From: a virus
Taxonomy: Duplodnaviria > Heunggongvirae > Uroviricota > Caudoviricetes
Virus record (IMG/VR): IMGVR_UViG_2851949629_000002
Strand: one strand, 5' to 3'
Length of the DNA stretch: 51,843 nt
This document shows, piece after piece, positions 1 to 51,843 of the stretch. Each line of letters begins with the position of its first letter. Within the stretch, counting starts at the first letter, position 1. The position numbers were made by a program, and so were the translations under genes. Under the pieces are notes generated by a model. The model was given only the letters and a program-made list of their open reading frames with translations. It was not told where the DNA came from and searched no databases.

Positions 1-585
1 ATCATCCACCCAACTTAACTGAAACCAGGATGAAGTATATGCATATAAAGTTCACTTTGCCAAACTTCAGTATAAAAAACCACATAAAAAATAGGGTGTG
101 ATAAAAAAATACTGTAACAATAAAGCAAAGGATTATAAATTCCGTTACAGTTACAAATGATACTCAAGAAACAATTCCTTAGGAAAAACTTATTTACAGC
201 CAATAAGTAAGACACTTATATGATATTAAGTTTTCATAAAACATAACTAGGCTAAATAGCTGCGCCTAATACCGCTACACTTTTGCCAGCCCATGTTTGC
301 CTCCGGGTATTGACCCCTTCTCTACGCAACTTCAGTTCCCACCACCAACTTTGCGGCAGCTTTGTAGGATCAATGTCTAAAAGAATAATGGTGACCGATA
401 AGAAAACGACTGAATAACTGCAAATTTTCGCTCAAAACCTTCCTGTTAGATCCATAGCGAATCAAGTGCTGAATGTCACAGTATCGAACAGAAAACAGTG
501 ACGATCTAACCCTTCAAGAATATTCTACGATTGTTCTGTTTAGGAAAAGCAAGGCGGGAAGTCGGGAGATAAGTCATTGATAAAG

Positions 586-646
586 TGGCGGAGAGAGGGG
601 GATTTGAACCCCCGGTAGAGTTGCCCCTACTCCGGTTTTCGAGACC
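586..646 (-). other. Partial tRNA-Ser(CGA) 3' fragment (~61 nt, anticodon arm to CCA end); probable integration-site duplicate, not a functional tRNA
   Basis: Reverse complement reads GGTCTCGAAAACCGGAGTAGGGGCAACTCTACCGGGGGTTCAAATCCCCCTCTCTCCGCCA, matching the 3' part of serU-type tRNA-Ser as I recall it; acceptor 5' strand and D-arm are absent. Confidence 0.55.
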
Positions 647-1142
647 GATGATACAGAGTCGAAAAATCAAAGAGTTAAAAATTTTTCTTGGAATAAATGT
701 CTTAAAATCGTACACGAAAAATCAATGAATTACATAACATTAAAGAAGAATATTCCAAGCCTTCTTGAGGCTACCACCTGTTTTCAGGTGTCATTCAGAC
801 GTGATTTGCCCCAGATTGGGAAAGCACGCTTTTTTCTCAGCTATCGTCCTCTTATTTTGCCGTTACATTTCTTTTTGCACTCTAATGATTAATTTACAAT
901 AATAATATCGGTAATTATTGAGCAATAATAAATTGATTATTGCAAATGTAATTTAATTCCATCTTCGCGTTATATTCCAATCTTTAATCTCCGCATGGAA
1001 CAAGTTGCATGCGTGACTATATTAAGACAACTTATAACCACCAAAACATTTGCTTTGCAAGCAAAAACAGTGTCCATTGACTCTAAGAAAATTCCGATCT
1101 ATTGTTAGGGTCATCAAAGTTACTTAACAGTATTCCGAAATG

Positions 1143-1232
1143 AAAATACAAAGCAAGCTAATTGTTTTATTAAACATTATCATTGCATTTATATTATTTG
1201 AGCTTTTAGCTCAAAAATTTGGTTTGAGTACA
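1143..1232 (+). CDS. Hypothetical small hydrophobic peptide (29 aa, MKIQSKLIVLLNIIIAFILFELLAQKFGLSTLF)
   Basis: ATG-initiated ORF below the 60-aa cutoff of the ORF track, single predicted transmembrane helix, in AT-rich non-lambda DNA; no homology evidence. Confidence 0.15.
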
Positions 1233-1390
1233 TTATTTTAAAGCAAGATAAACAATATCGGGCACTCTAGTTTTTATAATTAACAATTAAACGCCCATAA
1301 AATGTTATTTACTTTTCTTCGCTATTGTCACATCTTAATATAGTGGCTTACGCCACTCTACTTTCATCATATTTTGTACGTTTATGTACT

Positions 1391-1422
1391 CGCCATGAAG
1401 CTCTTTCATGGCGATTTTTTAT
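1391..1422 (+). terminator. Rho-independent terminator-like hairpin (CGCCATGAA/TTCATGGCG) plus T-run
   Basis: 9-bp inverted repeat with 5-nt loop followed by TTTTTTATT. Confidence 0.4.
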
Positions 1423-1506
1423 TCTTAATCCAAGAACATACTCTCTACCTATAGCAAAATCACTTTTTGAGCAAAAGAATAACGTATTTAGGTAATCATT
1501 ACGAAT

Positions 1507-2088
1507 TTACCCTATAGGTGCTACTGGCCATTCAATATCCGGTGCAGTTGTTGTATTAACACGGTTCAGCAACACCCGATACTTCTTCCATGCTTCCAGC
1601 AACGAGATTTCTTCCTCCGTTGCGATTTCCAGATCTACAGCATCCTGAAGTGGCGCAATATGCTCACTGGCTACCTGCATCAGGCTGTTTTTTGTTTCTT
1701 CCGCCTCCCGGATCCGGAACAGTTTTTCTGCTTCCGTATCCTTCACCCAGGCTGTGCCGTTCCACTTCTGAAACTCCCCTTCCGGCGATAACCAGGTAAC
1801 ATTTTCCGGTAACGGACCGAGTTCAGAAATAAATAACGCGTCCCCTGACGCTACGTCATAAACCGTTTTACCCCGATGGTCTTCAACGAGATGCCACGAT
1901 GCCTCATCACTGTTGAAAACAGCCACAAAGCCAGCCGGAATATCTGGCGGTGCAATATCGGTACTGTTTGCTGGCAGACCTGTATGAGGCGGAATATATG
2001 CGTCACCTTCACCAATAAATTCATTAGTTCCGGCCAGCAGATTATAAATTTTTATGGTCCGTGGTTGTTCACTCATTCTGAATGCCAT
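1507..2088 (-). CDS. tfa: Tail fibre assembly protein Tfa (lambda-like)
   Basis: 193-aa ORF beginning [24 protein letters not shown], near-identical to lambda Tfa as recalled; overlaps stf stop. Confidence 0.9.
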
Positions 2089-5000
2089 TATGCAAGCCTC
2101 ACAATATAGTTAAATGCGATGTTTTTGACGGTGTTTTCCGCGTTACCCGCAGCGTTAACGGTGATGGTGTGTCCATGTGAGCCAATCGCAACGGAGTGCG
2201 TATGAGCACCAATACCGACAGTATGTGCATGTGCGCCTGCGCTTGCAGCAGTGCCGGACAGCGAGTGGGTATGAGCACCATCTGATGATGTCTTTCCTGC
2301 ATTACGAGTCTGGCCACTACCGCTTGTTGTGCTCATAATCCCCGCGCTTGGATTTGAAATCGCGGTATAACCATTAGGGAAAATGCTCGTGTTCGTGCCA
2401 CCAAATGCACCGGAACTCTTGTGTTGGTGCGCACCGGCACTATTTGCGGTCCCGCTAATACTATGGGTATGCGCCCCGGTGTTATTCGTGGATTTGGTTC
2501 CGTAATCAAACGACGATGTGGTTTTCGTCCCCAAATCCGTACTGGATGCGCTGGCGCTGTGGGTGTGCGATTTAATGCCGTCCTGTTCCTGAGACAATAC
2601 GGCGCGACCACTGGCAGGTTTGCCCTTAATCGTCCAGCCACGCATATCAGGGATCACGCCTGACGGATAAGCGGCTGCAAGTTTCGGGTATGCAGATTTG
2701 TCAAAAGTCTGCCCCTGCATCAGGGCATAACCAGGCGGAACGGTATCTGATGGCCACGGGATTGGTGCGCCGACTGGGTAGCTTTCTGGTGGAAGATTTT
2801 TCGAGGTATAAACTTCTGCCCAGTCTTCCTCAAAACCATAGCCATCTCTTGAGGAACGGTAGAACAGACCTCCATTTCTGTAATGTGCCTTCATCTGCAG
2901 GGTCCGGCAACTTCCGACTCCGGTATAGAAGTTAACCAGAATATAGCTGTCGCCAGAGCGGGTGACATTGTAAGCGCCTGATTCGGCATTCCATGGAACG
3001 CCCCCATCCGCATCGGCATATGTATCCGTTGCCCTTCTGGCAAAAGCAGCCACATGCGCGGCGGTTAAAGTAATATCTTTGGAACCATCAAACTCAACAC
3101 CAGAAACCAGTCTTGGCGTTTGCAGCTTTGTTGCTGTTAATGCATTACCATTCAGACTTGCGGACAGTTTGGTTCCAATAATCAGTTCGCCGGTTGCGTT
3201 ATCAATAGCAAACGGTCTTAATGTATTCCAGCCACCATAAACATCACCTTGATTGGTAAGCAGCAGGTAAGTTTTAGCGCCATCATTACGCCATAATGCA
3301 CCATACTCCCCACCTATCATTCGAATCTGATTACCACCACGCGCTACAATTTCGTCTGTGGCAAAAAGTTTTTTGCACGACAAGTTATCGTTAACGATTA
3401 ACGAATGAGACTCATAAAAACCACGCCCACTCTTAAAATCAAGGATAACGTCCGCCGCGATACATTCAGTCGCCGGATTTGTTGCCCCAAACTTATAGGT
3501 CGTATCATTAACAACGAGATCAGCACCAGGTGCGGATATTGACAGGCCATCTTCGATAAACGCAAAAACAGGGAAAGCAGCGCCATCAACATAGAACACA
3601 GAGCGCAAATCATCGCCCTTATTACTCATCATTATTGAGTGGATGGCTCGTTCATTGTTTTGATATTGCCAGAACATTCCATAAGCATAACGCCCCCTGT
3701 CAGTCCAGCCACCAGGCATAACAAATCCGTTAAACTCGCAGTTATTCATCGGATCGCCTGCGGTTCGCGTTGCCGTGGTGATAATGACCCTTGATGCCAG
3801 TTCGCTTACTGAGCCAGCAGAACGCATAACAACAACAGGGTAATATTTTCCAGATGTTGCACCTGCAGGAGCGTTAACCCGCACATAACGCATACCACGC
3901 TTATCAGCAAAGTCTGTTTTACTGACCGCGTTAATGTTGTTCAGGAAGCGTCCCTTATCGGGTATATCAGCGCCGTTCTGGTCTTTCTGCAGACGTTTCT
4001 CTGCATTGTCATAGGCTGATTTTACTGCCTTTGGCGTTGCCGCCAGCGTTTCAGACGTACTGTTGGTCGCACTGCTGAGCTGTACTACCCCCTTTTTCGT
4101 CGTGCTCGCATCCTCAAGCGCCACGGCGGATGCAATATCCTCTGCACGTTTTGCCGCTGTCTCAGCGCGCGTTGCTGCGGATTCTGCCGTACTTTTGCTC
4201 TGTGCTGCCGCTGCCGCACTGCCAGCAGCCTCTGTCGCCTTCGTGGATGCCGTCGTGGCGCTGCCCCTCGCTGCTGACGCCTGTCTGGTCGCCTCATCTT
4301 TTGAAGCAGACGCAGATGATGCCGATGACGCCGCCGAACTGGCGGACGATGCGGCAGCCGTTTTTGAGGATTCTGCGCTGGTTTCCGACGCTTTCGCGTT
4401 CGTTTCGGATGTCTTCGCTGCGGAAGCAGCCCTCGCTGCTGCAGTGGCCTGTTCAGTGGCTTCGCCAGCCTTCGTTGTGGCTGTTGAAGCGGATGATGCG
4501 GCGCTTTCTGCCGATTTTCCGGCGGCGGTGGCACTGGCTGAGGCCTGCCCGGCACTTGTTGACGCGGCACTGGCAGACGACGCAGCCGCTGTTTTTGAGC
4601 CTGCCGCAGCTGAGGCGCTCTGTCCCGCTGCCGTCTCAGAAGACCTGGCGTTCGTCTCGGACGTTTTTGCCGCCTTCGCGGAATTTGCTGCCGCCGTTGC
4701 CGAGGAAGCTGCGCTACTGGCGCTCGAGGATGCGTTCGTTTCTGATGATTTTGCCGCCTCTTTTGAAGCCGACGCATCCCGGGCTGAGATGGCAGCTTCT
4801 GACGCTTTCGTAGTCGCGGTGGATGCAGAAGTGGCTGCTGATTGTTGTGACGCTGCAGCATTCGTTTCAGACGTTTTCGCGGCACTGGCACTGGTAGCTG
4901 CCGCGCTTTTTGAGGACTCTGCAGCGGCAGCACTTTTTTCCGCTTCAGTGGCCTTTGTTGATGCCGTTCCTGCGCTGGAAGACGCTGACTGAGCCGACGA

Positions 5001-5495
5001 AGCGGCCTGTCCGGCTGACGTGCTGGCTGCGCGTGCTGAGCCTGCAGCATCAGTCGCATGGGTTGCCGCCTCACGGGCAGATGTGCCGGCATCGCCGGCT
5101 GACTTCTTCGCGGCTGCCGTGTTCTGTGCCACCGCGGACGCGTTACGCGCCACCTCTTCCAACATCAGTTCAAAACGGCGCAGAGCCTCCGGACGGGCAT
5201 CCTCCTCCGTCATGGCACCGAGAAAATCATTCAGCGTACCGGGTCGGGAATCTTCATACACGGTGATGGTCCCGGCATGTGACGGCGGGAACCCTTCCAC
5301 CAACAGAATAACGCTGTACTGACCGTACTCAACGTCCATGCTGTAACGCCCGGCTTCATCCGGATTTTCTGAGGCCAGCGTGTTCACCACCACCGTGGTG
5401 CTGTTACGTTTTGCTTTCAGCTGGATTGTGCAGTTCTGTACCGGTTTTCCTGTGCCGTCTTTCAGTACACCTGAAATCTTTACTGCCATATTCAC
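2088..5495 (-). CDS. stf: Side tail fibre protein Stf, mosaic (lambda-like N- and C-terminal parts, different central domain)
   Basis: 1135-aa ORF; N-terminal ~400 aa incl. Ala/Ser-rich repeats and C-terminal GAHxHS repeats match lambda Stf as recalled; central ~500 aa do not. Confidence 0.85.
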
Positions 5496-5553
5496 CCCAC
5501 AAAAAAGCCCGCCTGAACCGGCGGGCTGTCATAACACTGTGTTACCTGGCTAA

Positions 5554-6153
5554 TCAGAATTTATAACCGACACCCACGATGAAACCGTCAGTGCGCCAGT
5601 CACCACTGCCGGAGCCTTCATAAGCAATATCAATGGCCACGGATTCGGTCGGGTTAAACTGCACGCCAGCCCCCCACGCCAGAGACGTGTTGCTGTGGCG
5701 ACCGTCATCACTTCCGGTCAGCACGTCGTGCGTTTTCCCCTTGTTGTCAGTTACGCGGAGATAATCCCCGGAGAAAGTCGAAACACGGCTGTAAGCCATA
5801 CCCGCCATCGCATACGCGCTGAACCATTCATTCACGCGCACAGACGGCCCCGCCATCACGCTGAACCAGCGGTTACGCACTGAATCTTCATGCCAGCGGG
5901 TATCGCTGTAACGGGTAAGCTGGCGATTCTTGTCTCCTGCATAGCTGAATGACGTCACCAGCCCCAGTGTGTCCGTAAACTCATAACGGTATTTCACGTT
6001 AATCCCGTTAAGATCATCGCTGCCGGGAACGTTCGTCAAGGCATGAAGATACCCCGCGCTCAGCGTGGACTGATGTTCAGATGCCCATGCAGGCGCACCG
6101 GATACGGCCAGACAAATGGCTGCGGACAAAATGGCGGCATAAAGTTTACGCAT
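5554..6153 (-). CDS. lom: Outer membrane protein Lom
   Basis: 199-aa [27 protein letters not shown]... with signal peptide; matches lambda Lom as recalled. Confidence 0.9.
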
Positions 6154-6222
6154 AATTACCTCTCGCTTTTCTGCAATAAAAAAGGCACCATTTCTGGTGC
6201 CCTTATATGGGTTATAACAATT

Positions 6223-9200
6223 TCAACGAATACTGATGCCGGAAGCGGCTTTTTTGGTCACAATCACCGTACAGTCGGTGATATTACCTGCCCACTGATT
6301 GCCTTTATGGAAAACCTTAAACTCCAGAGTGACGCTTCCCCTGCCACTCGGCATATCAATAACCGCACTGTAGCTACCGGGAATAGCCCCTTTAGTTTCT
6401 CTGGATGCGATTAATACACCGTTTTTGCGAACTTCAAAACCATAACCCGTGTATCTTGTACCTCCCGGGTTATTACCACTTCCCGGATCGCTATACGCTA
6501 TTCCGTTAAAGATAATGGGCGGAATAATGATTTGACGGTCAAAGTTATGATCATCGCTTATGGTGACTGTAACCGTCCCGTTTGGTGTTTCCGTGTTACC
6601 CCACGTACCAGCCTGTTTCGGGAATGATTTGGATACAGCTTTAACGAAGTCACCTCTGACCTGAGTCGCCTCCAGCATGCCCTTAATCGTACAGTTTTCA
6701 TTTACCGTGACATTGTTGAGCGTCCCGGCGTTCGCATTCACACTGCCACTGATATCCGCATTTTTAGCGGTCAGCTTTCCGTCCGGAGTCAGGGAAAATG
6801 CCGGTGGATTTCCACCGCTGGTAATGGTGGGGGCCGTCAGGCGTTTCAGGAACACGTCGTTCATGAATATCTGATCGCCCTGACCAACAAACATCGGTTT
6901 TGTGTTGCCATTCGCAGGATTAACCATCGCAATCCTGTCCGCCGCCAGCAGCACCTGACTCTGCATGCCGTCAGGGGTGTTCTCAATACCGGCACCAATA
7001 CCCGCGATATAAAGGCGTCCGTCCTGCATCTGCTGCAGCTTCACAGCCCACATGCTGTTCAGGTTATTATTTGTATCAACCTGAACCTTCTGTATCTGCT
7101 GAATTGCCGCACTCTGGTCTTCCAGTTTCTTATTGACGGTCTGCGTGATTTCATTGCTGACATCCGTAATGGACGTCCTGATTTCAGCCAGGTCAGGCGC
7201 AAGCTGACCGTTATCAATCTGCGTCCACAGCTCCTGAGCCAGATGGGTTTTCCCTATCTCGCCTTTGAAAAAATCCAGATAACCGGATGCATCATCACTC
7301 GGCTGACCAACAGCCTCCACGAATGCCGATTTGCCAACGGTGTTCACACTGCGGATATAAAAGTAATAATCATGGCCCGGTTTGATATTGATACTGGCGG
7401 CTATCCAGTACAGCGCCGTGCCAAGATAGCGTGCTGTGGTTTCAACCTGCCTGATATCCGCAATCCGCTTTTCCGAGAACCAGAACTCAAACTGTACCGT
7501 CGGGTCATAAACAGCAAGATGCGGCGTGGCGGTTATCTGAAAATAGCCCGGCGTCAGCTCAATCCTCGACGGTGCTGCCGGTGCGGCAATCCGGAACGAT
7601 ACCGACGCCGGATCACCCTGCTGCCCCCGGGCATTTACCGCCCGGACTGTCAGCCTGTAGTTCCCCAGCGCCAGTTGCGTGAAGCGGTATGTGGTTTCCG
7701 TCGTCCGGGCCGTGCTGACCAGCCGCTCACTGCCGTCGTCCGCTGTTACGGTCAGACGGAGCAGGAAGCTCACGCCCTTCACCACCTTCGGTGTGTCCCA
7801 TCGCGCCAGCACCTGGTATTCCCCACTGTCTGCGGTGACTTCTGCGGTCAGGTGCTGCACCGCTGGCGGCGTGACACCATTCACCGTGCCGCTCTGGTCG
7901 CCGTCAAAGTGCGCCCCGTTATCCACGATGGCTTCTTTTTCCGGTACATGCTGCACGGCGGTGATGGCATACGTGCCGTCGGCGTTCTCACGGATACTCA
8001 CGCAGCGGAACAGGCGCTGGCGCAGCGTCGGCAGCTTCAGCCCCCACACGCTGTATTCAGCAACGCCGTCAGGAACACGGCTCACTTTCACCTTCACGCC
8101 GTCGGTGACGGACTGAACCTCCACGCTGACCGGATTGCCACTTCCGTCAACCAGGCTTATCAGCGTGGTACCGGAGGATGGCAGCGTGATTTCACGGTCG
8201 AGCGTCAGCGTCCGGGTCTGGCTGTTTACCGCCAGCACGCGCCCGCCGGTGCTGATACCGGCATAGTCATCATCACAGATTTCAATGACATCGCCCGGCA
8301 CATGGCGAAGCCCTTCGGCACCCACGCTGAAGTCCACGGTCTGCGTTTCCAGCAGTTCTGTTTTAATCAGCCACAGCCCGGCTCGGTGCGCCTGCCCCCG
8401 ACTGGTACAGCCAAACGCATCCATCTTCGTGACGTTACGACCGTAACGGGCAATGGCCTGCGAGTCCTCCACAAGCTCTGTTGCCGTCTCCCAGCCGTTA
8501 TCCGGGTCAATCCAGTTCACCTCAACGGCATTATGGCGGTCTTTCAGGGCGCTGAAGCTGTAGCGGAACGGCGCGCCATCATCCGGCATCACCACATTAC
8601 TGCGGTTATAGGTCCACACCTTATCCGACGGTCGGTCCTGCACGAACGTCAGCGTCTGCCCGTTCCATACCGGCATACAGCGCATCGCCGAGCAGAAATC
8701 ACTGAGCACATCCCACGCCTTACGCTGTGTGGTCAGGTACGCATTACAGGTGATGCGCGGCTCCGTGCCGCCAAAGCCGTCCGGCACTGACTGGTCGCAG
8801 TACTGGCCGATGACATACAGCGCCCATTTGTCCACATCCGCCGCACCAAGACGTTTCCCCATGCCGTAGCGTGGATGGGTCAGCATATCCCACAGACACC
8901 AGGCCATGTTATTGCTGTATGCTGGCTTAAACGTTCCGTCCCAGATACCGCTGTATTGCCGCGTCTGCGGGTTATAGTTCGACGGCACCTGCAGAATACG
9001 CCCGCGCAGATGATAATTACGGCTCACCTGCTGGCTGCCGAACTGCTCCGAGTCCACCTGCACGCCGACCAGTGCCGTGTTCGGGTAGCACTGTTTCACA
9101 TCGATGATTTCGGTGTATGACGACCAGAGCGTTTTGTTCTGCAGCTGGTCTGTGGTGCTGTCCGGCGTCATCCTGCGCATCCGGATATTAAACGGGCGCG

Positions 9201-9654
9201 GCGGCAGGTTATCCACCACCACCGAGGCCAGATACTGCGAGGTGGTTTTGCCCTTAATGGTGATGTCTTTTTCCGTCACCCAGCCACCGTTACGTTGTAT
9301 CTGAACCAGCAGGCGGACTTCCGATGGATTCCTGTCCCCCTTTGAGGTGGTTTCCACCAGTGCCTGCACGCCGAAAGTAAAACGCAGACGGTCAATGTTT
9401 GCCGACGTGATGGTCCGGGTGATCGGCGTGTCATATTTCACTTCTGTACCGAGCACCGTCTCGGAGCCGGAGGATTCAAATCCCTCCGGCGGTGTCTGCT
9501 CCTGCTCACCGGCCCGGAACACCACCGTGACGCCGGAGATATTGGTATTCCCCTCACTGTCCAGCACTGGCGTACTGTTCAGCAGCACGCTTTTTAATCC
9601 ATCCACCGGACCTTCAACCGGCCCTTCGCTGATGGCATCGATCACACTCAGCAA
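6223..9654 (-). CDS. J: Tail tip host-specificity protein J, in-frame body; native ATG (9717-9719) is out of frame because of a 1-nt deletion near codon 8; C-terminal receptor-binding region differs from lambda J
   Basis: Track ORF starts at a TTG; upstream ATG GGT AAA GGC AGC AGT AAG GG encodes MGKGSSKG then shifts frame and stops after 17 codons, while the +1 frame continues [26 protein letters not shown]. Confidence 0.8.
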
Positions 9655-9778
9655 CTGCGTGGACTTCAGGTTGTCCTTCGCTTCGCGCGGAGTATGCCCT
9701 TACTGCTGCCTTTACCCATTCCTCACGCTCCATAAACGACAAAACCGCCCGGAGGCGGTTTCACATAAACGTTTTTCA

Positions 9779-10450
9779 TCAGCGACCAATCACCACAACC
9801 TGACCACCATCCCCTTCGTCTGCCGTGCTGATCTCCTGAGAGACCACCCGCGACCCCACGCGCATTTCACCGTACAGAACCGGCAGAACATTGCCCTGGG
9901 CAACCATGTTATCCAGTGAGGAGAAATAGGTGTTCTGTTTGCCGTTATCCGTTGTCTGTGTACGGGGAGTTCTGGCTTTCGGTGCCAGCATCTGCGCCAC
10001 ACCACCGAGCACCATACTGGCACCGAGAGAAAACAGGATGCCGGTCATACCACCGGCCCCAATGGCTGCCCCCCATGCTGCAAGGGTGGCCCCGGCGGTA
10101 AAGAATGATCCGGCAATGGCGGCAGCCCCCAGGACAATCTGGAATACGCCACCTGACTTGGCCCCGACGACTCTGGGAACAATATGAATCACAGCGCCAT
10201 CAGGCAGAGTCTCATGTAACTGCGCCGTTAATCCGGACGTGCTGACATCCTGCCCGGCAATCCGTACCTGATACCAGCCGTCGCTCAGTTTCTGACGAAA
10301 CGCCGGGAGCTGTGTGGCCAGTGCCCGGATGGCTTCAGCCCCCGTTTTCACACGAAGGTCGATGCGGCGACCAAATCGTTGTAAATCCCCGTAAAGGCAG
10401 ATGCGCGCCATGCCCGGTGACGCCAGAGGGAGTGTGTGCGTCGCTGCCAT
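9779..10450 (-). CDS. I: Tail tip assembly protein I
   Basis: 223-aa ORF matching lambda gpI in size and position; overlaps K. Confidence 0.85.
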   Translation of the reverse strand: MAATHTLPLASPGMARICLYGDLQRFGRRIDLRVKTGAEAIRALATQLPAFRQKLSDGWYQVRIAGQDVSTSGLTAQLHETLPDGAVIHIVPRVVGAKSGGVFQIVLGAAAIAGSFFTAGATLAAWGAAIGAGGMTGILFSLGASMVLGGVAQMLAPKARTPRTQTTDNGKQNTYFSSLDNMVAQGNVLPVLYGEMRVGSRVVSQEISTADEGDGGQVVVIGR

Positions 10451-11091
10451 TTGTCGGTGTACCTCTCTCGTTTGCTCAGTTGTTCAGGAATATGGTGCAG
10501 CAGCTCGCCGTCGCCGCAGTAAATTGCGGCGTGATTCGGCACTGATGAACCAAAACAGCACAGCAGCACATCGCCCGGCTGTGCCGCTGACAACGGCACC
10601 TGATACAGCCCCGTCGCCTCCAGATTATCCAGATAGAGATTCTGGCCGTTACGCCACCAGTCATCCTCACGATGAAAATCTGGCATCTCAATTCCCGCCA
10701 GATGGTAAGCGTCCCGGAACAGCGTGTAACAGTCCGTCACCCCGTGCTCAAAGCGCCGCCCGGTGAGATGCGGCACACAGCGGAACTTATGAATCGCCCC
10801 GCGGCAGACCAGCCACCACGACAAATCACTCTGCACCTGCAGCCGCCGGTCGGCCTCACTCAGCCAGGGCAGACCACCGGGGTGGCTGTGGACCAGCGCC
10901 ACAATCTCACCCTGCATCTCTGCCTGCAGCCAGTCCTCCGGAGCCATCCGGAAATACTCCTCCGGCTCACCGGAGATATTCACGCAGGGAAAATATCTTT
11001 CCCCCTCCGGCGTGCTTACCACGAAGCCGCACGACTCCGCTGGCGCACATCGCCGGGCGTGCGCCAGAATCGCTGATTCTGTCTGTGTCAT
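10348..11091 (-). CDS. K: Tail tip assembly protein K (MPN/JAMM + NlpC/P60)
   Basis: ORF MTQTESAILAHARRCAPAESCGFVVSTPEGERYF..., lambda K as recalled; true start may be internal. Confidence 0.85.
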   Translation of the reverse strand: MTQTESAILAHARRCAPAESCGFVVSTPEGERYFPCVNISGEPEEYFRMAPEDWLQAEMQGEIVALVHSHPGGLPWLSEADRRLQVQSDLSWWLVCRGAIHKFRCVPHLTGRRFEHGVTDCYTLFRDAYHLAGIEMPDFHREDDWWRNGQNLYLDNLEATGLYQVPLSAAQPGDVLLCCFGSSVPNHAAIYCGDGELLHHIPEQLSKRERYTDKWQRRTHSLWRHRAWRASAFTGIYNDLVAASTFV

Positions 11092-11096
11092 GGGAT

Positions 11097-11771
11097 TTAC
11101 TGCGAAAGTTTGTTAATGGAAAGGAAGCCGCCAAAGTTGCCGACGTTATTGCGAAACTTACAGCCGCTCAGGCATTTGCTGCATTTATCCTTCGTGATAT
11201 CGGAGGTCGGCTGGTCATATTCATCCGCGACCGCCGGACCGTGATAACCGCACTCATCACCGCGATAGGTCCAGGTGCAGGTATTAGCCAGCATGATGCG
11301 CCCCGGAAAAACGGCACCATCCGTTTCCGTCGGTGTGGACAACACAAAGGAGGCACTGACCGCACTCAGTTCGCTGCACTGCTCTATGCGCCAGCGGCTG
11401 ATCACCTCCTGCTCCGGATCGGCGTCGCTGTTTCCGTTGACGAAGTTCACCGCATCCAGAAAACGGGCGCTGAACTCAACACGCAACATACTGACCCGCG
11501 ACGACCATTTTGCGCAGGTCACCTTTATCTGCCGCCACTCATAAGGCGGCGTCCACAGAAAGGATTTCCAGCCCCCGTGCTCTTCCAGAAACGACTCCAG
11601 CGCCGTGGCCTCCTCACGGGAGACAGACAGCGTCACGCTGTACGTTTTCAGGTCAGCGTTCAGCCCGGCAGGCGCACGCTGGGAATAGCCATCACCAAAG
11701 CGCACCTCCCTGACGGAAGGAGCCGATGTCACATCCATCCCGGGTTTCACTTTCCAGCGGAAGGTTTTCAT
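11097..11771 (-). CDS. Fused tail protein: N-terminal ~103 aa of gpM joined in frame to C-terminal ~120 aa of gpL (apparent 353-bp deletion)
   Basis: 224-aa ORF; starts MKTFRWKVKPGMDV (gpM) and ends ...CSKCLSGCKFRNNVGNFGGFLSINKLSQ (gpL); H-to-K spacing is 675 bp versus ~1028 bp expected for separate M and L. Confidence 0.7.
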   Translation of the reverse strand: MKTFRWKVKPGMDVTSAPSVREVRFGDGYSQRAPAGLNADLKTYSVTLSVSREEATALESFLEEHGGWKSFLWTPPYEWRQIKVTCAKWSSRVSMLRVEFSARFLDAVNFVNGNSDADPEQEVISRWRIEQCSELSAVSASFVLSTPTETDGAVFPGRIMLANTCTWTYRGDECGYHGPAVADEYDQPTSDITKDKCSKCLSGCKFRNNVGNFGGFLSINKLSQ

Positions 11772-14329
11772 CGTCCACCTCCGGAGAACAGACCACCATC
11801 GCGCATCTGTGCCTGGATTTCATCACGGGCACCCTTGCGGGCCATGTCATACACTGCCTTCAGAGCAGCCGGACCTATCTGCCCGTTCGTGCCGTCGTTG
11901 TTAATCACCACATGGTTATTCTGCTCAAACGTCCCGGACGCCTGCGACCGGCTGTCTGCCATGCTGCCCGGTGTACCGACATAACCGCCGGTGGCATAGC
12001 CGCGCATCAGCCGGTAAAGATTCCCCACGCCAATCCGGCTGGTTGCCTCCTTCGTGAAGACAAATTCACCACGATGAACAATCCCCGCTGGCTCATATTT
12101 GCCGCCGGTTCCCGTAAATCCTCCGGTCGCAAAATGGAATTTCGCCGCAGCTGCCTGAATGGCTGTACCGCCTGACGCTGATGCTCCACCACTGGCAGCA
12201 CCGCCAATGGCGCTGCCGATACTCCCGACAATCCCCACCATTGCCTGCTTAAGCAGAATTTCTGTCATCATGGACAGCACGGAACGGGTGAAGCTGCGCC
12301 AGTTCTGCTCACTGCCGGTCAGCATCGCCGCCATATTCTGCGCAATACCATCAAAGGTCTGCGCGGCTGCACTTTTAACCTGCGACATACTGTCCGTGGC
12401 GCTCTCTTCCCACTCACTCCAGCCGGACTTCAGGCCTGCCATCCAGCTCCCGCGAAGCTGGTCTTCAGCCGCCCAGGTCTTTTTCTGCTCTGACATGACG
12501 TTATTCAGCGCCAGAGGATTATCGCCATACTGTTCCTTCAGGCGCTGTTCTGTGGCTTCCCGCGCTGCCTGCCGGTCAGTCAGCCCCCGGCTTTTCGCAT
12601 CAATGGCGGCCCGTTTTGCCCGTTGCTGCTGTGCGAATTTATCCGCCTGCTGCGCCAGCGCGTTCAGGCGCTCCTGATACGTAACCTTGTCGCCAAGTGC
12701 AGCCAGCTGGCGTTTGTACTCCAGCGTCTCATCTTTATGCGCCAGCAGGGATTTCTCCTGTGCAGACAGCTGGCGACGTTGCGCCGCCTCCTCCAGTACC
12801 GCGAACTGACTCTCCGCCTTCCACAAATCCCGGCGCTGCTGGCTGATTTTCTCATTTGCTCCGGCATGCTTCTCCAGCGTCCGGAGTTCAGCCTGAAGCG
12901 TCAGCAGGGCAGCATGAGCACTGTCTTCCTGACGATCGCCCGCAGACACCTTCACGCCGGACTGTTTCGGCTTTTTCAGCGTCGCTTCATAGTCCTTTTT
13001 CGCCGCCGCCATCAGCGTGTTGTAATCTGCCTGCAGAATTTTCCCGTCCTTCAGTGCCTTGTTCAGTTCTTCCTGACGGGCGGTATATTTCTCCAGCGGC
13101 GTCTGCAGCCGTTCGTAAGCCTTCTGCGCCTCTTCGGTATATTTCAGCCGTGACGCTTCAGTATCGCTCTGCTGCTGCGCATTTGTGTCCTGTTGACTCT
13201 GCTGTTCAGCCTTCTTTCTCGCGGCTTCAAGCGCAAGACGGGCCTTTTCACGATCATCCCAGTAACGCGCCCGCGCTTCATCGTTAACAAAATAATCATC
13301 CTTGCGCAGACTCCAGATGTCGTCCGCTTTCTTAAACGCAGCCTCTGCCTTAATCAGCATCTCCTGCGCGGTATCAGGACGACCAATATCCAGCACCGCA
13401 TCCCACATGGATTTGAATGCCCGCGCTGTCCTGTCTGCCCAGGTCTCCAGCGTACCCATGTTCTCTTTCAGGCGGCGGGTCTGGTCATCAAACCCTTTCG
13501 TCGCGGCCTCGTTCGCCGCCTGCAATGCCCCGGCTTCATCGCCGGAACGCTGCAACTGAGCAACATACGCAATCTGCTCCGCCGTCACGTTATGGAACTG
13601 ACGTGCCATCGCTGTCAGTCCCGACGTCGGGTCTGTGGTCAGCTTCCCGAAGGCTTCAGCGACCTTGTCCACCTCCACGCCGGATGCAGAGGAGAAACGC
13701 GCCACACTCTGGCTGATCGCCTCAAACTGCTCACCACCACGCACACCGGCATTCACCAGCGCCGTCAGTGACTCGCTGGTCTGGTTAAACGTCAGCCCTG
13801 CCGCCTGCCCGGCTCTGGACAGGGCCAGAATACGATCTGCCGTCAGTCCCGACTGATTGCCGGAAAGGACCAGCGTTTTGTTGAAATCGGACAGGGTTGA
13901 GTTGCCCTGATACCAGGCATACGCCAGCGCACCAGTCGCCACCGCCAGCGAGGTGGCCCCCACCATCGGCAGGGTGATCGCACCGGCAAGCCCCCTGAAC
14001 ATGGGGATCATCCCGCCGAAGGAGTCCTTAACCTGACCACCCTGTTGCAGCAGGATCAGCCACGGACTTTGCCCGCCTGCAAGCTGCGTGGCCACGTCGG
14101 TGAACTGTGCAGGCAGCATACGCATGGCGGCTTTATACTGCCCGACGGAAATCCCCGCTTTCTGTGCAGCCAGCGCCTGTCGGCTCAGCGACTGTTCAAC
14201 GACTGCCGCTGTTTTTTTCGCATCACTTTCCGTACCGGAAAAATGACGCCTGACTCTGGCCATCTGCTCGTCAAATCTGGCCGCATCCAGACTTAAATCA
14301 ACGACCAGATCGCCTACCGGTTCAGCCAT
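11768..14329 (-). CDS. H: Tail tape measure protein H
   Basis: 853-aa ORF, same length and context as lambda gpH. Confidence 0.9.
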   Translation of the reverse strand: MAEPVGDLVVDLSLDAARFDEQMARVRRHFSGTESDAKKTAAVVEQSLSRQALAAQKAGISVGQYKAAMRMLPAQFTDVATQLAGGQSPWLILLQQGGQVKDSFGGMIPMFRGLAGAITLPMVGATSLAVATGALAYAWYQGNSTLSDFNKTLVLSGNQSGLTADRILALSRAGQAAGLTFNQTSESLTALVNAGVRGGEQFEAISQSVARFSSASGVEVDKVAEAFGKLTTDPTSGLTAMARQFHNVTAEQIAYVAQLQRSGDEAGALQAANEAATKGFDDQTRRLKENMGTLETWADRTARAFKSMWDAVLDIGRPDTAQEMLIKAEAAFKKADDIWSLRKDDYFVNDEARARYWDDREKARLALEAARKKAEQQSQQDTNAQQQSDTEASRLKYTEEAQKAYERLQTPLEKYTARQEELNKALKDGKILQADYNTLMAAAKKDYEATLKKPKQSGVKVSAGDRQEDSAHAALLTLQAELRTLEKHAGANEKISQQRRDLWKAESQFAVLEEAAQRRQLSAQEKSLLAHKDETLEYKRQLAALGDKVTYQERLNALAQQADKFAQQQRAKRAAIDAKSRGLTDRQAAREATEQRLKEQYGDNPLALNNVMSEQKKTWAAEDQLRGSWMAGLKSGWSEWEESATDSMSQVKSAAAQTFDGIAQNMAAMLTGSEQNWRSFTRSVLSMMTEILLKQAMVGIVGSIGSAIGGAASGGASASGGTAIQAAAAKFHFATGGFTGTGGKYEPAGIVHRGEFVFTKEATSRIGVGNLYRLMRGYATGGYVGTPGSMADSRSQASGTFEQNNHVVINNDGTNGQIGPAALKAVYDMARKGARDEIQAQMRDGGLFSGGGR

Positions 14330-14756
14330 ACCGGACTCCTCCTGCGATCCCTTCTGATACTGTCATCAGCATTACGTCATCCTCCGTCATGTCCGCCACA
14401 TCCGGGGAAGCGGGGATAACTTCATTCCCGTCCGGGCCAAAGCGGACACCTCCGGCAAGCCCTGCCGCTTTCTGCATCAGCACATCATCTTCAGGCTCTT
14501 CGTCAGCCTCGCGCCGGTTCAGCAGACTGAAATCCAGCGGATGCATATCCGGATCGCTGAAAAACAGGCTGAGTACGGTGTACGTCAGCCCGGAAAAGTG
14601 CATATCCAGCAGAACATCATGAAAATAATGGGTACTGTAAAAGCGGTGCCAGTCGGCATACTCCGTGGATGACATCCCGGCAAGCATGGCGCGCCAGTCG
14701 GGTCGCCCCATCTCACGCGCCAGTTTCAGGGCAAAACTCAGCTCACCGTCGAACAC
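14322..14756 (-). CDS. T: Tail assembly protein T (expressed as G-T fusion by programmed -1 frameshift)
   Basis: ORF overlapping G 3' end and H start, as in lambda. Confidence 0.8.
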   Translation of the reverse strand: MFDGELSFALKLAREMGRPDWRAMLAGMSSTEYADWHRFYSTHYFHDVLLDMHFSGLTYTVLSLFFSDPDMHPLDFSLLNRREADEEPEDDVLMQKAAGLAGGVRFGPDGNEVIPASPDVADMTEDDVMLMTVSEGIAGGVRYG

Positions 14757-15160
14757 TTTCCCGCAGAAACAGGCTCTGCTGGCCCGGCGTCATCTGCCTG
14801 TTCAGGTGCATCATTCACAACAAACTCAGACATACCGGACAGACGCATTACCACATTTTCAGCCTGAGCAATTGCCTCTGTGGGCCAGGTGGTAAGCACT
14901 TCCTGCTCAATTTGTTTAACGGCTTCATTCATGGACGGCATCTTTGTCTTCTGCGGATGGCTATGCCACAGGGACATCGCCACCAGAAAAGCACCGGTTC
15001 TGACGAGATCTTCCACGCTCACCTGTCGATTGAGACTGGATCCCGCCTGTTCTGCCTGTCGTTTCAGCAGGGCGAGATGCTCAATTCGCTGCAGGGCTGA
15101 CAGTTCAGAAAGCGTGACGCTCACACCGTTATATTCAAATGATTCGGTTTTCAGGAACAT
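14738..15160 (-). CDS. G: Tail assembly chaperone G
   Basis: 140-aa ORF, size and position of lambda gpG. Confidence 0.85.
   Translation of the reverse strand: MFLKTESFEYNGVSVTLSELSALQRIEHLALLKRQAEQAGSSLNRQVSVEDLVRTGAFLVAMSLWHSHPQKTKMPSMNEAVKQIEQEVLTTWPTEAIAQAENVVMRLSGMSEFVVNDAPEQADDAGPAEPVSAGKCSTVS
14756..14762 (-). other. G-T programmed -1 ribosomal frameshift slippery heptamer GGGAAAG
   Basis: GGGAAAG on the minus strand a few codons before the G stop, in the G/T overlap. Confidence 0.6.
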
Positions 15161-15175
15161 CGCTGACTCTCCGGA

Positions 15176-15916
15176 TTAACTGTCGGTGACGGTGATTTCT
15201 GCAACCACAGCAAGTTCACCATTACCGGATACAACCGGAATGTTGACCTTGCCTGCAGCAACACCTTTCACGGTGATGGTCATACCACTGACCGACACGG
15301 TGGCTTTTGTTTTATCCGCAGACACCGCACGGAAGCTCTTGTCGGTTGCGCCTTCCGGCTGGAATGCCACGGTCAGCGTGGTGCTCTTCCCTTTCACTAC
15401 GGAAGCGCTGGCTGGCGTCACGGTCATACCGGTTGCCGCTGTTACCGTGTTGCGATCTTCTGCCATCGACGGACGTCCCACATTGGTGACTTTCACCGTG
15501 CGGGTGATCACTTCCTTCGCCGTCACCGCCTTACCGATACTGCTGACCCAGCCACGGAACACATCGACCGTGCCGTTCGGGAAGCGGATTTTATAGGCAC
15601 GGGTATCGCCTTCATTAAACCACGCCAGCAGCGCCTGCTGCCCCTGCTCTCCGGGCATCCACGCCAGCGTGAAGCTGGTATCTCCGGCAGATTTCTGCCC
15701 CTGCCCGGTCGCGGTCCAGTCTGCATCTTCATCATCGAGATAGCTGTCGTCATAGGACTCAGCGGTCAGTTCGCCGGGCGTCAGGTCTTTAACTTTTGCC
15801 AGACGCGACCAGTCAACGTCTGAAAGCGGATTCGCATAAGGGTCACCGCTCCCCTTATAAACCCACAGGGTGGTCCCGGCACCTTTCACCGGCATTGTAG
15901 GATTTGGTACAGGCAT
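15176..15916 (-). CDS. V: Major tail protein V
   Basis: Track ORF has a 10-aa N-terminal extension; lambda gpV starts [22 protein letters not shown]. Confidence 0.9.
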
Positions 15917-15923
15917 AGCGTCC

Positions 15924-16319
15924 TCACATTTCATAGGTAATGACATAAGTCAGATCGGCTGAACTCCACAGGCCCGCATCATCGTCGCGCCGGTAGTCAT
16001 AGCCGCTGGCCACCATACTGGTGATCAAATCTGACAGTGCCGGGATATCGCTCATCACCGGATAAATCCGGGACTCCATCCACGCATCCAGCTCTGAATC
16101 CGGCACCTGAGCAGGCAGGAAAACTTCGATATGCAGCTCCGCCTGCCAGGTATCGCTGTCCAGCTCTTCGCCCGTGTATTCAGCGCCGGTGAGATAAACG
16201 GCAATTGCCGGAAAATCTTCCTCATCAAAAACAGCGGGGCGACCATCAAAAAGCGTCGCCCCGGTGTCATGCTTCTCCAGTGCATCCAGTACGGCTGCAC
16301 GGAGTTCAGTATGTTTCAT
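15924..16319 (-). CDS. U: Tail terminator protein U
   Basis: 131-aa ORF, lambda gpU size and position. Confidence 0.85.
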
Positions 16320-16894
16320 CGCTTTATTACCATCCTCAGTTGATGCTGCAGCGCATAGCCCAGCTCTTTCGGAAGACGTTCACGCCGTATCCGCTCAATA
16401 TTTTGTTTAAACGCCGTGGTCAGCGGCACCGCCATCGGGATTTTCACCACATCAATGGGGTAACGGTTTTTCCCGGCCACACGCTGCATGACATGCCACC
16501 GGCCATTTTTCAGTTGCTGAATAAACGCGCCGGGAATACGACGGTTACCCACCACAAGCACGCTGCCGCCACCTTTCAGGGATGAACGCTGCCCCTTTTT
16601 ACGACGCCTGCGGCGGGACAGGACAACCCGCGCATTACCCAGCTTGATTACGGGCAAATCCCCCCGGTTAACTTTGATTCTGGCCTGCGGATTTTTGATC
16701 GTGGCCCTTTTCAGCCTGGCCCTTTCCTTTACCAGTTTCCGGCGTACCTTTGTCTCACGGGCAACCTGTGACGCAGACTGCGATATCACGGATGAAGCAA
16801 CGCGGTTAATGGCCATTGCGGCGGCACCAGGCACCGCCGTTTTGCTGATACGGCTGAGGTTTTCAACGGCCTGCTCAAGACCTTTTATGGCCAT
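16316..16894 (-). CDS. Z: Tail completion protein Z
   Basis: 192-aa ORF, lambda gpZ size and position. Confidence 0.85.
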   Translation of the reverse strand: MAIKGLEQAVENLSRISKTAVPGAAAMAINRVASSVISQSASQVARETKVRRKLVKERARLKRATIKNPQARIKVNRGDLPVIKLGNARVVLSRRRRRKKGQRSSLKGGGSVLVVGNRRIPGAFIQQLKNGRWHVMQRVAGKNRYPIDVVKIPMAVPLTTAFKQNIERIRRERLPKELGYALQHQLRMVIKR

Positions 16895-16905
16895 ACATCC
16901 CCCTT

Positions 16906-17259
16906 TCAGCGGCGACGGTTAACGGCAGGCGGTACGCCCCGCCCAAGCCAGAGATGACAGCTTCCACCATCATCCGGCGAAACCCGGTCTATCCAGAAGT
17001 TTTCCTCACCGATGGTCAGCGTGTCTCCACGCCGCAGCTGCCGCACATCATCAGTCCGGACAAACAGGGACGGGCTGGAGCCTTCAACGCGCACGCCCTG
17101 TCCGGCATAGCTGATATTTTCAGGGTCATCAAAAACACCACGTATTACTGCGCCGGACTGCTCACCGGATGTCATGGTGGCTGACGTTCCCATGTACCCG
17201 CGTATCGTTTCATCGGCGCGGACAATGGCAGCATCGAACAGGTTATCGAAATCAGCCAC
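16906..17259 (-). CDS. FII: Head-tail joining protein FII
   Basis: 117-aa ORF, lambda gpFII size and position. Confidence 0.85.
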   Translation of the reverse strand: MADFDNLFDAAIVRADETIRGYMGTSATMTSGEQSGAVIRGVFDDPENISYAGQGVRVEGSSPSLFVRTDDVRQLRRGDTLTIGEENFWIDRVSPDDGGSCHLWLGRGVPPAVNRRR

Positions 17260-17270
17260 AGCGCCTCCCG

Positions 17271-17669
17271 TTATTGCATTCTGGCCAGGCCGCGCTCTGT
17301 CATTTCGGCTGCCACACCGGCAGAGACACGAAACGCCGTTCCCGGCAGCACAAATGCCACAGGTTCATCCCGCGTGGCGTGAAGTGCATCGGTATGCAGC
17401 GTCACCAGTGCCACAACCGTGACCAGAACAGCCGTATCAGTCACGGTATCCGTCTGTGCTGATACCACCTCATTTTCATGTCCGGTCAGCGCATTTTCCG
17501 GGCTGACAGACGTGTCCTGACCGGCTCCGTCATCCTTGTCATCAAGCTCCTCTTCCAGCTCTGCCACACGGAGCGCCAGTTCTTCTTTCGTCCCCGTCAG
17601 GCTGACATCACGGTTCAGTTGCTCACCCAGCGACCGGAGACGGGCAATCAGTTCATCTTTCGTCATGGA
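17271..17669 (-). CDS. FI: DNA packaging protein FI
   Basis: Contains MTKDELIARLRSLGEQ...; track ORF carries a short upstream extension. Confidence 0.85.
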   Translation of the reverse strand, partial: SMTKDELIARLRSLGEQLNRDVSLTGTKEELALRVAELEEELDDKDDGAGQDTSVSPENALTGHENEVVSAQTDTVTDTAVLVTVVALVTLHTDALHATRDEPVAFVLPGTAFRVSAGVAAEMTERGLARMQ

Positions 17670-17707
17670 CTCCACCACAGAGAGAAAATGGCCCCGAAGG
17701 GCCATGA

Positions 17708-18733
17708 TTACGCCAGTTGAACGGACACGAACTCATCAGGATCAGCCAGCAGCATCAGCGGTGCTGACTGAATCATGGTGAACTCACGCGCCGGATCGCC
17801 GCTGGTCACCCAGTTTTTCGGGTAGCGGGCAGAAGCGTTAATACCTTCGCGCTGTGCGTCCGCATCCTGAATGCAGCCATAGGTGCGCAGACCGCGAGCC
17901 TGAGTGTTCCCCAGCACCATCGTGTTGTCCGGCAGAAAGTTCTTTTTGACGCCGTTTTCCACGTACTGTCCGGAATACACGACGATGGCCACATCGCCAT
18001 ACATCCCCTTATAGGACACCGCTTTGCCCAGGTCTTTCACCGCTGTCTCCAGCTCGGAATGAGAGCCGCGACGGGTATCCAGCTTCTCCCTGACGGCTTT
18101 GAAGGAACGGAACAGCGCCCAGCCTTTCGGATCAAAAACGATAATATTCACCACACCGCTGGCGTTCAGCGCGTAGGCTTCGATATCGTCGGTCGGGTCA
18201 TACGTGGACTTGTCGCGCTTGCTCCACTCCGTGCTGCCGGACTGCGTGATGTTATTCGCTTCACTGCGACCCATATCCACCTCAACCGGATCGAAGGCTT
18301 CACCGGTCATGGTGTATTTGCCCTTAAGCACGGCAGAAACGGCCTGCATCTCTTCGACCTGAGCAATGGCCAGCTCTTCGTCTCGCATGTTCTGCATGAT
18401 GATGCGACGGCGGCGGTAAGCCGGGTCCGCCAGATTCTTCGGATCTTCATCCGGCAGGCGACGCAGGGTCATCTGCGGATTCACCTCATGCTTGGGCTTG
18501 ACATATCCCGGTGTAAATTCAGAGGTGGAGCCGCCACGGGAGCGGATAACCTCACCGGAAACAATCGGCGAAACGTACAGCGCCATGTTTACCAGTCCCG
18601 GAATTTGTGAGAGATAGACTTTCTCCGTGGTGAAGGGATAGCTCTCACGGAAAAAGAGACGCAGAAACAGCGGATCAAACTTAAATTTCTGCTCATTTGC
18701 CGCCAGCAGTTGGGCGGTTGTGTACATCGACAT
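17708..18733 (-). CDS. E: Major capsid protein E
   Basis: 341-aa ORF, lambda gpE size and context. Confidence 0.9.
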   Translation of the reverse strand: MSMYTTAQLLAANEQKFKFDPLFLRLFFRESYPFTTEKVYLSQIPGLVNMALYVSPIVSGEVIRSRGGSTSEFTPGYVKPKHEVNPQMTLRRLPDEDPKNLADPAYRRRRIIMQNMRDEELAIAQVEEMQAVSAVLKGKYTMTGEAFDPVEVDMGRSEANNITQSGSTEWSKRDKSTYDPTDDIEAYALNASGVVNIIVFDPKGWALFRSFKAVREKLDTRRGSHSELETAVKDLGKAVSYKGMYGDVAIVVYSGQYVENGVKKNFLPDNTMVLGNTQARGLRTYGCIQDADAQREGINASARYPKNWVTSGDPAREFTMIQSAPLMLLADPDEFVSVQLA

Positions 18734-18787
18734 AAAAAATCCCGTAAAAAAAGCCGCACATGCGGCCTTTAGTGATGAAGGGTCAGG

Positions 18788-19120
18788 TTAAACGATGCTG
18801 ATTGCCGTTCCGGCAAACGCGGTCCGTTTTTTCGTCTCGTCGCTGGCAGCCTCCGGCCAGAGCACATCCTCATAACGGAACGTGCCGGACTTGTAGAACG
18901 TCAGCGTGTTGCTGGTCTGGTCAGCAGCAACCGCAAGAATGCCAACGGCAGCACCGTCGGTGGTGCCATCCCACGCAACCAGCTTACGGGTGGAGGTGTC
19001 CAGCATCAGCGGGGTCATTGCAGGCGCTTTCGCACTCAATCCGCCGGGCGCGGTTGCGGTATGAGCCGGGTCACTGTTGCCCAGCGGCTGGTAATGGGTA
19101 AAGGTTTCTTTGCTCGTCAT
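18788..19120 (-). CDS. D: Capsid decoration protein D
   Basis: Contains [27 protein letters not shown]..., lambda gpD. Confidence 0.9.
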
Positions 19121-19129
19121 AAACATCCC

Positions 19130-20429
19130 TTACACTGGTGTGTTCAGCAAATCGTTAACGGCATCAGATGCCGGGTTACCTGCAGCCAGCGGTGCCGGTG
19201 CCCCCTGCATCAGACGATCCAGCGCAGTGTCACTGCGCGCCTGTGCACTCTGTGGTGCTGCGGCCAGAATGCGGCGGGCCGTTTCCACGGTCATACCGGG
19301 GGTTTCGGCCAGCACGCGGGCCTGTTCTTCGCGTCCGTGAGCCTCCTCACAGTTGAGGATCCCCATAATGCGGCTGTTTTCTGCCGCAACCGCAGCGGTG
19401 ATCTGCGCGTTCACGTCCGGCTGCGCCGCGCTGGCGTTTTCGCCCTCCGTCGCTGGCACCACGTCAGTAACGTCAGCCTGCGAAGCAGTGGCTGAAACAG
19501 TTGTTGATTGAGTCTCTTTGGTCATTCGCCCTCCTGAGAGACGGGATTTACGTGCATCCAGTGCATCACGCATAACGGTGATCGCATCGGTGCTGTTGAC
19601 AAGTTCATCAGCCAGTCCGGCATCAATGGCCTCCTGACCGCTGTACACTGCAGCCTCGGTATCCAGCACAGCCTGCACGGACAGGCCGATATATGCCGAC
19701 ACCTTCTGCGCAAACATCTGGCGGGTTGCATCCATCCGGGACTGCAGTGTCTCCCGGACGTCATCCGGAAGATGGCTGTAGGGGTTGCCATCCACCTTAT
19801 GGCTGCCGCTGTAAATCAGCGTGATTTCCACGCCCTGTTTCTCCAGCGCAGCACCGTAATTACTGTGAGCCATCATGACGCCGATGGAGCCTGTCCGGGC
19901 GGTCTGCGTGACCAGACGCCGGGAGGCGGCGCTGGCAAGCAGCTGCCCTGCACTGCAGTTCATGTCATTGGCCAGCGCCCATACCGGCTTTATGTCACGC
20001 ACACGGGCGATGATGTCAGCGCAGTCAAATGCTCCCGCCACCATCCCGCCCGGTGTGTCCATATCCAGCAGAATGCCGTCCACCATCGGATCGCTGGCAG
20101 CCTGTTGCAGACGGGCGATAATGCCGTTGTAACCGGTCATCCCCGAATACGGCTGCAGCGCCCGCGTCCGGCTGACCAGCGTGCCGGACACCGGCAGCAC
20201 GGCGATGCCGTTCATGACCTGATAACTGCGGGCCTGTCGTGGTCCGTCATCATCAACGGATAACGCCAGCGCCGCGGGTGCCTCTCCGGCAGTCAGGCTG
20301 TCGCCGGACACCGCATCCGTCAGGCGGCTGATCCCAAGCTGGCCTGCAAGCGCACAAAAGAAAACCCGCGCATAGGCGGGTTCAAGCATCAGCGGCTCAT
20401 TAAAGGCCATACTGGCAATATGCGGGAGA

Positions 20430-20449
<20 letters not shown>
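19130..20449 (-). CDS. C: Capsid assembly protease C with nested scaffold Nu3 (C-terminal in-frame part, ~19130-19735)
   Basis: Track ORF is extended at the N-terminus; lambda C starts near ...TAELRNLPHIASMAFNEPLMLEP; start codon probably GTG. Confidence 0.8.
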
Positions 20450-24130
<3,681 letters not shown>

Positions 24131-24156
<26 letters not shown>

Positions 24157-24676
24157 TCAGCAACCCCGGTATCAGTTCATCCAGCGCGGCTGCTTTGTTC
24201 ATGGCTTTGATGATATCCCGTTTCAGGAAATCAACATGTCGGTTTTCCAGTTCCGGAAAACGCCGCTGCACCGACAGGGGGATCCCGTCGAGAATACTGG
24301 CAATTTCACCTGCGATCCGCGACAACACGAAAGTACAGAATGCGGTTTCCACCACTTCAGCGGAGTCTCTGGCATTCTTCAGTTCCTGTGCGTCGGCCTG
24401 CGCACGCGTAAGTCGATGGCGTTCGTACTCAATAGTCCCTGGCTGGAGATCTGCCTCGCTGGCCTGCCGCAGTTCTTCAACCTCCCGGCGCAGCTTTTCG
24501 TTCTCAATTTCAGCATCCCTTTCGGCATACCATTTTATGACGGCGGCAGAGTCATAAAGCACCTCATTACCCTTGCCACCGCCTCGCAGAACGGGCATTC
24601 CCTGTTCCTGCCAGTTCTGAATGGTACGGATACTCGCACCGAAAATGTCAGCCAGCTGCTTTTTGTTGACTTCCAT
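24131..24676 (-). CDS. Nu1: Terminase small subunit Nu1
   Basis: MEVNKKQLADIFGASIRTIQNWQEQGMPVLRGGGKGNEVLYDSAAVIKWY..., lambda Nu1 as recalled. Confidence 0.9.
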
Positions 24677-24910
24677 TGTTCATTCCACGGACAAAAACAG
24701 AGAAAGGAAACGACAGAGGCCAAAAAGCTCGCTTTCAGCACCTGTCGCTTCCTTTCTTTTCAGAGGGTATTTTAAATAAAAACATTAAGTTATGACGAAG
24801 AAGAACGGAAACGCCTTAAACCGGAAAATTTTCATAAATAGCGAAAACCCGCGAGGTCGCCGCCCCGTAACCTGTCGGATCGCCGGAAAGGACCCGCAAA
24901 ATGATAATAA
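24677..24910. other. cos: cos site (cosN 12-nt cohesive end at ~24854-24865; cosB toward Nu1, cosQ on the other side)
   Basis: AGGTCGCCGCCC is the reverse complement of lambda cosN GGGCGGCGACCT; flanks match both lambda genome ends as recalled. Confidence 0.85.
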
Positions 24911-25064
24911 TTATCATCTACATGTCACAACGTGCATCTACGCCATCAAACCACGTCAAATAATCAATTATGACGCAGGTATCGTATTAATTGATCTGCA
25001 TCAACTTAACGTAAAAACAACTTCAGACAATACAAATCAGCGACACTGAATACGGGACAACCTC

Positions 25065-25298
25065 ATGTCAACGAAGAACAGAACCCGCAGAACAACAACC
25101 CGCAACATCCGCTTTCCTAACCCAATGATTGAACAAATTAACATCGCTCTTGATCAAAAAGGGTCTGGGAATTTCTCAGCCTGGGTCATTGAAGCCTGCC
25201 GCCGAAGACTGTGCTCAGAAAAAAGAGTTTCGCCTGAAGCAAACAAAGAAAAGAGTGACATTACTGAATTGCTCAGAAAGCAGGTCAGACCAGATTGA
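25065..25298 (+). CDS. Ribbon-helix-helix (Arc/Mnt-like) DNA-binding protein, hypothetical
   Basis: 77-aa ORF; basic N-terminus then RFPNPMIEQINIALDQKG...SAWVIEACRRRL resembling an RHH fold. Confidence 0.5.
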   Translation: MSTKNRTRRTTTRNIRFPNPMIEQINIALDQKGSGNFSAWVIEACRRRLCSEKRVSPEANKEKSDITELLRKQVRPD

Positions 25299-25340
25299 AG
25301 CAATTTAGATAATCGTGCAGACTAGGTACCCTCATATCAC

Positions 25341-25766
25341 ATGGAAGGTACTACAATGGCTCAGGTTGCCATTTTTAAACAAATATTCGATAAAGTGCGA
25401 AATAATTTAAACTATCACTGGTTTTATTCTGAACTAAAACGTCACAATGTCTCACATTACATTTACTATTTAGCCACAGAGAATATTCATCTTGTTCTTG
25501 AAAACGATAATACGGTTTTAATAAAAGGACAGGGTAAGGTTGTAAATGTAAGATTTTCAAAAAATAAATGCCTTATAGAAGCCACATTAAAAGGATTCAA
25601 ATCAGGAGAGTTATCATTTTACGAATACAGGAAAAATCTTGCTACAGCAGGAGTTTTCAGATGGATTACAAATATCCACGAAAACAAAAGGTATTACTAT
25701 ACCTTTGATAATTCATTACTCTTTACTGAGAACATTCAGAACACTACACAAATATTTCCGCACTAA
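25341..25766 (+). CDS. Hypothetical phage protein (possibly DUF1398/YbcV-like)
   Basis: 141-aa ORF directly downstream of the RHH gene; family assignment from memory is weak. Confidence 0.45.
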
Positions 25767-26444
25767 ATCATAACGTCCGGTTTCTTCCGTGCCAGAACCG
25801 GACTCGCTGGCATGATGAAATATGTGTACCCGGTAACCCCGGTGTGCATCGTTTTTGATTATTCCCGCACACTCGCGCAGAAGGAGTTCCCCGTCGGGCT
25901 ACGGTCTCTGTTAATACGGGAATACGGCGACGATACAGCGCATGATGTGTCAGGCTTGAATACCTTTATCCTTTAAAAGGGATATCAGTTAAGTTATCCC
26001 GTGTAGGGTATAAGCCATTATCAAAGCCACTCTGTAGGGAATGGCTTTTGTGATGGCATCACTTACTCTTTACGCTGCTATCCCACTCATCCCGGAATTT
26101 TGATGGGTTATTGAAACCTTCTGCTGACATAACAACTCCTTCAATGTTTGGCTGAAATTAGGATGTCTTTCCATCAGTCCGCCACCACAAAGAATCTTTT
26201 TTGCCATAAGGCAGGAGGTTCATCTTTCAGTGGCTGCCGGTGTTATTTCCCCACTTACTGGCTTGGGTTGTTTCGTGGTACTGCCGTTAACTGGTGGCGC
26301 ACAGATTTAGTTAAATCCGTTCTCGCCTGAACTATCTTTTACATACCCGGATTGTGGGGATGTAAATCACGGTTTCATTATCAAGCCCACCAGTAGATGG
26401 GCTTTGTAATGAAGAGTTGTTATGAAAATTGCTCTAAACAAGCA

Positions 26445-26969
26445 TTAATAGCCATCAGAAGTAATCGCTACAGATTTCAATCCCTCAATGTCATCCTTGG
26501 ACAGGGCGAACCATTCACCGTGCTTTCTCTTTGCGGCAAATTTGCGATGAAGCATGTTTTCAGTTTCTCTTCCACCAGGGATCAGGCACTCAAGCTTCAA
26601 GCAGTCTGGTCCAGAGTTGCCAAGCGATTTGATGCGTTGTGGAATGTTGGATGAATACCCAATTTTGGTTAGCCCAGTTTTCTTCGATGACAAAACGTAT
26701 ACCTGAGGAGGTTCTTTTCTCTGGTCTTCCATTACACGTCTCATTGTTGCCATAAGTCCGCCGTGCATCAGCATTTCAACAAAGAACGCTGACCGAACAC
26801 CTGACGACTTAAGCATGCCAGAAAATTCACTTGCCAATTCCATTAACTCTGCGATGTTTTCAGGAACTTTTTGGCAGTTATCTTCCTTGTATAAGGAAAT
26901 CATTCTTTGAAGCTTTTCTTCTAATTGGTTCATAGCGTCTTTACCTTTTAGAAAGTGAGCCTGTCTCAC
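26445..26969 (-). CDS. T5orf172 (GIY-YIG-like) domain protein, moron
   Basis: 174-aa ORF; C-terminal VYVLSSKKTGLTKIGYSSNIPQRIKSLG...ENMLHRKFAAKRKHGEWFAL fits the T5orf172/MUG113 motif pattern as I recall it; sits where lambda carries bor. Confidence 0.55.
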   Translation of the reverse strand: MRQAHFLKGKDAMNQLEEKLQRMISLYKEDNCQKVPENIAELMELASEFSGMLKSSGVRSAFFVEMLMHGGLMATMRRVMEDQRKEPPQVYVLSSKKTGLTKIGYSSNIPQRIKSLGNSGPDCLKLECLIPGGRETENMLHRKFAAKRKHGEWFALSKDDIEGLKSVAITSDGY

Positions 26970-27082
26970 AGAAAAGCCGCCCCGAGATGGTCGCCACCAT
27001 ATACGGCAGTTCTCAGGCTCAACTTTCTGAAAGGCTCGGGTGATGTAATATGCGCGTGAGATGCGCTGTGAAATTCAGATGT

Positions 27083-27108
27083 AAAAAAAGCCCCGCATCG
27101 CGAGGCTC
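27083..27108 (-). terminator. Rho-independent terminator after Rz (end of lysis cassette)
   Basis: Minus strand AGCCTCGCG-loop-CGGGGCT hairpin followed by TTTTTTT, ~30 nt past the Rz stop. Confidence 0.55.
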
Positions 27109-27138
27109 ATTAAATGGACTTTGTGATTTGCAAAAAAA

Positions 27139-27609
27139 TTATTTCAGGCATTGCGTCCTGATGTATTCCTGCAGGTAGTTAACCTGCGCGGTTATCTTGT
27201 CGATTCCACTTCGGAGACGGTAATAATTGAGTTCAGCATCTGCTGTAAGTCCTGGGCTTTCTCCATCGCCCATGCCGCTGGCTCCGGTCGTTGACTTTGC
27301 ACAGGTGGCGGCGACTTGCAGGCGCTTACGCCCAGCAGAAACATCAGCACGGAGACTTTCGATAGTCGCGTTAGCATCAGCAAGCTCCTTTGTGTATCTT
27401 GCGTCGAGTTCTGCTACATCACGTTGACGCTTCCGCATGTCAGCGATGGTGGCGTTCGCCTTCTCCAGTTCACTGGCCTTGTTATCGCGCTGCTCCTTGT
27501 AGGCGATTGCGTTATCACGGTAATGATTAACAGCCCATGACAGGCCGACGATGATGCAGATAACCAGAGCGGAGATAATCGCGGTTACTCTGTTCATTGC
27601 TGACCCCAC
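27139..27609 (-). CDS. Rz: Spanin inner-membrane subunit Rz (i-spanin)
   Basis: 156-aa ORF with N-terminal TM helix and coiled-coil, after endolysin. Confidence 0.85.
27192..27383 (-). CDS. Rz1: Spanin outer-membrane lipoprotein Rz1 (o-spanin), embedded in Rz in the +1 frame
   Basis: 63-aa ORF with lipobox LLGVSAC and Pro-rich mature region. Confidence 0.8.
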
Positions 27610-28091
27610 AAACAGATTTCACGCTCAATCTCACGACGAGTCATGAGACCTTTCCATTGCTTACCGCCAGCATATGTCCAGCGACGTAGCTGATCACATG
27701 CGCCTTTGATATCGCCCTGGTTTATTTTGCGAAGAAGCGTCGATGTTCTGAAATTGCCAGCACCCACGTTGTAAACGAATGAGTAAAGAGCGCCGCGCAT
27801 TGTTTCCGGTATATCGACTTTGATGTACGGGTTAATTTGTCTGGCGACCGTGGCAAGGTCTTTATTCAGGAGGGCTTTGCATTCTGCTTTGGTATACGTT
27901 TTACCGAGCATGATGTCTTTTCCTGTATGCCCGTGACATACAGTCCATACACCAACAATATCTTTGTATGGTATGTAGCTGACACCTTCCAGACCATCGT
28001 TACCACTTGGGCCAGTGATTAACACTGATGCTATAGCAATTGCTCCGCCACCAATAGCAGCAGCAACGGCTTTTCGTAATGATGGAGGCAT
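27594..28091 (-). CDS. R: SAR endolysin (phage 21 R21-type lysozyme)
   Basis: 165-aa ORF with Gly/Ala-rich N-terminal signal-anchor-release segment and lysozyme-like body; phage 21/DLP12-like, not lambda R. Confidence 0.85.
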
Positions 28092-28306
28092 TATTCACCT
28101 CTCGCAGCCTTGCGCTTATCTTCTTTAATCTTGAAATAAAGGTTTGTCAGGTACGTCAGCAGGCCAAATACCAGGCTACCCAGCACACCTATTGCTGCCC
28201 ACTGTGAGGGCGTGACTTTATCGAGCAGCTGTAAAAACCAGTAACCGGCACTACCTGCTGAGGTGCCATAGGCGACACCCGTTGTTAACTTATCCATGGA
28301 TTTCAT
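28091..28306 (-). CDS. S: Pinholin (S21-type holin)
   Basis: 71-aa [34 protein letters not shown]... matching the phage 21 pinholin as recalled. Confidence 0.85.
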
Positions 28307-28878
28307 AACCCCACCTCGCAGACAAAGCGGGTGTAAATTGAGGGAATACTACGAAACGTAACAGACTCGGAGTCAGTGAATAACTCAGGTATTGGGTTAT
28401 CAGCTAATATCGAGACTCAAAAAATGGAAAAACCCGCTCGACGGCGGGTTTAAGCTGTGTGACGAAGTAACCACTCTTAACAGCATAACCAATTTTTTAC
28501 GTACGTAAACCACTAAATGATATTTGCGAGAATGCTACCGAGTATTGAAAACACCACTACAAATACATAAGCAAATCTCAACAAATAACCAACAAATAAT
28601 TTCCAGTGTTATTTTTAGCCGGTTTAAATTGAACCTTCAAATTATAGAGCACTTATAAATAACAGCCGTTAATATAAATTGGCTAATAGATTTATTTTTA
28701 TTCAGCCAAGAGCCATGAATAGGATTCGATAGAAAAAAGTTCAGATAAAAATAGAGATCTACTTCACAAATCAAACGAGAAACCAAAACTTACATCTTGA
28801 AATAATCACATTGATTAGATGAATATTTATCGCGCAGTGACATCATTTTTTAATAATAGTTCAAAAAAAGGGCTCACG

Positions 28879-29976
28879 ATGAAAAAATTAACAGTGGCAA
28901 TTTCTGCTGTAGCTGCATCAGTACTGATGGCGATGTCTGCTCAGGCAGCTGAAATTTATAATAAAGACAGTAACAAGCTGGATCTGTACGGGAAAGTTAA
29001 TGCTAAGCACTATTTCTCCTCTAATGATGCAGATGATGGTGATACTACTTATGCCCGTCTTGGCTTCAAAGGTGAAACCCAAATCAACGATCAACTGACT
29101 GGTTTCGGTCAGTGGGAATATGAATTCAAAGGCAACCGCGCTGAATCTCAAGGTTCCTCCAAAGATAAAACCCGTCTTGCCTTCGCTGGCCTGAAATTCG
29201 GTGACTACGGCTCCATCGATTACGGCCGTAACTACGGTGTAGCATACGACATCGGTGCGTGGACTGACGTCCTGCCAGAATTCGGTGGTGACACTTGGAC
29301 TCAAACCGACGTGTTCATGACTCAACGTGCAACTGGTGTTGCAACCTATCGTAACAACGACTTCTTTGGTCTGGTTGATGGTCTGAATTTTGCTGCTCAG
29401 TACCAAGGCAAAAACGATCGTAGCGATTTCGATAACTACACTGAAGGTAACGGTGATGGCTTCGGTTTCTCTGCTACCTATGAATACGAAGGATTCGGTA
29501 TCGGTGCAACTTATGCGAAATCTGATCGTACCGACACTCAAGTTAATGCAGGGAAAGTTCTTCCTGAAGTATTTGCTTCCGGTAAAAATGCAGAAGTTTG
29601 GGCCGCAGGTCTGAAATATGACGCTAACAACATTTACCTGGCCACTACCTATTCTGAAACCCAGAATATGACTGTATTTGCTGATCACTTCGTTGCTAAT
29701 AAAGCCCAAAACTTCGAAGCTGTTGCACAATATCAGTTCGATTTCGGTCTGCGTCCGTCCGTTGCTTACCTGCAATCTAAAGGTAAGGATCTTGGAGTAT
29801 GGGGCGATCAGGACTTAGTCAAATATGTTGATGTAGGTGCAACCTATTACTTCAACAAAAATATGTCTACTTTCGTTGATTACAAAATCAACCTGCTTGA
29901 CAAAAATGACTTCACTAAAGCACTCGGTGTAAGCACTGATGACATCGTTGCTGTAGGTCTGGTTTACCAGTTCTAA
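28879..29976 (+). CDS. OmpC-family porin (Lc/NmpC-like), lysogenic-conversion gene
   Basis: Track ORF starts at 28819; likely start is [23 protein letters not shown] signal peptide; 16-strand porin motifs, ends YQF. Confidence 0.85.
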
Positions 29977-29992
29977 TCTGATTACGAAAAAG

Positions 29993-30026
29993 ATATGTTG
30001 CGGGAGGCGTTGCCTCCCCAACATAT
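29993..30026. terminator. Long GC hairpin between convergent porin and late transcription units; candidate tR'-type terminator for minus-strand reads
   Basis: ATATGTTGCGGGAGGC-GTT-GCCTCCCCAACATAT extended stem; T-run follows on the minus strand. Confidence 0.35.
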
Positions 30027-30112
30027 AAGTGGCTCCCTCAAGCCACTTCCTTTAGAAGCACAACCTTGCTTCTAACTATATAAACCTTCTGTTATATATT
30101 ACCCTTTATTTT

Positions 30113-30140
30113 TGGGGGCGTCTCAACGCCCCATTTTTAA
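30113..30140 (+). terminator. Rho-independent terminator, probably for the porin gene
   Basis: GGGGCG-TCTCAA-CGCCCC hairpin followed by ATTTTTAATAATTTTT. Confidence 0.45.
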
Positions 30141-30165
30141 TAATTTTTAGTAAACAATTGGCATA

Positions 30166-30564
30166 TTAATTAGAGTTATTAACAACGATATCCATCTCTA
30201 ACCGGATATCTAATGCCATTAACATCCCTTCAATTATACCCTCAGCCTTCTGTAACCTTTTCCCGATATAACCATCAGAGCAGCAATGCTTACCTGCCAG
30301 TGACATGAATGTCATACCGACTACATAATAATCTACTAATAAATCGTGCAAATCGCTGTTGTTCTTTTTCAGACGGGCCATGCACCCGCAAATGATCATC
30401 GCGTCATCGTCACAACATTGCGGGCGAGATTTTACTTTTGAAGTAATTAATCCCTTAAAACCGGCGGCAATGGACGACCAGGTCACATCTTCATGATTAT
30501 TAGCCGCCCACGCTCCCCAACGCTCAAGAACCATCTGAATATCACGCATCAACTTACTCCACAA
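30166..30564 (-). CDS. Q: Late antiterminator Q (phage 21/DLP12 QuuD-type)
   Basis: Contains [34 protein letters not shown]..., DLP12 QuuD as recalled; true start may be the internal Met (~30549). Confidence 0.8.
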
Positions 30565-30634
30565 AAATCAGACCAGAACGCCAATTACAAGCAAAAATCA
30601 ACAAAACAGTATTAGTTGATTGTTATCTCTGACT

Positions 30635-30757
30635 TCATACTCCTGCTCCTGTCAGGGTTTTGGCGTAATTCTTCAGTATTCGGTAATCGGTCAAAACAGA
30701 ACCGGGGAAACGATATAAGCGCAGACGCCCCCAGCGGTGGCGAAGAAGTTCTGCCAT
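30635..30757 (-). CDS. Small protein, YlcG-like (40 aa)
   Basis: ATG ORF MAELLRHRWGRLRLYRFPGSVLTDYRILKNYAKTLTGAGV between rusA and Q, below ORF-track cutoff. Confidence 0.5.
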   Translation of the reverse strand: MAELLRHRWGRLRLYRFPGSVLTDYRILKNYAKTLTGAGV

Positions 30758-30771
30758 ATTAAACTCAAACA

Positions 30772-31134
30772 TCATTCATTCCCCATTTCGGTGATGGTCA
30801 GTTCCAGCCTCCCACCTTTGGTAACAGGCATCTTCACAACGCGGTAATCAACGACCTGAGCATCATCCAGCCAGAAACCTGCTTTGGTGAGTGCGTCAAA
30901 AGAGGCTTTTTGCAGATTATCCAGGTCACGGCGACGGCGATCCGGCATGTGGCACTCAATGCGGATTTTCACAGGCATAGCCAGGCCGATATCCAGCATT
31001 GCGTTTTTAATGATTCGGGCGACGTTATCGCAGTATGCCTGCCCCTCTGCGCTAACGTGCGTGCGCCCGCGATTATGGCGGTAATAGCGATTATTGCTCG
31101 GAGGCCAGGGTAATGTGATGCTGTAGGTATTCAC
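30772..31134 (-). CDS. rusA: Holliday junction resolvase RusA
   Basis: 120-aa [37 protein letters not shown]..., DLP12 RusA as recalled; GTG start. Confidence 0.9.
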
Positions 31135-31262
31135 GCCTTAATAACCCCCTCTTTCAGCCAGATAACCTGTGTTCTCGCCATACCTTCCAGCGCGCATTCT
31201 TTTGCATATGCAGCATCGACTTGCTTGGCATGCCCTTTACCGGCAATCTTCTGTATGCGCTA
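31131..31262 (-). pseudogene. YbcO-like (DUF1364) C-terminal remnant without a start
   Basis: Frame encodes ...[25 protein letters not shown], preceded by an in-frame TAG; N-terminal half absent. Confidence 0.45.
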
Positions 31263-31340
31263 AACCTAGATAGAATCCACTCTGTGCACATTGAAGCCCG
31301 CTCTATGCTTCCTTTCAGGTATTGAAGGGATTGAGATGGG

Positions 31341-31688
31341 CTAAGCATTATTGGCCTCCTGCATCAGGAGAAAGACAATCATGGCGGCGCGGAGAGGTCT
31401 GGCATCAAATATTGGGCTTACGCCTTTTGCATCCACACACCATTCAGTTAACTGGTCTAAGATAGAAATCCTGTATTTCTCAATAATCGGCCATGAAGCG
31501 CTCGGATCATTGCAGTAGTCAGGCAAATGATTTAATAGCTCAAAAGTTGTATCAGCATTTCCGTAATACCATTTGTTGGTGTTATTCCCTGATGTTTCCG
31601 GTTTACTTGCCCAAAGGCCTTTAAAAATTATGTCTCCTACCATTCTGTTAATTTCAAAATCACTTAACTGTGAATAATCCATTGTCAT
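31341..31688 (-). CDS. Hypothetical nin-region protein
   Basis: [29 protein letters not shown]..., start overlaps ninE stop (ATGA). Confidence 0.5.
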
Positions 31689-31861
31689 TTCCTCGCACGA
31701 TATCTTAGCCACCGGATATCCCACAGGTGAGCTGTGTAATTGAAGGTTTTTACGTCAGATTCTTTTGGGATTGGCTTGCGTTTATTTCTGGAGCGTTTCG
31801 TTGGAAGGTATTTGCAGTTTTCGCAGATGATGTCGGTGAAACTTCGTCGCTGTCGCCTCAT
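31685..31861 (-). CDS. ninE: NinE
   Basis: [58 protein letters not shown], lambda NinE as recalled (internal Met of track ORF). Confidence 0.8.
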
Positions 31862-32385
31862 GCCGCCCTCCTGACGCCCTGCCCGATCGCCATCAATGCC
31901 GCTTTGGATACGGTAGTAAACATCCGTCGAGGACTGATGAACGGTCGCCAAATCAGCAGCATGGAGCCTTTGCTGTTTCCCTTCTTCTCCAGCCCTGTCG
32001 ATGGTTCGATAAAATTAATCCGTCCATCAGTGATAATGCGAACTTCGTCGACACTCTCCAGAGCCTTGCTGAACCATCCGACTGACATATCCTCTGGCAC
32101 AAGCATAACTACCGTCTGTCGCTGTTGTATGCACTGCTCAGCGGCTTTTTCCACCCACGGCCTGATATTGCTGTACGGTGGGTTATTCCAGATTGCACCG
32201 TGGCTTACCCACTCAGAATTGAGCGCGTCGTCGGCCTCAGTTAGCCAGTGAGCACACAGAGCATTTTTGTCGCTCGCTGCCGAATCCAGCCAGAATCCAA
32301 ACTCAATATCCAGTGCATCAAAAAGCCAAAGCGGCGTTTGCCAGCAGTCCTTGTCGTGTGCTGGCGTATTTGATTTGATAGTCAT
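31858..32385 (-). CDS. Phage DNA N6-adenine methyltransferase (Dam-like, NPPY motif)
   Basis: Contains [10 protein letters not shown] catalytic motif; start taken at [26 protein letters not shown] overlapping the ninB stop. Confidence 0.7.
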
Positions 32386-32822
32386 GCAGCCCGATCTCCC
32401 CATCTCGCTTTCCACTCCAGAGCCAGTCTCGCTTCGTCTGACCACTTAACGCCACGCTCTGTACCGAATGCCTGTATAAGCTCTAATAGCTCCGCAAATT
32501 CGCCTACACGCATCCTGCTGGTTGACTGGCCTATTACCACAAAGCCATTCCCGGCAAGGTTAGGAACAACATCCTGCTGCTTTAATGCTGCGGTAAACAC
32601 ACACTTCCAGCTTTCTGCATCCAGCCAGCGACCATGCCATTCAACCTGACGAGAGACGTCACCTAAGCAGGCCCATAGCTTCCTGTTTTGGTCTAAGCTG
32701 CGGTTGCGTTCCTGAATGGTTACTACGATTGGTTTGGTTGGGTCTGGAAGGATTTGCTGTACTGCGTGAATAGCGTTTTGCTGATGTGCCGGAGATCGAA
32801 TTTCAAAGGTTAGTTTTTTCAT
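32382..32822 (-). CDS. ninB: Recombination protein NinB
   Basis: MKKLTFEIRSPAHQQNAIHAVQQILPDPTKPIVVTIQERNRSLDQNRKLWACL..., lambda NinB as recalled. Confidence 0.9.
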   Translation of the reverse strand: MKKLTFEIRSPAHQQNAIHAVQQILPDPTKPIVVTIQERNRSLDQNRKLWACLGDVSRQVEWHGRWLDAESWKCVFTAALKQQDVVPNLAGNGFVVIGQSTSRMRVGEFAELLELIQAFGTERGVKWSDEARLALEWKARWGDRAA

Positions 32823-32895
32823 GACTTCCCTCTCCCCCAAATAAAAAGGCCTGCGATTACCAGCAGGCCTGTTATTAGCTCAGTGATGTAGATGG

Positions 32896-33186
32896 TCATC
32901 TTTTAACTCCATATACCGCCAATACCCGTTTCATCGCGGCACTCTGGCGACACTCCTTAAAAATCAGGTTCGTGCTCATCTTTCCTTCCCGTTCTTCCTT
33001 GGTAGCAAACCGGTAATACACCGTTCGCCAGACCTTACCTTCGATAACCAGAAGACCTGCCCGTGCCATTTTAGCCGCGGCCTGATTTATGCTGGTTACT
33101 GTTGCGCCTGTTAGCGCGGCAACGTCCGGCGCACAGAAGCTATTATGCGTCCCCAGGTAATGAATAATTGCCTCTTTGCCCGTCAT
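32896..33186 (-). CDS. ren: Ren
   Basis: 96-aa MTGKEAIIHYLGTHNSFCAPDVAALTGATVTSINQAAAKMARAG..., lambda Ren. Confidence 0.9.
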   Translation of the reverse strand: MTGKEAIIHYLGTHNSFCAPDVAALTGATVTSINQAAAKMARAGLLVIEGKVWRTVYYRFATKEEREGKMSTNLIFKECRQSAAMKRVLAVYGVKR

Positions 33187-33884
33187 ACACTTGCTCCTTT
33201 CAGTCCGAACTTAGCTTTGATTTCTGCGATCTTCGCCAGAGCCTGTGCACGATTTAGAGGTCTACCGCCCATGACAGGAAGTTGTTTTACTGGTTCAGGG
33301 ATCGCCTCACCACGGTTAATTCTCGCAGTCATATGGACAAGCTCATCTGCGGCCTTACGGCGTAATTCCGCATCAGTAAGCGCATTGGCCCGCATGTTCT
33401 GATACAGGTTGGTAACCAGCCAGTAGTGCGCGTTTGATTTCCACGGATAAGACTCCGCATCCGGATACAGGCCTCGCTTCCGGCAATACTCGTAAACCAT
33501 ATCAACCAGCTCGCTGACGTTTGGCAGTCCGGCGATAACGGATGCTTCTTCCCGGCACCATGCAACAAACTGCCCGGGTGATGGCAGAAATGGTCGATTC
33601 TGCCGACGGGCTACGCGCATTCCTGCGTTAACCTGTTCCATTGTGGTGATCCCGTTTTCCCGGAAAGCCAGCACCCACTGGCGGCGGATTTCGTTCAGTT
33701 CGTTCTGGTCCCGGTTAGCCAGGCTCGCCGGGAAAGTTGCCAGTAACTGGCTGAACACACCATTGATGATCTGCGCTACCTGTTGTACCTGCGGCTTTTC
33801 GTCGTACTGTTCCGGCATGTTGTTGGCGATCCGACGCATCTGCTCACGGTCAAAGTTAACCATCTGTGCGGCGATGTTTTTCAT
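33183..33884 (-). CDS. P: Replication protein P (DnaB helicase loader)
   Basis: 233-aa MKNIAAQMVNFDREQMRRIANNMPEQYDEKPQVQQVAQIINGVF..., lambda P. Confidence 0.9.
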   Translation of the reverse strand: MKNIAAQMVNFDREQMRRIANNMPEQYDEKPQVQQVAQIINGVFSQLLATFPASLANRDQNELNEIRRQWVLAFRENGITTMEQVNAGMRVARRQNRPFLPSPGQFVAWCREEASVIAGLPNVSELVDMVYEYCRKRGLYPDAESYPWKSNAHYWLVTNLYQNMRANALTDAELRRKAADELVHMTARINRGEAIPEPVKQLPVMGGRPLNRAQALAKIAEIKAKFGLKGASV

Positions 33885-34336
33885 AAATCCACCCCGTAAA
33901 TCCAGTCAGTGTTTGTCAGGTCGAGTTTTGGTTTGCTGGCTGTCACGCCTGCCTGTTGCTTGTTACGGTTGATTTCGAGCTGGGTCCACTTGTCGCGGAG
34001 TTTGGCCGGACTCAGCACGTTACCGGACCAGAAGTTGTCCTGGCAGGCCCAGCGGAAAAGCACACACATATCGCGGTGGTTACGTCCGTCACGTTCACGC
34101 ATCAGGCGGATATCGTTAGCCCACCCAGCAAAATTCGGTTTTCTGGCTGATGGTGCGATAGTCTTCACCATGTCAAACATCCACTCTGCGGCGGTCAGGT
34201 CTTCTGCTGTCCCCCACTTGCTGCCGCTCTGAATTGCAGCATCCGGTTTCACCACAGAAAGGTCGTTTTCTGGCTGGTCAGAGGATTCGCCAGAATTCTC
34301 TGACGAATAATCTTTTCTTTTTTCTTTTGTAATAGT
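33881..34336 (-). pseudogene. O: Replication initiator O, C-terminal fragment, cut by IS insertion
   Basis: Encodes ...MVKPDAAIQSGSKWGTAEDLTAAEWMFDMVKTIAPSARKPNF... up to the IS boundary; adjacent ori AT-rich element. Confidence 0.85.
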
Positions 34337-34366
34337 GTAAGCGTCAACGGAGCACCGTATTGACGC

Positions 34367-35720
34367 TTATTTATTAGTGAGTACTACGTTCCATGGCAGG
34401 AGTTCGTCAACTCGGTTGGAAGGCCATTCCGGCAGTACGCTCAGGATATGGCGCAGATACGCTTCCGGATCGATACCATTCAACCGGCAGGTGCCGATCA
34501 GCCCGTACAACAGTGCACCACGCTCGCCGCCGTGATCGCTACCGAAGAACACGTAATTTTTCTTTCCGAGACAGACTGCACGAAGCGCTCTTTCCGCTGT
34601 GTTATTGTCCGCCTCCGCCAGACCGTCATCACAGAAGTTGCACAACGCAACCCAGTGCTTCCTGATATACCGGAACGCATCTCTCAGACGGCATTTTTTC
34701 GATAACGTGTGTTCTTTCTCCTGCATCAGCTTATACAGGGAAGTCAGTAGCGGTTTACTCTGCATTTGCCTGACCGCCAGGCGTTCAGACACCGGCAACC
34801 CGCGTATTTCGTGCTCAATGGCGTACAGTTCACTGATTCGCTTCAGGGCTTCTTCTGCCGTCGCACTTTTGCTGCTGATGTATACATCGTGGATTTTTCG
34901 CCGGGCATGGGCCCAGCACGCAACTTCTGTCAGTGCACCACCTTCACGTTCTGCACTGAACAACCTGTCGTAACCTGTGAACGCATCTGCCTGCAGGATA
35001 CCCCGGAAGGGACGAAGGTGTTGCTCCGGATGTTTACCCTGATGGTCCGGTGAGTAGGCGAACCAGACCGCCGGAGGTTCTGGCGAACCGGCATTTCGGT
35101 CATCCCGGACATACGTCCAGATATATCCTGTTTTCGCCTTCTTCCTGCCCGGTGCCAGTACTTTTACTGGTGTGTCATCAGTGTGAACCTTGCGGGTGTT
35201 CATCACATAACTGTACAGGGCATCATTCAGCGGAGTCATTAACTGGCAGCACGCATCAACCCAGTTGGAGAGTAAGGCACGGCTCAGTTCGACACCCTGG
35301 CGGGCAAAGATTTCACTCTGACGATACAGTGGCAGGTGTTCGCAGTATTTTCCCGTTAACACGCGGGCAAGTAACCCCGGGCCCGCGATACCACGCTCTA
35401 TCGGACGGGATGGTGCCGGTGCTTCAACGATGCAGTCACATTTTGTACAGGCTTTTTTTACCCGTTCTGTGCGGATCACTTTCAGGGCGCTGCTCACCAG
35501 CTCCAGTTGTTCTGCGCTGACTTCCCCCAGATAATCCAGCTCACCGCCACACTCCGGGCAACAGCTTTCTTCTGGCTCCAGGCGGTATATTTCACGGGGG
35601 AGATGTGCCGGTAACGGACGACAATGGCGCGACTGTCGCAACTGGCGGGGAACCAGCGGGTCATCCTCACGCCCACTGTAACGATCGCTTTCCTGCTCGC
35701 GTTGTTTCAGCAGGACTTCA
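34367..35720 (-). pseudogene. Outer IS66 transposase TnpC, C-terminal ~440 codons, separated from its N-terminus by the inner IS
   Basis: ORF continues ...LLKQREQESDRYSG upstream to the inner-IS junction; ~90% similar to the intact inner TnpC. Confidence 0.8.
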
Positions 35721-35813
35721 GCCTGTTCGTAAGCGTAAACTGACCGCCGTATGTAGCCATCAGACGAGAATTGGTAACTTAGACGCCCATCTGATATAGA
35801 CGGACATCTAAGT

Positions 35814-36239
35814 ATGGAATTACAGGACTGGCGAAAAGAACCTCGTAAAAACTATTCGAATGAATTCAAACTTCGTATGGTGGAACTGGCATCACAACCT
35901 GGAGCTTGTGTTGCACAGATTGCACGTGAAAATGGCGTCAATGATAATGTTATTTTCAAATGGCTCAGGCTCTGGCAGAACGAAGGGCGTGTTTCGCGGC
36001 GTCTTCCGGTAACGACCTCTTCTGACACTGGCGTTGAATTATTACCTGTAGAAATAACGCCGGATGAGCAGAAAGAACCTGTGGCGGCCATTGCGCCGTC
36101 TTTATCCACTTCCACTCAGACCAGAGTCAGTGCCAGTTCCTGCAAGGTGGAATTCCGTCACGGTAACATGACGCTGGAAAATCCATCGCCAGAGCTGCTC
36201 ACAGTGTTGATCCGTGAACTGACCGGGAGGGGAAGATGA
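35814..36239 (+). CDS. IS66 accessory protein OrfA (TnpA)
   Basis: 141-aa ORF, first gene of the IS66 three-gene arrangement. Confidence 0.8.
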   Translation: MELQDWRKEPRKNYSNEFKLRMVELASQPGACVAQIARENGVNDNVIFKWLRLWQNEGRVSRRLPVTTSSDTGVELLPVEITPDEQKEPVAAIAPSLSTSTQTRVSASSCKVEFRHGNMTLENPSPELLTVLIRELTGRGR

Positions 36240-36586
36240 TCTCACTCCCATCAGGTACCCGTATCTGGCTCGTTGCCGGCGTTACCGATATGCGTAAATC
36301 CTTCAACGGACTGGGAGAACAGGTACAACATGTGCTGAATGATAATCCCTTCTCCGGTCACCTGTTTATCTTCCGTGGCCGACGGGGTGACACCGTCAAA
36401 ATTCTTTGGGCTGATGCTGATGGTCTGTGCCTGTTCACCAAACGCCTGGAGGAAGGCCAGTTTATCTGGCCTGCGGTACGTGACGGCAAGGTATCCATTA
36501 CCCGCTCGCAACTGGCAATGCTCCTCGATAAGCTGGACTGGCGTCAGCCAAAAACATCCAGCCGTAACTCACTGACAATGTTGTAA
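36236..36586 (+). CDS. IS66 accessory protein OrfB (TnpB)
   Basis: 116-aa ORF MISLPSGTRIWLVAGVTDMRKSFNGLGEQ... overlapping orfA stop. Confidence 0.85.
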   Translation: MISLPSGTRIWLVAGVTDMRKSFNGLGEQVQHVLNDNPFSGHLFIFRGRRGDTVKILWADADGLCLFTKRLEEGQFIWPAVRDGKVSITRSQLAMLLDKLDWRQPKTSSRNSLTML

Positions 36587-36616
36587 AAAACTCCTGACCG
36601 CATTATAAAAACGGTC

Positions 36617-38230
36617 ATGAGTCAGAAATACCTCATTCGCATCGCAGAGCTGGAAAGGTTGCTCTCTGAGCAGGCTGAAGCCCTCCGTCAGAAAGACCAG
36701 CAACTGAGTCTGGTTGAAGAGACGGAAGCCTTCCTGCGCTCTGCACTGACACGTGCCGAAGAAAAGATCGAAGAAGATGAACGGGAAATAGAACATCTGC
36801 GGGCTCAGATAGAAAAACTGCGCCGGATGCTGTTCGGTACCCGTTCTGAAAAACTGCGTCGTGAAGTTGAACTGGCTGAGGCTCTGCTGAAACAACGTGA
36901 ACAGGACAGCGATCGTTACAGTGGGCGGGAAGACGATCCTCAGGTTCCCCGCCAGTTGCGACAGTCGCGCCATCGTCGTCCGTTACCGGCACACCTTCCC
37001 CGTGAAATACACCGCCTGGAGCCAGAAGAAAGCTGTTGCCCGGAGTGTGGCGGTGAGCTGGATTATCTGGGGGAAGTCAGCGCTGAACAGCTGGAACTGG
37101 TGAGCAGTGCCCTGAAAGTGATCCGCACAGAACGGGTAAAAAAAGCCTGTACAAAATGTGACTGTATTGTTGAAGCACCGGCGCCGTCCCGCCCGATAGA
37201 GCGTGGTATCGCGGGCCCCGGATTACTTGCCCGCGTGTTAACGGGAAAATACTGCGAACATCTGCCACTGTATCGTCAGAGTGAAATCTTTGCCCGCCAG
37301 GGTGTCGAACTGAGCCGGGCCTTACTCTCCAACTGGGTTGACGCGTGCTGCCAGTTAATGACACCGGTGAATGATGCCCTGTACCGTTATGTAATGAACA
37401 CCCGCAAGGTTCACACTGATGACACACCGGTAAAGGTACTGGCACCGGGTCAGAAAAAGGCGAAAACAGGGCGTATCTGGACGTATGTCCGGGATGATCG
37501 CAATGTGGGTTCGTCATCTCCTCCAGCGGTCTGGTTCGCGTACTCGCCGAACCGGCAGGGGAAACACCCGGAGCAACACCTCCGCCCCTTCCGGGGTATC
37601 CTGCAGGCGGATGCGTTCACAGGTTACGACAGGTTGTTCAGTGCAGAACGTGAAGGTGGTGCACTGACAGAAGTTGCGTGCTGGGCCCATGCCCGGCGAA
37701 AAATCCACGATGTATACATCAGCAGCAAAAGTGCGACGGCAGAAGAAGCCCTGAAGCGAATCAGTGAACTGTACGCCATCGAGGATGAAATACGGGGATT
37801 ACCGGAGTCAGAGCGTCTTGCCGTCAGGCAGCAGCGAAGCAAAGTGTTACTGACGTCGCTGCATGAATGGATGGTGGAGAAGAATGGTACGCTGTCGAAA
37901 AAATCCAGACTGGGCGAAGCGTTCAGCTATGTACTGAATCAGTGGGATGCCCTCTGTTATTACAGTGATGACGGTCTGGCGGAGGCGGATAATAATGCTG
38001 CGGAAAGAGCGCTTCGTGCAGTCTGTCTCGGAAAGAAAAACTTTATGTTCTTCGGCAGCGATCACGGCGGCGAGCGAGGAGCACTGTTGTACGGGCTGAT
38101 CAGCACCTGCCGACTGAACGGTATCGATCCGGAAGCGTATCTGCGCCATATCCTGAGCGTACTGCCGGAATGGCCTTCCAACCGAGTTGACGAACTCCTG
38201 CCATGGAACGTAGTACTCACCAATAAATAA
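36617..38230 (+). CDS. IS66 transposase TnpC
   Basis: 537-aa ORF with N-terminal coiled-coil, CxxC zinc motifs and DDE-type core. Confidence 0.85.
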   Translation: MSQKYLIRIAELERLLSEQAEALRQKDQQLSLVEETEAFLRSALTRAEEKIEEDEREIEHLRAQIEKLRRMLFGTRSEKLRREVELAEALLKQREQDSDRYSGREDDPQVPRQLRQSRHRRPLPAHLPREIHRLEPEESCCPECGGELDYLGEVSAEQLELVSSALKVIRTERVKKACTKCDCIVEAPAPSRPIERGIAGPGLLARVLTGKYCEHLPLYRQSEIFARQGVELSRALLSNWVDACCQLMTPVNDALYRYVMNTRKVHTDDTPVKVLAPGQKKAKTGRIWTYVRDDRNVGSSSPPAVWFAYSPNRQGKHPEQHLRPFRGILQADAFTGYDRLFSAEREGGALTEVACWAHARRKIHDVYISSKSATAEEALKRISELYAIEDEIRGLPESERLAVRQQRSKVLLTSLHEWMVEKNGTLSKKSRLGEAFSYVLNQWDALCYYSDDGLAEADNNAAERALRAVCLGKKNFMFFGSDHGGERGALLYGLISTCRLNGIDPEAYLRHILSVLPEWPSNRVDELLPWNVVLTNK

Positions 38231-38256
38231 GCGTCAATACGGCACTCCGTTAACGC

Positions 38257-38520
38257 TTACGCCTGTTCAACCTCACTACGCAGTTTTTCAGAACGGGTTC
38301 CGAACAGCATCCGGCGCAGTTTTTCTATCTGAGCCCGCAGATGCTCTATTTCTCGCTCATCTTCTTCGATCTTTTCTTCGGCACGTGCCAGTGCAGAGCG
38401 CAGGAAGGCCTCCGTCTCTTCAACCAGACTCAGTTGCTGGTCTTTCTGACGGAGGGCTTCAGCCTGCTCAGAGAGCAGCCTTTCCAGCTCAGCGATGCGA
38501 ATGAGGTATTTCTGACCCAT
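38257..38520 (-). pseudogene. Outer IS66 TnpC N-terminal fragment (87 codons)
   Basis: MGQKYLIRIAELERLLSEQAEALRQKDQQL... ends at the inner IS junction. Confidence 0.8.
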
Positions 38521-38550
38521 GGCCGTTTTTATAATCCGGCCCGGCGTTTT

Positions 38551-38901
38551 TTACAACATTGTCAGTGCGTTAAGGCGGGATGTTTTTGGCTGACGCCAGT
38601 CCAGCTTATCGAGGAGCATTGCCAGTTGCGAGCGGGTAATGGATATCTTACCGTCATGCACCGCAGGCCAGATAAACTGACCTTCCTCAAGGCGTTTGGT
38701 GAACAGGCACAGACCATCAGCATCAGCCCACAGGATTTTAATCGTGTCTCCCCGTCGGCCACGGAAGATAAACAGGTGACCGGAGAAGGGGTTATCATCC
38801 AGCACATGCTGTATCTGCTCCCCCAGACCGTTGAAGGATTTACGCATATCAGTAACGCCGGCAACGAGCCAGATACGGGTACCTGATGGGAGTGAAATCA
38901 T
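38551..38901 (-). CDS. Outer IS66 OrfB (TnpB)
   Basis: 116-aa ORF ~90% similar to the inner orfB. Confidence 0.8.
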   Translation of the reverse strand: MISLPSGTRIWLVAGVTDMRKSFNGLGEQIQHVLDDNPFSGHLFIFRGRRGDTIKILWADADGLCLFTKRLEEGQFIWPAVHDGKISITRSQLAMLLDKLDWRQPKTSRLNALTML

Positions 38902-39335
38902 CGTCCCCTCCCGGTCAGCTCACGGATCAACACCGTGAGCAGCTCTGGTGAAGGATTTTCCAGCATCATTTTACCGTAATGGAATTCCACATGGCAGGAA
39001 GCTGCACAAGCAACTGATAATGCCTCCGGAGCAGGAGCATCTGTAGCACAGCGCGGGGTGTCGATAAGTTCCACTGGAACCAGAGTCGGAGAGGCCGGAA
39101 AAGATTGTGATACTGTAGGGCCTACAATAGTTGGAGGCATTCTACGAGAAATACGTCCTTCTCTTTGCCAGAGGCGTAGCCATTTAAAAATCAGGTTGTT
39201 ATCAACGCCATGTTCCCGGGCCAGTTGTGCAACATTGGCATTTGGTTTCGAAGCCAGTTCAACCATATGAAGTTTAAATTCATTAGAAAATATCCGGCGG
39301 GTTCCGGAGCGCCAGTCTGTAGGTTTATCCATCAA
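38898..39335 (-). CDS. Outer IS66 OrfA (TnpA)
   Basis: 145-aa ORF, diverged homologue of the inner orfA. Confidence 0.75.
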   Translation of the reverse strand: MMDKPTDWRSGTRRIFSNEFKLHMVELASKPNANVAQLAREHGVDNNLIFKWLRLWQREGRISRRMPPTIVGPTVSQSFPASPTLVPVELIDTPRCATDAPAPEALSVACAASCHVEFHYGKMMLENPSPELLTVLIRELTGRGR

Positions 39336-39415
39336 TAGAACTCCGTCTAATTTAGAAGGAGCTCTAATTTAGTCTGCAAGGAGCAAGTGTTACAGACGGC
39401 ATTGGCTTTACGCTT

Positions 39416-39869
39416 ACGTAATAGTGTCTTTTGTGTCCCCCTGTTTTGAGGGATAGCAATCCCCCAATTTGAGGGATGTTTTATCCCTCGTTTTAGGGGA
39501 TTGTCCCTCGTTTTGAGGGATACACCATTCTGAGATGTTTTTATTTGGTCCAAACATGCCGCCTTGCTGCTTGATAATATTCATTCTGACGAGTTCTAAC
39601 TTGGCTTCATTGCACCGTTTGACAGGTAACTTTGTAATCTCGCTAAGTTGAGAATCGGTGATTCTGTCCATTGGTTTATTCCACCCATAGGTTTTACGCA
39701 GAATGGCAAGCAGCACTTTAAACTGTCGCTTGGTCAGATCTGCGCCCGAATAAGCCTCAAGCAGCATATTTGATAGTCTGGCGTAACCATCATCGAGATC
39801 TGCCACATTACGCTCCTGTCCGGCAAAGTTACCTCTGCCGAAGTTGAGTATTTTTGCTGTATTTGTCAT
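39416..39869 (-). pseudogene. O: Replication initiator O, N-terminal fragment
   Basis: MTNTAKILNFGRGNFAGQERNVADLDDGYARLSNMLLEAYSGADLTKRQF..., lambda O N-terminus; reading frame runs into the IS. Confidence 0.85.
39436..39521. repeat. ori-lambda iterons (four ~18-bp O-binding repeats)
   Basis: Four copies of TCCCTC-N6-GAGGGA-like inverted units inside the O N-terminal coding region. Confidence 0.8.
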
Positions 39870-39901
39870 AATGACTCCTGTTGATAGATCCAGTAATGAC
39901 C

Positions 39902-40195
39902 TCAGAACTCCATCTGGATTTGTTCAGAACGCTCGGTTGCCGCCGGGCGTTTTTTATTGGTGAGAATCGCAGCAACTTGTCGCGCCAATCGAGCCATGTC
40001 GTCGTCAACGACCCCCCATTCAAGAACAGCAAGCAGCATTGAGAACTTGGGAATCCAGTCTCTCTTCCACCTGCTGATCTGCGACTTATCAACTCCCACA
40101 GCTTCCGCTGTCTTCTCAGTTCCAAGCATTGCGATTTTGTTAAGCAACGCACTCTCGATTCGTAGTGCCTCGTTGCGTTTGTTTGCACGAACCAT
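39902..40195 (-). CDS. cII: Transcriptional activator cII
   Basis: MVRANKRNEALRIESALLNKIAMLGTEKTAEAVGVDKSQISRWKRDWIPKF..., lambda cII (track ORF has an upstream extension). Confidence 0.9.
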   Translation of the reverse strand: MVRANKRNEALRIESALLNKIAMLGTEKTAEAVGVDKSQISRWKRDWIPKFSMLLAVLEWGVVDDDMARLARQVAAILTNKKRPAATERSEQIQMEF

Positions 40196-40274
40196 ATGTA
40201 AGTATTTCCTTAGATAACAATTGATTGAATGTATGCAAATAAATGCATACACCATAGGTGTGGTTTAATTGGAT

Positions 40275-40289
40275 GCCCTTTTTCAGGGC
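40275..40289 (-). promoter_or_regulatory. nutR boxB hairpin
   Basis: GCCCTGAAAAAGGGC on the minus strand between cro and cII. Confidence 0.7.
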
Positions 40290-40313
40290 GGGGATGGGTA
40301 AGAGCGGGGTTAT

Positions 40314-40523
<210 letters not shown>

Positions 40524-40540
40524 TTAGTACATGCAACTAT

Positions 40541-40604
40541 TATCACCGCCAGAGGTAAAATAGTCAACACGCACGGTGTTAGATATTTATCCCTTGCGGT
40601 GATA
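40541..40604. promoter_or_regulatory. Right operator OR1-OR2-OR3 with overlapping pR and pRM
   Basis: TATCACCGCCAGAGGTA (40541-40557), CAACACGCACGGTGTTA (40565-40581), TATCCCTTGCGGTGATA (40588-40604). Confidence 0.9.
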
Positions 40605-40611
40605 GATTTAA

Positions 40612-41328
<717 letters not shown>

Positions 41329-41345
41329 TAGGAAGTAAGTTTTAT

Positions 41346-41375
41346 GTTGACGGCACAGTCAACTTGGCATAGATT
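41346..41375 (+). promoter_or_regulatory. Candidate sigma70 promoter with -35 inside a perfect palindrome GTTGAC-N6-GTCAAC
   Basis: TTGACG, 17-nt spacer, TAGATT; palindrome at 41346-41363. Confidence 0.3.
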
Positions 41376-41385
41376 AATTAAACCA

Positions 41386-41446
41386 AGCCCAGCCCCGTTC
41401 GCAGACAATTGTTAATATCTGCATAACGGCTCTGGGCTATTTTTTT
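41386..41446 (+). terminator. Long interrupted hairpin plus T7 run (terminator/attenuator-like leader) ending 9 nt before the NYN-gene ATG
   Basis: AGCCCAGCCCCGTT ... AACGGCTCTGGGCT followed by TTTTTTT. Confidence 0.45.
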
Positions 41447-41455
41447 GGGACTCTT

Positions 41456-42313
41456 ATGAAGAAAGCAGCAATTTTAATTGATGCGGGTTTTTTCATGCAG
41501 CGTGTTCATGCTACGCATCGTAAACACTTCGCCGAGCATGAACTGACTGCGCAATGCATAATGAAAGTAATATGGTCAATGGTTCTTTCCCATCTTAATG
41601 GAAAACGTCAATCACAAGAACGTAGGGAACCGCTTGAGCTTTATAGAATTTACTTCTATGACTGTCCACCACTCGACATTCAAACACGCCTTCCACTTCC
41701 TGAGCCTGGCAATAAGACGCCTGGTCGCAAGAATTTCAAACTCGAAAAATCATATATTCTGAGAACGGAGCTGCATGAAGAGTTAAGAAAAACTCGAAAA
41801 ACAGCCTTAAGATTAGGGAATCTTGTTGATAATAAGCGATGGCAACTAACTACATTCTCCCTTGATGCTCTGATGAAAGGAACGAAAAAATGGGATGAAC
41901 TGACAAATGATGATTTTTACTATGACATCAAACAAAAACAAGTTGATATCAAGCTAGGGATGGATATCACGACTTTAGCTTATGAAAAACTTGTTGATGT
42001 AATTGTCCTTGTTGCTGGGGACTCAGACTTTGTGCCTGCCGCCAAACACGCCAGAATTAAAGGTATTGATTTTATTCTTGATCCACTAAGACAGAATGTT
42101 ACCCCATCACTGTCAGAGCACATTGATGGAGTTCAGTCATACAGCTTGATATCAGGACTTGCCGATGCTTTACATGTTGAGCCAGACCCGGCACCTGACT
42201 GGTGGGAAGATCGAAAAAAAGGCAAGCCTAGAGGAAAAAACAATAGCGGTAAACGCAGGTATGGAAACACTCAAGCTGAGTCTGCAAAGAAACATCAAAG
42301 AAATAAACGATAA
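41456..42313 (+). CDS. NYN/LabA-like (PIN-fold) predicted ribonuclease with basic C-terminal tail, in the slot lambda uses for rexA-rexB
   Basis: 285-aa ORF; motifs AILIDAGFF, VDIKLGMDI, VLVAGDSDFVPAAKHARIKGIDFILDP; Lys/Arg-rich last ~35 aa; not RexA or RexB. Confidence 0.6.
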   Translation: MKKAAILIDAGFFMQRVHATHRKHFAEHELTAQCIMKVIWSMVLSHLNGKRQSQERREPLELYRIYFYDCPPLDIQTRLPLPEPGNKTPGRKNFKLEKSYILRTELHEELRKTRKTALRLGNLVDNKRWQLTTFSLDALMKGTKKWDELTNDDFYYDIKQKQVDIKLGMDITTLAYEKLVDVIVLVAGDSDFVPAAKHARIKGIDFILDPLRQNVTPSLSEHIDGVQSYSLISGLADALHVEPDPAPDWWEDRKKGKPRGKNNSGKRRYGNTQAESAKKHQRNKR

Positions 42314-42322
42314 TCCCATCAA

Positions 42323-42348
42323 CCCGGCCACCGAGCCGGGTTTTCTTT
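42323..42348 (+). terminator. Rho-independent terminator after the NYN gene
   Basis: CCCGGC-CACCGA-GCCGGG hairpin followed by TTTTCTTT. Confidence 0.6.
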
Positions 42349-42503
42349 GCCTCACGATCGCCCCACCTAAAAACACATAACCAATTGTATTTATTTTAAA
42401 ATTAATAGGTGCAACTCACTAAACAACGCAATTCTGATCTCTCGATCACCTCCCAAGCCACACAACCCTGCAAAAAATAAATCTATATAAAAAACATACA
42501 GAT

Positions 42504-42566
42504 AACCATCTGCGGTGATAAATTATCTCTGGCGGTGTTGACACAAATACCACTAGCGGTGATACT
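42504..42566 (+). promoter_or_regulatory. Left operator OL3-OL2-OL1 and promoter pL
   Basis: AACCATCTGCGGTGATA, TATCTCTGGCGGTGTTG, then TTGACA...TACCACTAGCGGTGATACT. Confidence 0.85.
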
Positions 42567-42605
42567 AAACACACCAGCAGGACGCACTAACCCACATGAA
42601 GGTGA

Positions 42606-42636
42606 TGCTCTTAAAAATTAAGCCCTGAAGAAGGGC
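42606..42636 (+). promoter_or_regulatory. nutL (boxA-like then boxB GCCCTGAAGAAGGGC)
   Basis: TGCTCTTAA then GCCCTGAAGAAGGGC hairpin upstream of N. Confidence 0.8.
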
Positions 42637-42794
42637 AGCATTCAAAGCAGAAGGCTTTGGGGTGTGTGATACGAAACGAAACATTGGCCGGAAGTGCGAA
42701 TCCGGATTAGCTGCAAATGAGCCAATCGTGGGGTGTTTTCGTTCAGGACTACGACTCCCACACACCACCAAAGCTAACTGACAAGAGAATCCAG

Positions 42795-43659
<865 letters not shown>

Positions 43660-43782
43660 TTAAAAGACAGGCATACTAATAAACACTGCACTGTGTATTT
43701 ATTCCAACGAGTGAATACACGGAGCAATGTCGCTCGTAACTAAACAGGAGCCGAGTTGTTCTGATTATTGGAAATCTTCTTT

Positions 43783-43808
43783 GCCCTCCAGTGTGAGGGC
43801 GATTTTTT
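43783..43808 (+). terminator. Terminator-like hairpin upstream of ea10
   Basis: GCCCTC-loop-GAGGGC followed by GATTTTTTA. Confidence 0.4.
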
Positions 43809-43828
43809 ATCTATGAGGATATGAATAG

Positions 43829-44197
43829 GTGTCAAACATCAAAAAATACATCATTGATTACGACTGGAAAGCATCAATAGAAATTGAAATCGACCATGAC
43901 GTAATGACAGAGGAAAAACTTCACCAGATTAATAATTTCTGGTCAGACTCTGAATACCGACTCAATAAACACGGCTCTGTATTAAATGCTGTATTAATCA
44001 TGCTGGCGCAACATGCTCTGCTTATAGCAATTTCAAGCGACTTAAATGCATATGGTGTTGTGTGTGAGTTCGACTGGAATGATGGAAATGGTCAGGAAGG
44101 ATGGCCTCCAATGGATGGTAGCGAAGGAATAAGAATTACCGATATCGATACATCAGGAATATTTGATTCAGATGATATGGCTATCAAGGCCGCCTGA
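43829..44197 (+). CDS. ea10: Ea10-like early protein
   Basis: 122-aa GTG-initiated ORF; length and position as for lambda ea10; sequence identity only from memory. Confidence 0.6.
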   Translation: MSNIKKYIIDYDWKASIEIEIDHDVMTEEKLHQINNFWSDSEYRLNKHGSVLNAVLIMLAQHALLIAISSDLNAYGVVCEFDWNDGNGQEGWPPMDGSEGIRITDIDTSGIFDSDDMAIKAA

Positions 44198-44269
44198 GTG
44201 CGGCTTTACCGCATACCAATAACGCTTCACTCGAGGCGTTTTTCGTTATGTATAAATAAGGAGCACACC

Positions 44270-44410
44270 ATGCAATATGCCATTGCAGGGTGGCCTGTTG
44301 CTGGCTGCCCTTCCGAATCTTTACTTGAACGAATCACCCGTAAATTACGTGACGGATGGAAACGCCTTATCGACATACTTAATCAGCCAGGAGTACCCAA
44401 AAATGGATAA
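44270..44410 (+). CDS. cIII: cIII (FtsH inhibitor)
   Basis: [46 protein letters not shown] with AAGGAG RBS. Confidence 0.85.
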   Translation: MQYAIAGWPVAGCPSESLLERITRKLRDGWKRLIDILNQPGVPKNG

Positions 44411-44546
44411 AAAACTTATGGCTATCCAGACAAAATTCACTATTGCCACTTTTATTGGCGATGAAAAGATGTTTCGTGAGGCCGTCGACGCTTATAAAAA
44501 ATGGATATTAATACTGAAACTGAGATCAAGCAAAAGCATTCACTAA
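44403..44546 (+). CDS. kil: Kil (FtsZ inhibitor)
   Basis: [47 protein letters not shown]. Confidence 0.8.
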
Positions 44547-44917
44547 CCCCCTTTCCTGTTTTCCTAATCAGCCCGGCATTTCGCGGGCGATATTTTCACA
44601 GCTATTTCAGGAGTTCGGCCATGAACGCTTATTACATTCAGGATCGTCTTGAGGCTCAGAGCTGGGCGCGTCACTACCAGCAGATAGCCCGTGAAGAGAA
44701 AGAGGCAGAACTGGCAGACGACATGGAAAAAGGCCTGCCCCAGCACCTGTTTGAATCGCTATGCATCGATCATTTGCAACGCCACGGGGCCAGCAAAAAA
44801 GCCATTACCCGTGCGTTTGATGACGATGTTGAGTTTCAGGAGCGCATGGCAGAACACATCCGGTACATGGTTGAAACCATTGCTCACCATCAGGTTGATA
44901 TTGATTCAGAGGTATAA
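44501..44917 (+). CDS. gam: Gam (RecBCD inhibitor)
   Basis: 138-aa [53 protein letters not shown]... Confidence 0.9.
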
Positions 44918-44922
44918 AACGG

Positions 44923-45708
44923 ATGAGTACAGCACTCGCAACGCTGGCAGGGAAGCTGGCTGAACGTGTCGGCATGGATTCTGTCGACCCACAGGAACTG
45001 ATCACCACTCTTCGCCAGACGGCATTTAAAGGCGATGCCAGCGATGCGCAGTTCATCGCATTGTTGATCGTCGCCAACCAGTACGGCCTTAATCCGTGGA
45101 CGAAAGAAATTTACGCCTTCCCTGACAAGCAGAACGGCATCGTTCCGGTGGTGGGCGTTGATGGCTGGTCCCGTATCATCAATGAAAACCAGCAGTTTGA
45201 TGGCATGGACTTTGAGCAGGACAATGAATCATGTACATGCCGGATTTACCGCAAGGACCGTAATCATCCGATCTGCGTTACCGAGTGGATGGATGAATGC
45301 CGCCGCGAACCATTCAAAACCCGCGAAGGCAGAGAAATCACCGGACCGTGGCAGTCGCATCCCAAACGGATGTTACGGCATAAAGCCATGATTCAGTGTG
45401 CCCGTCTGGCCTTCGGATTTGCTGGTATCTATGACAAGGATGAAGCCGAGCGCATTGTCGAAAATACCGCATACACTGCAGAACGTCAGCCGGAACGCGA
45501 CATCACTCCGGTTAACGATGAAACCATGCAGGAGATTAACACTATGCTGATTGCCCTGGACAAAACATGGGATGACGACTTATTGCCGCTCTGTTCCCAG
45601 ATATTTCGCCGCGACATTCGCGCATCGTCAGAACTGACACAGGCCGAAGCAATGAAAGCTCTTGGATTCCTGAAACAGAAAGCCTCTGAACAGAAGGTGG
45701 CTGCATGA
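44923..45708 (+). CDS. bet: Bet (Red-beta single-strand annealing protein)
   Basis: 261-aa [66 protein letters not shown]... Confidence 0.95.
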
Positions 45709-46385
45709 CACCGGACATTATCCTGCAGCGTACCGGGATCGACGTGAGAGCTGTCGAACAGGGGGATGATGCATGGCACAAATTACGGCTCGGCGTCATC
45801 ACCGCTTCAGAAGTTCACAACGTGATAGCAAAGCCCCGCTCAGGAAAGAAGTGGCCTGACATGAAAATGTCCTACTTCCACACCCTGCTGGCTGAGGTTT
45901 GCACCGGTGTGGCTCCGGAAGTTAACGCTAAGGCGCTGGCCTGGGGAAAACAGTACGAGAACGACGCCAGAACCCTCTTTGAGTTCACTTCCGGCGTTAA
46001 TGTTACTGAATCCCCGATCATCTATCGCGACGAAAGTATGCGCACCGCCTGCTCTCCCGATGGTTTATGCAGTGACGGCAACGGCCTTGAACTGAAATGC
46101 CCGTTTACCTCCCGGGATTTCATGAAGTTCCGGCTCGGTGGTTTCGAGGCCATAAAATCGGCTTACATGGCCCAGGTGCAGTACAGCATGTGGGTGACGC
46201 GAAAAGATGCCTGGTACTTTGCCAACTATGACCCACGAATGAAGCGTGAAGGCCTGCATTATGTCGTGGTTGAGCGGGATGAAAATTACATGGCGAGTTT
46301 TGACGAGATGGTGCCGGAGTTCATCGAAAAAATGGACGAGGCACTGGCTGAAATTGGTTTTGTATTTGGGGAGCAATGGCGATGA
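45705..46385 (+). CDS. exo: Exo (lambda 5'-3' exonuclease)
   Basis: 226-aa [50 protein letters not shown]... Confidence 0.95.
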
Positions 46386-46564
46386 CGCATCCTCACGATA
46401 ATATCCGGGTAGGCGCGATCACTTTCGTCTACTCCATTACAAAGCGAGGCTGGGTATTTCCCGGCCTTTCTGTTATCAGAAATCCCCTGAAAGCACAGCG
46501 GCTGGCTGAGGAGATAAATAATAAACGGGGAGCTGTATGCACAAAGCATCTCCCGTTGAGTTAA
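46376..46564 (+). CDS. Small early protein (lambda orf60a-like)
   Basis: 62-aa [57 protein letters not shown]... Confidence 0.6.
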
Positions 46565-46728
46565 GAACGAGTATCGAGATTGCACATAGCCTCGCTCAAA
46601 TTGGAGTCAGGTTTGTGCCAATACCAGTAGAAACAGACGAAGAATTTCATACTTTAGCCGCATCCCTTTCACAAAAGCTGGAAATGATGGTGGCGAAAGC
46701 AGAAGCAGATGAGAGAGACCAGGTATGA
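46537..46728 (+). CDS. Small early protein (lambda orf63-like)
   Basis: 63-aa ORF downstream of exo. Confidence 0.55.
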   Translation: MHKASPVELRTSIEIAHSLAQIGVRFVPIPVETDEEFHTLAASLSQKLEMMVAKAEADERDQV

Positions 46729-46804
46729 CAACCACTGAATGCATTTTTCTGGCAGCGGGCTTCATATTCTGTGTGCTTATGCTTGCCGACATGGGGCTTG
46801 TTCA

Positions 46805-47020
46805 ATGACACCTCAGCAAGAAAACGCCCTTCGCAGCATTGCCCGTCAGGCTAATTCTGAAATCAAAAAAGCCAGACAGCAGTTTCCGGATAAAAACGTC
46901 GATGACATTTGCCGTAGCGTACTAAAGAAGCACCGCGAAACGGTAACGCTGATGGGATTCACACCGACTCATTTAAGCCTGGCGATCGGCATGTTGAACG
47001 GCGTCTTTAAGGAACGGTGA
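46805..47020 (+). CDS. Small early protein (lambda orf61-like)
   Basis: Internal Met of track ORF: MTPQQENALRSIARQANSEIKKARQQFPDKNVDDICRSVLKKHRE... Confidence 0.5.
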   Translation: MTPQQENALRSIARQANSEIKKARQQFPDKNVDDICRSVLKKHRETVTLMGFTPTHLSLAIGMLNGVFKER

Positions 47021-47118
47021 ACATGAAAAGCAAAATCATCAGGGAGCTACAGGCTCCTTTTTTATTATTCGCATTCACCCTCAAGCGTATTAACCAACAA
47101 TTCAGGGATTAATGAAAG

Positions 47119-47340
47119 ATGGCAGACATCATTGATTCAGCATCAGAAATTGAAGAATTACAGCGCAACACAGCAATAAAAATGCGCCGCCTGAACCACC
47201 AGGCTATATCTGCCACTCATTGTTGTGAGTGTGGCGATCCGATAGATGAACGAAGACGCTTGGCCGTTCAGGGTTGTCGGACTTGTGCAAGTTGCCAGGA
47301 GGATCTGGAACTTATCAGTAAACAGAGAGGTTCGAAGTGA
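47119..47340 (+). CDS. DksA/TraR-family C4 zinc-finger protein (lambda orf73-like)
   Basis: 73-aa ORF with CCECGDPIDERRRLAVQGCRTCASCQ four-Cys motif. Confidence 0.75.
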   Translation: MADIIDSASEIEELQRNTAIKMRRLNHQAISATHCCECGDPIDERRRLAVQGCRTCASCQEDLELISKQRGSK

Positions 47341-47885
47341 GCGAAATTAACTCTCAGGCACTGCGTGAGGCGGCAGTAGCAATTGAAACAGTAGCAACAC
47401 CTCAAAAATTGCTGGCATTTCGTATGAAAGTCACACCTCAGGTTGTGCTGGCTCTACTGGATGAACGAGATGCATTAAATGAACGCCTAGCCGAACTGGA
47501 GGCTGATTTAGCAGGGCTGGCCGAAGACCACCAGAAAGCGACTGAGTCAATTAAGCAGGCTGATGCAGCTGTTAAGTTGGCACACGAGAAGTTTTCGGCG
47601 CTGGCGGCGGAGAATGAGCTGGCTCGTAAAGCAGTTCAGGAATTCTGCGATGTTGTTGGCGACAGCACCGAGGTTATCTGCGAGGAGATTGGGAGAGATG
47701 GTGTTCTGGTTATTTTGGAGGCCATGAAGGCAACAGGAAATATGCCAGCCACCGATGCTTTCCTGGCTGAAGTACGGGCGCAGGGGGTGGAGATGATGCG
47801 CGAACATCCATCAATCAAACTTTGCTCTTTGACGCACATATGTGATGAGTTAGCCGCCCAGCTTCGCAAAGGAGGCAACCAGTGA
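47337..47885 (+). CDS. ea22: Ea22-like early protein
   Basis: 182-aa coiled-coil-rich ORF at the position of lambda ea22. Confidence 0.65.
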   Translation: MSEINSQALREAAVAIETVATPQKLLAFRMKVTPQVVLALLDERDALNERLAELEADLAGLAEDHQKATESIKQADAAVKLAHEKFSALAAENELARKAVQEFCDVVGDSTEVICEEIGRDGVLVILEAMKATGNMPATDAFLAEVRAQGVEMMREHPSIKLCSLTHICDELAAQLRKGGNQ

Positions 47886-48015
47886 CTGGACATGCAGCAA
47901 TCCTCGACATGTGCTGTGGCAGTCGCATGTTCTGGTTAGATAAGAATGACGAACGGGCGAGATAAGCGATCGGTTAAGTGCTATAGTAATGCGCTTTTGT
48001 ATTTATGGAGTGAAT

Positions 48016-48714
48016 ATGAAAAATATCCTACTGGCATCATTGTTAGTGGCATCGCCGGGTGCATTTGCAGCCAGCTTTGACTGCCAAAAGGCTTCGACAG
48101 CAATCGAACATAAAATCTGCGATAACGAACGTCTGTCAAAATTAGACGAACAGCTTAGCTCTGCCTATTCTAGTGCCCTCAAAGGAAACCCAGAGAACGC
48201 AGACACCCTAAAAATGGTTCAACGTCAGTGGGTAAATATGCGTGGAAAACTCACTGATAATAAGGCTCTGGAGCTGGCTTATCTTATCCAAATTAATGGC
48301 CTCAAAGGTTTGGGGAGTTCAGTCAGCGTAACAGCGGCCAATGACATACCCACGTCGGCGCAGAAACATTCTAAAGAGCAGGAAGATACAAGTAAGGCAG
48401 AAGCTAAGTCGGTCAAGAACGGCAATAAGCTAACCTTAGAGTCATTCCGAGCTAAATATGTAGAAGTAGATGGTGAGTATTACAGCACGACATCCATTCC
48501 TAGAGGCAGTTCGTTCTTGTTCACTTGCGCTAGTCGTATTGCTGATGACCAAGTGAATATTTGGAAGAAACAGGCAGCCAAAGAGGGCAAAATCGACCTA
48601 TTCTTTGAGGTTGAGAATCACTTACACACGGCTATGTTGAACGCCAATTTTCAGAAGTTGAATTCAGACCCTGCCAAAAGAGGTATTTGTAATCTGATTA
48701 ACGCAGTGCCGTAA
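48016..48714 (+). CDS. Secreted protein with DUF1311 (LprI-like) N-terminal domain, moron
   Basis: Signal peptide MKNILLASLLVASPGAFA, then FDCQKASTAIEHKICDNERLSKLDEQLSSAYSSALK...QRQWVNMR; GGAG RBS; own terminator. Confidence 0.6.
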   Translation: MKNILLASLLVASPGAFAASFDCQKASTAIEHKICDNERLSKLDEQLSSAYSSALKGNPENADTLKMVQRQWVNMRGKLTDNKALELAYLIQINGLKGLGSSVSVTAANDIPTSAQKHSKEQEDTSKAEAKSVKNGNKLTLESFRAKYVEVDGEYYSTTSIPRGSSFLFTCASRIADDQVNIWKKQAAKEGKIDLFFEVENHLHTAMLNANFQKLNSDPAKRGICNLINAVP

Positions 48715-48724
48715 GTAAATTTAG

Positions 48725-48754
48725 GGCCACAGTTGTGGCCTTAAATATTTTTTT
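48725..48754 (+). terminator. Rho-independent terminator after the DUF1311 gene
   Basis: GGCCACAGTTGTGGCC hairpin followed by TTAAATATTTTTTT. Confidence 0.6.
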
Positions 48755-48914
48755 CAGCCTTTTCTTATTTGTAATAAGCAGTACTTGGTAGTGCTTATAA
48801 AACAGAATAAAAAATATATGACTTTGGCGATTACCCAGTAAAGATATTCGAAATAAATGTAAATATCGACAATGAATAACTATCCTCGCACTCGCGGGGA
48901 TTTCTTTTATCTGA

Positions 48915-48939
48915 ACTCGCTACGGCGAGTTTTTTTTTA
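48915..48939 (+). terminator. Terminator-like hairpin
   Basis: ACTCGC-TACG-GCGAGT followed by T9. Confidence 0.5.
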
Positions 48940-48951
48940 TGGAGATGATAA

Positions 48952-49119
48952 ATGCACTTCCGAGTCACAGGTGAATGGAATGGAGAACCATTCAACAGAG
49001 TTATCGAAGCCGAGAACATCAGCGACTGCTATGACCACTGGATGCTGTGGGCGCAGATAGCACATGCAGACGTAACCAATATTCGAATTGAAGAACTGAA
49101 AGAACACCAAGCCGCCTGA
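48952..49119 (+). CDS. Small hypothetical protein (55 aa) upstream of xis
   Basis: ATG ORF MHFRVTGEWNGEPFNRVIEAENISDCYDHWMLWAQIAHADVTNIRIEELKEHQAA with GGAG RBS; terminator hairpin (49110-49133) overlaps its stop. Confidence 0.5.
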   Translation: MHFRVTGEWNGEPFNRVIEAENISDCYDHWMLWAQIAHADVTNIRIEELKEHQAA

Positions 49120-49158
49120 TGGCGGTTTTTTCTTGCGTGTAATTGCGGAGACTTTGCG

Positions 49159-49377
49159 ATGTACTTGACACTTCAGGAGTGGAACGCACGCCAGCGACGC
49201 CCAAGAAGCCTTGAAACAGTTCGTCGATGGGTACGCGAGTGCAGGATATTCCCTCCTCCGGTTAAGGATGGAAGAGAGTATCTGTTCCACGAATCAGCGG
49301 TAAAGGTTGACTTAAATCGACCAGTAACAGGTAGCCTTTTGAAGAGGATCAGAAATGGGAAGAAGGCGAAGTCATGA
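49159..49377 (+). CDS. xis: Excisionase Xis
   Basis: 72-aa MYLTLQEWNARQRRPRSLETVRRWVRECRIFPPPVKDGREYLFHESAVKVDLNRPVTGSLLKRIRNGKKAKS, lambda Xis. Confidence 0.95.
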   Translation: MYLTLQEWNARQRRPRSLETVRRWVRECRIFPPPVKDGREYLFHESAVKVDLNRPVTGSLLKRIRNGKKAKS

Positions 49378-50425
49378 GCGCCGGGATTTACCCCCTAACC
49401 TTTATATAAGAAACAATGGATATTACTGCTACAGGGACCCAAGGACGGGTAAAGAGTTTGGATTAGGCCGAGACAGGCGAATCGCAATCACTGAAGCTAT
49501 ACAGGCCAACATTGAGTTATTTTCAGGACACAAACACAAGCCTCTGACAGCGAGAATCAACAGTGATAATTCCGTTACGTTACATTCATGGCTTGATCGC
49601 TACGAAAAAATCCTGGCCAGCAGAGGAATCAAGCAGAAGACACTCATAAATTACATGAGCAAAATTAAAGCAATAAGGAGGGGTCTGCCTGATGCTCCAC
49701 TTGAAGACATCACCACAAAAGAAATTGCGGCAATGCTCAATGGATACATAGACGAGGGCAAGGCGGCATCAGCCAAGTTAATCAGATCAACACTGAGCGA
49801 TGCATTCCGAGAGGCTATAGCTGAAGGCCATATAACAACAAACCCGGCCGCAGCCACTCGCGCTGCAAAATCAGAGGTAAGGAGATCAAGACTTACGGCT
49901 GACGAATACCTGAAAATTTATCAAGCAGCAGAATCATCACCATGTTGGCTTAGACTTGCAATGGAACTGGCTGTTGTTACCGGGCAGCGAGTTGGTGATT
50001 TATGCGAAATGAAGTGGTCTGATATCGTAGATGGATATCTTTATGTCGAGCAAAGCAAAACAGGCGTAAAAATTGCCATCCCAACAACATTGCATGTTGA
50101 TGCTCTCGGGATATCAATGAAGGAAACACTTGATAAATGCAAAAAGATTCTTGGCGGAGAAACCATAATTGCATCTACTCGTCGTGAACCGCTTTCATCC
50201 GGCACAGTATCAAGGTATTTTATGCGCGCACGAAAAGCATCAGGTCTTTCCTTCGAAGGGGATCCGCCTACCTTTCACGAGTTGCGCAGTTTGTCTGCAA
50301 GACTCTATGAGAAGCAGATAAGCGATAAGTTTGCTCAACATCTTCTCGGGCATAAGTCGGACACCATGGCATCACAGTATCGTGATGACAGAGGCAGGGA
50401 GTGGGACAAAATTGAAATCAAATAA
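49355..50425 (+). CDS. int: Integrase Int (tyrosine recombinase)
   Basis: 356-aa MGRRRSHERRDLPPNLYIRNNGYYCYRDPRTGKEFGLGRDRRIAITEAIQANIELF..., lambda Int. Confidence 0.95.
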   Translation: MGRRRSHERRDLPPNLYIRNNGYYCYRDPRTGKEFGLGRDRRIAITEAIQANIELFSGHKHKPLTARINSDNSVTLHSWLDRYEKILASRGIKQKTLINYMSKIKAIRRGLPDAPLEDITTKEIAAMLNGYIDEGKAASAKLIRSTLSDAFREAIAEGHITTNPAAATRAAKSEVRRSRLTADEYLKIYQAAESSPCWLRLAMELAVVTGQRVGDLCEMKWSDIVDGYLYVEQSKTGVKIAIPTTLHVDALGISMKETLDKCKKILGGETIIASTRREPLSSGTVSRYFMRARKASGLSFEGDPPTFHELRSLSARLYEKQISDKFAQHLLGHKSDTMASQYRDDRGREWDKIEIK

Positions 50426-50535
50426 TGATTTTATTTTGACTGATAGTGACCTGTTCGTTGCAACAAATTGATAAGCAATGCTTTTTTATAATGCCAACTT
50501 AGTATAAAAAAGCAGGCTTCAACGGATTCATTTTT
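50426..50535. other. attL: Prophage attL (P' arm, 15-bp core at 50499-50513, bacterial B arm)
   Basis: Reverse complement contains GCCTGCTTTTTTATACTAAGTTGGCATTATAAAAAAGCATTGCTTATCAATTTGTTGCAACGAACAGGTCACTATCAGTCAAAATAAAATCATTATT, i.e. lambda core GCTTTTTTATACTAA with P' arm. Confidence 0.85.
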
Positions 50536-50559
50536 CTATTTCATAGCCCGGAGCAACCT

Positions 50560-51843
50560 GTGAACACATTTTCAGTTTCCCGTCTGGCGCTGGCATTGGC
50601 TTTTGGCGTGACGCTGACCGCCTGTAGCTCAACCCCGCCCGATCAACGTCCTTCTGATCAAACCGCGCCTGGTACCTCTTCTCGCCCGATTCTGTCGGCA
50701 AAAGAAGCGCAGAATTTCGATGCTCAACACTATTTTGCATCCCTGACACCAGGTGCTGCAGCGTGGAATCCTTCCCCGATTACCCTGCCTGCGCAACCTG
50801 ACTTTGTTGTCGGCCCGGCGGGCACTCAAGGTGTAACGCATACCACGATTCAGGCGGCGGTAGATGCGGCAATTATCAAGCGTACCAACAAGCGCCAGTA
50901 TATTGCCGTGATGCCTGGTGAGTATCAGGGAACGGTATATGTCCCTGCCGCTCCGGGTGGAATTACTCTGTACGGTACAGGTGAAAAACCGATTGATGTG
51001 AAGATTGGGCTTTCCCTTGATGGTGGCATGAGCCCTGCCGACTGGCGTCACGACGTCAACCCGCGCGGCAAATATATGCCAGGTAAACCAGCGTGGTATA
51101 TGTACGATAGCTGCCAGAGCAAACGCAGCGACAGTATCGGTGTTCTCTGCTCTGCGGTCTTCTGGTCACAAAACAATGGCCTGCAACTGCAAAATCTGAC
51201 CATCGAAAACACGCTGGGCGATAGCGTAGATGCAGGTAACCATCCGGCGGTGGCACTGCGTACTGATGGTGACCAGGTACAGATTAACAACGTTAACATT
51301 CTCGGTCGTCAGAACACCTTCTTTGTCACCAACAGCGGTGTGCAGAACCGTCTGGAAACGAATCGTCAGCCGCGTACGCTGGTGACCAACAGCTACATTG
51401 AAGGGGATGTGGATATCGTTTCTGGTCGCGGCGCAGTGGTGTTCGATAACACCGAATTCCGCGTGGTGAACTCACGTACTCAGCAAGAAGCGTATGTGTT
51501 TGCACCGGCTACGCTGTCCAACATTTACTACGGTTTCCTCGCCGTAAACAGCCGTTTCAATGCTTTCGGTGATGGTGTGGCGCAACTGGGCCGCTCGCTG
51601 GATGTTGATGCCAATACCAACGGTCAGGTGGTGATCCGTGATAGCGCCATCAACGAAGGTTTTAACACGGCTAAACCGTGGGCCGATGCGGTGATCTCTA
51701 ATCGTCCGTTTGCGGGTAATACCGGCAGCGTAGATGATAACGACGAAATACAGCGCAATCTGAATGACACTAACTACAACCGCATGTGGGAATACAATAA
51801 CCGCGGCGTGGGTAGTAAAGTGGTTGCAGAGGCGAAGAAGTAA
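50560..51843 (+). CDS. ybhC: Host lipoprotein YbhC (pectinesterase-fold acyl-CoA thioesterase), chromosomal flank of att-lambda
   Basis: 427-aa ORF with lipoprotein signal MNTFSVSRLALALAFGVTLTAC, matches E. coli YbhC as recalled. Confidence 0.9.
   Translation: MNTFSVSRLALALAFGVTLTACSSTPPDQRPSDQTAPGTSSRPILSAKEAQNFDAQHYFASLTPGAAAWNPSPITLPAQPDFVVGPAGTQGVTHTTIQAAVDAAIIKRTNKRQYIAVMPGEYQGTVYVPAAPGGITLYGTGEKPIDVKIGLSLDGGMSPADWRHDVNPRGKYMPGKPAWYMYDSCQSKRSDSIGVLCSAVFWSQNNGLQLQNLTIENTLGDSVDAGNHPAVALRTDGDQVQINNVNILGRQNTFFVTNSGVQNRLETNRQPRTLVTNSYIEGDVDIVSGRGAVVFDNTEFRVVNSRTQQEAYVFAPATLSNIYYGFLAVNSRFNAFGDGVAQLGRSLDVDANTNGQVVIRDSAINEGFNTAKPWADAVISNRPFAGNTGSVDDNDEIQRNLNDTNYNRMWEYNNRGVGSKVVAEAKK

What the first reader, a model, noticed from the sequence alone, without database searches (positions are those of the whole stretch)
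47886..48762. Secreted DUF1311 (LprI-like) protein as a self-contained moron between ea22 and xis
In the position where lambda carries ea8.5, this prophage has a 232-aa ORF with a clear signal peptide and a DUF1311-like Cys-containing N-terminal motif (the family that includes a mycobacterial lysozyme inhibitor), plus a C-terminal domain I cannot assign. It has its own RBS and a strong terminator (48725-48754). A periplasmic protein expressed from a prophage is a candidate lysogenic-conversion or envelope-protection factor.
Basis: partly seen in the sequence, partly recalled or inferred. Interest (0 to 1): 0.5.

Follow-up and report, generated by a model that had tools for sequence, protein, structure and literature searches.

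The report
Secreted DUF1311 phage moron protein
A lambda-like prophage of E. coli carries a small self-contained gene cassette, picked up from a phage-plasmid, that encodes a secreted two-domain protein already labelled "LprI-family lysozyme inhibitor" in public databases; the label is probably too specific, and relatives in T4-like lytic phages point to a phage-serving job in the cell envelope.

Summary
Window 48016-48714 (+) encodes a 232-aa protein with a Sec signal peptide (AFA|ASFDC), a Pfam PF07007 (LprI/DUF1311) match just above threshold, a variable linker, an unassigned C-terminal domain and a strong terminator (48719-48756). It is not new as a sequence. It is 100% identical in phage Lambda_ev099 and in 123 of 5,426 complete E. 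coli genomes, where RefSeq calls it "lysozyme inhibitor LprI family protein" (PHROG 4675, function unknown).

New here:
- The cassette (~47947-48755) is 83% identical to a resident gene of SSU5-like phage-plasmids. It landed inside a methyltransferase gene, leaving a 27-codon stump.
- Both domains are under strong purifying selection (dN/dS 0.06-0.08) while the linker is neutral (1.14). All four cysteines are invariant.
- The C-terminal domain models confidently (pLDDT 89), has no PDB or Pfam match, and is almost confined to phages and mobile elements.
- Full-length homologues sit in the early regions of T4-like Aeromonas, Klebsiella and Stenotrophomonas phages.

The "lysozyme inhibitor" reading is weak. 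The MliC domain credited with that activity in M. tuberculosis LprI is absent, and there is no lipobox. My best guess, which is inferred, is a periplasmic binder or inhibitor of incoming cell-wall hydrolases, giving superinfection exclusion or immunity-like protection. Interest is modest.

The parts
47337..47885 (+). ea22-like gene (context, left neighbour)
   Evidence: PF13935 Ead_Ea22, 38 bits against a cut-off of 27; phrog_368.
47882..47965 (+). 27-codon stump (VTGHAAILDMCCGSRMFWLDKNDERAR*) of a putative SAM-dependent methyltransferase gene, truncated by the cassette
   Evidence: 92% identical to the 5' end of an intact 175-aa ORF in Stx2c phages (L008 2464-2991, weak PF08241 hit). Similarity stops at ~47963-47970.
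47947..47963 (.). Left junction: microhomology (TGACGAnCnGnCGA) shared by the methyltransferase gene and the 3' end of the SSU5 upstream gene
   Evidence: Three-way alignment of window, SSU5 and Stx2c phage.
47979..47987 (+). Candidate extended -10 promoter element TGcTATAGT (weak -35, GAGATA at 47959-47964)
   Evidence: TGnTATAGT is invariant in the window, SSU5 and two other phage-plasmid lineages. The consensus promoter scan did not call it. This is an inference only.
48007..48010 (+). Ribosome-binding site GGAG, 5 nt before the ATG
   Evidence: Read from the sequence; invariant in all four aligned loci.
48016..48069 (+). Sec signal peptide (residues 1-18), predicted SPase I cleavage AFA|A
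   Evidence: Hydropathy and AxA motif. The cleavage-site position is conserved before ASFDC in all homologues.
48070..48315 (+). N-terminal minimal DUF1311/LprI-type helical domain (residues 19-100), with Cys23 and Cys35
   Evidence: PF07007 at 25.2 bits, profile positions 1-70 of 106. dN/dS 0.08 against SSU5. ASFDC, E31, I34, C35, D44, Q69 and R76 are invariant.
48316..48429 (+). Low-complexity flexible linker (residues 101-138)
   Evidence: dN/dS 1.14; variable in length and sequence; pLDDT below 40.
48430..48711 (+). Unassigned C-terminal domain (residues 139-232): beta-hairpin, two long helices and a short C-terminal helix, with Cys171 and Cys225
48719..48756 (+). Intrinsic terminator (12-bp stem, 4-nt loop, T-run)
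   Evidence: -17.6 kcal/mol, z -4.66. The GGCCAC/GTGGCC stem is conserved while the loop varies in phage-plasmids.
48757..48820 (.). AT-rich filler matching neither SSU5 nor lambdoid backbones; contains a 25-nt imperfect inverted repeat (48760-48812). The lambdoid backbone resumes at ~48821.

Best explanation
What it is (well supported):
- A roughly 0.8-kb moron cassette made of a candidate extended -10 promoter, an RBS, the ORF and an intrinsic terminator.
- It originated in SSU5-like phage-plasmids and was inserted by illegitimate recombination into the pL-operon accessory region of a lambdoid prophage, destroying a methyltransferase gene.
- It encodes a soluble protein exported by Sec and cleaved after Ala18. 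The protein is probably disulfide-bonded (two invariant Cys per domain).
- The protein consists of a minimal DUF1311 three-helix module, a floppy linker, and a phage-specific helical C-terminal domain.

How it most likely works (inferred): the protein sits in the periplasm of the lysogen. During lytic growth N-antiterminated pL transcription would also read through the gene. There it binds and neutralises a peptidoglycan-cleaving enzyme that arrives from outside. The most likely target is the tail-associated lysozyme of a superinfecting phage, in the manner of T4 Spackle. A type VI muramidase effector, in the manner of DUF1311 immunity proteins such as Etsi4, is the alternative. One domain would supply target specificity and the other a common scaffold. 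This mirrors M. tuberculosis LprI, where DUF1311 precedes the MliC inhibitor domain.
For: Anatomy and export.

Cassette transfer:
- 83% nucleotide identity to SSU5_101, limited to ~47947-48755, with unrelated flanks.
- The gene is syntenic and resident in ~110-kb phage-plasmid contigs of Salmonella, Citrobacter, Enterobacter and Klebsiella.
- A methyltransferase stump marks the left junction, and the lambdoid backbone resumes at 48821.
- GC falls to 42-45%, against 51-54% in ea22.

Selection: dN/dS is 0.08 (N-domain), 1.14 (linker) and 0.06 (C-domain). All four Cys are invariant from lambdoid to T4-like homologues.

Phage-centred role:
- 155 phage records hold homologues.
- Full-length homologues at 26-31% identity lie between primase gp61 (or denV) and dCTPase gp56 in Aeromonas phage 44RR2.8t, Stenotrophomonas phage IME13 and Klebsiella phage F48. 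In T4 this is an early/middle-transcribed region, by established knowledge.
- BFVD structural matches reach TM 0.80 to Aeromonas phage proteins.

DUF1311 precedent in the periplasm:
- Etsi4 rescues toxicity of the periplasm-acting T6SS effector Etse4 (PMC12981562).
- LprI-domain orphan immunity genes in Pantoea have homologues next to lysozyme-like effectors (PMC9796082).
- ScwA controls the level of the lytic transglycosylase MltD (PMC7933661).

Modularity:
- RB49p262 has the same leader, DUF1311 and linker with a different C-domain.
- Lipoproteins P0060 and P0062 carry the C-domain with a different N-terminus.
Against: - No experiment exists on any member (PHROG 4675 'unknown function'; no paper cites WP_000789830).
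- No target enzyme is encoded next to the gene in any context examined.
- There is no sequence or fold similarity to any solved structure, and no Spackle entry appeared in the listed PDB fold matches.
- Klebsiella phage F48 encodes both an annotated Spackle and this homologue, so the two are not simple substitutes.
- The DUF1311 match is partial, and the second Cys pair of the canonical domain is missing.
- The promoter is inferred only.
- There are no PADLOC hits.
Confidence: 0.4

Rival explanations
1. Host-lysozyme inhibitor (the RefSeq name and the first reader's lead): the periplasmic protein binds animal c-type lysozyme that has crossed a damaged outer membrane. This would protect the lysogen in the gut or in macrophages, making it a classical lysogenic-conversion virulence factor.
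For: - PF07007 hit above threshold.
- RefSeq product name.
- Many identical copies come from animal or clinical E. coli isolates.
- M. tuberculosis LprI is reported as a lysozyme inhibitor (cited in PMC7933661).
Against: - The MliC domain (PF09864), to which LprI's inhibition is attributed, is absent at E<=1.
- There is no lipobox, whereas the ScwA authors describe bona fide inhibitors as lipoproteins (PMC7933661).
- ScwA, which has DUF1311 without MliC, gave no lysozyme protection.
- Homologues in virulent T4-like phages of Aeromonas and Stenotrophomonas have no obvious use for resistance to animal lysozyme.
Confidence: 0.1
2. Regulator of peptidoglycan enzymes from the phage or the host: the protein tunes the phage's own lysis. 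For example, it could restrain the secreted RrrD-type endolysin until the holin fires. Alternatively it could stabilise or destabilise host lytic transglycosylases, as ScwA does with MltD. Either way it would adjust lysis timing or cell-wall homeostasis.
For: - ScwA precedent.
- The prophage lysis cassette is a 71-aa holin plus an RrrD-type lysozyme. By my own recollection this resembles the phage 21 pinholin and SAR-endolysin type, which was not tested here.
- The gene lies in the pL operon, so it is also made during lytic growth.
- T4-like homologues sit in early regions, where lysis-inhibition genes also occur.
Against: - The gene is not linked to the lysis cassette in any genome seen.
- It moves between phages with unrelated lysis systems (lambdoid, SSU5-like, T4-like).
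- A stand-alone cassette with a candidate constitutive promoter fits expression in the lysogen better than timing of lysis.
Confidence: 0.15
3. Orphan type VI immunity protein carried by mobile elements: it protects the lysogen from a specific periplasm-acting effector of competing Enterobacteriaceae. This is a sub-case of the best explanation, listed separately because the target differs.
For: - Etsi4 and the Pantoea LprI-domain orphan immunity genes.
- The WHIX paper lists DUF1311 proteins among signal-peptide proteins flanking effectors (PMC12135965).
- The gene is carried by prophages, phage-plasmids and a Yersinia island.
Against: - No effector gene is adjacent anywhere.
- Virulent T4-like phages kill their host within minutes to hours, so they gain little from T6SS immunity.
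- The C-terminal domain was not seen in any T6SS locus, because only 10 relatives exist in 1.84 billion representatives and all that were examined lie in phage or island contexts.
Confidence: 0.15

Closest known systems
Mycobacterium tuberculosis LprI (Rv1541c), founding member of Pfam PF07007
   Same: Exported protein with an N-terminal DUF1311 module followed by a second, separate C-terminal domain.
   Different: LprI is a lipoprotein and its C-terminal domain is MliC (PF09864), to which lysozyme inhibition is attributed (PMC7933661). Here there is an SPase I site instead of a lipobox. The C-terminal domain is unrelated to MliC and to any Pfam or PDB entry. Only the first ~70 of 106 profile positions match.
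[not shown]
   Same: Soluble periplasmic DUF1311 proteins with conserved cysteines. They are linked to peptidoglycan-cleaving enzymes: ScwA controls MltD levels and Etsi4 gives immunity to the effector Etse4.
   Different: ScwA has its DUF1311 domain at the C-terminus of a 275-aa chromosomal protein. Etsi4 lies next to its effector in a T6SS locus. The present protein is phage-borne, has no partner gene, and carries a different second domain. Sequence relationship beyond the Pfam domain was not tested.
Phage T4 Spackle (Sp, gp61.3)
   Same: Analogy only. Spackle is a small early-expressed periplasmic phage protein, and homologues of the present protein lie in the same replication-gene neighbourhood (41-61-56) of T4-like genomes. 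By established knowledge, Spackle inhibits the gp5 tail lysozyme of superinfecting phage.
   Different: No sequence or fold similarity was detected. Klebsiella phage F48 has both genes. The function here is untested.
Lambdoid phage morons (for example lom and bor of lambda, or gp15 of HK97)
   Same: An accessory gene with its own terminator and a candidate promoter, lower GC than its neighbours, absent from sibling phages, and encoding an envelope protein.
   Different: The donor lineage (SSU5-like phage-plasmids) and the insertion scar (a truncated methyltransferase gene, with microhomology at the junction) can be identified here. Expression in the lysogen has not been shown.
PHROG 4675 / RefSeq WP_000789830.1 'lysozyme inhibitor LprI family protein'
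   Same: It is this protein: full-length PHROG match at E 3.5e-94, and 100% DNA identity to the annotated gene in ev099 and in E. coli genomes.
   Different: Nothing differs in sequence. The database name asserts a function for which no defining feature beyond the partial DUF1311 match is present.

Membership tests
Pfam PF07007 (LprI / DUF1311) | HMM score at or above the curated gathering threshold | tested here: met
   25.2 bits against 22, E 2.2e-5. Homologues score 28.4 (CC2), 26.0 (RB49p262) and 23.1 (F48). P0061, P0055 and IME13 score below threshold at 16-17 bits, and 44RR2.8t has no hit.
Pfam PF07007 (LprI / DUF1311) | Full-length domain with the four conserved cysteines described for the family | tested here: not met
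   Only profile positions 1-70 of 106 align, and the N-domain holds two Cys (C23, C35). The other two Cys (C171, C225) lie in the unrelated C-terminal domain. It is therefore a truncated or minimal DUF1311 module.
Pfam PF07007 (LprI / DUF1311) | Extracytoplasmic location (signal peptide) | tested here: met
   Sequence-level only: an n-h-c signal peptide and an AFA|A site conserved across homologues. No dedicated predictor was available and no localisation experiment exists.
Bacterial lysozyme inhibitors (MliC/PliC type, as in the C-terminal half of LprI) | MliC domain (PF09864) | tested here: not met
   No PF09864 hit at E<=1. The C-domain model has no PDB neighbour of that fold.
Bacterial lysozyme inhibitors (MliC/PliC type, as in the C-terminal half of LprI) | Lipoprotein anchoring (lipobox with Cys at +1) | tested here: not met
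   The leader ends ...SPGAFA|ASFDC, and the first Cys is at +5 of the mature protein.
Bacterial lysozyme inhibitors (MliC/PliC type, as in the C-terminal half of LprI) | Inhibition of lysozyme activity | not testable with these tools
   Needs purified protein. ScwA, another DUF1311 protein without MliC, gave no protection (PMC7933661).
Phage moron | Own transcription terminator | tested here: met
   Stem 48719-48746 plus T-run, -17.6 kcal/mol, z -4.66; conserved in phage-plasmids.
Phage moron | Own promoter active in the lysogen | tested here: inconclusive
   A conserved TGnTATAGT lies 28 nt before the ATG, but the -35 is poor and the consensus scan made no call. No expression data are available.
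Phage moron | Present or absent between otherwise homologous phage backbones, and found in unrelated backbones | tested here: met
   Flanks match many lambdoid phages that lack the cassette. The cassette recurs in SSU5-like phage-plasmids.
T4 Spackle-type superinfection exclusion proteins | Homology (sequence or fold) to Spackle | tested here: not met
   [not shown]
T4 Spackle-type superinfection exclusion proteins | Blocks the tail lysozyme or infection of superinfecting phage | not testable with these tools
   Requires plating and lysis-from-without assays.
DUF1311-type T6SS immunity proteins (for example Etsi4) | Encoded next to a cognate periplasm-acting effector or within a T6SS island | tested here: not met
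   Neighbours are phage or island genes in every context inspected.

The most novel reading that the evidence does not exclude
The protein could represent an unrecognised, widely shuffled family of phage periplasmic 'envelope guards'. Each member has a constant DUF1311 module tethered to interchangeable specificity domains, here a fold with no solved relative. The family would neutralise the cell-wall-piercing enzymes of rival phages, or T6SS effectors. That would make it a functional analogue of T4 Spackle shared by virulent T4-like phages, phage-plasmids and lambdoid prophages, and a prophage-encoded defence against T-even-type phages in about 2% of E. coli genomes.
Probability: 0.2. Interest if true: 0.6.

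Novelty: new member of a known kind. Interest (0 to 1): 0.3.

Why it matters
If the protein blocks incoming phage or T6SS muramidases, it would be a mobile, single-gene envelope defence. That would be relevant to phage-therapy host range and to competition among gut Enterobacteriaceae. It would also give DUF1311, a very large 'lysozyme inhibitor' family whose name rests on one protein, a clearer general role. Even without that, the case is a clean example of how a moron moves between phage types, with donor lineage, insertion scar and junction all visible. It is also a caution that the RefSeq product name over-states what is known.

Tried and rejected
- Full-length AlphaFold2 on 13 close homologues gave an unusable model (pLDDT 48.8). 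Only the C-domain run on a more diverse alignment was informative.
- PDB sequence searches with the protein, the C-domain profile and the N-domain profile gave nothing, or only TPR-like noise on designed repeat proteins.
- hhalign of the C-domain against the N-domain was negative, so the C-domain is not a second DUF1311.
- PADLOC gave no hits. NCBIfam gave only far sub-threshold hits to CpoB and A1S_1983.
- Rfam on 47300-49400 gave only sub-threshold noise.
- A CRISPR spacer reported against an 'LprI' protospacer in APEC (PMC9732669) does not match this window.
- The 'LprI' text hit in PMC10288061 could not be located in the held text.
- The word-indexed search with the N-domain profile returned only fragments.
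- Sethi et al. 2016 (LprI) and Ji et al. 2024 (Cronobacter LprI) are not in the library. Their content is cited only through other papers.
- A conserved partner gene immediately upstream was considered (small membrane proteins in the Yersinia and AlpA islands). It was rejected because those proteins show no evident similarity by eye and are absent from the phage loci.
Full report
**1. The observation**

The ORF list and raw sequence show a 232-codon ORF at 48016-48714 on the + strand. GGAG at 48007-48010 lies 5 nt upstream of the ATG. An in-frame ATG at 47989 would give 241 aa. It lacks an SD and is not conserved in the SSU5 copy, so 48016 is taken as the start.

The N-terminus, MKNILLASLLVASPGAFA|ASFDC, has the n-h-c layout of a Sec signal peptide with an AxA cleavage motif. 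Its 11-residue Kyte-Doolittle maximum is 2.2. The strongest evidence for the cleavage site is comparative. Homologues from Yersinia and from five T4-like phages have unrelated hydrophobic leaders. All of them end AxA or AHG immediately before an invariant ASFDC. There is no lipobox.

Pfam PF07007 (LprI/DUF1311) matches at 25.2 bits against a gathering score of 22. The match covers only residues 23-78, which is profile positions 1-70 of 106. Nothing in Pfam, NCBIfam or PADLOC covers residues ~139-232.

The terminator is real. It has a 12-bp stem at 48719-48746 followed by ATTTTTTT, folds at -17.6 kcal/mol, and scores z = -4.66 against shuffles.

The left neighbour is ea22-like (PF13935). Downstream come a 55-aa ORF (phrog_676), xis, int and then the chromosomal gene ybhC, so this is a lambdoid prophage at the lambda attachment site.

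**2. It is already in the databases**

- The 915-bp region is 100% identical in Escherichia phage Lambda_ev099 (gp35).
- It is found at 80% coverage or more in 123 of 5,426 complete E. coli genomes.
- RefSeq names the product "lysozyme inhibitor LprI family protein", WP_000789830.1.
- It matches PHROG 4675 (unknown function) end to end, E 3.5e-94.
- No paper in the library cites the accession.

**3. Where the cassette came from**

The only other close DNA match among phages is Salmonella phage-plasmid SSU5 (SSU5_101), at 83% identity. The match is confined to roughly window 47947-48755: ~70 bp upstream, the ORF and the terminator. The flanks are unrelated.

Protein searches show the gene is a resident, syntenic member of ~110-kb SSU5-like phage-plasmid contigs in Salmonella, Citrobacter, Enterobacter and Klebsiella. 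The local gene order there is HD-domain protein, Phage_phiTE_072 protein, this gene.

In the window, the ea22 stop codon overlaps a GTG that opens a 27-codon ORF (47882-47965, VTGHAAILDMCCGSRMFWLDKNDERAR*). This is 92% identical to the start of an intact 175-aa putative SAM-methyltransferase gene in Stx2c phages. A three-way alignment shows the window following the methyltransferase gene up to ~47963 and following SSU5 from ~47947. The two stretches overlap in a TGACGAnCnGnCGA microhomology.

On the right, similarity to SSU5 ends just after the terminator (~48755), and similarity to HK022-like lambdoid phages resumes at ~48821. GC content falls from 51-54% in ea22 to 42-45% in the ORF and about 36% just downstream.

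The simplest history is capture of the phage-plasmid gene by a lambdoid phage through illegitimate recombination, which truncated a methyltransferase gene.

The promoter part remains an inference. A TGnTATAGT extended -10 (47979-47987) is invariant in four lineages. The -35 is poor, however, and the consensus scan did not report the site. The gene also lies in the sense orientation of the pL operon. N-antiterminated transcripts should therefore read it during lytic growth, by established lambda biology.

**4. Protein architecture and constraint**

Nei-Gojobori comparison of the window and SSU5 alleles:

| Region | Residues | dN/dS |
|---|---|---|
| N-domain | 19-100 | 0.08 |
| Linker | 101-138 | 1.14 |
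| C-domain | 139-232 | 0.06 |

So the protein is two constrained domains joined by a freely evolving tether.

Across lambdoid, phage-plasmid, Yersinia and T4-like homologues, the invariant residues are ASFDC(19-23), E31, I34, C35, D44, Q69, R76 and L96 in the N-domain, and G153, C171, N209 and C225 in the C-domain. All four cysteines are therefore conserved, two per domain, as expected for periplasmic disulfides.

The N-domain is a minimal DUF1311. It is predicted as three helices and lacks the distal Cys-containing part of the Pfam model.

The full-length AlphaFold2 model was poor (pLDDT 48.8). The C-domain alone, on an 8-sequence alignment including 28-43% identical relatives, gave pLDDT 89.3 and pTM 0.81. 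The model is a beta-hairpin, two long antiparallel helices and a short C-terminal helix.

- Foldseek against PDB gave a best E of 4.3.
- hhalign shows the C-domain is not a second DUF1311.
- An exhaustive HMMER scan of 1.84 billion representative proteins with the C-domain found only 10 hits. They include the same architecture in Yersinia enterocolitica (P0061) and an unnamed 230-aa protein (P0055), and lipoproteins with a different N-terminal part (P0060, P0062).

**5. Distribution and what it implies**

BFVD structure search matched the C-domain (TM 0.80) to Aeromonas T4-like phage proteins, one of them annotated DUF1311. tblastn against 50,697 phage records found 155 records. Apart from ev099 and SSU5, every record listed in the two searches is a large phage of ~160-260 kb. 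Those with a taxonomy line are Straboviridae or Marfavirus.

Full-length homologues at 26-31% identity occur in:
- Aeromonas phages 44RR2.8t, 31, 25, Aes508 and CC2;
- Stenotrophomonas phage IME13.

Klebsiella Marfavirus phages match over residues 1-179. RB49-like E. coli phages share only the leader, DUF1311 and linker, and carry a different, beta-rich C-domain.

In 44RR2.8t, IME13 and F48 the gene sits between primase gp61 (or denV) and dCTPase gp56. It lies in the same orientation as the surrounding replication genes, a region transcribed early or middle in T4 by established knowledge.

The Yersinia copy lies at the edge of a small island next to two serine recombinases. The lipoprotein variant lies in an integrase/AlpA island.

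The family is therefore essentially confined to phages and mobile elements, including strictly virulent phages. That makes a purely host-virulence role (resistance to animal lysozyme) unlikely. It points instead to a function useful to a phage inside an infected or lysogenised cell.

**6. What DUF1311 proteins are known to do**

Pfam's name rests on M. tuberculosis LprI. As summarised in PMC7933661, LprI also contains an MliC domain, and inhibition is attributed to that domain. The same paper says no experimental evidence supports lysozyme inhibition by the DUF1311 domain itself. Its own periplasmic DUF1311 protein, ScwA, gave no lysozyme protection but controlled levels of the lytic transglycosylase MltD.

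EHEC Etsi4, a DUF1311 protein, rescues toxicity of the periplasm-acting T6SS effector Etse4 (PMC12981562). In Pantoea, LprI-domain genes are predicted orphan immunity genes whose homologues lie next to lysozyme-like effectors (PMC9796082). DUF1311 proteins are also listed among putative immunity genes flanking WHIX effectors (PMC12135965).

The common thread is periplasmic protein-protein interaction with peptidoglycan-cleaving enzymes.

**7. Most likely mechanism (inferred, about 0.4)**

The mature protein is a soluble, disulfide-bonded periplasmic binder that neutralises a muralytic enzyme entering from outside. Because virulent T4-like phages keep it in their early regions, I favour superinfection exclusion or protection from lysis-from-without, in the manner of T4 Spackle acting on the gp5 lysozyme. 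T6SS-effector immunity is the second option.

The DUF1311-linker-variable-domain layout parallels LprI (DUF1311 followed by MliC) and RB49p262. This suggests one module is a common scaffold and the other confers specificity.

Weak supporting observation: a Spackle query found 738 phage records, and Aeromonas was not among the ten most frequent genera. By contrast, 65 Aeromonas phage records hold this family.

Against the model:
- F48 has both Spackle and this homologue.
- No fold similarity to any solved structure was found.
- No partner gene is adjacent in any context.
- No experiment exists on any member.

Rivals are a host-lysozyme inhibitor (0.1), a regulator of the phage's own or host murein hydrolases and lysis timing (0.15), and an orphan T6SS immunity protein (0.15, overlapping the best explanation).

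**8. Verdict**

This is a real, correctly described feature, and the moron interpretation is sound. The sequence and its family label are already public, and the functional hint in the label is probably over-specific.

The added value here is the donor and scar reconstruction, the domain-level selection pattern, a confidently modelled C-terminal domain without known relatives, and the link to T4-like early genes. Novelty: a new, uncharacterised member of a known kind. Interest: about 0.3.

Noticed in passing
window 47882-47965: A 27-codon stump of a putative SAM-dependent methyltransferase gene overlaps the ea22 stop codon. The intact 175-aa gene is present in Stx2c-converting phages (L008 2464-2991), and its 5' end matches at 90-95% identity in about 350 E. 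coli genome records.
   Followed up: yes
window 48757-48820: About 65 bp of AT-rich sequence matches neither the SSU5 cassette nor lambdoid backbones. It contains a 25-nt imperfect inverted repeat (48760-48784 / 48788-48812). Its origin and role are unknown.
   Followed up: partly
window 48882-49128: A 55-aa ORF (48952-49119, phrog_676, unknown function) is bracketed by terminator-like hairpins (48882-48901, 48913-48932, 49109-49128). The homologous HK022 segment carries an annotated tL4 terminator.
   Followed up: partly
L004 486-11437 (Yersinia enterocolitica): The homologue P0061 sits at the edge of a ~10-kb island next to two serine recombinases. The island also holds an HTH regulator, a small lipoprotein, a 69-aa membrane protein, and four proteins without significant Pfam matches. 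One of these is a 675-aa protein with weak SMC_N/AAA_23 hits. This may be a defence island.
   Followed up: partly
L014 3501-4259 (phage RB49, RB49p262): Same signal peptide, ASFDC-DUF1311 module and acidic linker as the window protein, but with an unrelated, seemingly beta-rich Cys-containing C-terminal domain. The family looks modular, with a constant N-module and swappable C-modules.
   Followed up: partly
L013 19058-19657, 25210-26726 and 42428-43510 (ev099, which matches the window at 99.8-100% identity over the three segments compared, 47337-49160): ev099 carries further envelope or regulatory accessory genes: Lom, a porin gene between Q and the holin, and an AraC-family regulator with transposase fragments beside int. 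Its lysis cassette is a 71-aa holin plus an RrrD-type lysozyme.
   Followed up: no
proteins P0042, P0063, P0064 (E. coli and metagenome): Decayed or rearranged alleles exist: an internal deletion joining the N-domain to the linker (P0042), an N-domain followed by unrelated sequence (P0063), and a C-domain fused to a different N-terminus (P0064). The cassette is therefore not maintained everywhere.
   Followed up: no
L010 2640-2921 versus L010 5001-5753 (Klebsiella phage F48): F48 encodes both an annotated Spackle and the DUF1311 homologue about 2 kb apart. Spackle-like hits (738 phage records) did not list Aeromonas among the ten most frequent genera, whereas 65 Aeromonas phage records carry the DUF1311 homologue.
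   Followed up: partly
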